DNA from: a bacterium
Lineage (GTDB): Bacteria > Bacillota_I > Bacilli_A > RFN20 > CAG-826
NCBI GenBank assembly: GCA_029098125.1
Contig: JAQXNS010000003.1
Span: forward strand, 2,845-66,844
Direction: 5' to 3'
DNA: 64,000 nucleotides
In this document: positions 1-64,000 of the stretch, in pieces
Layout of the letters: each line of letters opens with the position of its first letter
Numbering within the stretch: position 1 is the stretch's first letter
Notes under the pieces: model-generated
Database searches by the model: none
What the model saw: the letters and a program-made list of their open reading frames with translations, nothing else
What the model was told of the DNA's origin: nothing
Position numbers and translations under genes: made by a program

Positions 1-947
1 TAGATGAAGTTGGCAAAACTTATCTTATTTGTAAAGGTGGCCGTGGCGGTAGAGGAAATGCTGCATTTAAAAACAGCAGAAACAAATGCCCTCGAGTTGC
101 TGAAAATGGTTTACCTGGTGAAAGAAAAAGACTTATTTTAGAATTAAAATTACTCGCAGATGTTGGAGTAATTGGTTTTCCAAGTGTTGGAAAATCTACT
201 TTTATTAGTTCAGTTACAAATTGTAAAGCTGAAGCAGGCGATTACGATTTTACAACAATCGTACCTAATTTAGGTGTTGCAAAAGTCGATCAAACTCGCA
301 GTTTTGTTATTGCAGATATGCCTGGTTTGATAAAAGGTGCGCACCTTGGAAAAGGTCTTGGTCTAATGTTTTTAAGACATATTGAAAGATGTAGAGTCCT
401 TGTTCATATGGTTGATATGTCTGGAGTTAGAGATCCTTATCAATCTTATCTTGATATTAGAGAAGAACTTAAAGAATATGGAATGCATTTAATTGATCGT
501 CCTGAAATTATTGTTGCATCAAAAATGGATGAAGAAGGAGCAGAAGAACGCTTAATTGAATTTAAAAACAAGGTACAAAAAGAGGTGATTCCAATCTCAT
601 GTTTGACCGAAGATAATCTTCAATTAGTTCTTTATAAATGTGCTGATGCACTCGAAAAAGCCCCTATATTCCCAGTATTTGATGAAAAAGATAAAGAAAT
701 TGTCTTTAATCTTGATGATCAAGAAAAGATTTTTGATATCGAAAAAGTTAGTGAAAATGAGTATAAAATTGTCGGTGAAAGAGTCGAAAGAACTTATGGT
801 TTAATCAACTTATCAACTGATGAAGGTATGGATAAATTAATTAAATACCTAAATAAAATCGGTGTTGATGAAGCTTTACATAAAGCCGGTGCAAAGGATG
901 GCGACACAGTCAAACTTTGTGATTTTGAATTTGAATATTTTGAATAA
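1..947 (+). CDS. obg: GTPase Obg (5' end cut by window edge)
   Basis: Frame open from position 3. Translation DEVGKTYLICKGGRGGRGNAAF...GFPSVGKSTFIS...DMPGLIKGA shows the Gly-rich Obg fold end plus G1 and G3 GTPase motifs. TAA stop at 945-947. Confidence 0.9.
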   Translation, partial: DEVGKTYLICKGGRGGRGNAAFKNSRNKCPRVAENGLPGERKRLILELKLLADVGVIGFPSVGKSTFISSVTNCKAEAGDYDFTTIVPNLGVAKVDQTRSFVIADMPGLIKGAHLGKGLGLMFLRHIERCRVLVHMVDMSGVRDPYQSYLDIREELKEYGMHLIDRPEIIVASKMDEEGAEERLIEFKNKVQKEVIPISCLTEDNLQLVLYKCADALEKAPIFPVFDEKDKEIVFNLDDQEKIFDIEKVSENEYKIVGERVERTYGLINLSTDEGMDKLIKYLNKIGVDEALHKAGAKDGDTVKLCDFEFEYFE

Positions 948-964
948 TCCATAAAAAATTATTA

Positions 965-1516
965 ATGTATTATGCACTTTTTGGCGAAGTAATCGCAATT
1001 TTTGAAGACCGCATTGCTTTGCTACTTGAATCTGGGATTGCTTTTTTAATTTACATAAGTGATTCTAAAAAATTTCAGCTAGATGAAAAAATTCGTCTTT
1101 ATATTTTAGATATTTTTAAAGATGATTTGATGAAACTTTATGGTTTTAAGGATTTAAAAGAATTAGAAATATTTAAAGAATTAATTGAAATTAATGGAAT
1201 TGGACCAAAAACTGGTATGCAAATTCTAAGAAATATTGATGTAAACACATTAATTTTATTAATTAATCAAGGCGAAGTTCAAAAATTAAGAAAAATTAGC
1301 GGTATTGGAATCAAAGCCGATAGAATTGTTTGCGAACTTAAAAATAAATTTGTTGGGAAAGAAATTATTATTCCACATTATGAAGAAGTTTTTGATATTT
1401 TATTAAAACTTGGCTACAAATCAGTCAAAATTCGAGAAGTTTTATCAAGCTTTCAAGATTTGTCGAACACTAGTGAGATAGTTCTTGAAGCGATAAAGAA
1501 GTTAAAAGATGAATAA
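965..1516 (+). CDS. ruvA: Holliday junction DNA helicase subunit RuvA
   Basis: 183 aa with two helix-hairpin-helix motifs (INGIGPKTGMQIL, ISGIGIKADRIV). Overlaps ruvB by 8 nt. Confidence 0.85.
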   Translation: MYYALFGEVIAIFEDRIALLLESGIAFLIYISDSKKFQLDEKIRLYILDIFKDDLMKLYGFKDLKELEIFKELIEINGIGPKTGMQILRNIDVNTLILLINQGEVQKLRKISGIGIKADRIVCELKNKFVGKEIIIPHYEEVFDILLKLGYKSVKIREVLSSFQDLSNTSEIVLEAIKKLKDE

Positions 1517-2471
1517 TGAAGGTTTAAATTTTGTCCGTCCAAAGAATTTTGATTCATTTTTTGGACAAAAACAAATAGTAAATGAGCTAAAAGTTTACAT
1601 TTATAGCGCAAACAAGAGAAATGAACCATTATCACATGTTTTATTATATGGACCAAGTGGAATGGGCAAAACTAGTTTAAGTTTTATTATTGCAAATGAA
1701 ACTGATTCAAAAATAAAGGTAATAAACGCTCCAATGATTGAAACAATCCAAGATTTGGTTGAAATCTTAGCTTCAATTAATGAAAAGGACATTCTTTTTA
1801 TCGATGAAATTCATCGCTTAGATCGAAGAATTGAAGAAACATTATACTCAGTTATGGAAGATTTTGTTGTAAATATCCCGTATAAAAGTGGCGATAATTT
1901 GAAATTAATTGGGGTAAAAATACCAAAATTTACCTTAATTGGAGCAACAACTTTAGATGGCTTGATTTCTGTTCCATTAAAAAATCGTTTTCCAATTCAA
2001 TTTCATTTCGAAAACTACAACTTGAATGAAATGATGCAAATTTTAATCAATAATTCTAAGCTTTATAAGCTTGAAATTGATGAAAAATGCGCAAAATTTT
2101 TCGCCGCTAGAACCAAAAATAATCCAAGAATTTTGAACAATTTATTACGCAGATTTTCAGATTATTTGTTGTATTTCAAGATATCAAAAGTTGATCTTGA
2201 AGTCGTTGAAAAATTCTTTAAATTTATCAAAATTGATGAATACGGAATCAATGATTTTGACAAAAAAGTAATTGCAACTTTGTATGAAAATTTCCAAGAT
2301 CAACCAACTAGTTTAGAATCAATTGCAAGTTTAATTAATGAAAACGTTTATAACATCAAAGAAAACTCTGAACCATACTTAGTTTCAATTGGTTTTATTA
2401 GGAGAACTAGAAGGGGAAGGATTTTAACTGATAGAGGTAAATTGTTTTATTGGAATAACATAAAATCGTGA
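1509..2471 (+). CDS. ruvB: Holliday junction branch migration helicase RuvB
   Basis: AAA+ Walker A GPSGMGKTS and Walker B FIDEIHRL, with a RuvB-type C-terminal winged helix. Ends in TGA, so TGA is a stop in this genome. Confidence 0.93.
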   Translation: MNNEGLNFVRPKNFDSFFGQKQIVNELKVYIYSANKRNEPLSHVLLYGPSGMGKTSLSFIIANETDSKIKVINAPMIETIQDLVEILASINEKDILFIDEIHRLDRRIEETLYSVMEDFVVNIPYKSGDNLKLIGVKIPKFTLIGATTLDGLISVPLKNRFPIQFHFENYNLNEMMQILINNSKLYKLEIDEKCAKFFAARTKNNPRILNNLLRRFSDYLLYFKISKVDLEVVEKFFKFIKIDEYGINDFDKKVIATLYENFQDQPTSLESIASLINENVYNIKENSEPYLVSIGFIRRTRRGRILTDRGKLFYWNNIKS

Positions 2472-2644
2472 TTTTTATCAAAAAATGTGATTTTTTAGGC
2501 TTTTTTTCATTATTTTGATAAAGTTTTGTTTTCAAAAATAAGTGAAAATATCGCAATGAAAATGAATGAAAAAATTTTCATATTATTTTCATAAATTCAA
2601 CAAATTTCGAGACCAAAAAAAGAAGAAAAATAATAATTATTCTT

Positions 2645-2673
2645 TTGTGTTTTAATTGTCATTGTAGTAAAAT
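2645..2673 (+). promoter_or_regulatory. Candidate sigma-A promoter for secDF (TTGTGT-17 nt-TAAAAT)
   Basis: Hexamers read directly at 2645-2650 and 2668-2673 with a 17-nt spacer, about 45 nt upstream of ATG 2719. AT-rich background makes chance matches likely. Confidence 0.3.
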
Positions 2674-2718
2674 ATGCAAGTATATTTATAAATTTATTTA
2701 TAAATCGTGAGGTATTAT

Positions 2719-5559
2719 ATGAAAAGATTTGCAGGATATTTATCACTTTGCGTGTCAGTCGTGACTGCAGTTTTAGTTGGAGTCGTTCCAACAATTTTAG
2801 GCACGAATGGCAGCGGCGATTATTCTTCTTCTAACAAATATGTTTTCAAAGTGAGCAACAAGCAAGTTAGCTCTAGTGAGTTTTCTGATGGAACAAACAA
2901 TGGTTTAACTTATGATGAAAACGGTAATACACCAGCTGAAGATATTTCAAATGAATTCAAAGTTAGATTAGGACAAGCTGGAATTACTGGATACCAACTT
3001 GCAACAATTAATGACGATATTATTGAATTAACTTTTAAAGACAGTCAAAACATTTATACAGATGTTATTGATTTTTTAACTTATTCAAATTCATTAATGG
3101 CAAAAACTTACGATGGAGAATATTCATTTGGTTTTAGCGCATCTGAAATTTATAACGGTGCAAAACCTTCTAATTCCACATTTTTAAAACCTGGAACAGC
3201 AAGAGTTGAGTATAGAGACAACTATCCTTATGTTATTATGGATTTAAATTCTCCAGAAGAGTTTAATAATGCAATTAAATCACTTACTCAAACAAGTAGC
3301 GATTCAGATAGCAATAGAAATGCAGGCGAATTATTAGGAAATACAATTAGAAAAGCTGGTGAATCAACATCCGAAGAAGAACAAACACCAAAAGTTGACC
3401 CAAAAAAGGCAATTTTTGTTTTAAACAACTGGTTAAATGACTTTACACTTGAAGGTTTATTAAATAACAGCAACGGAAATATCACAAATGATAATTTTCA
3501 TAATTACGTTTTAACTTATTTTGATGCTGCAGAACCATCAAAAATCTATTGGGATTATGATTCTTCTCTTTCAAGTGAAGACCAAAATAAAAAGATTTAT
3601 GAATCAATTTATTTTTCATTTTATAATCTCGGAGCAGCAAATGGTGAGGGTTGTTTAGATGTTACAACATCTTATTCTCTTTATAATGTTCAAGAAACTG
3701 ACTCAAAATTAGCTTATAGAAAAGCAAATATTTTAATGAATAAATTAAATTCAAGTGATTACAAATATCAAATTACTTTAATTAATGAATCAAAGGTTAA
3801 TGAAGGAACAAACACAGTTTCTCCATTTAAAGAATATTTAAAACGTGCTGGTTCAGTTAATTTATCAACTTTATTAATTTCAACAATTATTGCTGCAATT
3901 ATTGTATTTTTATTCTTAATTTTACATTATGGAGCAGCAGGAATTTTAAGTTTTGCATTATCTTTAGGCAACGTAATCGGTTCACTTGCTTTATTTAATT
4001 TCTTAGGAAATGAATTTAATATCGGTACAATTATCGGCTTATTTGGTGTTGCATTAATAACATTAATTACAACAATTCAATTTATGCATAAAGCAAAAGA
4101 AGAAGTTTACGCTGGCAAAGCTCTCAAAAAGGCTTATCAAGAAAGTGGTAAGAAAAACACATGGTTATTACTTGATGTTTCAGTTATTACTGTAATTTTA
4201 GGTTTAACATGCTATTTAATCCAAAACGCAAACTTAATTGCATTTGGAGGAATCACAATTATTGGTGCAATTATCAATGTTTTATTGAGCGGAATTGTCT
4301 TTAGAGGCTTCTCATGGTTCCTTTATAACTCTGATTTCGCTTCAAAACATCCAAGAGTACTTCAAATCGAACCAAAATTAATCCCTGATTTAACAAAAGA
4401 AGAAAAAGCAAAATATTTTGATGAATTTAACCGTGGTGATTCAAAACGTACATTTAAAGTTTACGGAATCGCTGGTCTTGTTTTACTTGTTGCTTCAATT
4501 GTTGGAATTACAACTTTCCAAGTTGTTAATGGAAATATTTACAATTCAACAGAAACATCAAAATACAATTCAGTTACTGTCCAATACAATTTAGTTAACG
4601 CTAACGATGAATTTATTGTTGATAATAAGATTTTAAAAATCGAAGAAGCATTTGATGATATTTATAAGGATCAAGATTTAAGCACTAAATATTTTAAAGC
4701 TGACTCAATTTCTGTAGATTCTTATTACAATGAATATTTAGCTGGTGAAACTAACCCAATTAAATACAGAGAATATTATTTTGTTGTTGATTTAGGATCA
4801 AATTACGATTTTGATACTTCTGTTTACTACTCAAATGGTGGTTCAAAAGTTGCTGATAAACTTGGAAATGTCATCAAAACATCAATTCAATCAAAATTAG
4901 ATACAAACTATCTTGTTTCAATCAATGTAACTAAGAATGTTAGTGATGATTTCAATAATAAAGATGTTGCAATTGCAGTAGCAATTACAGTCGCAATTCT
5001 TTTTGCTTACTTTATCTTAAGATTTGGCCCTTCAAAAGCATTAACTGCTTTATTAGTTGGCGCTTCATTATTAACAATTTCAATTGGTATCTTCTCACTT
5101 ATTAGAGGTAATTTCACAAGTGAATTAACTCTTGGATTACTTTTAATTACTTTATTAACTTATATTTCATTTACACTTTACTTTATTGATGAACAAGCTC
5201 TCGTTAGAGAAAACAAAAAAGAACTTTCCGATCTTGATAAGAGACAAGAAAAATTCGAATATTCAGCAAATATTACATATAAATTAGTGTTTAATATCGC
5301 ATTATTTGCAATATTTATCGTTATTAGTTTCTTCTTCTCAACATCTTTGCAAGGTTACACACTTTTATATTTCATTGTTTCTTTGATTTTATCCTCAATA
5401 TTAATTAAAGGAACAGCATTACCAATCGAAATGTTCTTCTCTAGATCTTTTAAGAAGATATTTAGCAAAAAACCAAATATCGTTATTAACAAAAAAAGTA
5501 AACAAAAATCTGATGATGATGGCCCACAAGAAGCTATCTTTATTGGAATTAATGACTAA
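2719..5559 (+). CDS. secDF: Protein-export membrane protein SecDF (fused)
   Basis: Two SecD/SecF-type multi-TM bundles (around ...LISTIIAAIIVFLFLILHYGAAG... and ...AIAVAITVAILFAYFILRFGPSKAL...), each preceded by a large extracytoplasmic domain. The ORF-track start at 2707 is GTG. The ATG at 2719 lies 6 nt after GAGG. Confidence 0.8.
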   Translation: MKRFAGYLSLCVSVVTAVLVGVVPTILGTNGSGDYSSSNKYVFKVSNKQVSSSEFSDGTNNGLTYDENGNTPAEDISNEFKVRLGQAGITGYQLATINDDIIELTFKDSQNIYTDVIDFLTYSNSLMAKTYDGEYSFGFSASEIYNGAKPSNSTFLKPGTARVEYRDNYPYVIMDLNSPEEFNNAIKSLTQTSSDSDSNRNAGELLGNTIRKAGESTSEEEQTPKVDPKKAIFVLNNWLNDFTLEGLLNNSNGNITNDNFHNYVLTYFDAAEPSKIYWDYDSSLSSEDQNKKIYESIYFSFYNLGAANGEGCLDVTTSYSLYNVQETDSKLAYRKANILMNKLNSSDYKYQITLINESKVNEGTNTVSPFKEYLKRAGSVNLSTLLISTIIAAIIVFLFLILHYGAAGILSFALSLGNVIGSLALFNFLGNEFNIGTIIGLFGVALITLITTIQFMHKAKEEVYAGKALKKAYQESGKKNTWLLLDVSVITVILGLTCYLIQNANLIAFGGITIIGAIINVLLSGIVFRGFSWFLYNSDFASKHPRVLQIEPKLIPDLTKEEKAKYFDEFNRGDSKRTFKVYGIAGLVLLVASIVGITTFQVVNGNIYNSTETSKYNSVTVQYNLVNANDEFIVDNKILKIEEAFDDIYKDQDLSTKYFKADSISVDSYYNEYLAGETNPIKYREYYFVVDLGSNYDFDTSVYYSNGGSKVADKLGNVIKTSIQSKLDTNYLVSINVTKNVSDDFNNKDVAIAVAITVAILFAYFILRFGPSKALTALLVGASLLTISIGIFSLIRGNFTSELTLGLLLITLLTYISFTLYFIDEQALVRENKKELSDLDKRQEKFEYSANITYKLVFNIALFAIFIVISFFFSTSLQGYTLLYFIVSLILSSILIKGTALPIEMFFSRSFKKIFSKKPNIVINKKSKQKSDDDGPQEAIFIGIND

Positions 5560-5564
5560 TTAAA

Positions 5565-5586
5565 GAAGGGAAGAAATTCCCTTTTT
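5565..5586 (+). terminator. Rho-independent terminator after secDF
   Basis: Stem AAGGGAA (5566-5572) / TTCCCTT (5577-5583) with loop GAAA, running into a T tract. Confidence 0.6.
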
Positions 5587-5593
5587 AAAATTT

Positions 5594-7135
5594 ATGACTT
5601 CATTTTTAGATAAATTATTGACATATTACGAACTTGATTATAGTTCATATTTGAAAAACAAGGAGAAATCACTTATTGATATCCCTAAATTTTCTCGTTT
5701 TCCAAATTTGAAAGAAGTTACAAACTATATCAAAGATTCCATAAAACAAAATAAGAAAATTCTTATTTATGGAGATTATGATTGCGATGGAATCATGTCA
5801 ACCTCAATAATTTATTTAACTTTGATGTATGGATCTGAATATCGTCCTGGTTTTTATATTCCAAATAGAGAAATTGATGGTTATGGTTTGACCATAAATA
5901 ACATCGATAAATTTAAAAAATTAGGTTATGACATTATAATTTTGGTCGATAACGGAATCAGTTTAATCGAACAAATAGATTACGCAAATTCTCTTGGAAT
6001 TGAATGTGTTATTCTTGATCATCATAATGTTGGTGAAAAATTGCCTAATGCAAAATACATTGTTCACCCAGATTTAGTTAATTTTGGTAAGTACAATATT
6101 AGTGCAGGAGTGGTTTCTTTTTATTTTTCATGGGCTTACCTTGAATATATAAATCCATATTTATTGTCTTTAGGTGCAATTTCAACAATTAGTGATGTCA
6201 TGATTTTGCAAGAATATAATTCATTAATTGTAAAAGAAGGCTTAAAAGCTATAAATAAGCATAAATTTTCTCAAATTTTCGATTTGCTAGGCAATACAAA
6301 AGAAAATTTAAACGAAAGCGATCTATCTTTACTCATTGTTCCAAAGATTAATTCTATTTGTCGCGTCTTAAATGACGATTCTAGATTTAAAATTGTGAAA
6401 TATTTTATCGATGAAAATGCTCATTTTCGAATTTTGCCTTGGATTTTCCAAATTAACGATAAAAGAAAAGAATTGTCTCATGCAAAAACTGAGGATGTTG
6501 ATTTCACAAAACCTGCAATTTTTTATATTAATCCAGAAAATGAAGGAATTAGTGGTTTAATTGCTGCAAATTTAATGACTCAATCACTAAAACCAACATT
6601 CGTACTTTGCCCAGAAAGATTTCATCCTAATATATTAAAAGGTAGCGCAAGGAGTTATAACAACTTTAATGTTGCAGAATCTTTAAATAAAGCAAGCGAA
6701 GTTTTAATAACTCATGGTGGACATGAATGCGCTGGTGGTTTTTCTTTAGATATAAAAGATTATGAAAAATTTCAAAACATTATTTATGAAATTGCAAAAA
6801 ATACACCCCCATATGAGAAGCAATATAAATATATTGAATTAGAATATGAGGAAATTAACCTTAAAAACTATGAAATTTATATGTCTTTTTCACCATTTGG
6901 ACAAGGGCATGAAAAACCACTTTTCTTATTAAAAGATTTTGTAATATCAAATTTTAAAAAGACAAATGATGGTAAACATTTACTTTTTAGGAATAATTTA
7001 TACTCAATTGTGTATTTTTCTTATGATAAAGAGATTGAAAAATACGATATTGCCTCGTTATTGTGCGAGTTTTCGCTTAATGAATTTCGCGGATCAAAAT
7101 CAGTTCAATTGAAAGTTATAGATTTTGTGAAATAA
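5594..7135 (+). CDS. recJ: Single-stranded-DNA-specific exonuclease RecJ (DHH family)
   Basis: DHH family motifs GDYDCDG, VDNG and LDHHN, plus DHHA1-like GGHECAGG. Position matches secDF-recJ-relA synteny. Confidence 0.8.
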   Translation: MTSFLDKLLTYYELDYSSYLKNKEKSLIDIPKFSRFPNLKEVTNYIKDSIKQNKKILIYGDYDCDGIMSTSIIYLTLMYGSEYRPGFYIPNREIDGYGLTINNIDKFKKLGYDIIILVDNGISLIEQIDYANSLGIECVILDHHNVGEKLPNAKYIVHPDLVNFGKYNISAGVVSFYFSWAYLEYINPYLLSLGAISTISDVMILQEYNSLIVKEGLKAINKHKFSQIFDLLGNTKENLNESDLSLLIVPKINSICRVLNDDSRFKIVKYFIDENAHFRILPWIFQINDKRKELSHAKTEDVDFTKPAIFYINPENEGISGLIAANLMTQSLKPTFVLCPERFHPNILKGSARSYNNFNVAESLNKASEVLITHGGHECAGGFSLDIKDYEKFQNIIYEIAKNTPPYEKQYKYIELEYEEINLKNYEIYMSFSPFGQGHEKPLFLLKDFVISNFKKTNDGKHLLFRNNLYSIVYFSYDKEIEKYDIASLLCEFSLNEFRGSKSVQLKVIDFVK

Positions 7136-7154
7136 TTAAAAGGGGATTGAACTT

Positions 7155-9422
7155 ATGGAAGAAATTATTAGAGAAGGCGCTTTTACTGTTGATGAAACGA
7201 AAAAAGAGAATAATGCAAGTGGAATTCAGCCAAATGGTGGATATACAATGCATACTTTTGAAGATGTAAAAGAAATTTATTTTGCATATATTCATGATGA
7301 AAATGATAGAGATTTGATTCAAAGAGCATATGATCTTGTAAAAGTTCAACATGATGGAATTTTTAGAAAAAGTGGTGAACCTTATTTACAACATTTAATC
7401 GAAGTCGCTTATATTTGTGCTAAACTTCAAGGCGGACCAACAACAATTGCTGCGGCATTTTTGCATGATGTTGTTGAAGATACAGATACAACAATTCAAG
7501 AAATTAATGAAAAATTTGGTGAAGATTGTGCAAAAATTGTCGATGCATTAACCAAAATTCAAAGAATGAAACTATCTCATAGAACTGAAGAAGAATTTGC
7601 AGCTGAAGATCATCGTAAAATCTTTTTAGGTATGGCAAAAGATGTTCGTGTCATTATTATTAAACTCGCTGATAGACTTCACAATATGAGAACAATTGAT
7701 GCTTTAAAACCTGAACGTCAACACGCACTTGCTCGTGAAACATTGGAAGTTTTTGCTCCAATTGCTCATCGTTTAGGTATTTATAGGGTTGAAAGCGAAT
7801 TAGAAGATTTATCATTAAGAATTGAAAAACCAACTGAGTTTAATGAGATCCAAAAATTATTAAATGAAAAAGTAAAATATAGACAAAAAGCTTTAAATAA
7901 TTTAAAGAAAAAAATTGCTGATATTTTGATTGAAGCAAATATTAAATTTACAATAGAATCAAGAATTAAATCGATATTTTCAATTTATAAAAAGATGTAC
8001 ATTAAAGGTCATTCTTTTGATGAAATTTATGATTTTTTAGCTTTAAGAGTTATCACAGAAACTGAGATAAATTGTTATGAAATTTTAGGTTTAGTACACG
8101 CTCACTTTAAGCCTATTCCTGGTAGATTTAAAGATTATATTGCTATGCCAAAACCAAATATGTATCAATCTTTACATACAACAGTCATTGCTGGCGATGG
8201 TAATATTTTTGAAGTTCAAATTAGAACTAAAGAAATGGATGAAATTGCTGAAACTGGAGTTGCTGCACACTGGAGATATAAAGAAAATGCACATTATTCT
8301 CCAAAACAAGAACAACAAGAAATCGAAGAAAAACTACATTGGTTTAGAGATTTTTTATCAATTAATAGTGATTCAAAAGATAAAAGTGCTACTGAATACA
8401 TGGAATCTCTTTCGAAAGATATTTTTGAAGCTAATGTTTATGTTTTCACACCAAAAGGTAAGGTTATTGACTTGCCAAACGGCTCAACACCTCTTGATTT
8501 AGCATATAAAATCCATACAAAAGTTGGTGATAGTGCAATTGGTGCAACTGTTAATGGCAATTTAGTTCCATTAAATACAATTTTAAAAACTGGTGATATT
8601 GTTGAAATTAAAACTTCAAAGACATCACCAGGACCAAATGAGAGCTGGCTTTCCATTGTAAAAACTACAAGCGCCAAAAACCACATTAAAAAATTCATTC
8701 AAAAGAAGAATAGTGACTTATTAAAGGATGAAAGAACAAAACAAGGACGTCAAGCTTGTGCAGATTTCTTTAAAGATCATGGAATTGATGAAAATGAAAT
8801 GATGTCTTTATTAAATACTGAACGTGTTTTAAAGAATTTCCAAGTTTCATCAGTTGAAGAATTATTTGTTAGAATTGTTGCGCATAACCCTAACCCAGCA
8901 CAAATTTGCGACTTTTTAGGAATAAAAAGAGTTTATAAAAAAGATACAAAATTGTTCAAAAAAGAAAATTTTGACGATGATAAGTGTCCAGTCACAATTG
9001 ATAATCAAACCGGATTTAAAATTACTTTAGGTAATTGCTGTACTCCAATTCCTGGCGATTCAATTGTTGGATATGTTACAAAAGGTAATGGAATTACAGT
9101 TCATAGAATCACATGTCCAAATGTTCAAAACCAACAAAGACTAATTGAAGTTCATTGGAAAGAAAATTTAGGAATTAAGTCTTATCCAGTCGATATCATG
9201 ATTGAATGTCAAGATAGAAACAATTTAATTGCTGATATTTTGAATATTTTTAACTCAAATAAGATTAAATGTACTGAAATCTCCGGTCGTTTGCATCCAG
9301 AAAGTGCAACAACAAGCATTTCCGCTCAAATTTATGTATCTGATGCAAATGTTTTAAATCATATTTTTGATATTTTAAGAAGTACAAAAGGTATTTATGA
9401 GGTTAGAAGAGTTATCCATTAA
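7155..9422 (+). CDS. relA: Bifunctional (p)ppGpp synthetase/hydrolase Rel/SpoT
   Basis: HD hydrolase domain (HLIEV...FLHDVVEDT), RelA/SpoT synthetase motif (FKDYIAMPKPNMYQSLHTTV...EVQIRT), and TGS and C-terminal ACT-like regions. The true start may be an internal Met (MHTFEDV). Confidence 0.92.
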   Translation: MEEIIREGAFTVDETKKENNASGIQPNGGYTMHTFEDVKEIYFAYIHDENDRDLIQRAYDLVKVQHDGIFRKSGEPYLQHLIEVAYICAKLQGGPTTIAAAFLHDVVEDTDTTIQEINEKFGEDCAKIVDALTKIQRMKLSHRTEEEFAAEDHRKIFLGMAKDVRVIIIKLADRLHNMRTIDALKPERQHALARETLEVFAPIAHRLGIYRVESELEDLSLRIEKPTEFNEIQKLLNEKVKYRQKALNNLKKKIADILIEANIKFTIESRIKSIFSIYKKMYIKGHSFDEIYDFLALRVITETEINCYEILGLVHAHFKPIPGRFKDYIAMPKPNMYQSLHTTVIAGDGNIFEVQIRTKEMDEIAETGVAAHWRYKENAHYSPKQEQQEIEEKLHWFRDFLSINSDSKDKSATEYMESLSKDIFEANVYVFTPKGKVIDLPNGSTPLDLAYKIHTKVGDSAIGATVNGNLVPLNTILKTGDIVEIKTSKTSPGPNESWLSIVKTTSAKNHIKKFIQKKNSDLLKDERTKQGRQACADFFKDHGIDENEMMSLLNTERVLKNFQVSSVEELFVRIVAHNPNPAQICDFLGIKRVYKKDTKLFKKENFDDDKCPVTIDNQTGFKITLGNCCTPIPGDSIVGYVTKGNGITVHRITCPNVQNQQRLIEVHWKENLGIKSYPVDIMIECQDRNNLIADILNIFNSNKIKCTEISGRLHPESATTSISAQIYVSDANVLNHIFDILRSTKGIYEVRRVIH

Positions 9423-9483
9423 CTCTATCAAAACTTAACAAAGTAGTAATAATTATTTATAATTATTAAAATGAGGTTTATAT

Positions 9484-11049
9484 ATGTATAGCTTAGTTAA
9501 AGGTACACACGATGTAATATTAGATGAAGCAGATAGATATACTGCTGTTGAAAATGTTTTGACTGCAACTGCAAAACTTTACGGTTATAGAGAATTTAGA
9601 ACTCCAATTCTTGAACATACAGAATTATTTTTAAGAAGTGTTGGCAATAGTAGTGATATTGTTCGTAAAGAAATGTACACTTTTATGGATAAATCAGATA
9701 GAAGTATCACTTTAAGACCTGAAATTACTGCAGGAACAATAAGATCAATTGTTAATAATAAACTTCTTGCTAATCAAGATTTTCCATTAAAAGCATATTA
9801 TATTGGTCCTAATTTTAGATATGAAAGACCACAACAAGGAAGATATAGACAATTTAATCAATTTGGTGTTGAATGCGTTGGTGTAGTTGGACCTGAAAGA
9901 GATGCAGAAGTCATTATTTTAGGATACCATCAACTAGATGAACTCGGTTTTGAAAATGTTACTTTAAAAATTAATACATTAGGTGATGAAAAAAGCCGTG
10001 AAGACTACAAAGAAGCATTAAAACAATATTTTAGCGAACATCTTGATGAAATGTGTTCCGATTGTAAAGAAAGGTTTAAGTTAAATATTCTTAGAATTCT
10101 CGATTGTAAAGTCGAAAATGATAGAAAAATTATCGAAAATGCACCAAAAATCATCGATTATTTAACTGATGAAGCAAAACAATATTTTGAAACTATTTGT
10201 AAAATATTAGATGAATCAGAAATCCCTTATGTAATCGATCATGATCTTGTTAGAGGCTTAGACTATTATAGTGGGCCTGTTTTCGAATTCCACTATACAT
10301 CTAAACTTGGAAAAAATTATGGCGCAATTGGTGCAGGTGGACACTATGGAAAATTAGTAAAAGAAGTTGGTGGACCTGATGTTGAAGGTTGCGGATTTGC
10401 AATGGGAATTGAAAGACTTGTCAGTGTTATGACAGATGATGGAATATTTGATGATTTCAAAGCAAAAATGGATGTTTATTTAATGCCATTATCTAAAGAT
10501 TATTATCATGCAGCCTTATGCCTTGCAAACGATCTAAGATCTGATGGTTATGTTGTTGAAGTTTGCTTAGAAAATAAGGGAATTTCTCAAATGTTTAAAA
10601 AGGCTGAAAGAAGAAATGCACGTTACGCTGGAATTATTGGTGAAACTGAAATTCTTACTAATACTATTATTTTGAAAAATTTAGAAACAAAAGAACAAAT
10701 TACAGTCCCACTTAAGAGTATAATTTATACTTTAGAACATTTGCTTAAACCAGAAGAAGAAAGTGAATGTTGTTGCGGAGACGATCATGAACATGAATGC
10801 TGCTGCGGGGATGATGATTGCTGTTGTGAACACAATCACGAAGATGATGATTGCTGCTGTGGACATGATCATGAACATGATGATTGCTGTTGCGGGCATA
10901 ATCATGAAGATGATGACTGCTGTTGTGAGCACGATGGTCTAGATTGTGATTGTTGCTCTAATCATAGCCATGATGAACATCATCAAGTATGGTCACATGA
11001 TGATAAAGATGAGGAATGTTGTTGTTGTGGCCATAAAAAGGACAAATAA
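9484..11049 (+). CDS. hisS: Histidine--tRNA ligase with a C-terminal Cys/His/Asp-rich repeat extension
   Basis: Class II core with motif 2 FRYERPQQGRYRQFNQFGVE, HisA LVRGLDYY and GFAMGIERL, followed by an anticodon-binding domain. Residues 429-521 form a CCC(G/E)HxHExDD repeat tail. SD GAGG lies upstream. Confidence 0.9.
   Translation: MYSLVKGTHDVILDEADRYTAVENVLTATAKLYGYREFRTPILEHTELFLRSVGNSSDIVRKEMYTFMDKSDRSITLRPEITAGTIRSIVNNKLLANQDFPLKAYYIGPNFRYERPQQGRYRQFNQFGVECVGVVGPERDAEVIILGYHQLDELGFENVTLKINTLGDEKSREDYKEALKQYFSEHLDEMCSDCKERFKLNILRILDCKVENDRKIIENAPKIIDYLTDEAKQYFETICKILDESEIPYVIDHDLVRGLDYYSGPVFEFHYTSKLGKNYGAIGAGGHYGKLVKEVGGPDVEGCGFAMGIERLVSVMTDDGIFDDFKAKMDVYLMPLSKDYYHAALCLANDLRSDGYVVEVCLENKGISQMFKKAERRNARYAGIIGETEILTNTIILKNLETKEQITVPLKSIIYTLEHLLKPEEESECCCGDDHEHECCCGDDDCCCEHNHEDDDCCCGHDHEHDDCCCGHNHEDDDCCCEHDGLDCDCCSNHSHDEHHQVWSHDDKDEECCCCGHKKDK
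10819..10950 (+). repeat. Four in-frame 33-nt (11-aa) coding repeats inside the hisS tail
   Basis: Units are CCCEHNHEDDD, CCCGHDHEHDD, CCCGHNHEDDD and CCCEHDGLDCD. Shorter related units lie on both sides (10768-11046). Cys codons alternate between TGT and TGC from unit to unit. Confidence 0.9.
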
Positions 11050-11069
11050 ATATTAACTGAGGTAAAAAT

Positions 11070-12833
11070 ATGGCAATGGAAGGCGTAGAAGAAGTATTTT
11101 TAAGAACTGATTATTGTGGAAATCTTAGATTAAAAGATGAAGGTAGAGTTGTAACTGTTATAGGTTGGGTCTCAAAAAGACGTAATCTAGGTTCTTTATT
11201 ATTCATTGATTTAAGAGATAGAGAAGGATATGTTCAAGTTTGTGTAAAAACTGATGAAATTAATGTTCCTGAAATTAGAAATGAATATATTCTTGAAGTT
11301 ACTGGCGTTGTAACTAAAAAAGATGTACCAAATAAAAATTTAGCAACTGGAGAAATTGAAGTTGTTGCAACAAATATCAAAGTTATTAATACTGCAAATC
11401 AACCACCAATTTCTACTCAAGAAGAAACTGATGCCAATGAAGATATTAGACTTAAATATAGATATTTAGATTTAAGAAGACTTTGTATGCAAAAAAGGCT
11501 CAGAATAAGAGCAAAAATTGTTCGTTCAATTCATGAATATCTCGATTCTAAGGATTTTATTGAAATTGAAACACCATATTTATCACCATCTACACCTGAA
11601 GGAGCTAGAGACTATTTAGTTCCAAGTAGAGTTCATAAAGGCTGTTTTTATGCTTTACCTCAATCACCTCAACTATTTAAACAAATGTTGATGGTTTCTG
11701 GTTTTGAAAGATATTATCAAATTGCTCGTTGCTTTAGAGATGAAGATTTAAGAGCTGATAGACAACCAGATTTTACTCAAGTTGATGTTGAAACAAGTTT
11801 TTTAAATCAAGATCAAATCTTAACACTTGGTGAAGAACTATGTGCAAAAGTTTTTAAAGATGTTTTAAATATTGATGTTAAACTTCCATTAAGAAGAATG
11901 GACTATCTCGAAGCTGTAAATAAATATGGAAGCGATAAACCAGATACAAGATATACATTATATTTAACTGATGTAAAAGATATCTTAAAAGATTCTGATT
12001 TTAAGGTTTATCAAGATAATAAATATATAAAAGCTATAAAAGTTGATGGTTTTGCAAAAGAATTGTCACGTAAAAAACAAGATCAAATCAATTTAACAGC
12101 ACCTAAATTCAATATGAAACAATTTGGTTTCTTAAAATATGAAAACGGAGCACTTGAAGGATCTGTTACTAAATTTTTATCTGAAGAAATCAAATCAAAA
12201 CTTGTCGAAAGACTAGAATTAAAAGAAAATGACGCTGTAATTATTGCAACAAGCAATATTTTAAGAGATGTGAACTTTGGACTTGGTGCAGTTAGAGTAA
12301 ATCTTGCTAAAGAATTAGGCTTAGTTAAACCAAATACTTATGATTTATTATGGGTTGTCCATTTCCCATTATTTGAAAAAAGCGAGGAAACAGGTGAAAT
12401 TACTCCATGCCATCACCCATTTACAAGACCTTGCGATGAAGACTTAGATAAATTATTTACTGAACCATACAATGTCTACAGTTATGCTTACGACATTGTA
12501 ATTAATGGTTATGAAGCAGGTGGTGGATCTTTAAGAATTTATGATCAAGATGTTCAAGAAAAGATTTTTAAAGTTCTTGGCTTCACTCAAGAAGATATAC
12601 AAAATAAATTTGGATTCTTTGTTGAATCCTTAAAATATGGAACACCTCCACATGGTGGTTTTGCTCTCGGACTTGATAGATTATCAATGATTCTAAGTGG
12701 AACAGATAACATTCGTGATGTCATTGCTTTCCCTAAAAATCTTGCTGCTACAGATCCTGTAACAAACGCACCATATGAAGTTGATCCAGAACAACTTGAT
12801 AATTTAGGAATTTGTATTAAAAAAGAGGATTAG
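11070..12833 (+). CDS. aspS: Aspartate--tRNA ligase
   Basis: 587 aa with an N-terminal OB anticodon-binding domain. Class II motifs FRDEDLRADRQPDFTQ and GGFALGLDRL. Follows hisS as in Firmicutes. Confidence 0.93.
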   Translation: MAMEGVEEVFLRTDYCGNLRLKDEGRVVTVIGWVSKRRNLGSLLFIDLRDREGYVQVCVKTDEINVPEIRNEYILEVTGVVTKKDVPNKNLATGEIEVVATNIKVINTANQPPISTQEETDANEDIRLKYRYLDLRRLCMQKRLRIRAKIVRSIHEYLDSKDFIEIETPYLSPSTPEGARDYLVPSRVHKGCFYALPQSPQLFKQMLMVSGFERYYQIARCFRDEDLRADRQPDFTQVDVETSFLNQDQILTLGEELCAKVFKDVLNIDVKLPLRRMDYLEAVNKYGSDKPDTRYTLYLTDVKDILKDSDFKVYQDNKYIKAIKVDGFAKELSRKKQDQINLTAPKFNMKQFGFLKYENGALEGSVTKFLSEEIKSKLVERLELKENDAVIIATSNILRDVNFGLGAVRVNLAKELGLVKPNTYDLLWVVHFPLFEKSEETGEITPCHHPFTRPCDEDLDKLFTEPYNVYSYAYDIVINGYEAGGGSLRIYDQDVQEKIFKVLGFTQEDIQNKFGFFVESLKYGTPPHGGFALGLDRLSMILSGTDNIRDVIAFPKNLAATDPVTNAPYEVDPEQLDNLGICIKKED

Positions 12834-12835
12834 TT

Positions 12836-14824
12836 ATGAGTAAAACTGCAAAAATTAAAAACATTGACGATTTAAGTATTGCCGCAATTCGTGCTACTTG
12901 TATTGATGGAATCAATAAATCAAAAAGTGGACATCCAGGTATGTGCATTAGCGCAGCACCTATTGTTTATTCTTTATTTAAAGATTTTTTAGTTTCAAAT
13001 CCATATCAATCAAAATGGATTAATCGTGATAGATTTGTCATGAGTTGTGGACATGGTAGTATGCTTTACTATACAATGTTACATTTATGCGGTTATAAGC
13101 TCACGATTGATGATTTAAAAAACTTCAGACAATTACATTCAAAAACACCTGGACACCCAGAATATGGTGTAACTGATGGTGTTGATGCAGGAAGCGGTCC
13201 ACTTGGACAAGGTATTGCCCAAGCTGTTGGTATGGCTATGGCAGAAACTAAGCTTCAATCAATGTATGGTAAAAATTTATATAATCATTATACCTATTGT
13301 TTATTAGGAGATGGTTGTTTAGAAGAGGGTATTTCTCAAGAAGCGATTAGTTTTGCTGGCTTGAATAAATTAAATAAATTAATCCTTTTATATGATAGAA
13401 ACAATGTCACATTAGATGGTCCATTAGGACAATCAAGCAATGAAAATGTAATTCAAAGATTTTTAGCTTGTGGTTGGAATGTTGTTTATTGTAAAAAAGG
13501 CAATAATTACAGCAAAATTAAAAAAGCAATTAAAAAAGCTAGAGGGTTTAAAAATGCTCCAACAATTGTAATTTTTAATACAGTTATTGGCTTAGGTTCT
13601 AAAAATGCAGGAACTTGTAAAGTTCATGGAGCTCCTTTAGGCGAAGAAGATGGAAATAACACAAAATTAAGTTATGGATATAACTATCCTCCATTTGAAA
13701 TTCCTCAAGAAGTATATGATAACTTTAAAAATACATTCATTAAACGTGGTGAAGATGCTTATAGCGAATATCAAAAAGAAATTTTCAAACTTCAAGCAAA
13801 TGATGCTGCTCGTTATCAAGAAATTATGGCATTTGCAAATAATGATGTTTCAAATGTTGTTGATAATGCAAAAATCGATACAACTTCAATTTACAAAACT
13901 GATGCAACAAGAAATATCAGTGGTAATTTATTAAATATTTATCATGAAATGTTACCAAATCTTGTTGGAGGGAGCGCTGATGTTGCAGGAAGTGTCAAAA
14001 CTGCATTGAAAAATGGCTCAACATGGGGTCCAAAAAATAGAGAGGGCACAAATATTAACTGGGGAATTAGAGAATTCTTCATGTCAAGTGCCGGAAATGG
14101 TATCTTATTACATGGTGGATTAAGAACTTATGTTGGTACATTTATGGTCTTTAGTGATTATTGTAAAGCAGCAATTAGAATGTCTGCATTACAAGGTCTA
14201 CCACAAATTTATCTATTTTCACACGATTCACTTGCTGTAGGTGAAGATGGTCCAACTCATGAACCAATCGAACAATTGGCAATGCTTCGTTCAATCCCTA
14301 ATCTTAATGTATTTAGACCAGCTGACGCTAAAGAAACTGCAGCTGCTTATAAATTAGCTTTAGAATCAACAAATACACCTTCAGTTATTATTTTAACAAG
14401 ACAAAATTTACCTCTTCTTGATGGAAGCAGCGACTATGATGGAGTTGCAAAAGGTGGATATATTGTCTCTAAAGAAAAAGCAAATAGAGTTGACTTCACA
14501 TTAATTGGAACTGGAAGTGAAGTTTCATTATGTATTGAAACTCAAAAGAAACTTGAAGCAATGGGATACAGTGTTAGAGTTGTTTCAATTCCATGCTTTG
14601 AATTATTTGATAAACAATCCAAATCCTATAAAGAGTCTATTTTAGGATATAATTACGGAAAACGTTTAATTGTCGAAATGGGTTCAACTTATGGATTGCA
14701 CAAATATGCTAAGTATGCTTTTGGTATCAATGAATTTGGTTTAAGTGGAAAAGCTAGTGAAGTTATGAGTTATTACGGATTTACAAGTGATAATCTTGTA
14801 TCAAATGTAATAAAATATATCTAA
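12836..14824 (+). CDS. tkt: Transketolase
   Basis: 662 aa with the ThDP motif GDGCLEEGISQEA...N and the transketolase signatures HPGMC..AP and EDGPTHEPIEQLA. Confidence 0.93.
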   Translation: MSKTAKIKNIDDLSIAAIRATCIDGINKSKSGHPGMCISAAPIVYSLFKDFLVSNPYQSKWINRDRFVMSCGHGSMLYYTMLHLCGYKLTIDDLKNFRQLHSKTPGHPEYGVTDGVDAGSGPLGQGIAQAVGMAMAETKLQSMYGKNLYNHYTYCLLGDGCLEEGISQEAISFAGLNKLNKLILLYDRNNVTLDGPLGQSSNENVIQRFLACGWNVVYCKKGNNYSKIKKAIKKARGFKNAPTIVIFNTVIGLGSKNAGTCKVHGAPLGEEDGNNTKLSYGYNYPPFEIPQEVYDNFKNTFIKRGEDAYSEYQKEIFKLQANDAARYQEIMAFANNDVSNVVDNAKIDTTSIYKTDATRNISGNLLNIYHEMLPNLVGGSADVAGSVKTALKNGSTWGPKNREGTNINWGIREFFMSSAGNGILLHGGLRTYVGTFMVFSDYCKAAIRMSALQGLPQIYLFSHDSLAVGEDGPTHEPIEQLAMLRSIPNLNVFRPADAKETAAAYKLALESTNTPSVIILTRQNLPLLDGSSDYDGVAKGGYIVSKEKANRVDFTLIGTGSEVSLCIETQKKLEAMGYSVRVVSIPCFELFDKQSKSYKESILGYNYGKRLIVEMGSTYGLHKYAKYAFGINEFGLSGKASEVMSYYGFTSDNLVSNVIKYI

Positions 14825-14839
14825 TTAGGAGGTGTTTAG

Positions 14840-15160
14840 ATGACAAATTATATATTTTTGGAAAATTATAGTAGTAAAATTGGTCGTTTAGGACTTTCTA
14901 AAAACGTTTTTAAATTCATCGGAATAAAAAGCATTAAAGATTTTAGAGATGTTTTAAGTAAAGATGATAAAAATTCAATTCATATTTCTTTTAGAAATAA
15001 TGTTGTAATTTACAAAATTAACCTTGCTGTTAAAAAGGGCACAAATTTACATTCAGTTAAAGAAAGTTTAACTAATACAATCAACAATAATCTTTTATTG
15101 GTTTCTGATCAATTCCCTGTTCAAACAAATATTAGATTGTCTGAAAAGGAAAATAGATAA
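14840..15160 (+). CDS. Asp23/Gls24-family (YqhY-like) small protein
   Basis: 106 aa with a strong SD (AGGAGG). Sits immediately upstream of nusB, where B. subtilis has yqhY. Sequence similarity judged by eye only. Confidence 0.45.
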   Translation: MTNYIFLENYSSKIGRLGLSKNVFKFIGIKSIKDFRDVLSKDDKNSIHISFRNNVVIYKINLAVKKGTNLHSVKESLTNTINNNLLLVSDQFPVQTNIRLSEKENR

Positions 15161-15166
15161 TTATTT

Positions 15167-15619
15167 ATGGAAAACACTAATATATCACGAGTTAAAGCAC
15201 AACAATTACTCGTGGAAATAATGTATTCTTTCATAATGCACGAAAATAATGATCTTCCAATTAATTTTGAAGATACAATCAGTGATATTTGTAAGGTTCC
15301 TTTTGAAGATTGCGATTTTTTCATTAAAATTATTCTTTTAAAAGCGATCAAAAACCAACATAAAATAGTCGAATATATATCAAAATACTTAAAAAATTGG
15401 AATTTTCATCGTTTAAATACTACAATTCAAGCAATTTTAATTATTTCTGTCACAGAATATTATTATAAAGGCGAAGATATCTTAAAAGCTATTGTTATTG
15501 ATAATGCAGTTACTCTTGCAAAAATATATGGTGATGGTGGAGAAAAAGATTACAAGTTTGTAAACGGAATTCTTGATAATTGCTTAGATAATGGAAAACA
15601 AAACTTATTACTCGATTAG
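15167..15619 (+). CDS. nusB: Transcription antitermination factor NusB
   Basis: 150 aa with the C-terminal NusB signature ...AVTLAKIYGDGGEKDYKFVNGILDN. Synteny with xseA/xseB. Confidence 0.8.
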   Translation: MENTNISRVKAQQLLVEIMYSFIMHENNDLPINFEDTISDICKVPFEDCDFFIKIILLKAIKNQHKIVEYISKYLKNWNFHRLNTTIQAILIISVTEYYYKGEDILKAIVIDNAVTLAKIYGDGGEKDYKFVNGILDNCLDNGKQNLLLD

Positions 15620-16802
15620 TCAAATAAATGAATTCATAAAATTACTTTTTGATAATACTGAACCTTTTAAAGATATATGTTTAAAAGGAGAGATATCAAA
15701 TTTTAAAGGTGCCAACAGAAGTGGGCATCTTTATTTTACTTTAAAGGACGAAAAATCATCAATTAATGCAGTTTTATTTAAATTTGATGCTTTAAGATTA
15801 AAATTTACTCCAAAAAATGGTGATGAAGTTATCGTTAGAGGTTCGATTTCTTCATATCCACCTAGTGGAACATATCAAATAATTTGCAAAAGCATTGAGT
15901 CTTTTGGAATTGGACAACTTTTATTAAAAAAAGAAGAATTAAAAAAGAAATTGTTCGCTGAAGGGCTTTTTGATGAAGAACATAAAAAATCTTTACCAAA
16001 ATTTCCTAAAAAAATAGCAATTATTACTGGAAAAAATAGTGCAGCAGCGATTGACTTTAAGTTTAACATAGAAAGACGCTATCCAATTTGCGAAATAATG
16101 CTGTTTTATTCTCTTGTTCAAGGCGAAAATGCTCCAAAAGATTTGATTAGAAACTTATTTGAGGCAGTTTCGGTTTCTCCTGATATTATATTAATAGGAA
16201 GAGGTGGAGGAGCAAGTGAGGACTTGAATGCATTTGATGATGAAAACCTAGTAAGAGAGATTTATAACTGTAAAATTCCAATTATTAGTGCCGTTGGACA
16301 TCAAATTAATCAAACTTTATGTGATTTAGTCGCTGATAAATATGCTTCAACCCCAACTGGAGCAGCTGAACTTGCTGTTCCTGATATAAATGAGATAGTA
16401 GAAGATTTAAAATACATGGATAATTTTATTTCTTCAGAAATTAATCGAAAAATTAATACATGCGAAAGAGAAATTAAATATATTTCTGAATCTAAATATT
16501 TTGTAAATGTCTTAAATTTATTTGATTCATATAAAGATCGAATTAATATAATTGAAGAAAAGATAGAAAATCAAATTAAAAATAAGGTGATTTTAAAAGA
16601 AAAAGAACTAAAATATATCGAAAATCACCTTGAATCTTTAAATCCAAATAATATTTTATCGAAAGGTTATTCTATTATTTATAAGGATGGTAAAGCAATT
16701 TCTGATATAACAGAGTTGAAGAAAGAAGATAATATCAATATCAAAATTAAGGGTGGTGAAGTAGCTGCTAAAATTGAGGAGGTTAAGGAAAATGGAAAAT
16801 AA
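15591..16802 (+). CDS. xseA: Exodeoxyribonuclease VII large subunit
   Basis: 403 aa with an N-terminal OB fold (GEISNFKGANRSGHLYFTLKD), the catalytic region IGRGGGASEDL, and a coiled-coil tail. Confidence 0.9.
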   Translation: MENKTYYSISQINEFIKLLFDNTEPFKDICLKGEISNFKGANRSGHLYFTLKDEKSSINAVLFKFDALRLKFTPKNGDEVIVRGSISSYPPSGTYQIICKSIESFGIGQLLLKKEELKKKLFAEGLFDEEHKKSLPKFPKKIAIITGKNSAAAIDFKFNIERRYPICEIMLFYSLVQGENAPKDLIRNLFEAVSVSPDIILIGRGGGASEDLNAFDDENLVREIYNCKIPIISAVGHQINQTLCDLVADKYASTPTGAAELAVPDINEIVEDLKYMDNFISSEINRKINTCEREIKYISESKYFVNVLNLFDSYKDRINIIEEKIENQIKNKVILKEKELKYIENHLESLNPNNILSKGYSIIYKDGKAISDITELKKEDNINIKIKGGEVAAKIEEVKENGK

Positions 16803-16983
16803 TTCTTTTGAAGAAAAGATGAAAAAACTAAATGAAATCGTCGAAAAATTAAGCGATGAATCAGTTTCTTTAAATGATTCTTTAAATTTATATGTTGAAG
16901 GAAAAGAGTTAATTAAAGAACTTTTTAAGTATATTAACGAAGCAAAGGAAAAAGTACAAGAAATAGATAAAAATACTAATTAG
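16792..16983 (+). CDS. xseB: Exodeoxyribonuclease VII small subunit
   Basis: MENNSFEEKMKKLNEIVEKL... is a typical XseB helical hairpin. The ORF-track start 16774 is TTG; the ATG at 16792 overlaps the xseA end by 11 nt. Its TAG stop (16981-16983) is the first TAG of repeat array 1. Confidence 0.8.
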   Translation: MENNSFEEKMKKLNEIVEKLSDESVSLNDSLNLYVEGKELIKELFKYINEAKEKVQEIDKNTN

Positions 16984-17052
16984 TAGATTTCTAGTAGGTT
17001 TCTAGTACATTTCTAGTACATTTCTAGTATGTTTCTAGTACATTTCTAGTAG
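16981..17052 (+). repeat. 11-bp CTAGTA tandem-repeat array 1 (about 6.5 units)
   Basis: tTAGTAGATTT CTAGTAGGTTT CTAGTACATTT CTAGTACATTT CTAGTATGTTT CTAGTACATTT CTAGTAG. CTAG starts at 16991, 17002, 17013, 17024, 17035 and 17046, an exact 11-nt period. Confidence 0.97.
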
Positions 17053-17075
17053 TAAAACATAAAAAATTTCTAAAA

Positions 17076-18287
17076 ATGAGCAAAATTATTTTACATATAG
17101 ATTTGAATCAATTCTTTGTTCGATGCGAAGAAATTAAAAATCCTTCATTAATTGGTAAGCCTGTTGCTGTTGGCGGCGATGGAAGAAGAGGGATTGTTTC
17201 AACTTGCTCCTATAAAGCTAGAGAATATGGGATTCATTCTGGAATGCCAATGTTTCAAGCAAAGATGCTTTGTAAAGATCTAATAATTACAGATGTTGAT
17301 TTCGAATATTATGAATTAATGTCTAAAGAATTCATCGATTATGTCAAAAAATATACTTACAAAATAGAGCAAATGTCTATTGATGAATGCTTTTGTGACA
17401 TTACAGAGGCTTATAATAAAATTGGAAATGGCGATATTTTAAAATTTTTAAAAGGTTTTCAAATTGGATTGTATAAAAAAACACAATTAAATTGTTCAAT
17501 TGGCGTTGCTTCAACAAAATTTTTAGCAAAAATGGGTTCTGATATTAAAAAACCAAATGGAATCACTATTATTAGAAAAAGAGATATTGAAAAAATTATT
17601 TTCCCATTACCTGTAAAAGATTTCTTTGGAATTGGCAAAAAAACTGCGCCACGACTTGAAAAAATTGGGTTTTCGACTATTGGTGAGCTATATTATGGCT
17701 TAAAAAATGATGATATTAGGTTAAAAGACTATTTTGAGAGCGGAAAAGATACAATAATTTCTCAACTTGAAGGCAATTCGAGCAACGAAATCTATTCGTC
17801 ATACGGTGATCCTAAATCAATTGGGCAAACTAGGACCTTAAATTACGATACAAATGATGCAGCGGTGATTAAAAAATTCCTCGAAAACATGATTGATAAC
17901 GTAATAAATGATTTTTTAAAGCTTAATATGCTTTGTAAAACTATTCAAATAACTTATAAAGATGCAGATTGTTCCAAAGATTTTAAAACAAAAACCTGTT
18001 CTAAATCATTTTCAGACTACACAAATGATAAAAAACAAATAAGAAATGCTGGTTTAGATCTTTTTACTGAAACTTACGACCACACAACAATTAGATTAAT
18101 TGGGTTTACTATTAAAAGTTTAAAAGCAAAACATGATGTTGCTGTCCAAATGACATTTGAAAACTTTGAACAGCATGAAAAAGAAAATAAAACTCAAATG
18201 ATAATAAATGATTTAAACAGAAAAGCAAAAAAGAAGATATTTTTTAGATTGAGCGACCTAACTGATAAACATTACGATGAAAATTGA
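17076..18287 (+). CDS. dinB: DNA polymerase IV (Y-family)
   Basis: N-terminus ILHIDLNQFFVRCEE..., SIDECFCD catalytic motif, and HhH GIGKKTAPRLEKIG. Confidence 0.9.
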   Translation: MSKIILHIDLNQFFVRCEEIKNPSLIGKPVAVGGDGRRGIVSTCSYKAREYGIHSGMPMFQAKMLCKDLIITDVDFEYYELMSKEFIDYVKKYTYKIEQMSIDECFCDITEAYNKIGNGDILKFLKGFQIGLYKKTQLNCSIGVASTKFLAKMGSDIKKPNGITIIRKRDIEKIIFPLPVKDFFGIGKKTAPRLEKIGFSTIGELYYGLKNDDIRLKDYFESGKDTIISQLEGNSSNEIYSSYGDPKSIGQTRTLNYDTNDAAVIKKFLENMIDNVINDFLKLNMLCKTIQITYKDADCSKDFKTKTCSKSFSDYTNDKKQIRNAGLDLFTETYDHTTIRLIGFTIKSLKAKHDVAVQMTFENFEQHEKENKTQMIINDLNRKAKKKIFFRLSDLTDKHYDEN

Positions 18288-19164
18288 TGAAGCTAAAAAT
18301 AAATTTTTAACTTTTTGCCAAATAGAAAAAGGTTTAACGAGCATAACCATTGAAGATTATAGGTTAGATTTTTTAAATTATGAAAAATGTTTTCCTGAAA
18401 TTAAAAGCGTAGAAGATATATCTATCGACGATTTATCGAATTTTGTTATATTTTTATCACTAAACGGGTTAAAAACAACATCAATTAGGCGAAAATTATC
18501 AACAATTAAGTCTTTTTATAGTTTTTTAGAAGAAGAAAACCTTGCTTCAAATATTGTCGATAAAGATGTTAGTGTTCAAAAAATTGCTAAAAATTTACCA
18601 AAATTTTTAACTAAAAATGAAATCCAAAAGCTATTAAATGCCACAAAAAAAGGTGATGAAGATGTTTTTGCTTATGCAGTTCTTAATCTATTATTTTCTT
18701 CAGGAATTAGAGTAAGCGAATTAGTAAATCTAAAGCTTAAAAATTTTAAAATTGAAGAAAAATTATTAATGGTTACTGGTAAAGGTATTAAAGATAGGTA
18801 CGTTCCATTAAGAGATGAAGCAATTTTTGCGATAAATGATTATTTAAAAAAGGTCAGAAATTTAATACCAAGGCCTTTAATTGACAAAGAAATCTTATTT
18901 TTAAATAAAAATGGCAGAAAATATAATAGAAATAGCATCTATTATTTAGTTAGGAAATATGCAAGTATTGCAAATATTCAAAAAGAAATTAGTCCGCATG
19001 TTTTAAGACATACGTTTGCAACTGTTTTAATAAATAATGGTGCAAGTGTAAGGCACGTACAAGAAATGTTAGGACATAAAAATGTCTCAACAACTGAAAT
19101 ATATACACATGTCGATACTAATCGTATTTTATCAACATATGATTTGTATTGGGACGACAACTAA
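18277..19164 (+). CDS. Xer-type tyrosine site-specific recombinase
   Basis: 295 aa with an N-terminal SAM-like core-binding domain. Catalytic R...HVLRHTFAT...GH...Y (LGHKNVSTTEIYTHV). Size and motifs fit XerC/XerD rather than a phage integrase. Confidence 0.8.
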   Translation: MKIDEAKNKFLTFCQIEKGLTSITIEDYRLDFLNYEKCFPEIKSVEDISIDDLSNFVIFLSLNGLKTTSIRRKLSTIKSFYSFLEEENLASNIVDKDVSVQKIAKNLPKFLTKNEIQKLLNATKKGDEDVFAYAVLNLLFSSGIRVSELVNLKLKNFKIEEKLLMVTGKGIKDRYVPLRDEAIFAINDYLKKVRNLIPRPLIDKEILFLNKNGRKYNRNSIYYLVRKYASIANIQKEISPHVLRHTFATVLINNGASVRHVQEMLGHKNVSTTEIYTHVDTNRILSTYDLYWDDN

Positions 19165-19188
19165 TTTATAATTTTTTTGGAGAAATAT

Positions 19189-20406
19189 ATGAAATTTAAA
19201 AGAATATTTTTAATAGTTACTGATAGTGCAGGCATAGGTAATGCTAGAGATGCTGCTAATTTTCATCAAGTAGGTAATCATAGTGATCTTGGTAGCAATA
19301 CATGGAAACATATTGCAGAAAGAATGGAAAATGGAATAAATGTACCAACACTTGAAGCTTTAGGTTTGGGCGATTTAGATGAAATTAATGGTGTAAAAGC
19401 TGGTTTGAATCACAAAAATTCTTATGCTGTTGCTCTAAATGAAGCAAGTAATGGCAAAGACACAATGACTGGTCATTGGGAAATGATGGGAATTCTAACA
19501 ACAAAGCCATTTCAAACTTTTACAGATACAGGCTTTCCAAAAGAATTAATTGATGAACTAGAAAAACGTACTGGTCATAAAATTATTGGCAACAAGAGTG
19601 CAAGTGGAACAGAAATTTTAAAAGAATTAGGCGAAGAATCAATCCGTGACAATTCTTTAATTGTTTATACAAGTAGTGATTCAGTTTTACAAATTTGTGG
19701 CCATGAAAAATATTTAGGTCTAGACAAATTATATGAATATTGTGAAATTGCACGTGAACTTTGTATGAAACCTGAATGGTTTGTTGGAAGAATCATTGCG
19801 AGACCTTATGTTGGTGAAAATAAAAACGAATTTAAGAGAACACCAAATAGACACGACTACACAGTTTCACCAAGTGGTAGAACTGTAATGGAAATTTTGA
19901 AAGAAAAAGGTTATTCAGTTAATTGTGTTGGGAAAATCAACGATATTTTTAACGGAGTAGGTGTTACAAGTACCGTTCATACAGTTTCAAATAGCGATGG
20001 AATGGCAAAAACATTAGATTTGGCTAAGGATTCTAACTTCAAAGAAGGTTTATGCTTTGTAAATTTAGTGGAATTTGACAGTGAATATGGCCATAGAAGA
20101 AATCCTGTTGGTTATGGAAAAGCACTTGAAACATTTGATAAAGAATTAGACGTACTTATCAAGAATTTACGTGAAAATGATTTATTAATGATAACAGCAG
20201 ATCATGGAAACGATCCAACTTGGGCTGGAACAGATCATACACGTGAAAAAGTCCCATTGATTATTTATTCAAAACTTATTAATGATGGTAAAAAATTGGA
20301 AGATAGAAATTCTTTCGCTGATATAGGAGATACAATTCTTAAAAATTTCAACTTAACTAAAGAAGAAGGTATGATCGGCGAAGCAATTGAAGAAGTTATT
20401 AGATAA
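19189..20406 (+). CDS. deoB: Phosphopentomutase
   Basis: MKFKRIFLIVTDSAGIG..., metal-binding TADHGNDPT...HTRE. The ORF-track start 19177 is TTG; the ATG at 19189 follows GGAGAAA. Confidence 0.9.
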   Translation: MKFKRIFLIVTDSAGIGNARDAANFHQVGNHSDLGSNTWKHIAERMENGINVPTLEALGLGDLDEINGVKAGLNHKNSYAVALNEASNGKDTMTGHWEMMGILTTKPFQTFTDTGFPKELIDELEKRTGHKIIGNKSASGTEILKELGEESIRDNSLIVYTSSDSVLQICGHEKYLGLDKLYEYCEIARELCMKPEWFVGRIIARPYVGENKNEFKRTPNRHDYTVSPSGRTVMEILKEKGYSVNCVGKINDIFNGVGVTSTVHTVSNSDGMAKTLDLAKDSNFKEGLCFVNLVEFDSEYGHRRNPVGYGKALETFDKELDVLIKNLRENDLLMITADHGNDPTWAGTDHTREKVPLIIYSKLINDGKKLEDRNSFADIGDTILKNFNLTKEEGMIGEAIEEVIR

Positions 20407-20408
20407 TT

Positions 20409-21365
20409 ATGAGAAATATTTATAGAATTTTAGCACTTTCATGTGCATGTTTTAGTTTTGTGTCATGCGCAAAAAGCAGCAATACAATAAAAACTAGTTT
20501 AATTATACCTAGCGGTGCACCAATTCTTGCTGCTTATAAAATTTTAACAAACTCTGATGCTTTTGATGTTGAAGTAAGATCCGATGCAACAACAATTCCT
20601 GCAGAATTTTTACTTGGAAATGCTAATTTCATCGTTTTTGATTCTATTAATGGTTCTAATATATTAAGTAAACAAGGTGAAAATGCTAAATATGAATATG
20701 TAAAAATGCTAACTGGAGGAAATTTTCATCTTTTAGCTTTTAATAAAGACACAATTGACATAAAAGATGAAGAAGTTGTTTATGGTTTTATGAGTAACTC
20801 AACACCAGGAAAATTATTTAGAGCAATTTATGGGGAAATTGGCTTTGATCAAAATTTTGATGGTGTAAGTGGTGTTAGAGACAGCTTACTTCAAATGAAT
20901 GAAAATTATGAAGTTAATGGTGTAAAAGTGGACTATGCAGTTGTTGCAGAGCCTGTTTCAACAGCAATAAAGTCAAAACTAAGCGCTAAAAACTTAAAAA
21001 TAACTGACATAAATCTTCAAAGTAAATTTAATGAAATCAAAGATGAATGGAAATTAGATTACATTTGTCAAGCTGGTTTGTTTGTAAATAAAGAATTTAA
21101 AAATTCAAATCCTAATGAATATTCAGCATTTATGAATGAAATAAATTCCGGAATTTCAAGTTTATTCACATCATTAGATACAGTAATTGCTACTTTTGAA
21201 GAAAAATTTGATGATGATGAATTATTTACAGCCAAATTTGGCTTTGCTAAAACCTTAGTTAAGGGTGTTCAAGGCGAAAATTCTTCAAAGAATGGCTTTG
21301 GAATAGTTCCAAACAAAGTAGAAATTAGAGTAGAAGACATTACAACTTTCTCATCCTTATTATAA
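20409..21365 (+). CDS. Lipoprotein, probable ABC-transporter substrate-binding protein
   Basis: Signal peptide with a lipobox-like FVS|C (Cys20). Sits 2 nt upstream of a permease gene. Fold assignment is not verifiable by eye. Confidence 0.5.
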   Translation: MRNIYRILALSCACFSFVSCAKSSNTIKTSLIIPSGAPILAAYKILTNSDAFDVEVRSDATTIPAEFLLGNANFIVFDSINGSNILSKQGENAKYEYVKMLTGGNFHLLAFNKDTIDIKDEEVVYGFMSNSTPGKLFRAIYGEIGFDQNFDGVSGVRDSLLQMNENYEVNGVKVDYAVVAEPVSTAIKSKLSAKNLKITDINLQSKFNEIKDEWKLDYICQAGLFVNKEFKNSNPNEYSAFMNEINSGISSLFTSLDTVIATFEEKFDDDELFTAKFGFAKTLVKGVQGENSSKNGFGIVPNKVEIRVEDITTFSSLL

Positions 21366-21367
21366 TA

Positions 21368-22138
21368 ATGAAGATATTTCCTTTTCTTAAAAAATATTCG
21401 AAATATATTTATGAATCATTAGGCGTAATTTTTCTTCTAGTTTTAGTTGAAATTATTGCAATTTTAATAAATGATCCATTGCTTTTTCCTGGAATTGATA
21501 AAATTTTCCTTGGATTAGGTACAATTATGTCAAATAAATCTTTTTATTTGGCTTTTTTTGAGTCTTTTTTAAGAACATTTATTGCTATTTTTTCTTCATT
21601 TATATTGGCTTTTGTTTTGGGGCTGATTGCAGGGTTATTTTCTAAAGTAAAATATTTTTTATCACCTCTTGTAGGTTTATTAAAATTAGCTCCAACGCCT
21701 TGCATCGTTTTTGTTTTATTTCTTGTGTCAAAAGGTGATGCCTACATTACATCACTAGTTATTACATTTTTGGTTGTTTTTCCTATTTTATATCAATCTT
21801 TTGTTAGTGGAATTGAAAATATTGACCCTTATATTAAATCTTCTTTAGTCATTGAAGGATTTTATACAAGAAAAACAATTTTTAATGTCATTGTTCCTCA
21901 AGCTAGCCCATATCTTTTATTAGGAGTGCTAAATTCACTAGCTTTAGGTGTTAAAGTGTCTATTGTTAGTGAAATACTTGTTGGTAGTGATTCAATATGG
22001 GGATTAGGTCGATTAATCTATGTATATAAAATTGATGCAAATTTCGATTTAATGATCGCAATGACGTTAATTATCGTCATTTTCTTTGCGTTTATTGACT
22101 TATTAACTATTGTTTTTAAAAAAATCTTAAAAAAATAA
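21368..22138 (+). CDS. ABC transporter permease (binding-protein-dependent, TauC/SsuC-like)
   Basis: 256 aa with about 6 TM segments and an EAA-like loop IEGFYTRKTIFNVIVPQASPYLLLG. No ATPase gene is adjacent. Confidence 0.6.
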   Translation: MKIFPFLKKYSKYIYESLGVIFLLVLVEIIAILINDPLLFPGIDKIFLGLGTIMSNKSFYLAFFESFLRTFIAIFSSFILAFVLGLIAGLFSKVKYFLSPLVGLLKLAPTPCIVFVLFLVSKGDAYITSLVITFLVVFPILYQSFVSGIENIDPYIKSSLVIEGFYTRKTIFNVIVPQASPYLLLGVLNSLALGVKVSIVSEILVGSDSIWGLGRLIYVYKIDANFDLMIAMTLIIVIFFAFIDLLTIVFKKILKK

Positions 22139-22143
22139 AAAAA

Positions 22144-22189
22144 TTTTTAAAAAAATTAATTTTGACTCCTTTTATTTATGTGAAAGGAG
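22144..22189 (+). promoter_or_regulatory. 46-bp leader, copy A, with SD-sequestering hairpin
   Basis: TTTTTAAAAAAATTAATTTTGACTCCTTTTATTTATGTGAAAGGAG is identical to the reverse complement of 47291-47336. CTCCTTT (22166-22172) can pair with AAAGGAG (22183-22189), which is the SD for ATG 22199. Confidence 0.75.
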
Positions 22190-22198
22190 GTTAAAAGT

Positions 22199-22759
22199 AT
22201 GTCAGATAAAAGTGATAATGAAAAAAGATATTTCATTGTTGAAAAAACAAGCAGCAAACTTGTTGAACAAATGGTATGGACTGAAGAAGCAATTAAAAAA
22301 GAGAACTATAATGAAGATAAACATAATTCCTTCTCTTTGAGAAAAGGTTTTGTTTATAAATATATTAAAAGAATTTCGTCCAACAATCGTATAATTTATG
22401 GTTTTTGTGTTGTTTTAGCTGATTCAGCTAAATATGATTCTCACGTACTAATTTGTCCTATTTATCCATTTATGGATAGTATTAACAAAATCAGTGTAAA
22501 TATTGGAGTAGTGCCACAACTTGATGGCACATGCGAGATAATTGGAAGTTTATGCGAAATAAATTTTGCAAGTAAAACAAGATTCATATTAAATAAAGAA
22601 AATGATATTGAACCTGTTCCTGTTTGTTATCTAAACAAAGATCAATATTTGAAATTACTTTTATCGTACAAAGATTTTATCTGCGCAATTGTTAAGAGCA
22701 ATTCTTCAATTCGCGTGTCTTATAGAAATCAAGATAATGAAATGACTTATACGTGCTAG
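22199..22759 (+). CDS. Hypothetical cytoplasmic protein (186 aa)
   Basis: Strong SD (AAAGGAGG). No motif recognised with confidence. The central region faintly resembles a PemK/MazF-like beta-barrel pattern (...YGFCVVLADS...HVLICPIYPF...). It is the last + strand gene before the strand switch. Confidence 0.55.
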   Translation: MSDKSDNEKRYFIVEKTSSKLVEQMVWTEEAIKKENYNEDKHNSFSLRKGFVYKYIKRISSNNRIIYGFCVVLADSAKYDSHVLICPIYPFMDSINKISVNIGVVPQLDGTCEIIGSLCEINFASKTRFILNKENDIEPVPVCYLNKDQYLKLLLSYKDFICAIVKSNSSIRVSYRNQDNEMTYTC

Positions 22760-22809
22760 ATTATTTTTAATAAACATATACCTTCCAAAAAATATCTATA
22801 ATTGCCAAA

Positions 22810-22875
22810 TTAGTAGGTTTCTAGTAGGTTTCTAGTACATTTCTAGTAGATTTCTAGTAGATTTCTAGTAGGTTT
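22810..22875 (+). repeat. 11-bp CTAGTA tandem-repeat array 2 (6 units)
   Basis: tTAGTAGGTTT CTAGTAGGTTT CTAGTACATTT CTAGTAGATTT CTAGTAGATTT CTAGTAGGTTT. Lies between convergent genes. Confidence 0.97.
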
Positions 22876-22927
22876 TTCAGATTTTCTGATTTAAAATTTG
22901 TTTAACCTACTTTTTTATTTTTTGAAT

Positions 22928-22955
22928 TTTTTACTTAATATATATTATGCGAAGT
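22928..22955. other. Candidate dif (Xer recombination) site
   Basis: TTTTTACTTAATATATATTATGCGAAGT. The right 19 nt (AATATATATTATGCGAAGT) match my recollection of B. subtilis dif (AATATATATTATGTAAACT) at 16/19. The left arm matches poorly. Located at the gene-orientation switch. Confidence 0.3.
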
Positions 22956-22975
22956 AGTTTTGAACATTAAAAAAG

Positions 22976-23596
22976 CTATAAATAGTACTCAACGCACTCT
23001 TTTGTATACTTATTCATCAATGTCGAACTATCTTCTTTTACTTTAGATTTTAGAAATTTCAGGTTTTCATTCAAAACTAAAATAAAACCTTTTTCATAGT
23101 CGTCTAACATAGCATCTATCATAAACTTACTATCGTATCCTCTTCTTGGATCGATTTTATCGCATGCATAGACGATTTTTTGATAAGTGTCCATTTCTCT
23201 ATTTCCGCTACAATGATATTTAACTGCATCAAGTATTTCTTTGTCAAAAATTCCAAAATCTCTCATTAGTATTAATTCGCCTAAAAACTGATGATATGAA
23301 AAATCAGGCATATCAATGTCATTTTTATAATATTTGTCCATTAAATTGTAAGATTTTTCGCTAGAAATATCTTTTGCAATATCGTGAAGCAGTCCAATTT
23401 CATAATATTTTTTAGGATTTGGTAGATTGTTTGCTATTGCCACCCTATATGAAAGCTCCGCTACTGACATTGAGTGCAAAAGTCTTTTTTTGTTAATGTA
23501 TGTAAGCAAAAAGTTGAAGAGTTCTTCTGCTACTTCAACTTGATTTTTGCTAAATTTTATATGTTCAAAGAGAATTTTTTCGTTTAATTTATCCAT
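22976..23596 (-). CDS. yqeK: HD-domain phosphohydrolase YqeK (Ap4A hydrolase family)
   Basis: HSMSVAELS...GLLHDIAKD HD motif. Last gene of a yqeG-yqeH-yhbY-yqeK cluster. Confidence 0.8.
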   Translation of the reverse strand: MDKLNEKILFEHIKFSKNQVEVAEELFNFLLTYINKKRLLHSMSVAELSYRVAIANNLPNPKKYYEIGLLHDIAKDISSEKSYNLMDKYYKNDIDMPDFSYHQFLGELILMRDFGIFDKEILDAVKYHCSGNREMDTYQKIVYACDKIDPRRGYDSKFMIDAMLDDYEKGFILVLNENLKFLKSKVKEDSSTLMNKYTKECVEYYL

Positions 23597-23598
23597 TT

Positions 23599-23910
23599 TT
23601 ATTTAGATAACACAATTCTATTGGAAATTTTATCGTTTGGCTTATATAAAAGGATTGAATTCCCAATTACTTGCACTACTTCACAGTTTAATAAACTAGT
23701 TAAATCAATTATTAATTCATTTTTGCTTTTTTGAGCCGTTGAGCTTTTTAGAAAACAAATTTTAACCAATTCCCTTGTATTAAACGCTTTGTTAATCATT
23801 TCTACAACGTTTTTATAGATTAAATCCTTTCCTACATTTACTTTTAAAATAGATTTTTCGTTTTGTTGAGCGAATCTTTTAATTTCTGCTTTATTTTTAT
23901 TACTTAACAT
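23599..23910 (-). CDS. yhbY: YhbY/YqeI CRM-domain RNA-binding protein
   Basis: 103 aa. The pattern ...KAEIKRFAQQ...ILKVNVGKDLIYKNVVEMINKAFNTRELVKI fits the CRS1/YhbY domain, and the position fits. Confidence 0.7.
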   Translation of the reverse strand: MLSNKNKAEIKRFAQQNEKSILKVNVGKDLIYKNVVEMINKAFNTRELVKICFLKSSTAQKSKNELIIDLTSLLNCEVVQVIGNSILLYKPNDKISNRIVLSK

Positions 23911-23912
23911 AA

Positions 23913-25040
23913 TTACATTTTACTACGTGATGTATACACGTATACTCCTTTTGGTACTGAAATTCTAAATGTTTGAGCACTTCCTTCAATTGTTATCCAT
24001 CCTAAACCAGCAATTCCGATATCTCTTTTACCGATTTGTTCAATTTCTAGATCGTAAATATCAAAATCTTTGAAGGTATTGTGTTTTTTGCTTGAAGGTT
24101 GATATTTATTACGTTCAATTTGCTTTTTGAAATATGTATCATTGTTGTTTTTATGAGTTTTTATATTAACTTTTGAAGAAACATATACATATGCATTCAT
24201 TTTTCCTTTTGAAAGTAACTCGACTTGACATAAACTACCAAATAAAATAGCTGTATTTTTGTTTAAAACAACTTTTTTCGCACTTACAGATTCATTCGGA
24301 ATGATAATATTCTGCATTTGTCTATCGATTTTCGAAAGTATTGAATTATCAATTGATGTTCCTGGTGTCTCATAAATATAGTTTTTATCACTAATTGGAA
24401 TGCTATATCCTATTAATTCAGTGTCTGTAAACTTATGAGTTGTGATTACTTTATTGGTTTTATTTGAGTAATTTTTAATTAAACTTTCAATTAAAGCTGA
24501 TTTACCACTTGTACTCGCCCCTAAAAAATAAACATCTCGATTATTACTATATTTTAAAATCGCATTATACATTTCATGAATGCCATAAGTTTTATTTACT
24601 GTTGATGTTGTAACAACATCTAAAACATTTAATTTAATTTCGTTTAGTTTTTGTTTTACATATTCTTTAATTTTTTCTTCTTTAAGATCAACTGGTAGCA
24701 AATCTCTCTTATTTCCAACCACTAAAATATCTAAACCGTTTAATAATTTGATTATTTTGTTAATAAACGAACCTTCAAAACTAAATAAGTTAACTACGTA
24801 AACGACTAAGGCATTTTTTCTTTTAATTTCTTCTAATACCTTCGTATATTCTTCATCAAATGATGCTTCTTTTGGGCCGTTAGAGAATTTTTCCGTTGAA
24901 AAACAATTGTTGCATAACAAAAATCCTTCAGGATATTTATTAATAATGTTGAAATCGATATATCCTTCTTTTGTCTCATCTTCGCATTGAAGGATAGCTC
25001 CACAATGATAACACCTTTGAATTTTTGATAGTTTGTCCAT
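23913..25040 (-). CDS. yqeH: Ribosome biogenesis GTPase YqeH
   Basis: N-terminal zinc ribbon CYHCGAILQC...CNNC and a circularly permuted GTPase (NKRDL ... GASTSGKS). Confidence 0.85.
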   Translation of the reverse strand: MDKLSKIQRCYHCGAILQCEDETKEGYIDFNIINKYPEGFLLCNNCFSTEKFSNGPKEASFDEEYTKVLEEIKRKNALVVYVVNLFSFEGSFINKIIKLLNGLDILVVGNKRDLLPVDLKEEKIKEYVKQKLNEIKLNVLDVVTTSTVNKTYGIHEMYNAILKYSNNRDVYFLGASTSGKSALIESLIKNYSNKTNKVITTHKFTDTELIGYSIPISDKNYIYETPGTSIDNSILSKIDRQMQNIIIPNESVSAKKVVLNKNTAILFGSLCQVELLSKGKMNAYVYVSSKVNIKTHKNNNDTYFKKQIERNKYQPSSKKHNTFKDFDIYDLEIEQIGKRDIGIAGLGWITIEGSAQTFRISVPKGVYVYTSRSKM

Positions 25041-25561
25041 TATAATTCTCTCCAGCTTTTCATTTTACCTTTCTTTGTTAAATATTTCCTAATGTATTTA
25101 TCGAAAAATTTGTTAATTTTTGTGAAAAATTGATCTTTTGGAACTAAATTCTCGCATAAAATCGTCTTTATTTCTAAACGATTGCCAAACCAAACGTCAG
25201 TAAATACTTGATCGCCAATAATTATTGCGTTATTTTTATCTATTTGATTTTTTTTGATAAAAGACTTTAATTTGAATATTAATGGCTTTCTAGTACTGTA
25301 TAAATAGTCACAATTTAACGATTTTGCGTATTTTGATACTCGTTTTTTAGTGTTATTTGAAATAACAATTAATTTAATACCTTTTTTCTGCACTTTATTT
25401 TTGAAATCAATTGCTTTATCTGATGCAATTTCAGAATAATAAGCATCAAGCGTATTATCTAAATCACAAAAAATATATTTAATTTTATTTTTTACAAAAA
25501 AGTTAACATCAATATCGTAGATGTTTTGTGAGACAGCAAATGGAGTTAATCTTGTAAACAT
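25040..25561 (-). CDS. yqeG: YqeG-family HAD-IIIA phosphatase
   Basis: DLDNTL catalytic motif, ISNN, GDQVFTD. First gene of the yqeG cluster. Confidence 0.8.
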   Translation of the reverse strand: MFTRLTPFAVSQNIYDIDVNFFVKNKIKYIFCDLDNTLDAYYSEIASDKAIDFKNKVQKKGIKLIVISNNTKKRVSKYAKSLNCDYLYSTRKPLIFKLKSFIKKNQIDKNNAIIIGDQVFTDVWFGNRLEIKTILCENLVPKDQFFTKINKFFDKYIRKYLTKKGKMKSWREL

Positions 25562-25640
25562 ATATACATTATAATATATAATTCATTTTATTAAAATATT
25601 TGTAGGTAAAATCAATCTTTACATTTCAAAAAATAAGTCT

Positions 25641-25714
25641 AACTACTAAAAACCTACTAGAAATGTACTAGAAACCTACTAGAAATGTACTAGAAACCTA
25701 CTAAAAAACTACTA
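25641..25714 (-). repeat. 11-bp CTAGTA tandem-repeat array 3 (5 clean plus 2 decayed units, minus orientation)
   Basis: Forward strand reads ...CTACTAA AAACCTACTAG AAATGTACTAG AAACCTACTAG AAATGTACTAG AAACCTACTAA AAAACTACTA. The GG and CA units alternate strictly. Lies in the divergent gap between yqeG and ORF 25763. Confidence 0.97.
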
Positions 25715-25762
25715 TACGCAAAAAATATGTATTTTTTATTCAGTTTAGTTTAATATATAGAT

Positions 25763-25993
25763 ATGAATTTTAAGGAAGCAGATTTTAATGTAAAACTAGC
25801 CAATGTCTTAATGATATTTGGCGGTTTCTTTACTATATTTATACCAATTATAGGTGCTGGTTTTTTTATTGCATCCATTTGTCTAACTTATTCACGAATG
25901 AACACAAAAATGGCACATACTTTTGTGGCTTCATTATTAGGTTTAATTTCTTGTTTAATAATTTTTATTATCTCTATAGTTAATACTCTTTAA
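25763..25993 (+). CDS. Small hypothetical membrane protein (76 aa, 2 TM)
   Basis: Two long hydrophobic segments and no SD. A TAATAT hexamer lies 6 nt upstream of the ATG. The coding status is uncertain. Confidence 0.4.
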   Translation: MNFKEADFNVKLANVLMIFGGFFTIFIPIIGAGFFIASICLTYSRMNTKMAHTFVASLLGLISCLIIFIISIVNTL

Positions 25994-28653
25994 TCGCCCA
26001 TATCATCAAAAATTGATATTTGCTCAACTCTCTCCTCGTGTTCTTCAGGAGAGTTTTTTTCTTTTGCATCAATTGTTACTAATTTTATCTTTTTATCTTT
26101 TGGCTGTTCTTCTTGTGGTTCACCAAAAATATTTAATTCAACAGGTGAAACTACATTTGTTGAATATTCGACTTTAAATTTAGAATCAACTATTTCGGCG
26201 TTATCGTTAAACACTGCCACTATTGATTTTGATTCAGGTAATTCTGGAATTGAACACTTGCAATATTTATCAAGTGATGTTGTATGATAATCATCAATAG
26301 TTAAATTTAATAAAGATCCATCACTAATTAAACAATTTAACTTTGTTGGTTCATTGATATTTGGAACCTTTCCAACAAAAATTGTTGAATGACAATCATT
26401 TTTGAAGCTTTTTAGTACTTGTTCTTTACCTTTGTAACGTTCTTTTAGTTTTAAAGAGTTAATATCAACAATTTTTATCATGCCTTTATCAGTTAAAAAG
26501 ATTAATTTTGCTCTTTCTTTACTGCTAAATGAAATACAGCTCATTGGAATGTCACTTGGACCTAATTTTGAGAATAATTTGACCCCAGATGCTTTTGGTT
26601 TTGAAATTGGGACGTTACTTTCATTGATATATGTGTAATATCCTTCTTTTGTTGTTGTTAAAATGTTTGAATTTCCATTTAATAAGCATGCATCAACCAA
26701 ATAATCAGAGTTTAAAATCTTCATTAATCCAGTTGGTTTTGTGGTTAATGATGAATTGATGTCAAGTAATGATGTTTTTTTGATGTTTCCTTGGCTTGAA
26801 ACTGTACAAATTTCAGCTTCTTTGGTGAAATCTTTAATCACAAAACATCTAATTATATTTTCATTTAGAGGTAAGTTACAAAGATAATTAATGTGTTTTC
26901 CTTCGTCTTTATATCTATTTTCAAATATTTCATGAACTGGAATTGTTAAGTAATTACCTTTTGATGTGATACAAACAATGGAATCGACTGTGTTACAAAT
27001 TGTATTTAAAACAATGACGTCATTTGTTTTTACACCTGGTAAAGATCCATTTGATGAAGAATAGCTTCTAATCGTACTTCTTTTAATGTATCCATCACGC
27101 GTAATGACAACGTAAACATCTTCTTTTGCGATCAAATCACGTTTATCGATTGAAACTTCTTCTTTTTTATCAATAATTAAACTTCTTCTTGGTATCCCAA
27201 ATTTTTTAACAATGTTTTTAAGATCATTGATTATTAAGCGTTTTAATTTATTTGGATTTTCTATTATTTCAGTTAATTCTTTAATTGCTTTTTCAAGATC
27301 TTCCTTTTCCTTTATATATATAGAGACATCTGTATGTGATAATCTGTATAAACGCATTGTAACAATTGCTTCTGCTTGAGGCTCACTAAAATTGTAAGTT
27401 TTCATTAAATTACGTTTTGAATCAGCTTTATCTTCACTCTTTTTAATAATTTTAATGATTTCATCAATAATTGATTGAGATCTAATAAGACCTTCGATAA
27501 TATGATGTCTATTTTTTGATTTTTCAAGGTCGAATTTACTTCTCTTGATTATTACTTCTTTTTGATAATCGTTATAATAATCTAAATATTTGATTAAACC
27601 TAATGTTTCAGGGTGTTTATTACAAATTGCGACAATATTTGATGTGTAAGAAATCTTCAAGTTTGTTTTGTTCATTAAATATTGAACGATAATTTCTGGG
27701 TCGATATCTTTTTTAAGTTCGATGACAATTTTAATTTCATCACCGCTAGAAAGATCTCTAACTTCTAAAATTCCATCAACTTCTTTGCTTTTTTTAATTT
27801 TATCAATAGAAACAACTAGTTGTTGCTTAACAACTCCATATGGAATTTCAGTAATTATAATCTCGTTGTAGTTTTTATTATCTTTATTAATTGAAAATTT
27901 TGATGCAATTTCAATTTTACCCTTACCAGTTTCGTATATATCACGAATCCCACTACTTTTATAGATTATACCTCCAGTTGGAAAATCTGGTGCTTTAACA
28001 ATTTCTAATAGTTCATCAAGGCTGCAGTTTGGATTTTCTAACCTATAAATTGCTGCATTACACATTTCTTCTAAATTGTGTGGAGGAATTGATGTTGCAA
28101 TTGCAACTGCGATTCCATCACTACCATTAACAAATAAATTTGGATATCTGCATGGTAAAACTACTGGCTCAAATTCTGTGTCATCAAAATTTAATGACAT
28201 ATCAACAGTATTTTTATCGATATCTTGAATTAATAATTCACTAAATTCATTTAGTTTTGCTTCAGTATAACGATAAGCAGCTGCTGGATCGTTATCGATT
28301 GAACCATTATTTCCTTGAAAAGTAACAAGTGGCATGGACATTTTCCATGTTTGAGAAAGTCTAACTAAGGCTTCATAAATTGAGGAGTCACCATGTGGGT
28401 GAAAACGACCCATGACATCACCAACAATCTTTGCACATTTTCTTGTTTGCTTTTCAAAAGTATTTCCGGTTTGGAACATGCTATAAATAATTCTACGTTG
28501 AACAGGTTTTAAGCCATCCCTAACATCTGGAATTGCTCTATCTTGGATGACATATTTTGCATAAACTGCATATCTATCGCCCATGATTCCATCGAGTGAT
28601 TCGTTATTAATATTTTCAATAATAGGAGCTTCTTCAATAACTTTTTTAGCCAT
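25990..28653 (-). CDS. parC: DNA topoisomerase IV subunit A
   Basis: GLKPVQRRIIY, HPHGDSSIYEALVRLSQTWK (ParC-type rather than the GyrA-type HPHGDSAVY...MAQ), and active-site AAAYRYTEAKL. Paired with parE and divergent from plsY, as in B. subtilis. Has a long acidic C-terminal tail. Confidence 0.8.
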   Translation of the reverse strand: MAKKVIEEAPIIENINNESLDGIMGDRYAVYAKYVIQDRAIPDVRDGLKPVQRRIIYSMFQTGNTFEKQTRKCAKIVGDVMGRFHPHGDSSIYEALVRLSQTWKMSMPLVTFQGNNGSIDNDPAAAYRYTEAKLNEFSELLIQDIDKNTVDMSLNFDDTEFEPVVLPCRYPNLFVNGSDGIAVAIATSIPPHNLEEMCNAAIYRLENPNCSLDELLEIVKAPDFPTGGIIYKSSGIRDIYETGKGKIEIASKFSINKDNKNYNEIIITEIPYGVVKQQLVVSIDKIKKSKEVDGILEVRDLSSGDEIKIVIELKKDIDPEIIVQYLMNKTNLKISYTSNIVAICNKHPETLGLIKYLDYYNDYQKEVIIKRSKFDLEKSKNRHHIIEGLIRSQSIIDEIIKIIKKSEDKADSKRNLMKTYNFSEPQAEAIVTMRLYRLSHTDVSIYIKEKEDLEKAIKELTEIIENPNKLKRLIINDLKNIVKKFGIPRRSLIIDKKEEVSIDKRDLIAKEDVYVVITRDGYIKRSTIRSYSSSNGSLPGVKTNDVIVLNTICNTVDSIVCITSKGNYLTIPVHEIFENRYKDEGKHINYLCNLPLNENIIRCFVIKDFTKEAEICTVSSQGNIKKTSLLDINSSLTTKPTGLMKILNSDYLVDACLLNGNSNILTTTKEGYYTYINESNVPISKPKASGVKLFSKLGPSDIPMSCISFSSKERAKLIFLTDKGMIKIVDINSLKLKERYKGKEQVLKSFKNDCHSTIFVGKVPNINEPTKLNCLISDGSLLNLTIDDYHTTSLDKYCKCSIPELPESKSIVAVFNDNAEIVDSKFKVEYSTNVVSPVELNIFGEPQEEQPKDKKIKLVTIDAKEKNSPEEHEERVEQISIFDDMGD

Positions 28654-28654
28654 A

Positions 28655-30592
28655 TTAATGCTTTACCTCCTCGATAAATTCATCTTGTTCGTTAAAATCA
28701 ACGTTTTGTTCAAGCCATTTTTTACGTTTATCAGCATCTTTACCCATTAAAACAGCGATTTTATTTTCAACGCTTAATGGATCGCCAATATTTACTTGAA
28801 TTAATAATCTATTTTTAGGGTTCATTGTAGTGTTTCTAAGTTGAGTATCACTCATTTCACCTAATCCTTTGTAACGTGCAACTTTATAGCCAGCGCCAAT
28901 TTTTTGCTTTGCTTCATTTAATCCAATATTATCCCAAGCATAAGTTTCTACAGTTTTTCCTTTACTATCTGTTTTAAAAATTCGATATAAAGGAGGCACA
29001 GCAACATATACCTTGCCTTCTGTAATTAATGGCCTCATGTAATTATAAAAGAAAGTTAAAAGTAAAGTTTGAATATGAGCACCATCAGTGTCAGCATCGG
29101 TCATGATGATAATTTTTCCATAATGTGATTCTTCGATATCAAAATTTGGTCCAACACCAGCACCAATCGTGTTAATAATTGTTGCAAATTCAGTATTTTG
29201 CAAGATTTTATCCATAGTTAAACTATCTGTGTTTAGAGGTTTTCCTCTTAATGGCAAAATAGCTTGATATCTAGGATCTCTTCCTTTTTTAGCTGTTCCA
29301 CCAGCAGAATCACCTTCAACGATAAAAAGTTCGTTTTTATCAAATTCTTTACTTTGTGCTGGTGTTAATTTGTCGCTTAAAAGAATTTGTTCTTTTGCTT
29401 TTTTATGATTTCTTGCTTCATCTTTTGCTTTTCTTGCTGCAAGACGAGCATTCATTGAATCTTGACATTTTTTTATAAGTTTAACGGCAAATTCTTTATT
29501 TTCGTTTAGATAATATGAAAATTTTGAATAAACTAGGTTATTTACAATGCTCATGGCTTGTTGAGTTCCTAATTTGCCTTTTGTTTGGCCTTCAAATTCA
29601 AGAATTGATTCAGGTAAACGCAAAGAAATTATTGCTGTCAAGCCTTCTCTGATATCGCTGCCCTCAAGTTTTTGCTTATTTCTCAATAAATTATTGTTTT
29701 CAGCGTAATCGTTAACAGCTCTAGTTATGCCTAATCTAAAACCAGTTTCATGTGTTCCGCCATCTCCAGTATGTACATTATTTACATAACTTCTGATTGT
29801 TTCGTTATAATCGTTGTAACAATATTGAAGTGCAATTTCTACATTGATTTCGTTTGAAGTATCTTCAAATGTAAAAACTGGACCAATTTTAATCTTTGAT
29901 TGATTAAGTTCCTCGACATATTCTTTCAATCCGTTTTCATAATAAAACTCATCTTTGTTGTTTGTTCTTTCATCTATAAGTAAAAATCTAACTTTTTTAA
30001 GCAAAAATGCGCTTTCTTGAAGATGACTTTTGATACGATCGTAACTAAATTCAACTGTTGAAAAGATTTTTGGGTCAGGTTTAAAGCGCACCGTTGTTCC
30101 ATGTTTGTATGTATTACCTAAAACTTCAAGTTTTCCAATCTTTTTTCCACCATTTTCGAATCTAATATGATTAATCTTACCATCATTGCATACTGTAACA
30201 TCACAATATACACTTAAAGCGTTGGTTACAGAGCTTCCAACACCATGCAAACCAGCACTAGATTTATATGCTGTATCTGAAAATTTACCACCGCTATGTA
30301 AAGTAGTAAAAATTAATTGAATTGCAGGTATTCCTGTTGCTTTGTGTATATCACAAGGAATTCCTCTACCTTCGTCTTGAACCGAGCATGATCCATCTTT
30401 ATGAAGAGTAACGGTGATTTTATCACCATAGCCATTTAATGCTTCATCAACTGCATTATCTACAATTTCCCATACTAAATGATGTAAACCAGTTGCATTT
30501 GTGCTTCCGATATACATTGCAGGTCTTTTTCTAACACCTTCTAGACCTTCTAATAATTCAATATTACTTGCGTTATAATTTTCCATAAACAT
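28655..30592 (-). CDS. parE: DNA topoisomerase IV subunit B
   Basis: GHKL ATPase (LHHLVWEIVDNAVDE, DEGRGIP) and Toprim (EGDSAGG, DADTDGAHI). Adjacent to parC and plsY. Confidence 0.8.
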   Translation of the reverse strand: MFMENYNASNIELLEGLEGVRKRPAMYIGSTNATGLHHLVWEIVDNAVDEALNGYGDKITVTLHKDGSCSVQDEGRGIPCDIHKATGIPAIQLIFTTLHSGGKFSDTAYKSSAGLHGVGSSVTNALSVYCDVTVCNDGKINHIRFENGGKKIGKLEVLGNTYKHGTTVRFKPDPKIFSTVEFSYDRIKSHLQESAFLLKKVRFLLIDERTNNKDEFYYENGLKEYVEELNQSKIKIGPVFTFEDTSNEINVEIALQYCYNDYNETIRSYVNNVHTGDGGTHETGFRLGITRAVNDYAENNNLLRNKQKLEGSDIREGLTAIISLRLPESILEFEGQTKGKLGTQQAMSIVNNLVYSKFSYYLNENKEFAVKLIKKCQDSMNARLAARKAKDEARNHKKAKEQILLSDKLTPAQSKEFDKNELFIVEGDSAGGTAKKGRDPRYQAILPLRGKPLNTDSLTMDKILQNTEFATIINTIGAGVGPNFDIEESHYGKIIIMTDADTDGAHIQTLLLTFFYNYMRPLITEGKVYVAVPPLYRIFKTDSKGKTVETYAWDNIGLNEAKQKIGAGYKVARYKGLGEMSDTQLRNTTMNPKNRLLIQVNIGDPLSVENKIAVLMGKDADKRKKWLEQNVDFNEQDEFIEEVKH

Positions 30593-30743
30593 TAATCCGA
30601 AATGTATTTTAACATAAAAATTGGTCTCAAAAAATGCAAAAATTTGCTTTTAATATAAATATTAAAATCAAAAAAATCTAAGATTTCATTTTTTGATATT
30701 CATAAATAAAAAGATATAGACTTTATTTCTTTTGTTGTAGAAT

Positions 30744-31499
30744 ATGTCCATGGGATTTTTTAGGGTATTAGTCTTATTAGGTTGTTTGACACTTGGATAT
30801 CTTCTTGGATCGATTCCAAATAGTGTCATAATTTGTAAAGTTTTCTATCATGTTGATCCAAGGAAGTTAGGTAGCCATAATCCTGGTGGGACTAATGTTG
30901 GAAGAGTTGTTTCGAAGAAGGCTGGATTAATTACTATCATTCTAGATATGCTGAAATTAATGATACCTTTTATAGGAACTTTCTTATTTTTTACATATTT
31001 TGAACCAGCAAGAGACTTCATGCTTGGTGAAAATTATGATTATAATGCTTTTGGTCAAGGTAATACTTTGGCAGAATTAACTTATTATCTTGTTGCATTA
31101 GGCGCAATGATTGGACATTCATATAGTTGTTTTATTAAATTCAAAGGTGGAAAAATTGTTTCAACATACGCTGGATTATCATTAGCTCTTACATGGTTAT
31201 CATTTCCTATATTTGGTTCTTGCTTCTTTTTAACACTCAAAAAAACAAAAATGGTTTCAGCTGCTTCTATTGTTACATCAGTTTTAATTGCTGTATTTGG
31301 TTGGACAAATTATGTTATTTATCTCATATTCGGTAGAACGATCGCAGGGTATTTTATGTTTACTGAATACGGTCCTCATTGCTGCATTTATTTACCTATA
31401 TTATGCACATTTGCTTGCATCCTTTTGATATTCAAACACAAAGAAAATATCAAAAGGATTAGAAATGGAACTGAAAACAAAATACATTGGATGAAATAG
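30744..31499 (+). CDS. plsY: Glycerol-3-phosphate acyltransferase PlsY
   Basis: GSIPNSVIICK...GSHNPGGTNVGR motif in a multi-TM protein. The start may be ATG 30750, 6 nt after TAGAAT (leaderless candidate). Confidence 0.88.
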   Translation: MSMGFFRVLVLLGCLTLGYLLGSIPNSVIICKVFYHVDPRKLGSHNPGGTNVGRVVSKKAGLITIILDMLKLMIPFIGTFLFFTYFEPARDFMLGENYDYNAFGQGNTLAELTYYLVALGAMIGHSYSCFIKFKGGKIVSTYAGLSLALTWLSFPIFGSCFFLTLKKTKMVSAASIVTSVLIAVFGWTNYVIYLIFGRTIAGYFMFTEYGPHCCIYLPILCTFACILLIFKHKENIKRIRNGTENKIHWMK

Positions 31500-31501
31500 C
31501 G

Positions 31502-31578
31502 CTAGTAGGAAACTAGTAGGTTTCTAGTACATTTCTAGTACATTTCTAGTAGGTTTCTAGTACATTTCTAGTACATTA
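31502..31578 (+). repeat. 11-bp CTAGTA tandem-repeat array 4 (7 units)
   Basis: CTAGTAGGAAA CTAGTAGGTTT CTAGTACATTT CTAGTACATTT CTAGTAGGTTT CTAGTACATTT CTAGTACATTA. Begins 2 nt after the plsY TAG stop and lies upstream of the plsY terminator. Confidence 0.97.
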
Positions 31579-31615
31579 AAAACCATGTGGAAATCTACAT
31601 AAAACATTGCTTATA

Positions 31616-31645
31616 TTAAAAAAAGTCGAATTAATTCGACTTTTT
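31616..31645. terminator. Bidirectional Rho-independent terminator
   Basis: A-run, then the palindrome GTCGAATTAATTCGAC (31625-31640), then TTTTT. Confidence 0.65.
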
Positions 31646-31688
31646 AATTGACTTTGTATCAGTTTTCCACAATATTTTGAAAAGAAAA

Positions 31689-31723
31689 AGATCTGCACCA
31701 CTTTTTCAAGCTTTTGCAGATCT
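31689..31723 (-). terminator. Terminator hairpin downstream of yneF
   Basis: AGATCTGCA (31689-31697) pairs with TGCAGATCT (31715-31723). A T-rich run follows on the minus strand. The 17-nt loop is large. Confidence 0.45.
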
Positions 31724-31736
31724 ATTTTAATCAATT

Positions 31737-31955
31737 TTATTTTTGTTTGTTAACACTATTCATTATGCTTCTGATTTGAGCTTCGCTAGGTTTTCTACCC
31801 ATTTGTTGATACATAACTCGAATCATTTTTTCATTAATTGGTGGGTTTTTTTGAAGTTCTTTTTTGAAGTAATATCTACCTCCAAAAAAGCCTGCTGCTC
31901 CACCAAGTATGAAAGTGAAGATGCACCACAATAGTACTTGCCACCACTCCATCAT
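31737..31955 (-). CDS. yneF: UPF0154 (YneF-like) small membrane protein
   Basis: Single N-terminal TM segment followed by PPINEKMIRVMYQQMGRKPSEAQIRSIMN, typical of the UPF0154 family. Confidence 0.75.
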   Translation of the reverse strand: MMEWWQVLLWCIFTFILGGAAGFFGGRYYFKKELQKNPPINEKMIRVMYQQMGRKPSEAQIRSIMNSVNKQK

Positions 31956-31960
31956 ATTAA

Positions 31961-32518
31961 TTAGTTAGCTCTTCCGTCGTAATCACCAGTATCTGTTCTG
32001 ACTAAAACATCATCGCCTTCATTGACGAATAATGGAACTCTGATTTTTAATCCAGTTTCAACTATTGCGTCTTTCATAGCTTTATTGACTGTATCGCCTC
32101 TAACTGCTGGTTCACAATGTGTAACATTTAATACTACTTTTGCAGGTAATGCAATTCCAAGAATCTCATCCTCATAAGTTGTAACATCGACTTCTGTATT
32201 TTCTTTTAAGAAATTGATTTCCCATTCAAGTCTTGCTTTAGGAATTTCAATTTGTTCATAAGTTTCATTATCCATGAATACTAAGAAATCGCCACTATCA
32301 TATAAATAATTCATTTTTTTCTTATCTAATCTAATAGTTTCAACTTGGTATCCACTATTTGCACTCATTTCAGTGATTGCGCCAGTTCTAATATTTTTAA
32401 TTTTTACTTTAGCAACCATTTTACGCATTGCAGTTTTATTTAATAAAATATCGAGTACTAAATATAAATTGCCTTCTTCAGTAAAATAATTACCAGGCCT
32501 TAATTCTGTAACGTTCAT
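31961..32518 (-). CDS. efp: Elongation factor P
   Basis: 185 aa: MNVTELRPGNYF...KPGKG-region equivalent...VETGLKIRVPLFVNEGD. Strong SD. Confidence 0.92.
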   Translation of the reverse strand: MNVTELRPGNYFTEEGNLYLVLDILLNKTAMRKMVAKVKIKNIRTGAITEMSANSGYQVETIRLDKKKMNYLYDSGDFLVFMDNETYEQIEIPKARLEWEINFLKENTEVDVTTYEDEILGIALPAKVVLNVTHCEPAVRGDTVNKAMKDAIVETGLKIRVPLFVNEGDDVLVRTDTGDYDGRAN

Positions 32519-32530
32519 TTTTTCTCCTTT

Positions 32531-33169
32531 CTATTTTAAATATGGATTATTTTCAAATTCTCTTTTTAAAGTAGTTTCATCACCATGTCCTGGATAAACT
32601 TTTATAGATTGATCTAATTTTTTTAGTTTTTCTAGGCTGTTTTTAGCTAATCTTTCATTTCCGGTAGGTAAATCTGTTCTTCCGATTGAATTTTTGAATA
32701 AAGTATCGCCAGTAAATATAGCATTTTCTTTTTCATATAAGAAGCAAACACTTCCAGAAGTGTGAAATGGTGTTTCAATTACTTTAAATAATAGTCCGTT
32801 TCCGAAATTTATTTCATCTTCATCATCTAAAAGATATTTATTTGTAACTTTTACTTGAATTTTTTCAATTTTCAATGATGCACTACCATTTAATCTAGGA
32901 TTATCTAGTAATTCATCATCTGATTTATCGATAAATGTTGTACAAGTAAATGTTTTTAAGAAATTTTCAATACCTCTTATATGATCAAAATGACCATGTG
33001 TTAATAAAATTCCAGAGCAAGAGGAATGATTTTGTTTGATATAATCTATAATTCTTTGTTGCGTTGAACCTAGGTCAATAACTACACAAGGATGTCCTTT
33101 TTCGCCAATAACGTAGGTATTTGCGCTAAATTCATTATAATCGTTATCAAAACGAAATACTTTTATCAT
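32531..33169 (-). CDS. MBL-fold metallo-hydrolase
   Basis: LLTHGHFDHIRG (HxHxDH) motif, with later GDTLF and PGHG. Confidence 0.8.
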   Translation of the reverse strand: MIKVFRFDNDYNEFSANTYVIGEKGHPCVVIDLGSTQQRIIDYIKQNHSSCSGILLTHGHFDHIRGIENFLKTFTCTTFIDKSDDELLDNPRLNGSASLKIEKIQVKVTNKYLLDDEDEINFGNGLLFKVIETPFHTSGSVCFLYEKENAIFTGDTLFKNSIGRTDLPTGNERLAKNSLEKLKKLDQSIKVYPGHGDETTLKREFENNPYLK

Positions 33170-33175
33170 TCTTTA

Positions 33176-33325
33176 TTATTTCTTTTCTTTGAAAACTTGA
33201 ACTTTTCTACAATGTGGACAATATTTTTTCTTTTCAATTCTATCAGGATTGTTTTTCTTGTTTTTTGATGTGATATATTGTTCTTCTCCACAAACTGTAC
33301 ATTTTAAGATAATGTTATCGCGCAT
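33176..33325 (-). CDS. rpmG: 50S ribosomal protein L33
   Basis: Not in the ORF track. My translation is [49 protein letters not shown] (49 aa) with a CxxC...CxxC zinc ribbon. SD AAAGGAG. Confidence 0.88.
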
Positions 33326-33415
33326 AATATCACTCCTTTCGCCATAATGCTTTAAAATTCTAGCACAAATCAGTTTTTGTTTCTATAATTATTATATTTT
33401 TATATAATAAAAAAT

Positions 33416-34468
33416 ATGAAAATTAGAGAAAAAACCAGAAAAATTACTATAGGAAATATAACTATTGGCGGTCAAGACAAAATATTAATTCAATCAATGT
33501 GCGATATTAAAACTTCAAATGTTTTAGAAGTTGCAAAACAAATAAATGAATGTGCTTCTTTAGGTGCAGATTTAATGAGAGTCAGTATTTTAGACGAAGA
33601 AGACGCTTTGGCCATCAAAGAAATTAAGAAATTAATCAATATTCCTCTTGTTGCTGATATTCATTTTGATTATAAATTAGGAATTTTATCAATTGAAAAT
33701 GGTGCTGATAAAATAAGAATTAATCCTGGCAATATTGGTGATGATCAAAAATTACTCGAAATAATCAATACTGCAAAAAAGTATAATGTTCCTATCAGAA
33801 TTGGCGTTAATAAGGGTTCTTTAGAGAAAGATTTAATAAACGCAAATCTTTCTGAAGAGGAAAAACTTGTTTCTAGTGCTTTAAAATATATCGAAAAGTT
33901 TGAAAAATATGATTTTAGAAATCTTGTTATTTCTGTAAAAGCGTCAAATCCACTTGTTACATTAAATGCTTATCGATTAATTTCTTCAAAAACTGATTAC
34001 CCACTTCATATTGGTGTTACTGAAAGCGGTTATGATGAAATTGGAATTATTCGCTCAGTTAGTGCACTTTCACCACTTATTTTGGATGGAATTGGTGATA
34101 CAATTCGAATTTCTTTAACTCATAATCCACAAAAAGAAATCAAAACATGTGTTAGATTGTTACATGATTTAGGATTATATCCAAATTATCCAACTATTAT
34201 TTCTTGCCCAACATGTGGCAGATGCCAAGTTACTAATACAGCAAAAATAGCTGATCAAGTGTTAAATTATTTAATTGAACACAAAAAATACATTACTGTT
34301 GCAATTATGGGCTGCATTGTTAATGGCGTAGGTGAAGGAAAAGCTGCAGATTTAGGAATTGCTGGCGGAAATAATAGCTTTATTATATTTAAAAAGGGAA
34401 ATATTATAAAAACTGTTAATCAAAGCGAAGCTCTTGAAGCTCTTTTTGAAGAAATTAACAAATTTTAA
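33416..34468 (+). CDS. ispG: 4-hydroxy-3-methylbut-2-en-1-yl diphosphate synthase IspG
   Basis: TIM-barrel N-domain (RVSILD..., ADIHFD) and Fe-S ligands present (SCPTCGRC, GCIVNGVGE). Confidence 0.9.
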   Translation: MKIREKTRKITIGNITIGGQDKILIQSMCDIKTSNVLEVAKQINECASLGADLMRVSILDEEDALAIKEIKKLINIPLVADIHFDYKLGILSIENGADKIRINPGNIGDDQKLLEIINTAKKYNVPIRIGVNKGSLEKDLINANLSEEEKLVSSALKYIEKFEKYDFRNLVISVKASNPLVTLNAYRLISSKTDYPLHIGVTESGYDEIGIIRSVSALSPLILDGIGDTIRISLTHNPQKEIKTCVRLLHDLGLYPNYPTIISCPTCGRCQVTNTAKIADQVLNYLIEHKKYITVAIMGCIVNGVGEGKAADLGIAGGNNSFIIFKKGNIIKTVNQSEALEALFEEINKF

Positions 34469-35379
34469 CTTTCCCTTGGGTCATAAAATAGATAATCTGT
34501 GTATGATGTTTTAACATCGATACATCTATCTTTAGTAAGTTTTGAAAAATCAATGAATAATTCAGCATTCTTAACGTTGCACATTGTTTTATAAATAATC
34601 AAATCTAAGTTTTTGGTAATATTGTTAGATGCTATATCTCTATAAAAATCTAAATCATAATAGCCTTTTTGTGCAAATTCACACTTTTTTTGATTAAATT
34701 TTGAAATATTTGAAAGAATTACACCTTCTACCTCTTCACTTGTAAGATTTTTAAATAAAGAATTAAATAAAAATTTAGCAGATTTAATTCCATCTCCATA
34801 AAATGTTAAGAAGCTAAATAAATCGATAAAGCATTTTGCTTTTATGTTATTCTTGTTTAAAAAATTTAGTAATTTCTTTATGCTTTTAGCGTCATTGTTG
34901 AAATTAACGGTAGAATTTGTTGAATTTTGAATAAAAATTTCAATGTTTTTATATCTTGATTGGACTTCAAAAAGAAATGTTTTTATATTTTCAAAATACA
35001 ATTTAATATCATCATTTTCTTTTGGCAAATTAAAACAAAAAATGTATTTTCTTACTAAAATTGTCGAAAAAATTCGATAGACTCGATCAAATTTATATAT
35101 TTCTTTGTAAAAATTGAAAGATTTTTCATTATAATTTGAAAATGCTTTCCAAGTTATATATATTTTTGTTAAATCAAATGATAATTTTTCTGCAATCGGT
35201 ATGACGTTGCTTTTAGCTAGTGTATCAAATGCATCGTTGTAAACAAACTTTTGTTGAATTAAATCTAAAATAAAATAATCTACATTATTGTACACACATG
35301 TTTCGATGCATCTAACTAAACAATTTATATCTACATGTGGTTTTGTTGCAACACAAATACCTAATTTTCTATCTGTCAA
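34465..35379 (-). CDS. Hypothetical protein; probable degenerate endonuclease IV (Nfo)-like TIM barrel
   Basis: 304 aa. Occupies the nfo (yqfS) slot between cshB and ispG. Block similarity by eye to B. subtilis Nfo (CFIDLFSF vs CFDTCHTH, IFIQNS vs IALETM, ILSNISK vs LHINDSK), but most metal-ligand positions are substituted. Confidence 0.4.
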   Translation of the reverse strand: MTDRKLGICVATKPHVDINCLVRCIETCVYNNVDYFILDLIQQKFVYNDAFDTLAKSNVIPIAEKLSFDLTKIYITWKAFSNYNEKSFNFYKEIYKFDRVYRIFSTILVRKYIFCFNLPKENDDIKLYFENIKTFLFEVQSRYKNIEIFIQNSTNSTVNFNNDAKSIKKLLNFLNKNNIKAKCFIDLFSFLTFYGDGIKSAKFLFNSLFKNLTSEEVEGVILSNISKFNQKKCEFAQKGYYDLDFYRDIASNNITKNLDLIIYKTMCNVKNAELFIDFSKLTKDRCIDVKTSYTDYLFYDPRES

Positions 35380-36737
35380 TTTTTGTTACTCTCTTGTCTA
35401 TATCTTTCTTCTCTTTGTCTTCTGATATCTTTTTTGATAATTTCTCTTTTATGTTTTCTTTTGACTTTATCAATCGCAGTTTTAACTTTTTTCTTGTAAC
35501 CAGGTTTGACAGTTTTACCCATTGCTTTTGATTTAGCTTTTTTAATTTCTTTTTCTAAATCGTTATTTGTATGCCTTTTTTTAGTGATTTTTTCTTTTAT
35601 AATTGGTGAATCTTCAATTAATTCGCCATCTTTGAATTTTAAATAATCAACTTTTAGTCCATCACGAATGAGTTTTAGTGGAATATTTGTAGTGTCATTA
35701 TCAAAAAATGAGTAGCAATCTCCGTTTTTATAGTTTCTTCCGGATCTACCTGCTCTATGATAGTAGTATTCGATGTTATTTGGTAAATCAAAATTTAAAA
35801 CATCAGTAACATTTTCAATATCTAGACCCCTAGCAGCTAAATCAGAGCAAACAACTACTTGGAATTCGTTATTTTTAATTCTTCTTAGCATGTTTTTTCT
35901 TTCTCTTGCTTCTAACGCACCGCTAATTATTCCTGAATTAAGGTTATTTGATGATAAGAAATTGTAAATTTTAGTAACTTCATCTTTAGAGTTGGCAAAA
36001 ACAAGCAAGAAATATGGGTTTTTGATTTTTATAAAATCTAAAATTAACTGATATCTATCATTATGCTTTGTGTTGATGAAATGATGATTAACTGTTGATG
36101 AAGTATTATGTTCTTCATTTACTGTTAAGATAAAATCAGGTGAAATATATTTTCTTAAAAAGTCTCTAACTTTATTGGAAATTGTGGCACTATATACTTC
36201 AATTTGTGGTTTTTGAGGTATTTTTTTAATGATTTTATCAATATCTTCAAAAAATCCACTATCAAAAAGCATATCAGCTTCATCAAGAATTACAGTAGTT
36301 ACATCTTCTAAAGATAGAGAAGAATTTTCAATTAAATAATTTAGCTTTCCAGGTGTTGCAATAATAATTTCTGAACCATTGTTAAATGATTTCAAATCCT
36401 TTACTGTATCTTCACCACTAACAAATAATTTAACTTGTAAATTTTTGTAATATTCATATTTTCTAACTTGATCGATAAAGGCATAAGTTTGTCTTCCGAG
36501 TTCGCGCGTTGGAGTTAGAATGATTGCTTGTAATTTTTTGTTGAATTTTACGTTTGAAAGCAATGGAATTAAAAAAGCATGAGTTTTTCCACTTCCTGTT
36601 TCGCTTTTTACAATAATATTTTCATTTTTTAAGGCTTTTGGAATAACTACTTCTTGAACTTTTGTAGGATTTACATATCCTAATTTAGCTAAAATCTCTA
36701 TAAGTTGTGGCTTAATATTAAATGTTGAAAATTTCAT
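35376..36737 (-). CDS. cshB: DEAD-box ATP-dependent RNA helicase (CshB-like)
   Basis: Q-motif, SETGSGKTHAF, DEAD, SAT, HRAGRSGR, and a Lys/Arg-rich tail. The ATG at 36737 (MKFSTFNI...) is preferred over the ORF-track start 36767, which lies upstream of a TTGATG-16-TATATT promoter-like pair. Confidence 0.85.
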   Translation of the reverse strand: MKFSTFNIKPQLIEILAKLGYVNPTKVQEVVIPKALKNENIIVKSETGSGKTHAFLIPLLSNVKFNKKLQAIILTPTRELGRQTYAFIDQVRKYEYYKNLQVKLFVSGEDTVKDLKSFNNGSEIIIATPGKLNYLIENSSLSLEDVTTVILDEADMLFDSGFFEDIDKIIKKIPQKPQIEVYSATISNKVRDFLRKYISPDFILTVNEEHNTSSTVNHHFINTKHNDRYQLILDFIKIKNPYFLLVFANSKDEVTKIYNFLSSNNLNSGIISGALEARERKNMLRRIKNNEFQVVVCSDLAARGLDIENVTDVLNFDLPNNIEYYYHRAGRSGRNYKNGDCYSFFDNDTTNIPLKLIRDGLKVDYLKFKDGELIEDSPIIKEKITKKRHTNNDLEKEIKKAKSKAMGKTVKPGYKKKVKTAIDKVKRKHKREIIKKDIRRQREERYRQESNKN

Positions 36738-36795
36738 ACAATAGATTTTAATATATTTAAGGTGCATTTTTCATCAAAAATGTTAAAATTATTTT

Positions 36796-37731
36796 ATGAA
36801 TACAGTATTAGTTGAACCTTTTGGTTACTCAAAAACATTAACAACAGTTTTAGAAGTTTGTAAAAGAGCTAGAGCAGAAAATCCATATAGCGATATTGTT
36901 ATGCTCGGTAACGTTTTAAATGGTGATCCAATTAAAGACGAAATTAAAAAATTAGGTATTAAAAACATTATCATACCACCTATTGGCTTTGGTGACTTCT
37001 TGAATAATGTAAAAAAAGACACAATTATAATAACTTCTCCTTATGGAACAAAAAGTGAACTCATAAAGATTATTCAAAAAAGAAAATTAATTCACTATGA
37101 TTGTACATCGCCAACTATTATTGAAAAACGTGATTTTATTTTGCAAAACAAAAATAAAACTATCATTTATGTTGCGAATGTTAATACTGTTGAAGCTGAT
37201 TATTTAGCTAATGAAACAAGACACGGTTTCTTATTTTACGATCTTTCTTCAACAACTTCTGTTTATAATCGCAAAATTTTTAAGAAAAAATATAATAAAG
37301 AATCTACAATTGTTATTTTCCAAAGTGATGCATCTGAAGATGTATTGATTAGAGCATTAAGAAAAATACACGCTTTTTTACCAAAAGCTGTAATTAACAA
37401 AAATATATCTGATGAAAATTACGCAAAGAAAAAAGTCATCGCTGAGAATATTAAGGAAGGCGATTTGCTTTTAAATGTTTCTTGCTATAAAAAACCAACA
37501 AAATATTTATTAAATTACTATCATTTATCTAATAAAAATGTTTATTTTGCTACTGTTGGTTCAGTCACTGAAGCAATGCTACTTAATGTAAACGATGACA
37601 AAAATATTGTTATTGTATCAGATGGAAGTGTTTCTAAAAATATTATTTTAGAGATATACAATTACTTTTATTACAAATCAATAAAGGTAAATCTTCGTGA
37701 TTCAAAGATAGAATTTCAAAGTCTGAATTAA
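36796..37731 (+). CDS. IspH (LytB)-like protein lacking the three Fe-S cysteines
   Basis: 311 aa in the ispH (yqfP) slot next to nif3. By-eye alignment to E. coli IspH: GFCAGV->GYSKTL, FSAHGVS->TSPYGTK, DATCPLV->DCTSPTI, DICYATTNRQ->NISDENYAKK, GASAPD->DGSVSK. Confidence 0.55.
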   Translation: MNTVLVEPFGYSKTLTTVLEVCKRARAENPYSDIVMLGNVLNGDPIKDEIKKLGIKNIIIPPIGFGDFLNNVKKDTIIITSPYGTKSELIKIIQKRKLIHYDCTSPTIIEKRDFILQNKNKTIIYVANVNTVEADYLANETRHGFLFYDLSSTTSVYNRKIFKKKYNKESTIVIFQSDASEDVLIRALRKIHAFLPKAVINKNISDENYAKKKVIAENIKEGDLLLNVSCYKKPTKYLLNYYHLSNKNVYFATVGSVTEAMLLNVNDDKNIVIVSDGSVSKNIILEIYNYFYYKSIKVNLRDSKIEFQSLN

Positions 37732-38449
37732 TAGATTTTAGCACTTTTTCCATTTGAGGCATGAAAATTCTTTCAACTTCATGTGGAACATTTAAAAAAT
37801 TATACTTTGAAGTAACTACGCCCCTTCTTCCATGGTGAGGAATATCACCACTGATGAAGATATCGTAGTTTTCTTTTTGCGCAATTTCATATGAATGCCA
37901 TCCGCCACCACCAATTATTGCAACAGTTTTGATTCTTTTTTTACCTTCATTGATTAAAGTACCATAATCAACTTTAAGTTTTTCTAAAGCGTAATGTGAA
38001 AATTCAATGACATCCATTTCTTCTTTTAATTCTCCACCTCTTGCCATTGGTTCAAGTTGTAGTTGCTTAATGTTTTGCAGATCTAATGATTCAGCAAGAG
38101 CGTCATTCATACCATTTTTACCTGTATCAAAATTCGTATGATAACTATAAATCGGAATATTTAATTGCTCCATTTTTTCATAAAGTAGCCTTTTCTTCTC
38201 ATCAAATTTCAAAACTTTACTTTTTTTGCCGAAAATAAAAGGATGATGAGTAATAATTAAATCAATTTTATCTTCAAGGTGATTTTTTATAATGTAATCA
38301 TAAGTAATTTCATCAAAATCTAAGCACAAAAAAATAGTATTTGTTTCTTCTTTTATTTTATTCACTTGAATTCCGATATAATCACGTGAATCTGCTATCT
38401 TTTTTGGAAAATAAGCCGACAATTTTTTAAGTAATAATTTAGTTTTCAT
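37643..38449 (-). CDS. Nif3-family dinuclear metal centre protein (YqfO-like, short form)
   Basis: LIITHHPFIF motif, C-terminal GDIPHH, and the position after trmK. Its 3' end overlaps the convergent ORF 36796-37731 by 89 nt. Confidence 0.8.
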   Translation of the reverse strand: MKTKLLLKKLSAYFPKKIADSRDYIGIQVNKIKEETNTIFLCLDFDEITYDYIIKNHLEDKIDLIITHHPFIFGKKSKVLKFDEKKRLLYEKMEQLNIPIYSYHTNFDTGKNGMNDALAESLDLQNIKQLQLEPMARGGELKEEMDVIEFSHYALEKLKVDYGTLINEGKKRIKTVAIIGGGGWHSYEIAQKENYDIFISGDIPHHGRRGVVTSKYNFLNVPHEVERIFMPQMEKVLKSINSDFEILSLNHEDLPLLICNKSNCISLK

Positions 38450-39116
38450 TTAAAATTTCCTCTATTTCTTTGATATATATCATTATTTCATCTCTTTTTT
38501 TATTATTTTCAGGCAAATCATTATAAATTCTTTTAAACTCTTCGCGTTTAGATTTTAAATATAAAACAAACGTTTCTTCTTTTCTATTAATATTGATTGG
38601 TCCGTATTTTAACTCATTTTTATTATATTTTTGTATTTCTTTCGTCTTTTTAAAGTGAATTAGACTATAAAAAATACCTTTTTCAAAAATCATAGTTTCA
38701 TTAAAAACATCATATCCGATTGATAAAAAGAAAGGCCTGATTTCTTCTATATTTGTATGCGCATCAATATAAAAATTTTTGATAAATGAAGTTTTTTCAA
38801 TATTTGATAGAATGATTTTTTTAATTAAAGTATAGCCCATTCCTGCAATTACAACATTTACGAAATTAGGAGTTAAATCTTTGATTCCATCACTCAATAT
38901 GGCGTTTATGTCACATTTATAAGCAAAATTAATGTTTTTTACTTCATTTAAAAGGGCATTAAATGGTCCATTTTTGTTTTCGACGCCTAAAAGTTTGTGT
39001 GAAAAACCGTTTTTTGCTAGTTCAAAAAGAAGATAGCCGTGATCGCTACCAATATCTGCTAAATCACCACTATCTTCAATTAAATTTGCTATTTTTTTGA
39101 TTCTTTCAGAAATCAT
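38439..39116 (-). CDS. trmK: tRNA (adenine22-N1)-methyltransferase TrmK
   Basis: LADIGSDHGYL SAM-binding motif and the position downstream of sigA. Confidence 0.8.
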   Translation of the reverse strand: MISERIKKIANLIEDSGDLADIGSDHGYLLFELAKNGFSHKLLGVENKNGPFNALLNEVKNINFAYKCDINAILSDGIKDLTPNFVNVVIAGMGYTLIKKIILSNIEKTSFIKNFYIDAHTNIEEIRPFFLSIGYDVFNETMIFEKGIFYSLIHFKKTKEIQKYNKNELKYGPININRKEETFVLYLKSKREEFKRIYNDLPENNKKRDEIMIYIKEIEEILNEN

Positions 39117-39124
39117 TTTTTAGA

Positions 39125-40390
39125 TCAAAAGTCGTCTAATTTCTTTTGTCTATTTGGATGTCTTAATTTGCGTATAGCTTTTGCTTCGATTTGTCTAATA
39201 CGTTCTCTTGTGACACCAAATTCTTTTCCAACTTCTTCAAGAGTTCTAGGCTTATTATCATCTAAACCATAGCGTAAACGTAAAACTCTCTCTTCTCTAT
39301 CAGTTAAGTCGTTCATAACGTTGTATAAAGCATCTCTTAACATTGATTTTGTTGTGTAATCAGTAGGAGAAATTGAGTCTTTATCTTCGACGAAGTCACC
39401 TAAATGGCTGTCATCTTCTTCGCCGATTGGACTTTCTAATGAAACTGGTTCCATTGACATGCTCAAAATTTCTCTAATTCTTTCTGGTGTGTATGCACTA
39501 TTGTCCATATTTGCAGAAATTTCTTCGCATGTTGGTTCTCTACCATATTCTTGAACTAATTGACGTTGAACTTTAGTAATTTTATTAATAGTTTCAACCA
39601 TGTGAACAGGAATACGAATTGTTCTAGCTTGGTCTGCAATAGCTCTTGTAATTGCTTGTCTAATCCACCAAGTAGCATATGTTGAGAATTTATATCCTCT
39701 TGTGTAGTCGAATTTATCAACTGCTTTCATCAATCCTAAGTTTCCTTCTTCGATTAAATCAAGAAGTTGCATGCCTCTACCGATATAATGTTTCGCAATT
39801 GAAACAACTAATCTTAAATTTGCTTCGATTAATTTGTTTTTTGCTCTCATATCGCCATTTTGGATCTTTATAGCTAAGTCAATTTCTTCTTCTTGCTTTA
39901 ATAATGGAACTCTTCCAATTGATTTTAAGTATAATTTGACACTATCGTTAACTTTTACATCTGTGTTTTCATAGTTATCAAATGTAGCCATGTCAAGTTC
40001 ACGAGCTTCGCCAGATGATTCTTCATCAAAATCTGTATCATCGAAGTCATCTTCTTGATTTTCTAAGTCTTCTTCTGAAAAATTATCAGGAATATCTTCA
40101 TCATCTAGGTCTTCTTCATCTTCTGATCCGACTTCAAAACCTGCTTTTTTAAACTTTTCGAAAATTTTGATATATTGTTCATCTGAGACATCTAAAAATG
40201 AGGTAGCTTCATAAAATTCTTGCTGATCAATGAACTTTGTACCTTTATATTTAGTTTCGAATTGTTTAATGATTTGTTCTAATTTTTTCTTATCATCATC
40301 CGTTTCGTCTTGCTCAGGAATGTAATCATCCTCAATAATTTCTTCTTCCTCAGTGTTTTCAGCTAATTGTTTTTTTGCTTTTGCAGCCAT
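39125..40390 (-). CDS. sigA: RNA polymerase sigma factor SigA/RpoD
   Basis: Acidic N-terminal region, region 2 ([16 protein letters not shown]...[13 protein letters not shown]) and region 4.2 ([20 protein letters not shown]). Confidence 0.95.
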
Positions 40391-40391
40391 T

Positions 40392-42257
40392 TTAATTCCT
40401 CCTTTTTTTATCCAGTTCAGTAATCTGATTTTTAATTTTGTTAAGACATGCTTTTGCGTATTTAGATTTTTCTATTTCTGACATGTTTTTCGATGAAGTT
40501 TTGTAAAAATCTAAGTTTGAAATCGTTTGACGTTCATTTTTGATTGTTTCCACAAGTTCTTTAAATATTTCATCACTATAGGGTGGGATTTTCATCGAAT
40601 TTAATGATAAATCAATCAAATCGTTAGTGATTTGTTCTTTGTTATTGATTTTTACATCGCTATTTGAAAGATATGAAATGATAGATTTAACGTTATATTC
40701 ATCATCTTCTTTAACATTTAATATGTAATCAGCGATTAAATTTGCAATATCTTTATATTCTGGTGTTATAAAATAACTCAATTGTACTTCAAACTTATCA
40801 ACTACTTCTTTGTTATTTAACATGTAATGTAGTAATTCTTTTTCTGCAAGTTGAAGTTTTGAAATTACTTGATTTTTCGATTTTTTAACTTGTGTAGGTG
40901 TTTCTGTGTAATCGGTTGAAACAATATTGTCTTTTTTATTGTTGCGATTATACTTTTTTAAAGCGTTAATAATTACTTTTTTGTCTAAATCAGTAATTTT
41001 TGATACTGTTGTAATATAATATTCAAGTTCGATATCTTCTTTAATTGATGATAAATAAGGGATCATACTGTTAATGAATTTCCTTTTTCCGTCTAATAAA
41101 GATAAATCTAGATTTTTACGTAAATAGTTGATTAACCATTCTCCATAGCTAACTAAATTTGTTAAATAAGACCTTAATTTTTCCTCTCCATACTTTGAAA
41201 GTATTTCGTCAGCATCTTTTTCTGTGAAATCAACATCATTATTCACAAATTTATAAGATAAACCAGATTCTTCAAGTTGTTTTCCTATTTTATACATATT
41301 AAGTTGGCCAGGACTATCTAAATCAAGGCATACTCTAATCTCAGCTTTTAAATATCTGAGTTGTTGAATATTTTCTTGAGTTAATGCTGTACCCATTATA
41401 GCTACAGCACTCTTGACACCTGCTCTGTAACATGCAATAACATCCATAAATCCTTCTAATAAATAGACGTATTTTACTTTATTTGCTTCATTTATTGCGT
41501 TATCGAAATTGTATAAAATTGTACTTTTGTTAAATAATTTAGTTGAACTTGTATTTATGTATTTTGCAACTGAAGTATCACTTTCTCTAAATTTTCTGCA
41601 ACTGAAACCAATTACATTTGAATTTCTATCTGTGATTGAAAAAGCGATTCTCCCGGAATTTGTATCTCTATAAGGTGTTGATTCAAGGTTTAAAATACCT
41701 GTCTCGCTGATAGTTTTTAATGAAAAATTCTTTGATTTTAAGAAATCAATGGTATTTTTTCCGTTTGTTTGAGAAAAACCAATCTTAAAATATTTAATTG
41801 TTTCATCATCAAGACCACGATTATGAAGATATTCTAGCGCATCTTTTCCATCTTCGCTTAAAAATAAGCTTGTTGAATAAAAATCCGAGATATTTTTTAA
41901 ACAATTTCTGATTTCTTCTTCTTCTGGATTGACATATTTCTTGATTTTGGCGCCTTTTAAACGTTCATCATCGAATCCTATTATCTCAGCAGTTTTTAAA
42001 ACTGCTTCTTCATAGGTACAATGTGTGATTTTTTGAACGAAATTTATGGCGTTTCCACCAGCTCCGCAGGAAAAACACTTAAAAATACCTTTTGTTTTGC
42101 TGATATAAAAGTTTCCGTATTCTTTATCATCATGAAAAGGACATAGTGCTATGTAGTTTTTACCGCTTTTTTCAACTTTAATAAAATGCGATGCAACTTC
42201 AACTATATCAGCTTGTTTTAAAATCTCGTTAGCAATTTGAAATAAGTTTTCTATCAT
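40392..42257 (-). CDS. dnaG: DNA primase
   Basis: Zinc ribbon [31 protein letters not shown] and Toprim EGFMDV...DLDSPG. Forms a dnaG-sigA operon. Confidence 0.92.
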
Positions 42258-43627
42258 TTATAAAATGTTTTTTTGAATAAATAATCTTTTAGTTCTGAAA
42301 TTTTGATTCTTTCTTGTAACATTGTATCTCTGTCTCTAACAGTGACACTTTCATCATTTGCAGTTTCGAAGTCAACAGTGATGCAATATGGTGTCCCAAT
42401 TTCATCATTTCTACGATATCTTTTACCAATGCTTCCTGTATCGTCGTAATTTACTCTAATATAAGGAATTAAATCATTGAAAATTTCTCTTGCTTTTTCG
42501 TTTAATTGCTTACTTAATGGTAAAATACTTGCTTTAAATGGAGCCAAAGCTGGATTTAAATGCATAACTTTTCTAATTTCACCATTTTCGAGAGTCTCTT
42601 CATCATAGCTATCGACAGTAATCATTAAGAATAATCTATCTAAGCCTAAACTTGGTTCGATACAATAAGGAACGTATTTTTCATTATTTGTTGGATCTAA
42701 ATAATCTAGTGATTCACCACTATAATCTTGATGTCTCTTTAAATCGTAGTCAGTTCTATCTGCGATACCCCAGATTTCGCCCCATCCGAATGGGAATTTG
42801 TATTCAATATCAGTTGTTGCTTTTGAATAAAAAGCAAGTTCTTCTGGTTCATGATCTCTAAATCTTAAGTTTTCCTCTTTTACACCTAAAGATTTGACAA
42901 AATCAATAGAATAATCTTTCCAATATTTAAACCATTCTAAATCTGTTCCTGGTTTGCAGAAAAATTCTAATTCCATTTGAGTAAATTCTCTTGTTCTAAA
43001 AATGAAATTCCCTGGAGTGATTTCGTTTCTATATGATTTGCCAACATTTGCAATTCCTAATGGCAATTTTTTTCTCGTGGCTCTTTGGACATTTTTAAAA
43101 TTAACAAAAACACCTTGTGCTGTTTCAGGTCTTAAATAAACAAGGCTTTTTGCATCTTCAGTAACGCCAATATGAGTTTTAAACATCATATTGAATTGTC
43201 TGACATCAGTGAAGTTATGTTTTCCACAAGTTGGACATGTTACTTCGTGCTCTTGAATAAATTTACCCATTTCTTCCATTGACATTGCATTAACATCAAC
43301 TTCTGGATATTGTTCTGAAATTAAATCATCGGCTCTAAATCTACCTCTGCATGATTTGCAGTCAATTAATGGATCATTAAAAGTTGAAACGTGTCCAGTT
43401 GCTTCCCAAACACGTGGATTCATTAATATAGCTGTATCTAATCCTACGTTTGTAGGCTGTTCATTAACGAATTTTTTCCACCATAATTGTTGTAAATTGT
43501 TCTTTAATTCACTACCTAATGGGCCATAATCCCATGAATTTGATAATCCACCATAGATTTGCGATCCTTGAAATATATATCCTGTTGTTTGTAAGTGTGT
43601 TGCTATTTTCTCAAATTTATTATCCAT
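42254..43627 (-). CDS. glyQS: Glycine--tRNA ligase (homodimeric GlyQS type)
   Basis: 457 aa with class II motifs [16 protein letters not shown] and GLDRL, plus a C-terminal anticodon-binding domain. Confidence 0.92.
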
Positions 43628-43645
43628 ATTAAAAACCTCTTCGAT

Positions 43646-43674
43646 ATTTTAAAAATAATCGATATGCTTGTCAA
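43646..43674 (-). promoter_or_regulatory. Sigma-A promoter for glyQS (TTGACA-17 nt-TAAAAT)
   Basis: Minus-strand reading: TTGACA agcatatcgattatttt TAAAAT atcgaaGAGGtttttaat ATG. Confidence 0.55.
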
Positions 43675-43690
43675 GGTACTATGAGTGTAC

Positions 43691-44311
43691 TTATATTAAA
43701 TTTTTTGAAATTATTTTTGTTTCTGAATATTTTTCTATCATTTCAAGAAAAAATACAATTAATCTCGACATTTTGATATTTTTATAATCAAAATTTAGTA
43801 GTTCTTTGTATCTTTTTGAAAGCAATTCATTTATTAGACATTCGAAGTCATCTGTTAAATTTAATTCATTTTTAAAATCGTATCCTAATAATTTAATCAA
43901 AATAATTATGTAACTTAAAACACAGATTTCAGCATTATCTTTTGAGAAATTTTGAACAGTCAATTTTAAAAGTTGGTAATTTTTAGTGAAATCATCCACT
44001 ACTGGAAACTTGTAAACTAATTCTTTTAATACTTCAACTAGAGATAATATTTGAAAACCATCTTCGATTTGTGGCTGAAAAAAACGTTTTATGATCGCCC
44101 CATCTCTAACTGATTTATATTTTTGCCCACCTTTATAAGTTTCAAGTTTTACTTCGTTTAAAGGAGCTATTATTGAATGTAAATGTGAGTTTTTACCTGA
44201 AAATGCACGAATTTTTGCACTATCAAGCCCATTTTCATTCAAAATTGTGATTATTGCATCATTTTCTCTGTATTGGGAAACTGAAGTTATTATTCCAGAA
44301 ATTTCTTCCAT
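43691..44311 (-). CDS. recO: DNA repair protein RecO (divergent, short)
   Basis: 206 aa. The N-terminal OB-like pattern (GIITSVSQYRENDAIITIL...) and the position between era and glyQS match Firmicute synteny. Confidence 0.6.
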   Translation of the reverse strand: MEEISGIITSVSQYRENDAIITILNENGLDSAKIRAFSGKNSHLHSIIAPLNEVKLETYKGGQKYKSVRDGAIIKRFFQPQIEDGFQILSLVEVLKELVYKFPVVDDFTKNYQLLKLTVQNFSKDNAEICVLSYIIILIKLLGYDFKNELNLTDDFECLINELLSKRYKELLNFDYKNIKMSRLIVFFLEMIEKYSETKIISKNLI

Positions 44312-45186
44312 TATTCTCTAAACCATGTCTTGTTTAAAAATTTATTAGAATTTCTCCAATTTTCAACTACTTGAACTAACAATTTCAAATCAATATGCCT
44401 TCCCATCATATCTTCAATATCATGTCTAGCTCTAATTCCGATTTTTTTGATCATTTTTCCTTTAGAACCGATGACAATTGATTTTTGACTTTCTTTTTCA
44501 ACAATAATTTTGCAATAAATCTCTAATGGATTTGAATCTTTTACAATATCTGTACATATTACCGTAGTTGAATGAGGAACTTCCTCTTTAAGTAAAACCA
44601 GCATTTTTTCTCTAATAATTTCTTGGATTCTAAAAGCCAGATCCATATTAGTTACTGTATTAACGTCATAATATTGAGGACCTTCTTCTAAATTATTTTT
44701 AATACTCTTTATCAAATCATCTAATCCAAATTTTTCGATAGCACTTGTTTCTATTATATTAATAGGATTATAGCGTTCTTGATATTTTTTCTTAAGTTCG
44801 CTAATTAATTCAATATTTGTTTCATCAATTTTGTTGAAAACAACGATTAATTTACAATCAAAATTTAAATGATCGAATAAATATTGGTCACCTTCATCAA
44901 ATTTTTTGCTTGCATCAACAATAAATAAAGCGATATCACAGTCTCTAATTGATGAATATGACGCTTTATCCATCATTTCGCCCAAAACTGAACGTGGTTT
45001 ATGAATACCTGGAGTATCTATAAAAATGATTTGTGAGTCATCATCGTTATAAATTCCTTGAATTGAGTTTCTTGTAGTTTGGTTTTTCGATGTAACAATT
45101 GAAATTTTGCTACCAATAATTGCGTTTAAAATTGTAGATTTACCAACATTTGGTTTTCCTACGATTGCAACAAATCCACTTTTCAT
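44311..45186 (-). CDS. era: GTPase Era
   Basis: GKPNVGKST, DTPG, NKID, and a C-terminal KH domain (VIGSKGKMIKKIG). Confidence 0.93.
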   Translation of the reverse strand: MKSGFVAIVGKPNVGKSTILNAIIGSKISIVTSKNQTTRNSIQGIYNDDDSQIIFIDTPGIHKPRSVLGEMMDKASYSSIRDCDIALFIVDASKKFDEGDQYLFDHLNFDCKLIVVFNKIDETNIELISELKKKYQERYNPINIIETSAIEKFGLDDLIKSIKNNLEEGPQYYDVNTVTNMDLAFRIQEIIREKMLVLLKEEVPHSTTVICTDIVKDSNPLEIYCKIIVEKESQKSIVIGSKGKMIKKIGIRARHDIEDMMGRHIDLKLLVQVVENWRNSNKFLNKTWFRE

Positions 45187-45188
45187 AA

Positions 45189-45587
45189 TTATAAATCTGA
45201 GCTGTCGAATGAATATGGTAATAATTCATCAACGTTTGTAACTTTTATATCGCAATTTAAATTTGCTAAATAAATTGGTTTATCACGAGGAAATAATTCA
45301 CTAATGACTTGTCTACAAGCACCACATGGAGATACTGGAAGAACTGTATCAGCAACAATTGCTAAAGCTTCGATATCTTCTTGATTAATTCCATGGCAAT
45401 AGGCGTTAAATAAAGCGTTTCTTTCAGCACACATTGATAATCCAAAGCTTGCATTTTCGATATTTGTACCTAGATACACTTCACCATCGCTTGTTAAAAC
45501 TGCAGCGCCAACCTTAAATTTTGAATATGGAGAATATGAAAGTTCTCTTGCCTCGATTGCTTTTAAAATTAATTCTTCTTTTGTCAT
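45189..45587 (-). CDS. cdd: Cytidine deaminase
   Basis: CAERNA and PCGACRQ zinc-binding motifs; 132 aa. Confidence 0.92.
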   Translation of the reverse strand: MTKEELILKAIEARELSYSPYSKFKVGAAVLTSDGEVYLGTNIENASFGLSMCAERNALFNAYCHGINQEDIEALAIVADTVLPVSPCGACRQVISELFPRDKPIYLANLNCDIKVTNVDELLPYSFDSSDL

Positions 45588-46034
45588 TTACAATTCTCCT
45601 TCTAAAATTACTTCTTGTAACGGGAACATTTGCTCTTCTTGCTCTTTTGTTTGGTGATCATAGCCTAATAAATGCAATAAGCCATGAACAAATAAGAAAC
45701 AAAGCTCTCTTTTTATTGAATTTTGATATTTTTGACGATTTTCATCAGCTACTTCGTAGCAAATATAAATTTCACCTAAATCTACAGGAATATCGCCAAT
45801 AATAACTTCGTTTTTATCGTCTAAAAAAGCAAAACTAATAACGTCTGTTGGTGCATCTTTAAAACGATATGTTTTATTGATTTCGTGAATTGTTGGTTTA
45901 TCAACAAAAGTAACGCTCATAATTGAATTTTCATTCTTTTTGAGTAATTTTAAAGTTTTTGCAAATAATTTATTGTATAAATTTTCATATTCTGACAAAT
46001 CTATATCTAATTCGTTGTTAAAATCTAATTCCAT
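45588..46034 (-). CDS. ybeY: rRNA maturation endoribonuclease YbeY
   Basis: HGLLHLLGYDH metal-binding motif; 148 aa. No SD, and a TGTTATAAT motif ends 6 nt upstream of the ATG. Confidence 0.9.
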   Translation of the reverse strand: MELDFNNELDIDLSEYENLYNKLFAKTLKLLKKNENSIMSVTFVDKPTIHEINKTYRFKDAPTDVISFAFLDDKNEVIIGDIPVDLGEIYICYEVADENRQKYQNSIKRELCFLFVHGLLHLLGYDHQTKEQEEQMFPLQEVILEGEL

Positions 46035-46086
46035 GTGTTAATTATAACATAGGTTTTAGCAACAAATATATTTTAATAATATATTT

Positions 46087-47283
46087 TTACTCCATCGAGT
46101 AATATTTATAGAGACATTTATAGTATTTATATTCTTCTTGATGCATAACTATTTCTACGATTTTAGCAACATTTTTAGAAAGAGTTAGATACATAAAAAG
46201 ATGGAACAATATAAAATTTAGCGAAATTGAATCAGAAAGAGATGAATAAACTAAAGATAAAATTCCAGCAATAAAAATGACTATATAATTTTTTAAGTTT
46301 TCTAAATTTACATAACGATATGTTTTATTTTGGATTAAAACCATCCTAGATTTAAAATCCATTTTTGATGTAATTCGATCTTCGAAAATGTTTCTTTCTA
46401 AATTATCAATTTCATATGTATCACTTTTGAAGCATTTTTGTTGAACAAAAGTCATAATCAACATCGTTGAAACGATAATTATGAAATTTAAAATATTTAA
46501 ATATGAGTTAAAACCTAAAATTAGTAAGCCAAAACCTGTAACTAATATAAGATTAGCTATTTGCATAGGTGTTCCAAGGTGCAATTTCTTAAAATTTGTC
46601 ATTTGTATATAACGATCTTTAAAATCAACTGCCAATCCATTAAAAACAGTATTCATAATCTTCTTGTCAAAATATTTCATTTCTTTTATAACTAAAAACT
46701 TATAAAAAATTTCGCATACTATAAATGCAGCTAAAAAAATCAATGGAATATAGAATTTTATTTCTGTATCGATTGTCGACATTGCTAATGCAAGTATTAA
46801 AAAAGATACAAATTGCAAAGCTAAAACCCCGTATGAAAATAAAGGAGGTACAATTTTAATTTTTGGACACTTATAATCTTTATAAAAAACTTCTTTAATT
46901 TCTAAGCATGAGCCATCCCAAATTCGATTCAATTCGCTAATTGTATAGTAAATTTTGCCTCTTTTTGGATCATAAACGGTAATTTTTTCTCTTTTTATCT
47001 TTCTAATTAGGACCATGTGCAAAGTATTACCATCTTTTACTGGGATTAATAATGGCAATTTACTCTCTTTTAAAAGATCGTCTTTGTATTTAAATCTAAA
47101 TGCAGTCAAAATAACGCCTTCACCTTTGGCAAGCTTTATTATTTCTTCAAGTGAATAACTTCTATCGATATCATTTTGTTGATAATACAAATAATCTTTA
47201 TTTTTATGTGTAATTGCTAAAAGCATTTTTAAGCAGGCAAATGCACAATCTTTTTGGCCTAATTGTCGTATGAAATATTTCAT
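46087..47283 (-). CDS. Peptidase C39 domain / transmembrane protein without an ABC ATPase domain
   Basis: N-terminal Q-x5-C (QLGQKDCAFACLKML) and HMVLI...ITVYDP match the C39 Cys/His/Asp pattern. About 6 hydrophobic helices follow. The protein ends at 398 aa with no Walker motifs. Confidence 0.65.
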   Translation of the reverse strand: MKYFIRQLGQKDCAFACLKMLLAITHKNKDYLYYQQNDIDRSYSLEEIIKLAKGEGVILTAFRFKYKDDLLKESKLPLLIPVKDGNTLHMVLIRKIKREKITVYDPKRGKIYYTISELNRIWDGSCLEIKEVFYKDYKCPKIKIVPPLFSYGVLALQFVSFLILALAMSTIDTEIKFYIPLIFLAAFIVCEIFYKFLVIKEMKYFDKKIMNTVFNGLAVDFKDRYIQMTNFKKLHLGTPMQIANLILVTGFGLLILGFNSYLNILNFIIIVSTMLIMTFVQQKCFKSDTYEIDNLERNIFEDRITSKMDFKSRMVLIQNKTYRYVNLENLKNYIVIFIAGILSLVYSSLSDSISLNFILFHLFMYLTLSKNVAKIVEIVMHQEEYKYYKCLYKYYSME

Positions 47284-47290
47284 AAAAAAA

Positions 47291-47336
47291 CTCCTTTCAC
47301 ATAAATAAAAGGAGTCAAAATTAATTTTTTTAAAAA
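47291..47336 (-). promoter_or_regulatory. 46-bp leader, copy B, with SD-sequestering hairpin
   Basis: Reverse complement is identical to 22144-22189. The stem 47291-47297 / 47308-47314 contains the SD of the C39 gene. On the minus strand it is followed by U7 and then ATG, so it could also terminate rpsU transcripts. Confidence 0.75.
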
Positions 47337-47355
47337 ATATTTCAATTTTTTTAAA

Positions 47356-47529
47356 TTATCTATATTTTTTTCTTGCGTTTTCGCTTTTTAATTTTCTTTT
47401 AAGATTTTTCTTTAAAAAGCATTCTCTTCTTCTGCATTCTTGGATAGTTCCAGCTTTATTAACTTGTCTTTTGAATCTACGTAATGCATCATCGAGTGTT
47501 TCGCCATCTCTAATTACTACTTTTGACAT
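47356..47529 (-). CDS. rpsU: 30S ribosomal protein S21
   Basis: Not in the ORF track. My translation is [57 protein letters not shown] (57 aa). SD GGAGGTGAAGG. Confidence 0.9.
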
Positions 47530-47598
47530 CTCACCTTCACCTCCTTCGCTAAATGCTATAAAAGTTTACTAAATCAATAATTAATTTTCAATATATTT

Positions 47599-48234
47599 TT
47601 ACATTAATTTAGCGCCTGAACTTGTGCCAATTCTTGTTGCGCCATTTTCGATCATTTCTAACATTTCTTCGTGAGTTCTTACTCCACCTGCAGCTTTAAC
47701 ACCCATTAATGGTCCTACTGTTTCTCTCATTAACTTAATATCTTCTTTTGTTGCACCCCATTTTGAGAAACCAGTACTTGTTTTAACAAAATCTGCTCCT
47801 GCTTCTTTTGCTAACTTACATGCAATAACTTTTTCTTCGTCAGTTAATAAGCAGCATTCAATGATTACTTTTAATACTTTTTTGCCAACTGCGCCTTTAA
47901 TTTGTTCGATTTCTGTTTTTACATAATCATATTGTTTGTCTTTTAACATTGAAATATTTATGACCATATCAACTTCATCAGCGCCTTTTTTAACAGCGTC
48001 CATGGCTTCAAAAACTTTGGCTTCTGTTGTCATGCTTCCTAAAGGAAAGCCAATAACTGTACAAATTAAAACGTCACTCCCTTTTAAAAATTCTTTTGCA
48101 GCTTTAATAAAACATGGATTAATGCAAACTGATTTAAAATCATAAATTTTGCTTTCCTCACATAATCTTTTAATGTCTTCGATTGTTGCATCTGCTTTTA
48201 ATATTGTGTTATCAATAAATTTGTTATATTTCAT
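47599..48234 (-). CDS. deoC: Deoxyribose-phosphate aldolase
   Basis: 211 aa with Schiff-base region [10 protein letters not shown] and CINP...VIGFPLG. Confidence 0.92.
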
Positions 48235-48279
48235 TTTTTAACTCCTAATTTATTAAATTTATTTCATTTTTGTTTTGCA

Positions 48280-48356
48280 CTATCTACTAGAAATGTACTA
48301 GAAACATACTAGATATATACTAGAAACCTACTAGAAATGTACTAGAAATCTACTAG
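48280..48356 (-). repeat. 11-bp CTAGTA tandem-repeat array 5 (7 units, minus orientation)
   Basis: Forward strand reads CTATCTACTAG AAATGTACTAG AAACATACTAG ATATATACTAG AAACCTACTAG AAATGTACTAG AAATCTACTAG. The last unit contains the TAG stop (48353-48355) of the upstream pseudogene. Confidence 0.97.
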
Positions 48357-49299
48357 TTAGTGTTTTTTTGTATTTTTGATATTAAATCCATTACTTTTTG
48401 TGTATCGCTGTGTGGCATTGATTTTGTTTCAATTTTTTTGTTAGTTATTGCGTCGTAACACTCATAAAATTGATATTCGTAGCCATTTATTTGATCAACA
48501 AATTTCTTTGTACTGATAAGATTTCCGCTATTATCATAAACAATTATTTGGTATGGATTATTTATATTATCAACGTATAAATATCCTTTTGATCCATAAA
48601 TATAACCGCTTCTATCTGATCTTCCTTTCATGGAAGAATATAAAATTGCGGATACATTATTTGGGTAAATTAAATGTATGATGTCGGTTTCGTCTACCCC
48701 ATTGTTCATAAATAAAGTCGATTTTACGTCAATATAATTGTCTCCTAGAACCATTAATGCAAAATTTATTGGATAAACTCCTACATCCAATAGGGCTCCA
48801 CCACCAAGTTCTTTCTTGATTAATCTTTCAATATTATCGATTTTATATGATAATTTGCTGAAACCAGATAAATATCCCCAATTATTCCATCATTTATCAA
48901 TTCATTGATGTAAATTCTTGATGGCATATATCTTGTCCATATTGCTTCTGCTAAGAAAACATTGTTTTTATGCGATAGTTTGATCAATTCTTCACTTTCT
49001 TTTGAATTAACAGTAAATGATTTTTCAACAATCACGTTCTTTTTAGCTTCTAGGCAAGCTTTTACATCATTAAAATGGTTCGAAATATATGTCGAAACAT
49101 ATACTAAATCAACGTTATCATCTTTTAAAAGATCTTCATAACTTTCATAGGCTTTTTGAAATCCTAGCTCATTTTTATACTCTAAACATCTAGAATAATC
49201 TCTTGAAGCACAGCCAAAAAGAACGAATCTTTCATCGTTTTTTAAAGCTTCTACTATTTTTCTTCCTATTTTGGAACATCCATAAAATGCTAAATTCAT
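48353..49299 (-). pseudogene. Gfo/Idh/MocA-family oxidoreductase, frameshifted
   Basis: ORF 48820-49299 encodes the Rossmann N-domain and ORF 48353-48790 the C-domain. The -1 frame across 48790-48860 reads ...KIDNIERLIKKELGGGALLDVGVY, joining the two, so a single frameshift lies near 48830-48865. Confidence 0.7.
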
Positions 49300-49341
49300 G
49301 GTTTAATTATACAAAGTTTTTTATTTAATAAAAATAATCAA

Positions 49342-49364
49342 ATAAAAAACTCCTTTCGGAGTTT
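49342..49364 (-). terminator. Rho-independent terminator after rpmF
   Basis: AAACTCC (49347-49353) / GGAGTTT (49358-49364) with loop TTTC. A T run follows on the minus strand. Confidence 0.7.
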
Positions 49365-49375
49365 CACCTAGTTAC

Positions 49376-49549
49376 TTATTTTTTAATAACTTGTTTTCCG
49401 TCGTAATAACCACATTTTGGGCAAACTGTATGTGATTTAATCATTTCACCACAGTGTGAACAAACTGTAACACCTGTAACGTGTAATTTATAGTGTGTTC
49501 TTCTCATTCTTTTTGTAGTTTTACTAGTTCTTCTAAATGGTACTGCCAT
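49376..49549 (-). CDS. rpmF: 50S ribosomal protein L32
   Basis: Not in the ORF track. My translation is [57 protein letters not shown] (57 aa). SD AAGGAG. Confidence 0.9.
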
Positions 49550-49574
49550 ACTAAATTCTCCTTAAGCAAGATAT

Positions 49575-49602
49575 ATTATAGTCAATTCAAAAAGTGTGTC
49601 AA
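49575..49602 (-). promoter_or_regulatory. Consensus sigma-A promoter for rpmF (TTGACA-16 nt-TATAAT)
   Basis: Minus-strand reading: TTGACA cactttttgaattgac TATAAT atatcttgcttAAGGAGaatttagt ATG. Confidence 0.65.
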
Positions 49603-49637
49603 CAAATATTTTTGATATTTTTTAAAATTCAACGAAA

Positions 49638-49657
49638 ATATCGAATTAATTCGGTAT
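49638..49657 (-). terminator. Terminator hairpin after mtaB
   Basis: ATATCGAATTAATTCGGTAT is an imperfect palindrome flanked by A/T runs. It shares the core TCGAATTAATTCG with the terminator at 31625-31640. Confidence 0.5.
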
Positions 49658-49675
49658 TTTTAAATTTTGACACTG

Positions 49676-50968
49676 TCAAAAATCTAGTTTATTTTCTTTA
49701 TCAAATTTCAATCTTACTACTTCATTAACTATGTTTTTGTTGCTAAAAATTTTAGTTTCTAAGTAATTTGATGAATGTCCAACAAATGCTTGCAATTTAG
49801 AATCGTAGTTTTCGCATAAAAATTCTATCTCTTGCCCATAAAATCTACTTGAATATTCTTCTTCAAGCAGTTTTGAAAGGCTTAAAAGGCGATTAACACG
49901 ATCTTTTTTTGTTTTTGGATCTATTTTGTCTTTTCTTTTAGACGCTACAGTTCCTGCTCGATCTGAATATGGGAAAACATGGATTTTTGAAAAGTTAATT
50001 TTTTTACAAAAATCATAAGTTTCTTGAAAATCTTCTTCAGTTTCACCAGGAAATCCAACAATTACATCAGTTGTAATTGAAATATCTGGTCTTATTTCTC
50101 TAATTTTTGAGATTTTTTCAAAAAAAGATGGAATATTATATTTTCTGTTCATGTTTTTTATAACTGAAGCACTGCCACTTTGAAGTGGCATATGTAAATG
50201 ATTAGCTAAAATTTGATTATTTTTTAACAAATCGATAAATTTTTCATCAATTTGACTTTCTTCAAGACTAGAAATTCTTAATCTATATAAATTATTTGTT
50301 TTTTGAAGTATTTCTTCTATTAAATCACTAAAAGTGATTTTTTCATTTAAATCTAGCCCATAACTTGACATATCTATACCAGTTAAAACGATTTCTTTGT
50401 ATCCATTTTGAACTAAATTGTTAATTTCTTTTAAAATGTCATCTTTATTTCTGCTTCTTGAGCGGCCTCTGACATATGGAATCAAACAATAAGAACAATA
50501 ATTATTGCAACCATCTTGAATTTTTACATATGCACGAGTATTAAATTGGAAACGATCTAATTTTAGATTCTCATACCTTTTAATTGTGTTATTTTCATCA
50601 ATTTTGATGATTTTTTCGTTATTTTCTTTAAATTTTTCAACTAAATCGAATAATTCATCTCTATGCGATGTTCCAATACAAATATCTGCTCCAAGTTCAT
50701 CGATGATATATTGATATCCATATTGAGCATAACAGCCCATAACAACTAAAATTGAATTTGGATAAGTTCTTTTAAATTTTCTTATAGTTTTTTTGTCTTT
50801 TGTGACACTCGTTTCGGTAACTGCACAAGTATTTACCACTATTACATCAGGTTGATCGTTTGAAGATTCATTAAAAAAAGAGTAGCCATGATTTATAAAA
50901 TCTTTTGCTACACATTCAGCTTCATAACTGTTGACTTTGCAACCTAAAAATTCAATTAAAATCGTCAT
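49676..50968 (-). CDS. mtaB: tRNA t6A37 methylthiotransferase MtaB (radical SAM, MiaB-like)
   Basis: N-terminal UPF0004 cysteines, radical-SAM CNNYCSYC, a C-terminal TRAM-like region, and the position after rsmE. Confidence 0.85.
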   Translation of the reverse strand: MTILIEFLGCKVNSYEAECVAKDFINHGYSFFNESSNDQPDVIVVNTCAVTETSVTKDKKTIRKFKRTYPNSILVVMGCYAQYGYQYIIDELGADICIGTSHRDELFDLVEKFKENNEKIIKIDENNTIKRYENLKLDRFQFNTRAYVKIQDGCNNYCSYCLIPYVRGRSRSRNKDDILKEINNLVQNGYKEIVLTGIDMSSYGLDLNEKITFSDLIEEILQKTNNLYRLRISSLEESQIDEKFIDLLKNNQILANHLHMPLQSGSASVIKNMNRKYNIPSFFEKISKIREIRPDISITTDVIVGFPGETEEDFQETYDFCKKINFSKIHVFPYSDRAGTVASKRKDKIDPKTKKDRVNRLLSLSKLLEEEYSSRFYGQEIEFLCENYDSKLQAFVGHSSNYLETKIFSNKNIVNEVVRLKFDKENKLDF

Positions 50969-51726
50969 AATTTTGATGTTTTACATATTTTCCTAAAAAC
51001 ATGATAACTAATTAAATCATTTTTATATAAAAGATATACAAAATGATTAAAATCATTATTGTAATACGCTTGGACTAAAGGCTTAACTTTATCGATAATG
51101 TTATATTTATGTGGATTTTTCATATATTTATCAAATAAATAAATGACATTGTCCACTGTACCTTGCTTATTTATTATAACAATTGCATTAAAATCGTAAT
51201 GATAAAATGCAACACTTGTAAAAGATTCATCAATTTTCACTAATTGAGTAAATAGAGATGAAAATAAATCAACATTATAGCTTTCAAATGGATCTATAAT
51301 GAAAGAATCATATTTTTTTGCCAAACTTATGTATGGATATTGAAATACTTTTTCATTTTCCTCACCATAAACTATATTTGTTGATTTATTAAAAAATGGA
51401 ACATAAACTTTGTAATTTCCATATTTAATATATGGCAAATCGCATATTCTTTCTTTTATTCGCATTTTTATTTTTTCAGTACTTTCATTTTGATTTGTAA
51501 CGTATTCTTCATCAATAATTGAATCTAGTTCTTCTTTATTTATAATTGAACGAATAATTATGTTTGCTTTAACAATGTCAAAATCATCTTCAATATCTAA
51601 ATATTTATTGAATGCAGCATTACTTTTAAGCATACCTTTAAATTTTTTAAAAAAAGTATACTCTTCACTTCTTTTGATAGCTTTTTTATTACGTGCTTTC
51701 TTTAGTATCTTAAATATTTGACCCAT
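50965..51726 (-). CDS. Hypothetical protein (253 aa)
   Basis: Intact ORF translationally coupled (4-nt overlap) to mtaB. No recognisable motif. Confidence 0.5.
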   Translation of the reverse strand: MGQIFKILKKARNKKAIKRSEEYTFFKKFKGMLKSNAAFNKYLDIEDDFDIVKANIIIRSIINKEELDSIIDEEYVTNQNESTEKIKMRIKERICDLPYIKYGNYKVYVPFFNKSTNIVYGEENEKVFQYPYISLAKKYDSFIIDPFESYNVDLFSSLFTQLVKIDESFTSVAFYHYDFNAIVIINKQGTVDNVIYLFDKYMKNPHKYNIIDKVKPLVQAYYNNDFNHFVYLLYKNDLISYHVFRKICKTSKL

Positions 51727-51729
51727 AGT

Positions 51730-52446
51730 TTACCTATCCATATAAAAAGATAATAAAGAAAGAATGTAAAAACAAGCAGTTTCACTTCTTAAAATCCTTT
51801 TTCCTAGTGAAATTTCTTTATAATTTAATGAAATTGCATAGTTGACTTCGTCTTTAGATAATCCACCTTCAGCGCCAACAATGACATTTACAGTCTTATT
51901 TCTTGAATTTTTTAATTCAATTTCTAAGTCATCAAGTGTCATTTTTGTGTTTTCGTATGCAATTAATGATAAATCAGCTGGATAATCTTTAATATTTTTA
52001 AAAGAGATAACATCTTTTAAAATAGGCAAAACAGTTCTTTTTGATTGCTCTGCTGCTTCTTTAATGATTTTTGAAAAACGAAGTAGCTTCTTTTCTTTGT
52101 TTTCGTTAGTAATCTTTGCAATTGATCTTTCAGAATTGATTAAAACTATTTCATTTACACCTAATTCAGCTGCTTTTTGTATTACTAAATCAATTTTTTC
52201 ACCTTTTGGGATGCAATAAAGAAGTCTAATATATCCATGTATTTCGTGATTTTCTTCTTTTTTCTCTAAAATTTCATAAGAAAAAGGTGAAGTTTCTTTC
52301 ACTGAACATAGATAGATATCACCATCTAAGTTAAGTTCGAAACAGTCACCTTTTTTCATTCTCATAACTTTTGTGATATGAAAAATATCATCGTTTGCAA
52401 TGATTATTTCATGTTTTGAATTTTTTGAAGCAAAATATCTTTGCAT
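51730..52446 (-). CDS. rsmE: 16S rRNA (uracil1498-N3)-methyltransferase RsmE
   Basis: MQRYF..., PUA-like N-domain, and SPOUT C-domain (IVGAEGGLSKDEV...LGKRILRSETA). Confidence 0.88.
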   Translation of the reverse strand: MQRYFASKNSKHEIIIANDDIFHITKVMRMKKGDCFELNLDGDIYLCSVKETSPFSYEILEKKEENHEIHGYIRLLYCIPKGEKIDLVIQKAAELGVNEIVLINSERSIAKITNENKEKKLLRFSKIIKEAAEQSKRTVLPILKDVISFKNIKDYPADLSLIAYENTKMTLDDLEIELKNSRNKTVNVIVGAEGGLSKDEVNYAISLNYKEISLGKRILRSETACFYILSLLSFYMDR

Positions 52447-52910
52447 TAACGAACAAAGACCCCGTTTGAATCCTTTTTATTTTTTGTATAAAATCTTGTG
52501 ATTCCAAGGATAAAATAAATTATAAACAAAAAAATAAATGCAAATATATAATGATAATAGAAATCAAAAACTAAACTTGAATTTATTAAAGGAAGAAGGA
52601 AAAGTGAAGCAGTTCCTAAAACTGCAGTAATTACAAAATTGATTATAATTCTATAAAAACCATACTTTTTAAAGCCTAAATAGAAACAATCTGCACCAAA
52701 AAATCCTAAAAACATACAATAAAGTGCCATAATTTTTTTACTGTGTTGCTTAAATGGCTTAATTTTGTCTTTTGAAATTGTATCAATTGTTTGTGTGATA
52801 TCTTGTGTTAAATATTCACTTCCTTCAAAAGGTTTCTTTCCACCACAAAAAGGACAGATTTCTCTGTCGAATTTTGTAATATTTTCATGACAATATCTAC
52901 ACTTTGGCAT
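52446..52910 (-). CDS. Zinc-ribbon / TM2-domain membrane protein
   Basis: N-terminal CRYC...CPFCGG ribbon and a TM2-like segment ALYCMFLGFFGADCFYLGFKKYG. Confidence 0.6.
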   Translation of the reverse strand: MPKCRYCHENITKFDREICPFCGGKKPFEGSEYLTQDITQTIDTISKDKIKPFKQHSKKIMALYCMFLGFFGADCFYLGFKKYGFYRIIINFVITAVLGTASLFLLPLINSSLVFDFYYHYIFAFIFLFIIYFILGITRFYTKNKKDSNGVFVR

Positions 52911-52949
52911 ATTTTTTCTCTTTCAGCATTAAATTCTAACATTTAAAAG

Positions 52950-54101
52950 TTACTTTTTAAATGCTCTTTTAAATTTGTCAAAAAAATTGTCGCCTGCTTT
53001 TGAAGCTTTTTTGTATGCTTCAAGAGCTGCTTTTTGATCTTTGTTTAAATATGTTGGTGTTTTTAAGTTTATATGCACATATTCATTGCCATATGTTCCA
53101 TTTCTTAAATCTTTTGCACCTTTTCCCTTAATTGATAATACATCATTTGGTTGAGTGCCAGCTGGAATTTTTAATTCACTTTCTCCATAAACTGTTGGAA
53201 CGCTAATTGTTGTTCCTAAGCAAGCATCAACAAAGTCAAGTGGAATATCTATATGGATATCGTTTCCATCACGGGTGAAGAAATCATGTTTTGCAACGAT
53301 AACTTCAATATAAAGATCTCCATTTGATCCACCATTGTATCCTCTATCGCCTTTTCCAGCGACTCTGATTTGTTGTCCACTTTGAATACCTGCTGGAATT
53401 TTGACATTTATATCTTTTTTAACTTTTGTATAACCTTGACCATTGCATTTTGGACAAGAAGTTTTAACTTTTCTACCAGTTCCATGGCAATCCGGACATA
53501 TATTTTCAGATTGAATGATGCCAAAAATGCTTCTTTGCTGAGTTAATATCCTACCTCTACCATGACATCTTGGACATTCTGTGAATTCAGTGCCATTTAA
53601 TGCGCCTGTTCCTTTACAATCTGAGCAAGTTTCTTCATATGTTAATGGAATTGTGACTTCTTTACCGTTTATTGAATCCATGAAGCCAATTTTTATTCTC
53701 ATTAATGAGTCATCACCTCTTTGTGGGTCATTTGAGCGAGTTCTAGATTGAGAGAATCCCCCACCAAAACCACCAAACATCTTACTCAAAATGTCATTTA
53801 AATCATCAAATGAGCCACCATTGAAGTTAAATCCTTCAAATCCGCTGCCACTAAATGGGTTTGCACCACCTGCAGTTTGATCAAATGCTGCACTTCCGTA
53901 TGTATCGTAACGTTTACGTTTATCTGGATCGCTTAAAACACTGAATGCTTCAGAACATTCTTTAAATTTTTCAGCATCACCAGTTTCTTTATTATCTGGA
54001 TGATATTTTTTAGCTAATTGTCTATAGGCTTTTTTAATTTCGTCTTGAGTTGCAGATTTATTTACGCCTAAAACATCATAATAATCTCTTTTTTCTGCCA
54101 T
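52950..54101 (-). CDS. dnaJ: Molecular chaperone DnaJ
   Basis: J domain (DYYDVLGV...HPD), G/F region and four CxxCxGxG repeats. The ATG at 54101 follows AGAGGTGA. The ORF-track GTG at 54110 lies inside the SD. Confidence 0.93.
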
Positions 54102-54127
54102 TTTTATCACCTCTTATTAACTTAGTA

Positions 54128-54149
54128 AAGGGAAGTTTGCACTTCCCTT
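54128..54149 (-). promoter_or_regulatory. Intercistronic hairpin between dnaK and dnaJ
   Basis: AAGGGAAGT (54128-54136) / ACTTCCCTT (54141-54149), a 9-bp stem with a 4-nt loop and no clear U tract. Possibly an attenuator or a stabiliser. Confidence 0.45.
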
Positions 54150-54162
54150 ACCTTTAATTTGA

Positions 54163-56004
54163 TTAGTCTGTGAAATCTGCATCAATGACATCATCGTCTT
54201 TTTTAGAATTTGATGTAGATTGATGAGTTTGTTCTTGAGATTCATTACCAGGATTTGGATTACTGCCTTGTTGAGCAGTTTGTTGTTGCATGAATTCAGC
54301 AGCTTTTTCTAAATCGTTGATTTTTGATCTCAATGTGTTCATATCGTTGTTATCAAGAGCTGTTTTTAATTCATCTCTTAATTTTTGTGTTTCTTCTTTT
54401 TGTTTTGCATCGATTGAATCGCCTTTTTCTCTTAAAGCTTGGTCGATTGATGCGATGTAACTTTCAGCTTTATTCTTTAATTCGATGTCAGCTTTACGTT
54501 TTTCATCTTCTTCTTTGTTCATTTCAGCTTCTCTAACCATTCTATCAATTTCTTCTTTTGATAAACCGTTTGAACCACTGATTGTAATTTCTTGTTCTTT
54601 TTGTGAATCAAGATCTTTTGCACTGACTTTAACAATACCGTTGACATCGATACTGAATGTAACTTCGATTCTTGGAGTTCCTCTTGGTGCTGGTTTAATT
54701 CCTGATAATTGGAAGTGACCTAATAACTTGTTATCATGAGCCATTGGTCTTTCACCTTGATAAACCATGATATCAACAGCAGGTTGATTGTCAGCTGCAG
54801 TTGAGAAAATTTGTGATTTTGTTGTAGGGATTGTAGTATTTCTTGGAATTAATGGAGTCATAACGCCACCCATTGTTTCAATACCAAGTGTTAAAGGTGT
54901 AACATCGAGAAGAATAACATCTTTAACATCACCACTTAAGATACCACCTTGATATGCTGCACCGATTGAGACAGCTTCATCTGGATTAACACTTAAGTTA
55001 GGTTTTTTACCAGTAATACGAGCAACTAAGTTTTGAACAGCTGGCATTCTGATTGAACCACCAATTAATAAAACTTCATCAATATCAGAATATGATAATT
55101 TAGCATCTTGAATTGCTTTTTCAAGAGGTGTAATACATCTATCTAAAAGATGTTTTGTCATTGCTTCAAAATTTGCTCTTGTTAATGTTGTTTCAAAGCT
55201 TATAGGACCATTTGCTCCCATTCCGATAAATGGCAATGAAATAGTTGTTGAAAGATTGCTTGAAAGTTCAATTTTTGCTTTTTCTGCTGCATCTTTATAT
55301 CTTTGAAGAGCCATTTTGTCGCAAATATCTTGATTAAATTCAATCTTGATTTGTGCTCTGATCCATTCAGCAACGACATTATCCCAGTCATCGCCACCTA
55401 ATTTGTTATCACCACTTGTTGAAACAACTTCGAATGTACCATCACCGATATCAAGAATTGAAACATCTAATGTACCACCACCTAAGTCGAATACACAGAT
55501 TTTTTCACTCTTATCTTTACCTAAACCATAAGCAAGAGCTGCTGCTGTTGGTTCGTTGATGATTCTAACAACATCAAGACCTGCAATAGTTCCAGCATCT
55601 TTAGTTGCTTGTCTTTGTGCATCGTTGAAGTAAGCTGGACATGTAATAACTGCTTTTTTAATTTCGTGACCAATGTTCTTTTCAGCATATGATTTCATAT
55701 ATGCAAGAACTTTTGCACTAATTTCTTGTGGTGTAAAATCTTTATTAATTGAGTTAATGTGAACTTTATAATCACTACCCATATATCTTTTAATACTTGA
55801 AACTGTATCTGGGTTAGTAATTGCTTGTCTTTTACCTGCATTACCAATAATAACTTCACCATTTGCTTTAAATCCGACAACACTTGGAGTTGTCATTGTT
55901 CCTTCTGGGTTTGGGATAACCTTAACAGTTCCATCACTTTGAAGATAACTAACAACTGAGTTTGTTGTACCTAAATCGATACCTAAAATAATTTCTTTTG
56001 CCAT
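54163..56004 (-). CDS. dnaK: Molecular chaperone DnaK (Hsp70)
   Basis: [20 protein letters not shown], and other full Hsp70 signatures. SD AGGAGG. Confidence 0.97.
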
Positions 56005-56031
56005 AATTTAATCCTCCTGATTAATTTATAT

Positions 56032-56622
56032 TTATTCTTTAGCTTGAGATTCTTCTTCTCTTTTGTCCTCTGCTTTTTCATCCTTAGGACTTGGATGTTT
56101 ACTAACTGCTACCATTGCAGCTCTGATTAAGTGATCGTGAAGTTTATAACCTTTCATTCTAACTTCTGTAATTAAGTTTTCTTCGCCATCACTTTCTTTT
56201 GTTTCAACGGCATGCATAGTATTTTCATCGAATTTATCACCAATTTTTGGTTCAAGAATTTGAATTCCTTCATTTTCAAGAACACTCAACAACGAATTGT
56301 GAACATACTCAAATCCAATTAAGTAGTTTTTCATTTCAGTTGTAGTTGGTTTATTTTTTAAAGCCATATCGAATGCATCTAAGATACTTAATAAATTTTC
56401 AGCGAATCCTTCAATTCTGTATTTTAGAGATTCTCTATGATCTTTTTCGATCTGTTTTCTTAAATTTGCCATATCAGCATAAGCTTTATAATACTCATTT
56501 TTCCAATGTTCAGCGTCTGATTTGGCTTTTAAAAGTTCTTCTTCAACATTTCTTTCTTCTTTTTTGTCTTCTTTTTGAGTAGCTGATGTTTTTTCTTGAA
56601 CTTTTTCTTCTTTATTTTCCAT
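56032..56622 (-). CDS. grpE: Nucleotide exchange factor GrpE
   Basis: Coiled-coil followed by a beta-domain (...GDKFDENTMHAV...). The ATG at 56622 follows GAAGGAG and overlaps the hrcA end by 11 nt. The ORF-track start 56658 is less likely. Confidence 0.88.
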   Translation of the reverse strand: MENKEEKVQEKTSATQKEDKKEERNVEEELLKAKSDAEHWKNEYYKAYADMANLRKQIEKDHRESLKYRIEGFAENLLSILDAFDMALKNKPTTTEMKNYLIGFEYVHNSLLSVLENEGIQILEPKIGDKFDENTMHAVETKESDGEENLITEVRMKGYKLHDHLIRAAMVAVSKHPSPKDEKAEDKREEESQAKE

Positions 56623-57661
56623 CTGTGCTTTCTCCTTCTTTTTCTTGAATACCTTCATATGAAAAGTGCTCCATTATTTTACTTGCAACATATTCTAATG
56701 TATTAATTACATTTGAATAATCCATTCTTGTAGGCCCAATAATTGCGATTTTCCCCATTGATTTTCCGTTAGCGATTAAATCTTTTGAGATAACTCCAAC
56801 ATCTTCATAATGTTCTTCGACATCACCACAATTTATTAAGATATCATTTCCAGCTTGTTCAATTATGCTAATGATATCTTGCTTTGAGTTGAATAATCCG
56901 AATAGTTTTTTAAGTTCTTCTGGATTATCTTTGAATTCAGGTTGAGTCAATAAGTTTTCTCTTCCATAAATTTCTCCGCTTCTTTTTGAAGCGATATCGT
57001 AGAATGTTTTGATCAATAAATCATAAATGAAGTTGTAGTTTGTTATATATTCACTAAGAATTGGCTTGATATTGGACATTTTTTCAACTAATAAGCTTAC
57101 TTTTGTTCCTTTTAAACGTTCATTTAGTAAACTTACACATTGCTTGATGTCTTCAATATTTAAATCATCCTTAAGATTGAATGTTTTGTTTTCAACATAA
57201 CCTTTGTCGGTAACAAATATTGCAGTTACTGTGAAACTATTGATTGGTACAAGTTGAATGCTAACAAGTTTTTCTTCATCAGCACTTGGTCCAAGAACCA
57301 CACTTGCTAGATTTGTCATGTGTGAAAGAATTTCACAACTTTCTTTTAATACTTCATCTACTGAAGTTGTTTTTGAGAAGATTGTGTTAATCTCGTTTTT
57401 GACATTTTCATCAATTTGTGAGTTTCTTAAGTTTTCAATGTAATATTTATAACCTTCATTTGAAGGAACTCTTCCACTGGATGTATGAGTTTTTTCTAAC
57501 AAACCTTCTTTTTCAAGTGCATTCATCTCATTTCTGATTGTCGCGCTTGAAATATTTAAGTTGTATTTTTGAATTAGATAGTTCGAACCAACTGGTTCAG
57601 CTGTCTTAATAAAATCTTCAACTATTAATTTTAATAAAGTTTGTTTTCTAGTAAGCCCCAT
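56612..57661 (-). CDS. hrcA: Heat-inducible transcription repressor HrcA
   Basis: N-terminal winged helix (MGLTRKQTLLKLIVEDFIKTAEPVGSNYL...SSATIRNEM..LEKEGLLEKTHTSSGRVP). The ATG at 57661 follows GAGGT. The ORF-track start is GTG 57679. Confidence 0.9.
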   Translation of the reverse strand: MGLTRKQTLLKLIVEDFIKTAEPVGSNYLIQKYNLNISSATIRNEMNALEKEGLLEKTHTSSGRVPSNEGYKYYIENLRNSQIDENVKNEINTIFSKTTSVDEVLKESCEILSHMTNLASVVLGPSADEEKLVSIQLVPINSFTVTAIFVTDKGYVENKTFNLKDDLNIEDIKQCVSLLNERLKGTKVSLLVEKMSNIKPILSEYITNYNFIYDLLIKTFYDIASKRSGEIYGRENLLTQPEFKDNPEELKKLFGLFNSKQDIISIIEQAGNDILINCGDVEEHYEDVGVISKDLIANGKSMGKIAIIGPTRMDYSNVINTLEYVASKIMEHFSYEGIQEKEGESTDGK

Positions 57662-57672
57662 AATCACTACCT

Positions 57673-57699
57673 CTAGCACTCATTTTCTTTAAGTGCTAA
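57673..57699 (-). promoter_or_regulatory. CIRCE operator 1
   Basis: CTAGCACTC-ATTTTCTTT-AAGTGCTAA versus the consensus TTAGCACTC-N9-GAGTGCTAA. Lies between the -10 box and the hrcA SD. Confidence 0.85.
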
Positions 57700-57703
57700 C
57701 TAT

Positions 57704-57731
57704 ATTATAAAGACTTATCTAGCACTGTCAA
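57704..57731 (-). promoter_or_regulatory. Sigma-A promoter of the hrcA-grpE-dnaK-dnaJ operon (TTGACA-16 nt-TATAAT)
   Basis: Minus-strand TTGACA (57726-57731) and TATAAT (57704-57709). The -35 box is embedded in CIRCE 2. Confidence 0.7.
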
Positions 57732-57745
57732 CAAAAAAGTGCTAA
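57719..57745 (-). promoter_or_regulatory. CIRCE operator 2
   Basis: CTAGCACTG-TCAACAAAA-AAGTGCTAA, a second inverted repeat with a 9-nt spacer, 19 nt from the first. Confidence 0.75.
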
Positions 57746-57764
57746 AAATTTTAAAATTTCTTTT

Positions 57765-58883
57765 TTAGAACAATTTTTCTAAAACAAAATCTAAGAGCAT
57801 TATGCCTTCATCAGTGCAAAACAACCTATTATTTTCTATTTTTATTAAGTTTCTATTTATTAAATCGCTAATTTCTGACTTTTTTAAGTCTAAAATGTCG
57901 ATATTATATCTATTTTTGAATGTTTCTAACAAAAAACCTTCCTGAAGTCTTAAATTGCATAGCAAAAAGTATTCAATATCATCTTTTTGTGACACTTCTT
58001 CTTTAACGCCATCTCTTATTCCTTTTATATATTTAGTTAAGGATGCTGAATTTTTATATCTAATATTATTAATATATCCACTCGCACCAACTCCAAGTGC
58101 AATATATTCTTCATTTTTCCAATAAGTTATATTGTGTTTTGACTCAAAACCTGGTTTTGCAAAATTACTAACTTCGTATCTTGAAAAACCATTTTTTCTG
58201 AAATTATCTAAAATATAATCGTAATATTTTCTTAGAATTTCATCTGATGTTTCCTTATATCCTTTTATATTATATAAGGATGGACCATCGATAATTAAAG
58301 AATATGTTGAAATATGAGGTATATCTAATTTTAAAAATACCTCGACATCATGTTTTAATTCTTCAAAAGTTTCATCTAAAATTCCATAAATCAAATCAAC
58401 ATTAATATTTGAAAAATATTTTTTTGCAAGTTTAATTTTTGAAGGTATATCAATGGCATAATCTCTATCAATTAGTTTAAGTAATCTTGCGTTAAAAGTT
58501 TGAATTCCGATAGAAATTCGATTAATTTTGTTATTTTTTAATGTTTTTAATATATTTTCGTCAATATTTTCAGGATTTAATTCAATTGTAAATTCATAAC
58601 TGTCTTCTAATAATGGAGTAATTTTTGAAAATAAATCACAAATTTGGCTAGAAGACAAAATAGACGGTGTTCCACCGCCTATATATATTGTTTTGAATTT
58701 ATATCTTTTTTGAATTAATTGATCTAAATCTTTCTTTAATTCTACAAGATATTGATTTAGAAATGATTCGTTGTAAATAAATTTAACAAAATCGCAATAA
58801 GGACAAATTCTTTTGCAAAAAGGAATATGAATGTAAAGACTATTTATCTTGTGATTCATTTTTTTGATTTTTAAATTCTTCAA
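57765..58883 (-). CDS. hemW: Radical SAM heme chaperone HemW (HemN-like)
   Basis: LYIHIPFCKRICPYCDF (CxxxCxxC), GGGTPS, and the position between lepA and hrcA. The alternative start is ATG 58859. Confidence 0.88.
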   Translation of the reverse strand: MKNLKIKKMNHKINSLYIHIPFCKRICPYCDFVKFIYNESFLNQYLVELKKDLDQLIQKRYKFKTIYIGGGTPSILSSSQICDLFSKITPLLEDSYEFTIELNPENIDENILKTLKNNKINRISIGIQTFNARLLKLIDRDYAIDIPSKIKLAKKYFSNINVDLIYGILDETFEELKHDVEVFLKLDIPHISTYSLIIDGPSLYNIKGYKETSDEILRKYYDYILDNFRKNGFSRYEVSNFAKPGFESKHNITYWKNEEYIALGVGASGYINNIRYKNSASLTKYIKGIRDGVKEEVSQKDDIEYFLLCNLRLQEGFLLETFKNRYNIDILDLKKSEISDLINRNLIKIENNRLFCTDEGIMLLDFVLEKLF

Positions 58884-59091
58884 ATTGTTTTTTTGTTTCT
58901 GGATCTTCTACTTCTTCTAAAATTCTGCTTAAATTTTCATCAGCAGCTTTTTCTAAGTCGACTTCTTCGCTGCTATTTTTATTTAATATAAACTTTCTTA
59001 AAAGAAAAACTCCAAGAGCGATTAATCCAAAAATCCCAAGAATTAATAATAAAATAGCCCAGGATTCATTGTACCATTCTGTAAAAATCAT
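58840..59091 (-). CDS. Small hypothetical membrane-anchored acidic protein (83 aa)
   Basis: Single N-terminal TM segment (WAILLLILGIFGLIALGVFLL) followed by a Glu/Lys-rich tail. Overlaps the hemW start. Confidence 0.45.
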   Translation of the reverse strand: MIFTEWYNESWAILLLILGIFGLIALGVFLLRKFILNKNSSEEVDLEKAADENLSRILEEVEDPETKKQFEEFKNQKNESQDK

Positions 59092-59103
59092 CTTTTTAAA
59101 CTC

Positions 59104-60690
59104 CTAATTACGTTTGATTGGGACATAAACAAACTTTTTGCCCATAATTTCTTTCTTATAATAACCTAAAACTACCAAATCGTTCATGCTTTTTCTAGCA
59201 GTTTCGTATGCACAACCAATTTCTTTTTGATATTGATTAACTGTATAGAACATACCAATTGTACAATGACGTGCATAGAAATATGCTTGCCCGTGTGTTA
59301 TTAATGGGTTCATTTCCATTAAATGATTTTCAAGTCTCATTGCTTCTTCATCAGTTAATCCAGTTGGAACGTTAGAAATTGCAATATTTTTTGAGAAAAC
59401 AACAGTCTTGTTTTGTGGAACAAGTTCTTTATCGTTTTGAATTAATTCAGGAATTTCAATTCTTCTTGGTGTATCAACCTTGTTTTCTTGTGGTTTTTCT
59501 TCAATTTTTACTTCTTTTTCAACAGGTTTTGCTATTATTTCGACTTCTTGAACCTTTTTTTCTTGTTCTAAAGTGTCTTTTTTAGCTTGAACTTCTTCTA
59601 AACTTGTTGGAATGACTGTATTTAATTCTTCTTTTGTAATACCAACTTTTTCAAATAATGGTTCTTTTGTGAGAAAACTATTAGTTGGTTCTGACTGATA
59701 TAAGTCTTTTTTTACTGATAAATTCTCAGAAAAAACCATTTCATCAGCGACATTTGCTAAAATTTTGTCTGTTTTTGCTAAGAAAAAGTCTAATAAGTAT
59801 GTTAAATCGTAGTTTGCTTGACATTCTTGAATTACTTTTTCGACTTCATCTTTACAATTTAAGATACAATCAAAGTTTAAAGTTGCAGCAACACCTTCTA
59901 TATCGTTATAAGCTAAGACTTTTTTGAAGAATAATAATGCAATTTCTTCATTATATGTGCTAAATGGTTTAACAAAGTAAATATAATAGAAAGTGCAAAC
60001 AGCCTTAGCAAATAAATCTAAATCATTATTAGAATAATCTAAAAAATCAATTAAATTATCGATATAACTTTCAATTTTTTGAGGTGGGACACCTAAGCGA
60101 AGAACTTTATATGAGTATTCGCCATTACTTCCACTGTAATTTCCTGTTCTATAATATTCGGTTAAATCATCAGTTCCCATTAAATATGTATAAAATTCAC
60201 CAATTGTATCTGCAGAAATATCTTTTAAACAATTAAATTCAATCTCTTTTAAGCAGTTAAAATATCTTTGAATGATAACTTTATCATATGATAATGCATT
60301 CCCGCTTTCTCTAATTATATTGTCGTAAACAGATTCTTCAGCTTCAATTCTATAAGATTTACTAATTTCTTTAAGAATTCTTCTGTAACTGATCAATCGA
60401 TAATTATCGATATTGTAATCTCTTTGAAGTTTAGCGTATTTATTTGATAAATTTGATAATTTTCTTTCAATTGTGTTTAATTTTGCATTAATTGATGGAG
60501 TAAAACAAATTGAAAAATTTGTATTGTCAATATGTTTTAAATTGATTGGTTTCATAAATTGTTGTCTATAAGATAAGATTTGAGTCCAAATCCCATCAAT
60601 TAAGTTTGTTTTCATTTCAACAACAACATCATGTTTTGTAGCATATTTTTCTTCGCTAAATTTTTTGATTTTTTCATTCACGATTGCCAT
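59104..60690 (-). CDS. Fic/Fido-like protein with a degenerate active-site motif and a C-terminal winged-helix-like domain
   Basis: 528 aa. The region FAKAVCTFYYIYFVKPFSTYNEEIALLFF resembles the Fic core, but HPFxxGNGR is replaced by KPFSTYNEE. The C-terminus (...YETARKSMNDLVVLGYY...) looks like a wHTH. All judged by eye. Confidence 0.4.
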   Translation of the reverse strand: MAIVNEKIKKFSEEKYATKHDVVVEMKTNLIDGIWTQILSYRQQFMKPINLKHIDNTNFSICFTPSINAKLNTIERKLSNLSNKYAKLQRDYNIDNYRLISYRRILKEISKSYRIEAEESVYDNIIRESGNALSYDKVIIQRYFNCLKEIEFNCLKDISADTIGEFYTYLMGTDDLTEYYRTGNYSGSNGEYSYKVLRLGVPPQKIESYIDNLIDFLDYSNNDLDLFAKAVCTFYYIYFVKPFSTYNEEIALLFFKKVLAYNDIEGVAATLNFDCILNCKDEVEKVIQECQANYDLTYLLDFFLAKTDKILANVADEMVFSENLSVKKDLYQSEPTNSFLTKEPLFEKVGITKEELNTVIPTSLEEVQAKKDTLEQEKKVQEVEIIAKPVEKEVKIEEKPQENKVDTPRRIEIPELIQNDKELVPQNKTVVFSKNIAISNVPTGLTDEEAMRLENHLMEMNPLITHGQAYFYARHCTIGMFYTVNQYQKEIGCAYETARKSMNDLVVLGYYKKEIMGKKFVYVPIKRN

Positions 60691-60758
60691 GATATTTCTC
60701 CGTTAAAGTTAAAAATATTATAACACATGTATTCTGATTTTAAAGATAATTTTTGAAA

Positions 60759-60846
60759 ATTATTACTAGAAATGTACTAGAAACCTACTAGTTATCTACT
60801 AGAAACCTACTAGAAATGTACTAGAAACCTACTAATTATCTACTAA
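60759..60846 (-). repeat. 11-bp CTAGTA tandem-repeat array 6 (8 units, minus orientation)
   Basis: Forward strand reads ATTATTACTAG AAATGTACTAG AAACCTACTAG TTATCTACTAG AAACCTACTAG AAATGTACTAG AAACCTACTAA TTATCTACTAA. Lies between lepA and the Fic-like gene. Confidence 0.97.
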
Positions 60847-60885
60847 ATGCCATTTCTTGGAAAAAACTGACATTTTTTACATTTT

Positions 60886-62700
60886 TTAATTATCTTCGTC
60901 GTCAATACTTAAAATTGACATGAAAGCATCTTGTGGAACTTCGACACTTCCGATAGCTTTCATACGTTTTTTGCCTTCTTTTTGTTTCTCTAAAAGTTTC
61001 TTTTTACGTGTGATATCGCCACCATAACATTTTGCTAAAACATCTTTTCTCATTGCTTTGATATCAGCACGAGCAATAATTTTACCATTCACTGCTGCTT
61101 GAACAGGAATTTCGAATTGTTGTTTTGGAATAACTTCTTTTAATTTTGAGACTAATTTTAATCCACGTTTGAAAGCAAATGGTTTGTAAACGATTGAAGA
61201 CAAAGCATCAATTGTTTCACCATTTAATAAAATATCCATTTTTGTTAAATTGCTTTCCTTGTAATCGCAAAATTCGTAATCTAAACTTGCATATCCTTTT
61301 GTAAATGATTTTAATTTATCAAAAAAGTTGTAAATAATTTCACTTAAAGGCATTTCATAAACCAAAATCATTCTTGTTTCGTCAAAATATTCAAGATTTT
61401 TATAAATTCCCCTTCTATCTTGGCACAATTGCATAACTGTACCTATGAAATCTTTAGGCATCATCATTTCTGCTTTAACATATGGTTCTTCTATTGATTT
61501 TATTGTTGTTAGGTCAGGCATTTTACTAGGATTGTCAAGATCAATGGATGTCCCGTTTGTTAAATTTATTTTATAAATAACGCTTGGCGCGGTTAAAATT
61601 AGGTCTAAATTGTATTCTCTTTCTAGTCTTTCTTGTATTACATCCATGTGTAAGAGACCTAAAAATCCACATCTAAAGCCAAAACCTAATGCTTGAGAAG
61701 TTTCTGCTTCAAATTTTAAGCTTGCGTCATTTAAAGATAATTTTTCTAACGCTTCTTTTAAATCTTCGTATTTTTTTGAATCTGTAGGATATATTCCACA
61801 ATAAACCATCGGATTTATTTTTTTATAACCAGGTAATGGCAATAATGCTGGATTATCTCTTAAAGTTATGGTGTCACCAACATGAACTTGCTTAATATCT
61901 TTAATTTGTGCACATAAATATCCAACTTCACCACAATTTAATACATCAGTTTGTAATTCTTTTGGTGTTCTAATACCTAATTCTGTTACTAAGAAGTCAC
62001 AATTTGATTTCATTAAATGAATAGTATCACCAACTTTTACGCAACCATCTTTAACTCTAATTAATACAACAACACCTCGATATGAGTCGTAATAACTATC
62101 AAAAATAAGCGCTTTTAATGGATCATCGTTAGATCCTTGAGGTTCTGGAATATCTGTAACGACTCTTTCTAGTACTTCTTTGATATTTTGGCCTGTTTTT
62201 GCACTAACTAATACTGAACTTGAACCATCTAGACCAATTCTATTTGAAATTTCCTCTTTACACATCTCTACTCTTGCGCTTGCAAGGTCGATTTTGTTAA
62301 TTACAGGAACAATTGTAAGATCGTTATCAATTGCAAGGTACATATTTGCAAGAGTTTGTGCCTCAACTCCTTGAGTTGCGTCCACTACTAAAATAGCACC
62401 TTCGCAAGCTGCTAAAGAACGTGATACTTCATATGTAAAATCGACGTGCCCAGGGGTGTCAATAATATTAAAAATATATTCTTCACCATTATCTGCCTTA
62501 TATTTTGCAGTAACAGCATTCAATTTGATTGTAATTCCTCTTTCACGTTCAAGATCCATATCATCAAGAATTTGAGCTTTCATTTCTCTTTTTTGGATTG
62601 TTTCAGTCAACTCTAAAATTCTATCGCATAAGGTGGATTTGCCATGATCGATATGAGCAATAACACTAAAATTTCTAATCTTTGATTTATCGTAATTCAT
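60886..62700 (-). CDS. lepA: Translation elongation factor 4 (LepA)
   Basis: [29 protein letters not shown], and the LepA-specific C-terminal domain. Confidence 0.96.
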
Positions 62701-62823
62701 ATTGATAGATTATACCAAAAAAATTGTGAGAAAAAGATAATAAAAATACATAATATTCACGAATTTAATCAAATTTTATCCAATGTTTTGAATTTTTATA
62801 ATTGATATATTTAATTATTGGAA

Positions 62824-64000
62824 TTATGAATAAAAATTAGATAATTCATTAAAAATATCGTCGCAATTTTTTACATCTGCACCATTTTTATAACGTGCTA
62901 AAATGATATCTTTATAAGCTTTATATGAGTATCGTTTATCAATAATTAAAGCTGTTCCAACATCTTCAGGTGATCGAATAACTCGACCAATTGCTTGCAA
63001 TATTTTGTTAATCCCTGGATTTACATAAGCAAGTTCGAAGCCATTTAGTTCTTTTTCTTCATAAAATTGCTTAATTAAGTTGTTTTCAAAGTTTATTTGA
63101 GGCAATCCAACACCAACAACTACAACTCCGATTAGTCTTTCACCAACTAAATCGATACCTTCTGAAAAACTTCCGCCTAAAACACATACTCCAACATGTG
63201 TTTCTTGAGGAAAATTTTCAAAATAATTTAGAAAATATTGTTTTTCTTTCGCACTCATATTTTTTTCTTGGAATATGAATCGAGAATCATTTTCTAAATA
63301 ATTTTTTAGAAGGTTTAGGTATTCAAATGAAGGAACAAAAATCATGTAATTTCCAATTTTTGCATCGATGTACGCTTCAATTTCGTTTGCAATTTCTAAA
63401 ACTGTCTGATTTCTGTCTTTATAAAAGGTTGAAATTTTGCTATTTACTAGCATTTTGAAGTTTTTATCATCAAATGGAGAATCTAATTTTAGATAATTTT
63501 CTTCAGTTTTTCCTAAAATCATTTCTTGATAGTATTGAATTGGCGATAAAGTAGCACTAAAAAATGTTGCTCCAAATAACTTATTCAATACATCTTTTAT
63601 ATGATGAGCATTATCAATTGAGAATAATTTAAAGGTTAAACTCTTATCCTTATTTATATACATTCTATATCCGTCATTCATCATTTCAAAAATTTTTAGA
63701 AATTTAAATAAATCAACTGAAAAAGTTCTAAATGATTTAGTATCAAATTTAGGATGATCTTTTTCATATTTTTTAAGCGTTTCATTTAATTTTGATAGAT
63801 GTTTGATAAAATCTTCATCGATTTTTTCAATGATTAATTCTTTTTCAAATTCCATTGTTTCAAACATTTTGAAATCTTTATTAACATTTGAAATTGCCTT
63901 TTTAATCGATTTTTCTTTTATATCTTTAAAAGATTTTTTAAGATTTTTAAAATCATCGAAAGAAATACTTGCAGAATACATATCTCTCACTCTTTCAATT
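62824..64000 (-). CDS. DinG/Rad3-family helicase, C-terminal part (5' end beyond the window)
   Basis: Helicase C-terminal motifs GGSFSEGIDLVGERLIGVVVVGVGLP and QAIGRVIRSPEDVGTALIIDKRY. The reading frame stays open to position 64000. Confidence 0.7.
   Translation of the reverse strand, partial: IERVRDMYSASISFDDFKNLKKSFKDIKEKSIKKAISNVNKDFKMFETMEFEKELIIEKIDEDFIKHLSKLNETLKKYEKDHPKFDTKSFRTFSVDLFKFLKIFEMMNDGYRMYINKDKSLTFKLFSIDNAHHIKDVLNKLFGATFFSATLSPIQYYQEMILGKTEENYLKLDSPFDDKNFKMLVNSKISTFYKDRNQTVLEIANEIEAYIDAKIGNYMIFVPSFEYLNLLKNYLENDSRFIFQEKNMSAKEKQYFLNYFENFPQETHVGVCVLGGSFSEGIDLVGERLIGVVVVGVGLPQINFENNLIKQFYEEKELNGFELAYVNPGINKILQAIGRVIRSPEDVGTALIIDKRYSYKAYKDIILARYKNGADVKNCDDIFNELSNFYS

What the first reader, a model, noticed from the sequence alone, without database searches (positions are those of the whole stretch)
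22144..22189. Identical 46-bp leader with an SD-sequestering hairpin in front of two unlinked accessory genes
TTTTTAAAAAAATTAATTTTGACTCCTTTTATTTATGTGAAAGGAG occurs at 22144-22189 (+), 9 nt before the ATG of hypothetical ORF 22199. It also occurs as a perfect reverse complement at 47291-47336, 7 nt before the ATG of the C39-peptidase/TM gene. A 46/46 identity between intergenic regions 25 kb apart is not expected by chance.

In both copies, CTCCTTT pairs with AAAGGAG (7 bp, 10-nt loop). The only Shine-Dalgarno sequence is therefore locked in the 3' arm of a hairpin, in the style of an RNA thermometer or another translational switch. At the second locus the hairpin is followed by U7, so it could also terminate rpsU transcripts. 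The shared leader suggests the two genes are co-regulated and possibly functionally linked.
Basis: seen in the sequence. Interest (0 to 1): 0.62.

Follow-up and report, generated by a model that had tools for sequence, protein, structure and literature searches.

The report
Competence-regulon promoter cassette with built-in hairpin
The repeated 46-mer is one of at least 17 near-identical control cassettes that precede the DNA-uptake and recombination genes of an uncultured pig-gut bacterium, so it marks that organism's natural-competence regulon and is not a private switch shared by two genes.

Summary
In detail: the 46-mer is exact at 22144-22189 (+) and 47291-47336 (-), with the stated distances to the ATGs.

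It is not a two-copy element. The draft genome (a Candidatus Onthovivens-like pig-gut MAG) holds 17 copies of a cassette about 75 nt long. The cassettes precede comFA-comFC, comEA-comEC, dprA, recA, rpsF-ssb, a Tad/Com-type pilus operon, a ligase-like gene, ABC transporters, a short peptide with a Gly-containing leader, the C39 peptidase gene, the hypothetical ORF (which has a MazF fold) and several non-coding units.

Each congener examined has its own species-specific version in front of the same genes.

The hairpin is real: 12 bp, about -14 kcal/mol, with the Shine-Dalgarno sequence in the 3' arm. Its arms covary across the genus. However, 7 of the 17 copies lack it. It is strong mainly where a co-oriented gene ends just upstream, and it does not melt between 25 and 50 C.

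Best reading: a competence-regulon promoter embedded in a terminator and Shine-Dalgarno trap that silences read-through. The transcription start and the regulator are inferred, not shown.

The parts
22122..22163 (+). AT-rich upstream box of copy 1 (aaaaaTTTTTAAAAAAAwTAwTTTT plus about 20 nt further upstream). Candidate activator, UP or -35 region.
   Evidence: Nearly invariant across the 17 copies. Each congener has a different box that is shared by its own com genes.
22164..22191 (+). Hairpin of copy 1: 5' arm 22164-22175, loop 22176-22179, 3' arm 22180-22191. No U-tract follows.
   Evidence: dG -14.4 kcal/mol, z -5.2. Not flagged as a terminator.
22170..22187 (+). Most conserved core block, TTTTATTTATGTGAAAGG (motif positions 27-44). 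Candidate -10, discriminator and transcription start (predicted start about 22182-22185).
   Evidence: Kept in all 17 copies, including those without a hairpin or a nearby ATG. RNA structures of the non-coding units and of the pilus leader begin at position 40.
22183..22190 (+). Shine-Dalgarno sequence AAAGGAGG, 8 nt before the ATG at 22199.
22199..22759 (+). P0001, 186 aa. A MazF/PemK-fold protein with added N- and C-terminal helices. A genus-wide member of the regulon.
   Evidence: No Pfam or NCBIfam hit. Orthologues in 46 of 60 congeners, each behind that species' own cassette. AF2 pLDDT 78.4; the top 50 Foldseek hits are all MazF-family mRNA-interferase toxins.
21368..22138 (+). Co-oriented upstream gene (ABC permease-like). 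It ends 6 nt before the 46-mer and is the source of read-through transcripts.
47317..47358 (-). AT-rich upstream box of copy 2. It starts at the rpsU stop codon.
47289..47316 (-). Hairpin of copy 2: 5' arm 47316-47305, loop 47304-47301, 3' arm 47300-47289. The Shine-Dalgarno sequence AAAGGAG is at 47297-47291.
   Evidence: dG -14.2 kcal/mol, z -6.5. Flagged as terminator-like with 12 pairs and a T tail.
47284..47290 (-). U7 tract between the hairpin and the ATG.
46087..47283 (-). P0002, 398 aa. C39 peptidase domain plus a membrane domain, with no ABC ATPase domain. A conserved member of the regulon.
   Evidence: Peptidase_C39 E = 4.7e-18. Aligns to the N-terminal half of peptidase-containing ABC transporters. 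The G008 orthologue sits behind that species' own cassette (L113).
47356..47529 (-). rpsU, the co-oriented upstream gene of copy 2.
   Evidence: Metatranscriptome contigs cover it.

Best explanation
The 46-mer is the core of a cassette about 75 nt long that serves as the common promoter and leader of this organism's natural-competence regulon.

The cassette has three parts:
- (i) An AT-rich, partly palindromic upstream box. It probably binds a still unknown activator or serves an unusual sigma factor.
- (ii) A nearly invariant block, TwTTATTTAwGTGAAAGG. It probably holds the -10 region and the transcription start (about motif positions 39-42), so induced mRNAs begin at GAAAGGAG and carry a free Shine-Dalgarno sequence.
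- (iii) A variable 5' arm. Where a co-oriented housekeeping gene ends just upstream, this arm pairs with the Shine-Dalgarno region to form a 12-bp hairpin, often followed by a U-tract.

That hairpin terminates read-through transcripts or leaves them untranslatable, which keeps the competence genes off until the cassette's own promoter fires.

Shown here: the copy number, the gene content, the hairpins and their covariation, and conservation of this design across the genus. Inferred: promoter activity, the position of the start site, the regulator, and competence itself.
For: A discrete family.
- There are 17 copies scoring 42-53 bits by nhmmer; the next hit scores 13 bits.
- All copies point at the downstream gene. 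Ten have an ATG 6-10 nt after the Shine-Dalgarno sequence.

Downstream genes.
- ComFA-type helicase plus ComFC.
- ComEA (HHH_3/SLBB) plus a ComEC-like multi-TM/MBL protein.
- DprA (E = 4.5e-61), RecA (E = 4e-128), S6-SSB.
- A pilus operon with a T2SSE/VirB11/ComGA-like ATPase and a hydrophobic pilin-like 63-aa product (my reading; no family match).
- An RNA-ligase-like protein, ABC/FtsX transporters, the C39 peptidase, and a 61-aa peptide with an LTSEELSSIKCG leader.

The cassette must contain a promoter.
- The first C97 copy sits directly behind a strong terminator of the preceding gene.
- The pilus operon's only upstream neighbour is divergent.

Conservation of the design.
- In about 30 congeners, comFA, dprA and recA each carry a species-specific shared box plus a hairpin.
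- In G046 and G008 a pattern built from three genes finds 8 and 10 sites, against 0 in the controls. These include the C39-TMD, leader-peptide and ABC orthologues.
- P0001 orthologues carry each species' own cassette.

The hairpin as an insulator.
- It is strong (dG <= -12) in 8 of 9 copies that have a co-oriented gene ending within 50 nt upstream, against 1 of 8 other copies (Fisher p about 0.003, my calculation).
- The Shine-Dalgarno sequence lies in the 3' arm in 62 of 78 genus leaders, against 12 of 482 other genes in this genome.
- The arms differ between genes and species while pairing is kept: CCTCC/GGAGG, TCCCC/GGGGA, ACGACT/AGTCGT, CACTAC/GTAGTG.
- The rpsF-ssb copy on contig C16 has a compensatory U-A to G-C change.
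- RNA that starts at position 26 or 39 has a mostly free Shine-Dalgarno sequence (0.4-0.98 unpaired), against 0-0.13 in read-through RNA.

The start site. The structures of the non-coding units and of the pilus-operon leader begin at A40.
Against: - No transcription start site was mapped. Only low-depth metatranscriptome contigs exist, and they show read-through across two copies and no signal over the C97 units.
- The cassette has no canonical sigma-70 -35/-10 pair by the scan's thresholds.
- No regulator was identified. ComK is absent. Only RpoD and one generic ECF sigma with a membrane partner were found, and the cassette does not look like an ECF promoter.
- A second candidate -10 (TAATTT at positions 14-19, with a TTSAAA box 16-17 nt upstream in about 9 copies) would put the start near position 26. 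That would leave a partly structured leader.
- In several congeners the TATAAT-like loop abuts AGGAGG. A start 7 nt downstream of it would clip the Shine-Dalgarno sequence.
- Within-genome covariation is statistically weak: 87.7% of cells are paired, and 58 of 500 shuffles reach that value.
- recA (contig C76) has a close co-oriented upstream gene but a degenerate 5' arm. C41 has a good hairpin without such a neighbour.
- The organism is uncultured, so competence itself is an inference from gene content.
Confidence: 0.7

Rival explanations
1. A post-transcriptional leader switch. Transcription would start upstream of the hairpin, for example from TTSAAA-16/17-TAATTT with a start near motif position 26 or earlier. 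The conserved loop and Shine-Dalgarno hairpin would be an RNA operator that a competence-specific protein or small RNA opens to allow translation. This is.
For: - The hairpin with the Shine-Dalgarno sequence in its 3' arm is enriched in the family and across the genus.
- The loop and the block next to the Shine-Dalgarno sequence are more conserved than pairing alone requires.
- A plausible -35/-10 pair lies upstream in about 9 copies.
- The cassette also precedes tandem non-coding units rich in CCUCACCUUCCU-like tracts.
Against: - Seven copies keep the conserved block but have no stable hairpin.
- Copies with no adjacent ORF, such as the rpsF-ssb copy on contig C16, keep the hairpin although no Shine-Dalgarno sequence is needed there.
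- Hairpin strength follows the presence of a co-oriented upstream gene.
- An RNA starting at position 26 has already lost most of the stem.
- Rfam gives no match.
Confidence: 0.15
2. An antitermination regulon. The cassette would have no promoter of its own. Com genes would be expressed by regulated read-through of the hairpin terminator from upstream housekeeping promoters, with an RNA-binding antiterminator recognising the conserved sequence that overlaps the 5' arm.
For: - Nine copies lie within 50 nt of a co-oriented gene's stop codon.
- Copy 2 and at least five others have a hairpin plus a U-run.
- Metatranscriptome contigs cross the cassette at the rpsU-C39 junction and at the lysS-rpsF junction.
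Against: - The pilus operon and C41 have only divergent upstream neighbours.
- The first C97 copy follows an independent strong terminator.
- Seven copies lack a terminator-grade hairpin, and copy 1 lacks a U-tract.
- These loci therefore need their own promoter.
Confidence: 0.07
3. A selfish or neutral dispersed repeat. This could be a MITE- or REP-like element, or the product of gene conversion. It would happen to carry a terminator and a Shine-Dalgarno sequence but would have no regulon-level function.
For: - Identity is unusually high over 46-70 nt.
- The exact core is absent from 40 relatives.
- Assemblies break at it, as they do at repeats.
Against: - Orientation and spacing to the downstream start codon are fixed.
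- The downstream genes are functionally coherent.
- Orthologous genes in other species carry that species' own version at the same place.
- I saw no terminal inverted repeats or target-site duplications beyond the hairpin when reading the copies. This was not scanned for formally.
Confidence: 0.04
4. An RNA thermometer. The hairpin would melt at host temperature to expose the Shine-Dalgarno sequence.
For: The Shine-Dalgarno sequence is paired, and the stem contains three G-U pairs and an AU-rich inner part.
Against: - The stem has 12 bp. dG is -14 to -24 kcal/mol in context.
- The probability that the Shine-Dalgarno sequence is unpaired is unchanged (0-0.13) from 25 to 50 C.
- The organism lives at a constant gut temperature.
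- No ROSE, fourU or other Rfam family matches.
Confidence: 0.02

Closest known systems
ComX (SigX) com-box / cin-box promoters of streptococci
   Same: - One short shared promoter element precedes comG/comY, comE, comF, dprA, cinA-recA and ssb. In streptococci it also precedes fratricide peptides with double-glycine leaders.
- In both cases a T-rich tract lies upstream of an extended -10-like box.
- The gene content of the regulon found here overlaps strongly.
   Different: - There is no TACGAATA box.
- No ComX-like sigma was found with the Sigma70_r2 and r4_2 profiles; only RpoD and one ECF-type sigma turned up.
- The conserved region is much longer, about 55-75 nt.
- The cassette includes the Shine-Dalgarno sequence and a hairpin.
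- Its sequence changes from species to species within one genus.
ComK K-boxes (Bacillus) and SigH-dependent com promoters (Staphylococcus)
   Same: - AT-rich upstream recognition sequences activate late competence operons.
- One AAAA-N5-TTTT arrangement can be read in the box.
   Different: - There is no comK gene.
- There is no second AT-box at a K-box spacing.
- There is no SigH-like -35 (AGGAWWT) or -10 (GAAT) pair.
Intrinsic terminators that overlap the next gene's ribosome-binding site
   Same: - Copy 2 and several others are a stem-loop plus U-tract directly after a co-oriented gene, with the next gene's Shine-Dalgarno sequence in the 3' arm.
- Twelve other genes in this genome show the same overlap.
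   Different: - Here the hairpin loop and flanks carry a regulon-specific conserved sequence.
- The same cassette also occurs without a hairpin, and behind terminators or divergent genes.
- It is therefore more than a terminator.
RNA thermometers (ROSE, fourU) and leaders that mask the Shine-Dalgarno sequence
   Same: The Shine-Dalgarno sequence is paired with an anti-Shine-Dalgarno-like CUCCUUU arm.
   Different: - The stem is too stable and is insensitive to temperature in silico.
- It matches no known family.

Membership tests
RNA thermometer (ROSE / fourU type) | Shine-Dalgarno sequence sequestered in a hairpin | tested here: met
   the Shine-Dalgarno sequence is in the 3' arm in 9-10 of 17 copies.
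RNA thermometer (ROSE / fourU type) | A weak or imperfect stem that opens in the physiological temperature range | tested here: not met
   the probability that GGAG is unpaired is 0.00-0.13 at 25, 37, 42 and 50 C. dG is -17 to -24 kcal/mol at 37 C in context.
RNA thermometer (ROSE / fourU type) | Match to a curated family model | tested here: not met
   no Rfam match at gathering score. An E <= 1 search of four other cassette loci also found nothing at any cassette.
Rho-independent terminator | Stable stem-loop directly followed by a U-tract, downstream of a co-oriented gene | tested here: met
   Met for copy 2 at 47289-47316 plus U7 and for at least five other copies. Not met for copy 1 at 22164-22191, which has no U-tract.
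Sigma-70 (SigA) consensus promoter | TTGACA-like and TATAAT-like hexamers 16-18 nt apart, with A at position 2 and T at position 6 of the -10 | tested here: not met
   no site inside the cassette. The candidate hexamers TTTTAT, TATTTA and TAATTT each miss a key position. Four hairpin-less copies have TATTAT.
ComX/SigX com-box regulon | TACGAATA box at -10 | tested here: not met
   absent from all 17 copies.
ComX/SigX com-box regulon | A dedicated ComX-type sigma factor encoded in the genome | tested here: inconclusive
   only RpoD and one ECF-type sigma were found. The genome is 92% complete in 140 contigs, and a very divergent sigma could be missed.
ComX/SigX com-box regulon | The shared element precedes the late competence genes (pilus, comE, comF, dprA, recA, ssb) | tested here: met
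ComK K-box regulon | ComK protein present | tested here: not met
   PF06338 is absent from the genome, while the control search detects it in B. subtilis.
MITE / REP-type dispersed repeat | Insertion independent of gene orientation, with terminal inverted repeats or target duplications | tested here: not met
   all copies face a downstream gene or RNA at fixed spacing. Orthologous loci in other species carry their own version.
MazF/PemK toxin fold (for the downstream ORF P0001) | SH3-like barrel fold of MazF | tested here: met
   pLDDT 78.4. The top 50 Foldseek PDB hits are all MazF-family mRNA-interferase toxins (probability 1.00, target TM-score 0.63-0.75).
MazF/PemK toxin fold (for the downstream ORF P0001) | Sequence-level family membership and an adjacent antitoxin gene | tested here: not met
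   no Pfam, NCBIfam or PDB sequence match. No small co-oriented partner ORF lies next to it.

The most novel reading that the evidence does not exclude
In Onthovivens-like gut Bacilli, natural competence would be wired through a single composite cassette that places a promoter inside a terminator. The same roughly 60 nt would stop and translationally silence read-through from housekeeping genes, and on induction would fire short mRNAs that begin at the Shine-Dalgarno sequence. The cassette and its unknown regulator would turn over together between species. The regulon would recruit previously unlinked functions: a MazF-fold protein (growth arrest?), a C39 peptidase without an ATPase domain paired with a leader-bearing peptide (a fratricide peptide or a new kind of pilin), a ligase, and new non-coding RNAs.
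Probability: 0.3. Interest if true: 0.72.

Novelty: new variant of a known kind. Interest (0 to 1): 0.58.

Why it matters
- It gives a first, testable map of a competence regulon in an uncultured, genome-reduced gut lineage (Onthovivens-like; nearest cultured relatives are Erysipelotrichaceae). I found no literature on competence control in this lineage.
- It assigns a context to two orphan genes. The hypothetical ORF is a MazF-fold protein conserved across the genus. The C39 peptidase probably processes a co-regulated leader peptide.
- It shows an economical design in a compact genome: promoter, insulator, terminator and ribosome-binding site packed into about 60 nt.
- The species-specific but regulon-wide turnover of the cassette offers a computational route to the regulator, by looking for a protein that covaries with it.
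- On the practical side, the repeat breaks assemblies of these genomes.

Tried and rejected
- **Rfam.** A gathering-score search of the window and 13 loci, and an E <= 1 search of four loci, found nothing at any cassette.
- **tRNA and tmRNA.** ARAGORN found none downstream of the cassettes. My guess that the non-coding region on contig C8 is a tmRNA was wrong.
- **Genetic code.** I first assumed TGA = Trp. ORF statistics fit table 11.
- **Regulators.** ComK is absent. The weak Sigma70_r4_2 hits are an IS3 OrfA and YlxM, not sigma factors.
- **RNA evidence.** Only Logan contigs at depth 2-14 are available, so no 5' ends could be read. The C97 non-coding units have no coverage.
- **Exact core 16-mer in 40 relatives.** None found. 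This first suggested a species-only element, until the orthologous upstream regions showed species-specific versions.
- **CTTGTAT as a general promoter box of this genome.** Rejected, because it is rare before genes here. In relatives, part of its conservation comes from pairing of CTT with the AAG of the Shine-Dalgarno sequence.
- **UP-element and ECF-promoter readings of the AT box.** The positions do not fit (my reading).
- **P0002 in genome contigs.** The search for related loci returned nothing.
- **P0001.** The word-based search found only P0001 itself, and the PDB sequence and profile searches found nothing.
- **Literature.** Searches for RFN20 plus competence, and for C39 peptidases acting on pilins, gave nothing relevant.

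Full report
**1. Observation**

The 46-mer TTTTTAAAAAAATTAATTTTGACTCCTTTTATTTATGTGAAAGGAG occurs exactly at 22144-22189 (+) and 47291-47336 (-). No such match occurred in 100 shuffles. The ATGs follow after 9 nt (22199) and 7 nt (47283). Similarity extends to 70 nt at 90% identity (I9).

- It has 12 bp, pairing motif positions 21-32 with 37-48, three of them G-U, around a UUAU loop.
- dG is about -14 kcal/mol and z is -5 to -6.5.
- Only copy 2 is followed by U7, and only copy 2 is flagged as terminator-like.

**2. Organism**

- The window is C3:2845-66844 of a 1.43-Mb draft genome in 140 contigs, about 28% G+C.
- The genome uses the standard genetic code and has a class B RNase P.
- The sequence is found in pig-gut metagenomes.
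- RecA is 80-83% identical to MAGs labelled Candidatus Onthovivens, uncultured Mollicutes or uncultured Bacilli. It is about 62-66% identical to Erysipelotrichaceae.

**3. A 17-copy family, not a pair**

BLAST and an nhmmer profile find 17 copies at 42-53 bits; the next hit scores 13 bits. An ungapped alignment shows three zones:
- An almost invariant AT box, aaaaaTTTTTAAAAAAAwTAwTTTT, with a looser AAAAAAwTTsAAAww further upstream.
- A variable stretch of 6-8 nt, which forms the outer part of the 5' arm.
- An almost invariant block, TwTTATTTAwGTGAAAGG.

In four independent DNA metagenomes, contig depth rises from about 6-13 to about 90-380 over the 46-mer, and contigs break there. Seventeen is therefore a lower bound.

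**4. What lies downstream**

| Contig / locus | Downstream genes or features |
|---|---|
| C58 | ComFA-type helicase plus ComFC (phosphoribosyltransferase domain) |
| C3:72962 | ComEA (HHH_3 + SLBB) plus a ComEC-like multi-TM/metallo-beta-lactamase protein, then a third ORF (holA by position; not tested) |
| C65 | DprA, then a large ORF (topA by position; not tested) |
| C76 | RecA |
| C16 | S6-SSB, then a third ORF |
| C70 | Pilus operon with a T2SSE/VirB11/ComGA-like ATPase and a hydrophobic pilin-like 63-aa product |
| C32 | RNA-ligase-like protein |
| C67 | Two ABC/FtsX transporters |
| C17 | AAA_21 ATPase |
| C3:1150 | 61-aa peptide with an LTSEELSSIKCG-EAIT leader and a hydrophobic helix |
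| Window copy 2 | C39 peptidase plus membrane domain (P0002) |
| Window copy 1 | The hypothetical ORF (P0001) |
| C97 | Three tandem copies; the first two are each followed by a non-coding unit of about 120-135 nt, and a TnpB gene starts about 550 nt after the third |
| C8 | About 590 nt of non-coding sequence with its own terminator |
| C41 | Unresolved |

This is the gene set of a late competence regulon.

**5. The cassette must include a promoter**

- The first C97 copy lies directly behind a strong independent terminator of the preceding gene.
- The pilus operon's only upstream neighbour is divergent.

Transcription of these units therefore has to start within or just before the cassette.

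**6. Conservation of the design, not the sequence**

The exact core 16-mer is absent from 40 relatives. Even so, in about 30 congeners the regions upstream of comFA, dprA and recA each show the same layout:
- A species-specific AT box shared by the three genes. Examples are GTGAATAwTTTTTT in G046 and G008, AAATTTTTCGGAAAAA in G009, and TTGTAAATTTTTTGAATTCCCCCCC in G016.
- A hairpin whose 3' arm is the Shine-Dalgarno sequence.
- An AT-rich, TATAAT-like loop.

Two further tests support a regulon:
- A pattern derived from the three G046 genes finds 8 sites in G046 and 10 in G008, with 0 in the reversed-pattern control. The sites include orthologues of the C39-TMD gene, the leader peptide and the ABC transporter.
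- P0001 has orthologues in 46 of 60 congeners. In the 17 congener loci examined, each sits behind that species' own cassette, usually after the same ABC permease.

The two focal genes are therefore conserved members of the regulon.

**7. The hairpin**

Within this genome:
- Nine copies have dG <= -12 kcal/mol and one has -9.8. Seven are weak, at -1 to -7 (C17, C67, C76, C8 and the three C97 copies).
- Strong hairpins occur in 8 of 9 copies that have a co-oriented gene ending within 50 nt upstream, and in 1 of 8 others (Fisher p about 0.003, my calculation).
- Covariation is weak because the copies are so similar: 87.7% of cells are paired, and 58 of 500 shuffles reach that value. There is one clear compensatory U-A to G-C change, in the rpsF-ssb copy.

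Across the genus:
- The arms differ between genes and species while pairing is kept: CCTCC/GGAGG, TCCCC/GGGGA, ACGACT/AGTCGT, CACTAC/GTAGTG.
- At least 4 of 5 Shine-Dalgarno bases lie in the 3' arm in 62 of 78 leaders.
- As background, only 12 of 482 other genes in this genome have the Shine-Dalgarno sequence in the 3' arm of a hairpin with dG <= -10. Ordinary terminators leave it free.

Temperature and start position:
- In read-through RNA the probability that the Shine-Dalgarno sequence is unpaired stays at 0-0.13 from 25 to 50 C. This excludes a thermometer.
- In RNA that starts at position 26 or 39 the Shine-Dalgarno sequence is 0.4-0.98 unpaired.

**8. Where transcription starts (inferred)**

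- No canonical sigma-70 site is present.
- The invariant block is kept in copies that have neither a hairpin nor a nearby start codon, which is what a core promoter would show.
- In the C97 non-coding units a 10-11-bp stem starts at A40. In the pilus leader, GAAAGGGGAAA pairs with TTTCCCCTTTC just before the real Shine-Dalgarno sequence.
- These points favour a start near G39-A42, with TwTTAT (positions 27-32) or TATTTA (30-35) as the -10. The AT box would then lie at about -45 to -20, the usual place for an activator or an unusual sigma.
- A rival -10 (TAATTT at positions 14-19, with TTsAAA 16-17 nt upstream in about 9 copies) would give a start near position 26.
- Either start removes most or all of the 5' arm.

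**9. Regulator**

Unknown. ComK is absent. Only RpoD and one generic ECF sigma with a membrane partner were found.

**10. RNA data**

- Only low-depth Logan contigs are available.
- They cover rpsU and the rpsF operon, and they cross the cassette at two loci.
- They give nothing over the C97 units. This is compatible with a regulon that is silent in the gut, but it is not decisive.

**11. The downstream ORFs**

- P0001 has no sequence-level family, and only 32 relatives turn up among 1.8 billion representative proteins.
- An AF2 model built on 13 orthologues (pLDDT 78.4) matches only MazF-family mRNA-interferase toxin structures in its top 50 Foldseek hits. It has extra N- and C-terminal helices, and there is no adjacent antitoxin-like ORF.
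- P0002 is a C39 peptidase plus a membrane domain, without an ATPase domain.
- The co-regulated 61-aa peptide has a leader resembling a double-glycine leader, or alternatively a class III (prepilin-like) signal. This is my reading and was not tested.

**12. Verdict**

The element itself is a competence-regulon promoter cassette with a built-in insulator hairpin, not a thermometer or a private switch. It is a new variant of a known kind (com-box-type regulons), with several new regulon members. Earlier notes of this scan describe comparable competence motifs in other phyla. They are analogies only and were not used as evidence.

Noticed in passing
window 16981-17052, 22810-22881, 25633-25714, 31502-31578, 48274-48359, 60753-60846: There are six intergenic arrays, each with 6-8 tandem copies of an 11-bp unit (CTAGTA-NN-TTT / TAGTAGGTTTC). 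One array lies just after the P0001 stop codon and one about 1 kb upstream of copy 2. I saw no obvious link to the cassette.
   Followed up: no
window about 22000-23000: Cumulative GC skew peaks here, and gene orientation switches from + to - between 22759 and 22976. The pattern suggests converging replication forks, i.e. a terminus. Copy 1 and P0001 sit at this point.
   Followed up: no
G000 C97:10890-11360 (L013 about 2890-3360, minus strand): Three tandem cassette copies lie 183-197 nt apart. The first two are each followed by a non-coding unit of about 120-135 nt. Each unit has a 5' stem starting at A40, a C/U-rich CCUCACCUUCC tract and a second hairpin. A TnpB gene starts about 550 nt after the third copy. 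There is no Rfam match, and four pig-gut metatranscriptomes show no coverage.
   Followed up: partly
G000 C8:380-1012 (L012, minus strand): A cassette without a hairpin is followed by about 590 nt with no ORF, internal repeats (AAAGTTTACkTGCTTCC) and its own terminator. This is a candidate large non-coding RNA of the regulon. There is no Rfam or tmRNA match.
   Followed up: partly
G000 C3:1150-1390 (outside the window, upstream of rplU) and L111/L124 in G008/G046: A conserved peptide of 60-61 aa has the leader LT(S/D)EEL..IK(C/P)G followed by EAIT and a hydrophobic helix. It is co-regulated with the C39 peptidase P0002. It could be a fratricide-type or bacteriocin-like peptide, or an unusual pilin cleaved by a C39 peptidase.
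   Followed up: partly
G000 C70:5220-5360 (L010, minus strand): The 129-nt leader of the pilus operon is closed by long-range pairing of its first 11 nt with the 11 nt just before the Shine-Dalgarno sequence. An internal segment (GAGCTTGAATGAAGCTCATGCTCAAAAGGCG) resembles a sequence upstream of the TnpB gene on C97.
   Followed up: no
G000 C80:3400-3920 (L045): The only alternative sigma factor found is a 174-aa ECF-type sigma, translationally coupled to a 368-aa single-pass membrane protein that looks like an anti-sigma factor. I found no link to the cassette.
   Followed up: partly
G000 C32:18003-18947: A 314-aa protein with a KxDG motif, resembling an RNA or DNA ligase (PF09414, below the curated cut-off), sits directly behind a cassette. 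This recalls the ATP-dependent ligases in the competence regulons of Gram-negative bacteria.
   Followed up: no
window 47286-47336 in runs X7, X8, X12, X16: Metagenome contigs end at the 46-mer and depth spikes over it. The cassette is therefore a systematic cause of assembly breaks in these MAGs. Contig C67 starts 150 nt upstream of a copy.
   Followed up: partly
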